A stretch of DNA of 5,159 nucleotides, taken from the NCBI GenBank assembly GCA_964510585.1, contig CAZECW010000141.1, forward strand, positions 1 to 5,159, read 5' to 3'. The notes under the pieces were generated by a model that searched no databases, was not told where the DNA came from, and was given only the letters and a program-made list of their open reading frames with translations. A program made the position numbers and the translations under genes. Shown in pieces: positions 1 to 5,159 of this stretch. Origin of the DNA: an uncultured archaeon. GTDB lineage: Archaea; Asgardarchaeota; Jordiarchaeia; Jordiarchaeales; Jordiarchaeaceae. Within the stretch, counting starts at the first letter, position 1; each line of letters opens with the position of its first letter.

Positions 1-135
1 TGCGTCTTGTTTAGCCTCTTAAGCCCAAGCCAAACCCTTCAGCTACCAACAACTATTTATATACCATACTTTCAAATAAACTTTCTGGCGATTCATCCCC
101 ACGACTAAAGTCGGGGGCTTTCTCGCCAAGGTTTT
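1..135 (-). mobile_element. IS200/IS605-family element, left end (copy A); the element runs out of the window to the left
   Basis: On the minus strand it reads TTTAC|AAAACCTTGGCGAG-AAAG-CCCCCGAC-TTTA-GTCG-T-GGGG-ATGAATCGCC. This is a target motif, a 4-nt guide and an imperfect subterminal hairpin (97-117), the same layout as the IS608 left end. No transposase ORF is visible in the window. Confidence 0.85.
56..63 (-). promoter_or_regulatory. Archaeal TATA-box-like element inside copy A, pointing into the element
   Basis: TATATAAA on the minus strand, preceded by GAAAGTATGG. It mirrors 5020-5027. Confidence 0.5.
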
Positions 136-140
136 GTAAA
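136..140 (-). other. Insertion target motif TTTAC (core TTAC) abutting copy A
   Basis: GTAAA on the plus strand. It is the last 5 nt shared by the two copies, and TTAC is the known IS608 target. Confidence 0.7.
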
Positions 141-218
141 ATTTTTGGATTGAGCATTAAAAATGAGCAAATGGATATTATCTAAAAGGCTTTTGAGGCT
201 TGATGGGCTTTAGTAGGC

Positions 219-839
219 TTAGTTTGTGCTTTTTTTGGTTGCAAGCTTTACTCGGGGAATTATGTGGTATATTTCGTCTTTTTGCTTCTGACTCTTTTCG
301 CTTGTTTGTTCCATTTCAGTCTTTTGCTCTGGCTCCTCCTTACTCAACTTGAATATTCCCATCTTTTGTTTTGGCTCCTCGTCTTGGCTTTGAGAGGGGC
401 TGGGAAAGGTGGGATTTGGAGGATGTGCGGGTTCGGAAGTAGAGGTAAAGCTTGGTTGGCGGGGGATTAATTCCTTTTTCGAAGCGGGGAGTGAGGGGGA
501 GGGGAAAAGGTCTTTTGAGGAAGTACTTGGCGAGGGTTCCAATGTGTCATAGAGGCTACGGCCGATGGCAGAGATTTGAGAGTCTTCTATTCGGTCTTTC
601 ACTTTGGCAGAGGGTTTTTGAAGGTTAATTCTTTCATTTTCGTCTTCGGGGAAAATTCTTCTGAAACCGTAAAGTTCCTGGATGATTATTTTCACTTGCT
701 GTTCCAAGACTTTGAAGCGACGGTTTAGGTCTGACACTTCCTCAAATAGGATTTTGGTCATGTTCTGAATGTTTTCCTGATTTTCCCAATAATTTCCCTT
801 CAAAGCTTTACCTTTCTTGGACAGAAACAATTTTCCCAC
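219..839 (-). CDS. Hypothetical protein, 206 aa: N-terminal predicted coiled coil plus a Pro/Ser/Glu/Lys-rich, probably disordered C-terminal half
   Basis: 621-nt ORF with a GTG start preceded by purine-rich AAAGGAAAG and a TAA stop. It has a heptad-like segment (VSDLNRRFKVLEQQVKIIIQEL) and an in-frame internal duplication (EEPKQK/EEPEQK). No family recognised. Confidence 0.7.
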   Translation of the reverse strand: MGKLFLSKKGKALKGNYWENQENIQNMTKILFEEVSDLNRRFKVLEQQVKIIIQELYGFRRIFPEDENERINLQKPSAKVKDRIEDSQISAIGRSLYDTLEPSPSTSSKDLFPSPSLPASKKELIPRQPSFTSTSEPAHPPNPTFPSPSQSQDEEPKQKMGIFKLSKEEPEQKTEMEQTSEKSQKQKDEIYHIIPRVKLATKKSTN

Positions 840-1290
840 CTTTCCTTTATCTCGTAAATAATGGTTTTACTAAAAAAAGTGTGTGAGATGAGGATGTTAC
901 ACCAATAGATTTAGCAATCATCCACCAGAAACAGAGGCATCTGAAATCTGTTAATGGTTTTGCCCAAACACTATGCATCCTTAACAACACAGACAAACTA
1001 ATCAAAAAAGAGCCCCAATCAAAAGGTTCCCACAGTGTTATGGAACATTGACTGGATCAACTTTTAAACCGTTTTCTTGATGGAAGATTTCCCTTTATCT
1101 TCAAAGCATAATAGATTAGTAGGGAGCTGTGATTACATACAAATATTAATTAATCCTTGGAGGGGGATTAAATTTTTGGGAGTGTTTGTTTAAGGGCTAT
1201 TTTTCCGGTTCATGGGAATGTTTGGTTATCGAAATGGGGTTTAAAATGTTTTACTCTTCATATTTAAAATAATTGTGTAGCTTTGCAACA

Positions 1291-1303
1291 AAAAATTTAT
1301 ATA
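1291..1303 (+). promoter_or_regulatory. Archaeal BRE/TATA-like promoter for the 69-aa ORF
   Basis: An A-run followed by TTTATATA (1296-1303), 44 nt upstream of the TTG start and ahead of the SD-like GGGGTGGTG (1336-1344). Confidence 0.55.
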
Positions 1304-1346
1304 CCTAATTGTACATACCTAAATACAAGACATTTGGGGTGGTGTT

Positions 1347-1556
1347 TTGCTAGAAAAAGCAATCTCCCTAATAAAAATGGCCGAGAGTCTTAAGTTTGCG
1401 TTGGAGAAGGGATGGTACGATAGGGCCCTACTACTAGCTAACGGAATCCAAAAAATTGCGGAGTTGCTCGAAACAGAAATTGGAAACACCCAGTTAATCA
1501 TACAATCAGTTAGAATGTCCCAAGAACTCCTAACCCTATACGAGACATCAACCTAA
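1347..1556 (+). CDS. Small alpha-helical hypothetical protein, 69 aa
   Basis: TTG start with a strong SD-like GGGGTGGTG and an upstream TATA box. The helical pattern is amphipathic and the composition protein-like. It is the only ORF in this region with translation signals. Confidence 0.65.
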   Translation: MLEKAISLIKMAESLKFALEKGWYDRALLLANGIQKIAELLETEIGNTQLIIQSVRMSQELLTLYETST

Positions 1557-1749
1557 CCTAATAATAAATCACCGAAAAGTTTCTTAATACTAATTTTGTA
1601 TTTAAAATAAACACAAATATTTAACAATCCTAACTAAATAAGATATCCACCATCCCAACCGAAACGATCGATGAAATTTCAAATATTAACTGTTTGGATA
1701 AATTTTAAATAGGTTTTACAATCACGTTTCTATCATTTTAGGTGATCTG

Positions 1750-2667
1750 ATGACCGTTAATAATTCTGCGCTTCTTAAAATTAAGAATCTTTTTCTAAAC
1801 TGTCGGATGAGGAACATTGCTGGTTGGACTAGCCTGGTGGTAATTGGCTGGGCTGCAACATTCAGTCTGGGAAAATTCCAAAGCATATTCCAAGTTGCCT
1901 TCAACGCCTTACTACATATGATTCCCATTGCTGTTTTCGCCTTTTTTCTAACCGGTTCCTTCTTCTCCATAAATAATGCGTTCGATGTGCAGGAGGACAT
2001 AAATGCCGGGAAGACCAGCAACCTTGTAGCAAGAGGGCTTATCACCAAAAAAGAGGCGATATTATTCAGTATTGTATTAGCCATGGCTTCTATAGCCTTC
2101 TTCTCCTATATTGGTGGATTCTTGGGATTTTTGTTTTCAGTCACCTGTGTTGTGCTGGGTTTCCTCTACTCTGTACCTCCGGTTAGATTTAAAAAGAGGC
2201 CGGTAGTTGACTTGATATCTCATGGTTTATTTTTGGGTTCGCTATTAATTTTGATTGGCGCCACAACCTATGGTGGAACACTGAATAGAACCGCCTACTT
2301 CTTTGCTGTGGCTTTCTTCATAGTTTCGTGCCTTTTTCAGATGCAAAACCTTCTGGGAGACTACTTTGTGGACAGAGACTTGGGCATCAAAACTACCGCA
2401 GTTAGTTTACGCTCGTGGGAAAGAGGGAGATACTTCTTCCTTGCATTTGCCATTATAGGCACCATTATAACCATCACTTTTGGATGGTACCTTGTAATTG
2501 ATTGGAGAATAATCTCCTTAATGGCGTTAATTAAGTCTATAAACATATTAGTATATCTGCCTTTGTTTTCAGTATACAAAATATATCTATTCCAGCTCAA
2601 GTTTCAACCAGCCATACTTATGGCATGGGGAGCAACTATTTTGTTAGTCACGTTAATTGTGACTTAA
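1750..2667 (+). CDS. UbiA-superfamily integral-membrane prenyltransferase, substrate unknown
   Basis: First Asp-rich motif NNAFDVQED (1972-1998), LYSVPPVRFKKRP (YSxxPxxxK), and second motif NLLGDYFVDRDLGIKT (from 2347). Many hydrophobic segments. SD GGTGA at 1741-1745 before the ATG. Confidence 0.9.
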   Translation: MTVNNSALLKIKNLFLNCRMRNIAGWTSLVVIGWAATFSLGKFQSIFQVAFNALLHMIPIAVFAFFLTGSFFSINNAFDVQEDINAGKTSNLVARGLITKKEAILFSIVLAMASIAFFSYIGGFLGFLFSVTCVVLGFLYSVPPVRFKKRPVVDLISHGLFLGSLLILIGATTYGGTLNRTAYFFAVAFFIVSCLFQMQNLLGDYFVDRDLGIKTTAVSLRSWERGRYFFLAFAIIGTIITITFGWYLVIDWRIISLMALIKSINILVYLPLFSVYKIYLFQLKFQPAILMAWGATILLVTLIVT

Positions 2668-2833
2668 CTGCAACCACAGCTCACTTTCTTCTTAGCTACT
2701 TAAAAAGCACAATTTTGCTCTACAATTTACCGCGATGTGTTCCACTTGGCATGCTGGTTTTTCCAAAAAGTTTGAGGGGAAAGTTAGGAGGGCCTAAAGG
2801 GGGATAGTGGTAAAGGTTTTCTATCAAACAAAT

Positions 2834-3892
2834 TTACTTCTTAATTTTTCCTTGTATGTACTCGTTTAACATTTTTTCTGTTTCGTTTAGTGGGTAGTAC
2901 TTTGGTGGTTTTTTAAATCCGTATGCGCAGAGTGTGTCAATTGTTCCATACACTTTTCTGTCGAGCGCTAACTTCACTCCTCTTATCACATCAAGCAGTA
3001 TTGATGATGAGTTAGGTGCATCCACTGTTCTGAGGGTGATGTCTATTTTAACAGGTGTGTTATTAAAATATCTTCCGCTTATCCAGAAATAAGAGTCCCT
3101 TGTGTTCTTCATGAAGTCTACATAGTCTGTGGTTCCCGCCACTATGGGAACCGCATAGGGTACAGCCTCTTGAATGGCTTTCCTCTTAACTTCCCTTTTA
3201 ATGTCGCCACGAGCCTTCTCAAGCGTAACCAAAGATTCAACTCCCCCACCAATGTCTAACTGGTATGTTTGGTCTATTTTTACGCCTCTTCTGACCAGTA
3301 GGTCGAGTATAGTTTTGTGTAGAATAGTGGCGCCGATTTGATTCATAATATCGTCTCCAGCTAGGGGAAGTTTTGCTTCTTCAAACCTGGAAGCCCACTC
3401 TTTATCGCTTGCTATGGCTGTTGGTGTCGTGTTAATGAAGGCGCATCCGGCCTTAATTGCTTGCTCTGCGTACCATTTTGATGCTTGCACCGCACCTGTG
3501 GGGAGGAAGTTTACCACTATTTCTGTTTTGCTCTTTTTCAACTCTTCGCTCACATTTACACTCGGTCTCTTGTCCACCTTAATTTGGTCACGCAGGTACT
3601 CTGCGATACCATCCATCACTTCTCCCTTCTGAACAGTTACGCCCAGAGTATTTACATCACTCACTTTTTCGTAACGATTGGATGGCGCAAAAATGGCTTC
3701 AGACAGGTCCTTACCCACTTTCAGGGAGTCTATGTCAAATGCTGCGGTGAACTCTATGTCGCTCGGCTTGTATCCTCCGAAGTTATGAAATTTCAGTCCT
3801 ACAAAATCTCCATTCCTGTATGAGCTAACTCCCTGAACTAGCGAAGAACAACAGTCACCTACTCCAACAACTGCAACCTTGATTTTAGGCAT
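2834..3892 (-). CDS. ino1: myo-inositol-1-phosphate synthase (Ino1/MIPS) family protein, divergent active site
   Basis: It matches the actinobacterial/archaeal MIPS pattern along its length: KVAVVGVGDCCSSLVQG, AAFDID..KVGKDLSEAIF, FLPTG, GDDIMNQIGAT, TDYV, DAPNS, KKPP. The start is placed at ATG 3892 because the GTG at 3901 used by the ORF track lies inside the GGTGA SD motif. The gene symbol is family-level only. Confidence 0.88.
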   Translation of the reverse strand: MPKIKVAVVGVGDCCSSLVQGVSSYRNGDFVGLKFHNFGGYKPSDIEFTAAFDIDSLKVGKDLSEAIFAPSNRYEKVSDVNTLGVTVQKGEVMDGIAEYLRDQIKVDKRPSVNVSEELKKSKTEIVVNFLPTGAVQASKWYAEQAIKAGCAFINTTPTAIASDKEWASRFEEAKLPLAGDDIMNQIGATILHKTILDLLVRRGVKIDQTYQLDIGGGVESLVTLEKARGDIKREVKRKAIQEAVPYAVPIVAGTTDYVDFMKNTRDSYFWISGRYFNNTPVKIDITLRTVDAPNSSSILLDVIRGVKLALDRKVYGTIDTLCAYGFKKPPKYYPLNETEKMLNEYIQGKIKK

Positions 3893-3997
3893 TGAACTCA
3901 CCTTCCCATTTTTATTAACTCGTTCTATTATTTGATGTTTAAACCATTATTTTGCTCAAAAGTTTTTCCATTTCTCGAAACTTTTTTTCATAATTAG

Positions 3998-4786
3998 TTA
4001 TTTAATTTTTTTACTTAGAACAGTGTACAGGGGGGTAAATAGGTTGTAGATCCACTCCAAAACTCTACTTTTTCTTACTATTCTCATAATGCCAGAGTTT
4101 GGTAAATGCTTGTCCCACTTGGGTGAATTTATAATTGAGCGAAATTTAACCTTTGAGAGTAATTCTACAAGGTTCTCGTAAGAAACAAGTTTAACAGGGA
4201 AGCTTGTCCCCAATCCCGACATGCGGATAAAAACATCAGCAAACCTCTTAGGCAGCAGCGTAATACCCAAAAGGCCAGTGTGTGATTCTCTGGGATATCG
4301 CCTATTAGGAGTTGTGAGATATAGGTGTCCTTCAGTCTTAAGTACACGGTATATTTCTCTTATCAGTTTTTCTTGTTCATCCAGATGCTCTATTACGTCA
4401 TTGCAAATTACTAGGTCAAATGTTTCATCTCTAAAGGGAAGACTGGTTCCGCTACCCAATACTTCGCCCACCCCGCCACTAGGAGGAAAACTGTTTTCCG
4501 AATCATCAACATTAATTCTTGTGAGATTCATAAGCTTTTTATCGAGATCCAGTGCTACTACCCTATTCCTCCTAATAGCGAACGAAACGCAGATTCCTCC
4601 CGCACCACATCCCAAATCCAGAATTTTGAGTTTAGAAATCTGAGGCAGATATTCCCGGAGCTGCTTAACGTAGAGCTGAACCCTTTTCTCCGTATTCTTG
4701 TACCAGTCCCACCAGTTCTGATAGTTGGCGAAGCCTTCGAGAGGTTTAAGATACTCTCTCAGAGCCTTGTCAAAGTTTTTACCCAC
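3998..4786 (-). CDS. Class I SAM-dependent methyltransferase (Methyltransf_11-like)
   Basis: Motif I ILDLGCGAG, acidic LDLD after strand 2, LPFRDETFDLVICNDVIEHL, EIYRVLKTEG and TPN. GTG start. Confidence 0.9.
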   Translation of the reverse strand: MGKNFDKALREYLKPLEGFANYQNWWDWYKNTEKRVQLYVKQLREYLPQISKLKILDLGCGAGGICVSFAIRRNRVVALDLDKKLMNLTRINVDDSENSFPPSGGVGEVLGSGTSLPFRDETFDLVICNDVIEHLDEQEKLIREIYRVLKTEGHLYLTTPNRRYPRESHTGLLGITLLPKRFADVFIRMSGLGTSFPVKLVSYENLVELLSKVKFRSIINSPKWDKHLPNSGIMRIVRKSRVLEWIYNLFTPLYTVLSKKIK

Positions 4787-4812
4787 CTTGTTTCACGTCC
4801 AAACATACAATG

Positions 4813-4826
4813 AATTAAAAAACCTT
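4813..4826 (-). promoter_or_regulatory. BRE/TATA-like promoter of the methyltransferase
   Basis: The minus strand reads AAGGTTTTTTAATT about 27-40 nt upstream of the GTG start, a spacing typical of a short-leader archaeal transcript. Confidence 0.4.
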
Positions 4827-4942
4827 GTCAACGCTAATTGTTTACATTTTCTACTCTTAAATGTATTACTTAACCAGGAAGTGATCCGAAAAGGCAAAAC
4901 CTTCAAAAGGAAAAAGAAAAGGAGGAATATGATATTTTTGCC

Positions 4943-4947
4943 TTTAC
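4943..4947 (+). other. Insertion target motif TTTAC (core TTAC) abutting copy B
   Basis: These are the first 5 nt shared by both copies, 14 nt before the AAAG guide at 4962-4965. Confidence 0.7.
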
Positions 4948-5019
4948 AAAACCTTGGTGAGAAAGCCCCCGACTTTAGTCGTGGGGATGAATCGCCAGAA
5001 AGTTTATTTGAAAGTATAG

Positions 5020-5027
5020 TATATAAA
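5020..5027 (+). promoter_or_regulatory. Archaeal TATA-box-like element inside copy B
   Basis: TATATAAA preceded by GAAAGTATAG. The expected start near 5046-5051 coincides with the first hairpin. A second candidate, CAGAAAG-TTTATTTG, lies at 4996-5010. Confidence 0.5.
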
Positions 5028-5047
5028 TAGTTGTTGGTAGCTGAAGG

Positions 5048-5159
5048 GTTTGGCTTGGGCTTAAGAGGCTAAACAAGACGCAGCCCCCATGAGGGTGCCA
5101 ACATAGACGCCGTTCCCCTGAGGGAAGGGCGTGTTAACTGGGTGATGGCACACCCATTG
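5048..5159 (+). ncRNA. Putative structured RNA inside the IS (omegaRNA/reRNA-like candidate), truncated by the window edge
   Basis: Four consecutive hairpins found by eye: 5048-5074, 5080-5098, 5107-5132 and 5139-5156. GC is about 57% over 5041-5159 (68/119 by hand count), against AT-rich surroundings. All three plus frames have stops between 5031 and 5137. Confidence 0.4.

Follow-up and report, generated by a model that had tools for sequence, protein, structure and literature searches.

A gene-less IS200/IS605-type mini-element with a putative TnpB guide-RNA scaffold in a hot-spring Jordarchaeia genome

Introduction

A contig of 5159 nt (C141) from a hot-spring MAG of the Jordarchaeia, an Asgard archaeon (genome G000), closes with what resembles the left end of an IS, followed by a TATA-like box and a series of hairpins where a transposase gene would be expected. 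The whole contig, referred to here as the window, was analysed; its two ends break inside inverted copies of the same repeat. The locus raises the question of what such a segment represents: the truncated start of an autonomous IS, a structured leader ahead of a gene, or a gene-less element that carries a guide-RNA scaffold for a TnpB encoded elsewhere. The original prediction favoured the last of these and suggested that the TnpB in question might be a nuclease-dead regulator. Taken as a whole, we find it likely that the element is an internal-deletion derivative of an IS608-like IS200/IS605 IS that would use both TnpA and TnpB in trans, and the parts of this reading differ in strength, as set out below.

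Extent, copy number and coding content of the element

The copy at the right-hand side of the window (copy B, 4948..5159, plus strand) was delimited by blastn and by alignment with 29 complete and ~90 partial copies. The window holds only the first 212 nt of an element of ~275 nt, which is cut by the contig end; judging from the complete copies, the missing ~62 nt would comprise a fifth stem, the right-end hairpin and TCAA. A second copy (copy A), already pointed out in the original prediction, is real. Its first 135 nt occupy positions 1..135 on the minus strand, next to a TTAC at 139-136 (minus strand), and it reads leftward out of the window. It was recovered by blastn and through a 140-nt inverted repeat (I1), in which positions 1-140 are 99% complementary to 4943-5082. 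The left ends of the two copies both face inward, and both candidate promoters read outward.

A BLAST search of the genome with positions 4940-5159 returned 136 pieces, many of them at contig ends. When 19 internal copies were extended, similarity was seen to begin just past TTAC and to cease ~275 nt further on at ...GAGTGTCAA, with flanks that are unrelated between copies and not duplicated. A census of the genome gave 29 complete internal copies, together with partial ones at contig ends, 51 of them left parts and 39 of them right parts, and the copy number, for which a blastn count had been proposed, is about 70-80. The complete copies measure 271-280 nt and are mostly 95-98% identical (n=29); TTAC lies directly 5' of 28 of them, and all 29 terminate in GTGTCAA. 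Most contigs of the assembly end ~140 nt into a copy, so that the repeat, with its burst of ~75 copies, is the main cause of fragmentation and accounts for the many contigs that end in it.

The element is devoid of genes. Complete copies are overlapped by no ORF of at least 80 aa, and no ORF of at least 40 aa starts in the window segment, except for frames running off the contig end. A tRNA scan of the sequence found no tRNA. The Rfam search that had been suggested as a check matched no family, HgcC (RF00062) included, at E up to 1; the queries were the window itself, one full copy, the 3' ends of two tnpB genes and two PATEs from other genomes. From 5073 onward one frame stays open as far as the contig end, as would be expected if the segment were a structured 5' leader or ribozyme before an ORF, or the start of an autonomous IS with tnpA or tnpB past the window; a gene beginning at GTG 5142 or ATG 5145 had been named as the observation that would overturn the gene-less interpretation. 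Such a gene is absent from every copy. All 29 complete copies end in TCAA ~62 nt after the point at which the contig stops and then pass into unrelated DNA, which, with the lack of ORFs and of Rfam matches just described, refutes the leader or autonomous IS at the level of the family and leaves it with virtually no chance at this locus. The architecture originally proposed, namely a left end, a promoter-like box, a structured segment and a right end without tnpA or tnpB, is thus the one observed in the complete copies of ~275 nt, and the right-end hairpin, sought within 100-200 nt, was found ~62 nt past the window.

The genes located between the two repeats encode a UbiA-family prenyltransferase (1750-2667, plus strand), a myo-inositol-1-phosphate synthase homologue (2834-3901, minus strand) and a class I SAM methyltransferase (3998-4786, minus strand). 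They look like a lipid or inositol-related neighbourhood, unrelated to the element. Two further ORFs have no Pfam match, one of 206 aa (219-839, minus strand) and one of 69 aa (1347-1556, plus strand); the former, in a G/T-rich stretch that looks repetitive, is possibly not a real gene.

Left end, motifs and candidate promoter

The left-end hairpin, the TATA box and the four stems reported in the original prediction all lie where it had placed them. The element follows TTAC (4944..4947, plus strand), which is the predicted target site of TnpA and the expected TAM of TnpB. AAAG (4962..4965, plus strand; read from the sequence) abuts the 5' side of the left-end hairpin and occupies what we take to be the site of the left 'DNA guide' of IS608, which pairs with TTAC. 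The hairpin itself (4966..4986, plus strand) is imperfect, reads CCCCCGAC-TTTA-GTCG(T)GGGG with an extra-helical T, and is a putative recognition structure for TnpA on single-stranded DNA. Every full copy has at its right end the hairpin CTCC-CGAC-TTTA-GTCG-C-GGAG, preceded by GAAT at the position equivalent to that of AAAG on the left. Terminal inverted repeats are absent, and the left and right subterminal imperfect hairpins differ from each other. In IS608, TTAC and AAAG characterise the left end, TCAA and GAAT the right end, and the hairpin contains an extra T; the motifs and the hairpin of the present element read as being of the IS608 type.

An A/T-rich, TATA-like box, TATATAAATA, is located at 5020..5029 (plus strand). 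Pairwise alignment with the autonomous IS showed that its homologue there is the box preceding tnpA, and the left-end homology spans this box and stops about where the tnpA ATG would be. The candidate promoter would therefore be the former tnpA promoter region, which now lies directly next to the scaffold. With the spacing usual in archaea, transcription is predicted to start at about 5048-5052. The box varies among copies (TATATAAATA, TATGTAAATA, TACATAAATA and TATACTAATA), a point that we counted against the main reading.

Autonomous relatives in the same genome

Y1 transposase genes (PF01797, 113-129 bits) were detected on three contigs of the genome (C7, C169 and C162). These tnpA genes are intact and encode 129-145 aa, and the left ends directly upstream of them are ~93% identical to nt 1-60 of the element, the left-end hairpin included. 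The match extends further, as the first ~95 nt of the element correspond to the left end and tnpA promoter region of the autonomous IS copies.

At the opposite end, there is a clear match between the final ~100 nt of the element and a tnpB 3' end with its right end, on the tnpB strand and ending at the transposon boundary. The alignment to tnpB 3' ends that had been proposed bore out this relationship, with element nt ~180-275 homologous and ~80% identical to the tnpB 3' ends and right ends at C8, C45, C54 and C152. TnpB C-terminal domains (PF07282) are encoded at C8, C81 and elsewhere in the genome. In the closest tnpB, that of the C8 type, residues ~200-285 are missing and the middle part is absent from the contigs, and one tnpB copy (C7) carries a frameshift; both points were counted against the main reading. 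C81 carries a more distant complete IS with a matching right end, whose TnpB has 424 aa and the Pfam domains OrfB_IS605 and Cas12f1-like TNB. At this locus (C81:5072-6840, minus strand; L014), a degenerate tnpA region lies in frame with tnpB, giving an open frame of 571 aa, and the tnpB frame crosses the whole scaffold and right end, its stop TGA overlapping the final TCAA.

Sharing its ends with autonomous Y1 (HUH) IS copies of the same genome would place the element among the non-autonomous derivatives of IS608-like IS200/IS605 elements, that is, among PATEs. That it is a PATE carrying a tnpB-derived scaffold is, in our assessment, very probable.

Fold and covariation of the structured segment

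Four stems lie within the window. Stem 1 (5048-5056/5066-5074, plus strand) has 9 bp, including two G-U pairs, and stem 2 (GCA-g-CCC / GGG-TGC; 5080-5086/5093-5098, plus strand) follows it; both come from the MFE fold and are family-specific. Among the stems of the conserved, omegaRNA-type scaffold, stem 3 (5107-5117/5122-5132, plus strand) comes first, and after it come the core GTTAAC and stem 4 (5133..5159, plus strand, with the TGGGTG / CACCCA stem at 5139-5144/5151-5156), a region that in the autonomous elements encodes the TnpB C-terminus (..VNWAMAHPL). Stem 5, TTGCTTC/GAAGCAA around GGCTC/GAGCC, lies beyond the window in full copies. The MFE fold of a complete copy (-82.7 kcal/mol) contains stems 1-4, the fifth stem and the right-end hairpin, and it also pairs GACGC (5077-5081) with GUGUC at the right end; 0 of 200 shuffles folded as well (z = -4.74).

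Stems 1 and 2 on their own (window 5044-5102) are at chance level, as 102 of 200 shuffles were as good (z = 0.11). Two copies vary in stem 1 with RNA-type pairing kept, from G-U to A-U and from A-U to G-U, and these wobble-compatible variants are the sole support for the two stems. Stem 2 is invariant among copies and is, for that reason, not amenable to covariation testing. Neither stem has a counterpart in the other families, and stem 1 is absent from the ~200-nt family of the sister genome described below. As for their source, a global alignment pointed to the final codons of tnpB as collinear homologues, and the best local match (13/14 nt, equalled by 5/1000 shuffles) falls on codons of tnpB that lie about 335 nt away from the right end; the two matches conflict in tnpB position.

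A covariance model (R1) was built on stems 3-5 and the right-end hairpin, with stem 3 as helix 1 and stem 4 as helix 2, and 51 sequences, 45 of them distinct, were realigned to it. RNAalifold applied to a plain MAFFT alignment had recovered stem 4 and the right-end hairpin only, because lineage-specific hairpins were misaligned, and the model-based realignment was used instead. In this alignment, which is fitted to the structure of the model and thus biased toward it, 90.6% of the cells of the 45 distinct sequences are paired, compared with 48-54% when partners are slid. Both-side changes occur in 24 of the 32 pairs, against 10-17 in the slid controls, and the covariation score of 0.312 (at most 0.104 in the controls) was reached by 0/500 shuffles. 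All eight pairs of stem 3 show both-side changes (8/8), as do 4/6 pairs of stem 4, in which 94% of the cells are paired. For stem 3, the raw sequences give the same picture as the fitted alignment, with five unrelated arm sequences across five lineages; its arms elsewhere read GTGCC/GGCAC, GCTACCT/AGGTAGC, CTCGCCTCC/GGAGGCGAG and CCC..CCCC/GGGG..GGG. A search of the genome with R1 retrieved 87 scaffolds, about 74 of them in the 275-nt family, and gave a cut-off match to copy B at C141:5087-5159.

In PATEs and tnpB 3' ends that come from several archaeal phyla, stems 3-5 and the right-end hairpin thus show strong covariation. Homology to the tnpB 3' end and covariation together justify regarding the distal structured part as a putative omegaRNA scaffold. 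The four stems had originally been taken as one guide-RNA scaffold; covariation supports this for stems 3 and 4, whereas stems 1 and 2 are peculiar to the family and no more stable than expected by chance. The location of the covarying part also bears on whether the RNA of the element might act without TnpB, as a TnpA decoy or a small regulatory RNA. Such a role was speculated for a PATE RNA of Halobacterium, in which overexpressed PATE-derived RNA affects growth and competition for TnpA has been proposed (PMC4615843). The part that covaries here, however, is the one that corresponds to the tnpB 3' end, beyond the end hairpin bound by TnpA, and we regard a TnpB-independent role as extremely improbable.

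Relatives in other genomes

The stem-4 core, scanned for as an exact pattern, is present in MAGs from hot springs that belong to Jordarchaeia, Methanomethylicota and Hadarchaeota. Some of the matches are true tnpB 3' ends, with a core that is identical in three phyla, and others belong to gene-less elements. R1 matches 32 of the 151 sampled genomes of the phylum, including 5/5 congeners, and the runs that contain the element are almost all hot-spring metagenomes. In one metatranscriptome (X14), two low-depth contigs (~3.5x) from related subfamilies span the scaffold and right end and continue beyond them; at this depth they weigh neither for nor against transcription. No empty-site joint was found in the contigs of X14 and of three hot-spring DNA runs.

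The bursts of elements appear to be species-specific. Among the congeners searched (G001-G005), none has the 275-nt family, which was found in G000 only; G004 has many copies of a ~200-nt family of its own, and the closed congener G005 gave weak scaffold matches only.

Several gene-less families were distinguished. In that of ~200 nt from the sister genome G004 (QZM_A3), the deletion junction lies right before stem 3. Another, of ~330 nt, occurs in Methanomethylicota. G000 itself harbours a second family without genes, measuring ~320 nt. It shares the stem-4 core but has a left end of its own, and it also contains several hairpins, a long stem 5 and an A/T box; its copies (C107:6922-7233, C58:28240-28557, C21:~60-398 and C32:~13043-13380) resemble the Methanomethylicota elements. 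The succession of left end, A/T box, scaffold and right end is common to the ~200-nt, ~320-nt and ~330-nt families.

These families are relevant to the possibility that the element is a passive relic, moved by TnpA via its two ends, with a promoter and a scaffold that are leftovers of the deletion and unused by TnpB. Several observations are compatible with a relic. Among 25 close copies, polymorphic columns make up 19/112 of the paired and 17/65 of the unpaired positions (p = 0.18), so that the polymorphisms show no significant avoidance of stems; the TATA box is variable, stems 1 and 2 have chance stability, and the copies are young enough (95-98% identical) for conservation within the family to say little. 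Against this, the whole scaffold, and not just the ~50-nt end hairpins, has been kept in at least three independently derived gene-less families, and in the ~200-nt family the junction falls exactly at the 5' edge of the covarying scaffold. Expressed PATE RNAs (PMC4615843) and omegaRNA-bearing PATEs (PMC10055086) have, moreover, been published. On balance, we consider a passive relic unlikely.

Guides and catalytic residues of TnpB

In position, in strand and in where it ends, the scaffold corresponds to a TnpB omegaRNA, and the guide of each copy would therefore be its own right flank. Of 77 right flanks, 76 match their own flank only, and a single one has a TTAC+12-nt match elsewhere. This indicates that the guides would be self-directed, as in the published homing/retention model, and would not form a regulatory repertoire.

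The guide with a match elsewhere is that of a copy on C12, whose counterpart on C154 (TTAC+16-nt) lies within a duplicated segment of 98% identity with unrelated left flanks. When C12:8680-9153 is compared with C154:2119-2321, the right flank recurs directly behind TTAC with 98% identity over at least 198 nt. This could reflect strain variation, a chimeric join made across the repeat, a potential trans target of TnpB, or a duplication at whose edge the element lies. Two other candidate matches were rejected: that from C62 to C75, which follows another repeat and is shifted by 2 nt relative to TTAC, and a third one of 17 nt, which is chance-like. Around 18734-18900 (minus strand), C75 contains a dispersed repeat of about 135 nt that ends in ...CTTACAA and has at least 9 copies, 83-93% identical, the others being on C66, C90, C193, C207, C213, C25, C47 and C129; the same 49 nt follow this repeat at C75 and the mini-element on C62.

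The associated TnpBs have a Gly at the position of the canonical RuvC-II glutamate (IVVG[D/N/R]L), which would fit the published clades with a rearranged active site of this type. RuvC-I and RuvC-III have their Asp residues, and the translated TnpB frames of C81, C8 and L048 share a conserved Glu two positions ahead of the TS motif, so that there is no evidence for a dead nuclease. The original prediction had allowed for a nuclease-dead regulatory TnpB, and a dispersed guide repertoire serving a TldR-like protein that regulates host genes would be in keeping with the Gly in RuvC-II and with numerous copies that each have a different flank. This proposal finds no support, given the conserved Glu and Asp residues, the self-directed guides, with their one outside match confined to a duplicated segment, and the position of the tnpB genes, which lie in mobile IS copies beside tnpA and not at fixed host loci. 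We judge such a repertoire very improbable.

A model for mobilisation and retention in trans

In the model that we favour, the Y1 TnpA of the autonomous copies would move the element in trans as single-stranded DNA, with insertion 3' of TTAC. The presence of near-identical copies (95-98%) at different TTAC sites lends indirect support to this predicted mobilisation. The retained tnpA promoter would drive an RNA through the scaffold and right end into the flank, and each copy would in this way give rise to an omegaRNA with a guide of ~16-20 nt taken from its own right flank. TnpB from the autonomous elements would bind this omegaRNA in trans and trim its 5' part. After excision of the element, TnpB would cut the empty site, consisting of TTAC and the flank, and recombination would restore the element, which would behave as a selfish unit using TnpA and TnpB made elsewhere. 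For the RNA of the element being made and used by TnpB, we put the chances at slightly better than even.

A further conjecture, which we advance tentatively, is that selection has made the combination of promoter and scaffold into a minimal 'self-retaining' unit, which would draw on both TnpA and TnpB in trans, and that it is not a chance product of deletion. If true, this would account for the excess of ~15-20 to 1 over the autonomous parents, as well as for the same layout having arisen independently in three or more families of Asgard and Thermoproteota archaea. Supplied with about 75 constitutive guides, TnpB would also become a genome-wide surveyor of its own insertion sites.

Comparison with known systems

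The element is an example of a kind that has already been described, and no new type of system emerges from it. The name PATE was given to elements of Haloquadratum walsbyi (PMC3119063), and according to Meers et al. (2023, PMC10055086) PATEs 'often encode omegaRNAs', for which TnpB has to be provided in trans; the novelty implied in the original prediction is thus forestalled by this work and by that on Halobacterium salinarum (PMC4615843). A further report describes the processing by TnpB of its own transcript into omegaRNA (PMC10278001). What the present family offers is a well-resolved archaeal case of a gene-less IS200/IS605 derivative in which the putative TnpB guide-RNA scaffold stands behind the old transposase promoter. 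It supplies a covariance model and diverged relatives with which to define the omegaRNA in a clade of archaeal TnpB proteins whose RuvC-II is rearranged, and it lends itself to testing, in a natural setting, whether guide RNAs provided in trans help non-autonomous elements to persist.

IS608 of Helicobacter pylori resembles the element in having TTAC as its target and as the site of cleavage on the left, TCAA as that on the right, AAAG and GAAT 5' of the hairpins and an extra-helical T. It is, however, an autonomous bacterial IS with tnpA and tnpB, whereas the element described here is archaeal and has neither gene.

TldR, an exapted nuclease-dead TnpB (PMC10705468), has in common with the proposed system a TnpB-family protein and an RNA made of scaffold and guide. 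Its guides are encoded beside a fixed, immobile gene and target host promoters, while those considered here would be the flanks of mobile copies. Lost RuvC residues, an immobile gene and a guide against a host promoter, the features by which TldR is recognised, were not those found in this genome.

Closer likenesses are found among the haloarchaeal PATEs, which are also archaeal fusions of a left and a right end that arose by deletion of the transposase genes. In Halobacterium salinarum, the PATE RNA VNG_R0052 and RNAs that overlap tnpB in sense are expressed (Gomes-Filho et al., PMC4615843), so that in this archaeon the tnpB 3' end and the right end do give rise to RNA. No classical BRE-TATA promoter was found upstream of these tnpB-overlapping sotRNAs (PMC4615843). 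The present elements form a separate sequence family that does not match the Rfam family HgcC (RF00062), and they have a longer scaffold (~180 nt) with a TATA box upstream of it.

The PATE-like elements of Geobacillus stearothermophilus (PMC10055086) are gene-less as well, have ends in common with autonomous elements and a target motif and TAM immediately 5' of the left end, and encode an omegaRNA for use in trans by a TnpB encoded elsewhere, which is predicted here. Compared with them, the present family, known from sequence alone, reaches ~75 copies, against a few among 47 elements, and it combines an Asgard host with a candidate archaeal TATA-type box inherited from tnpA.
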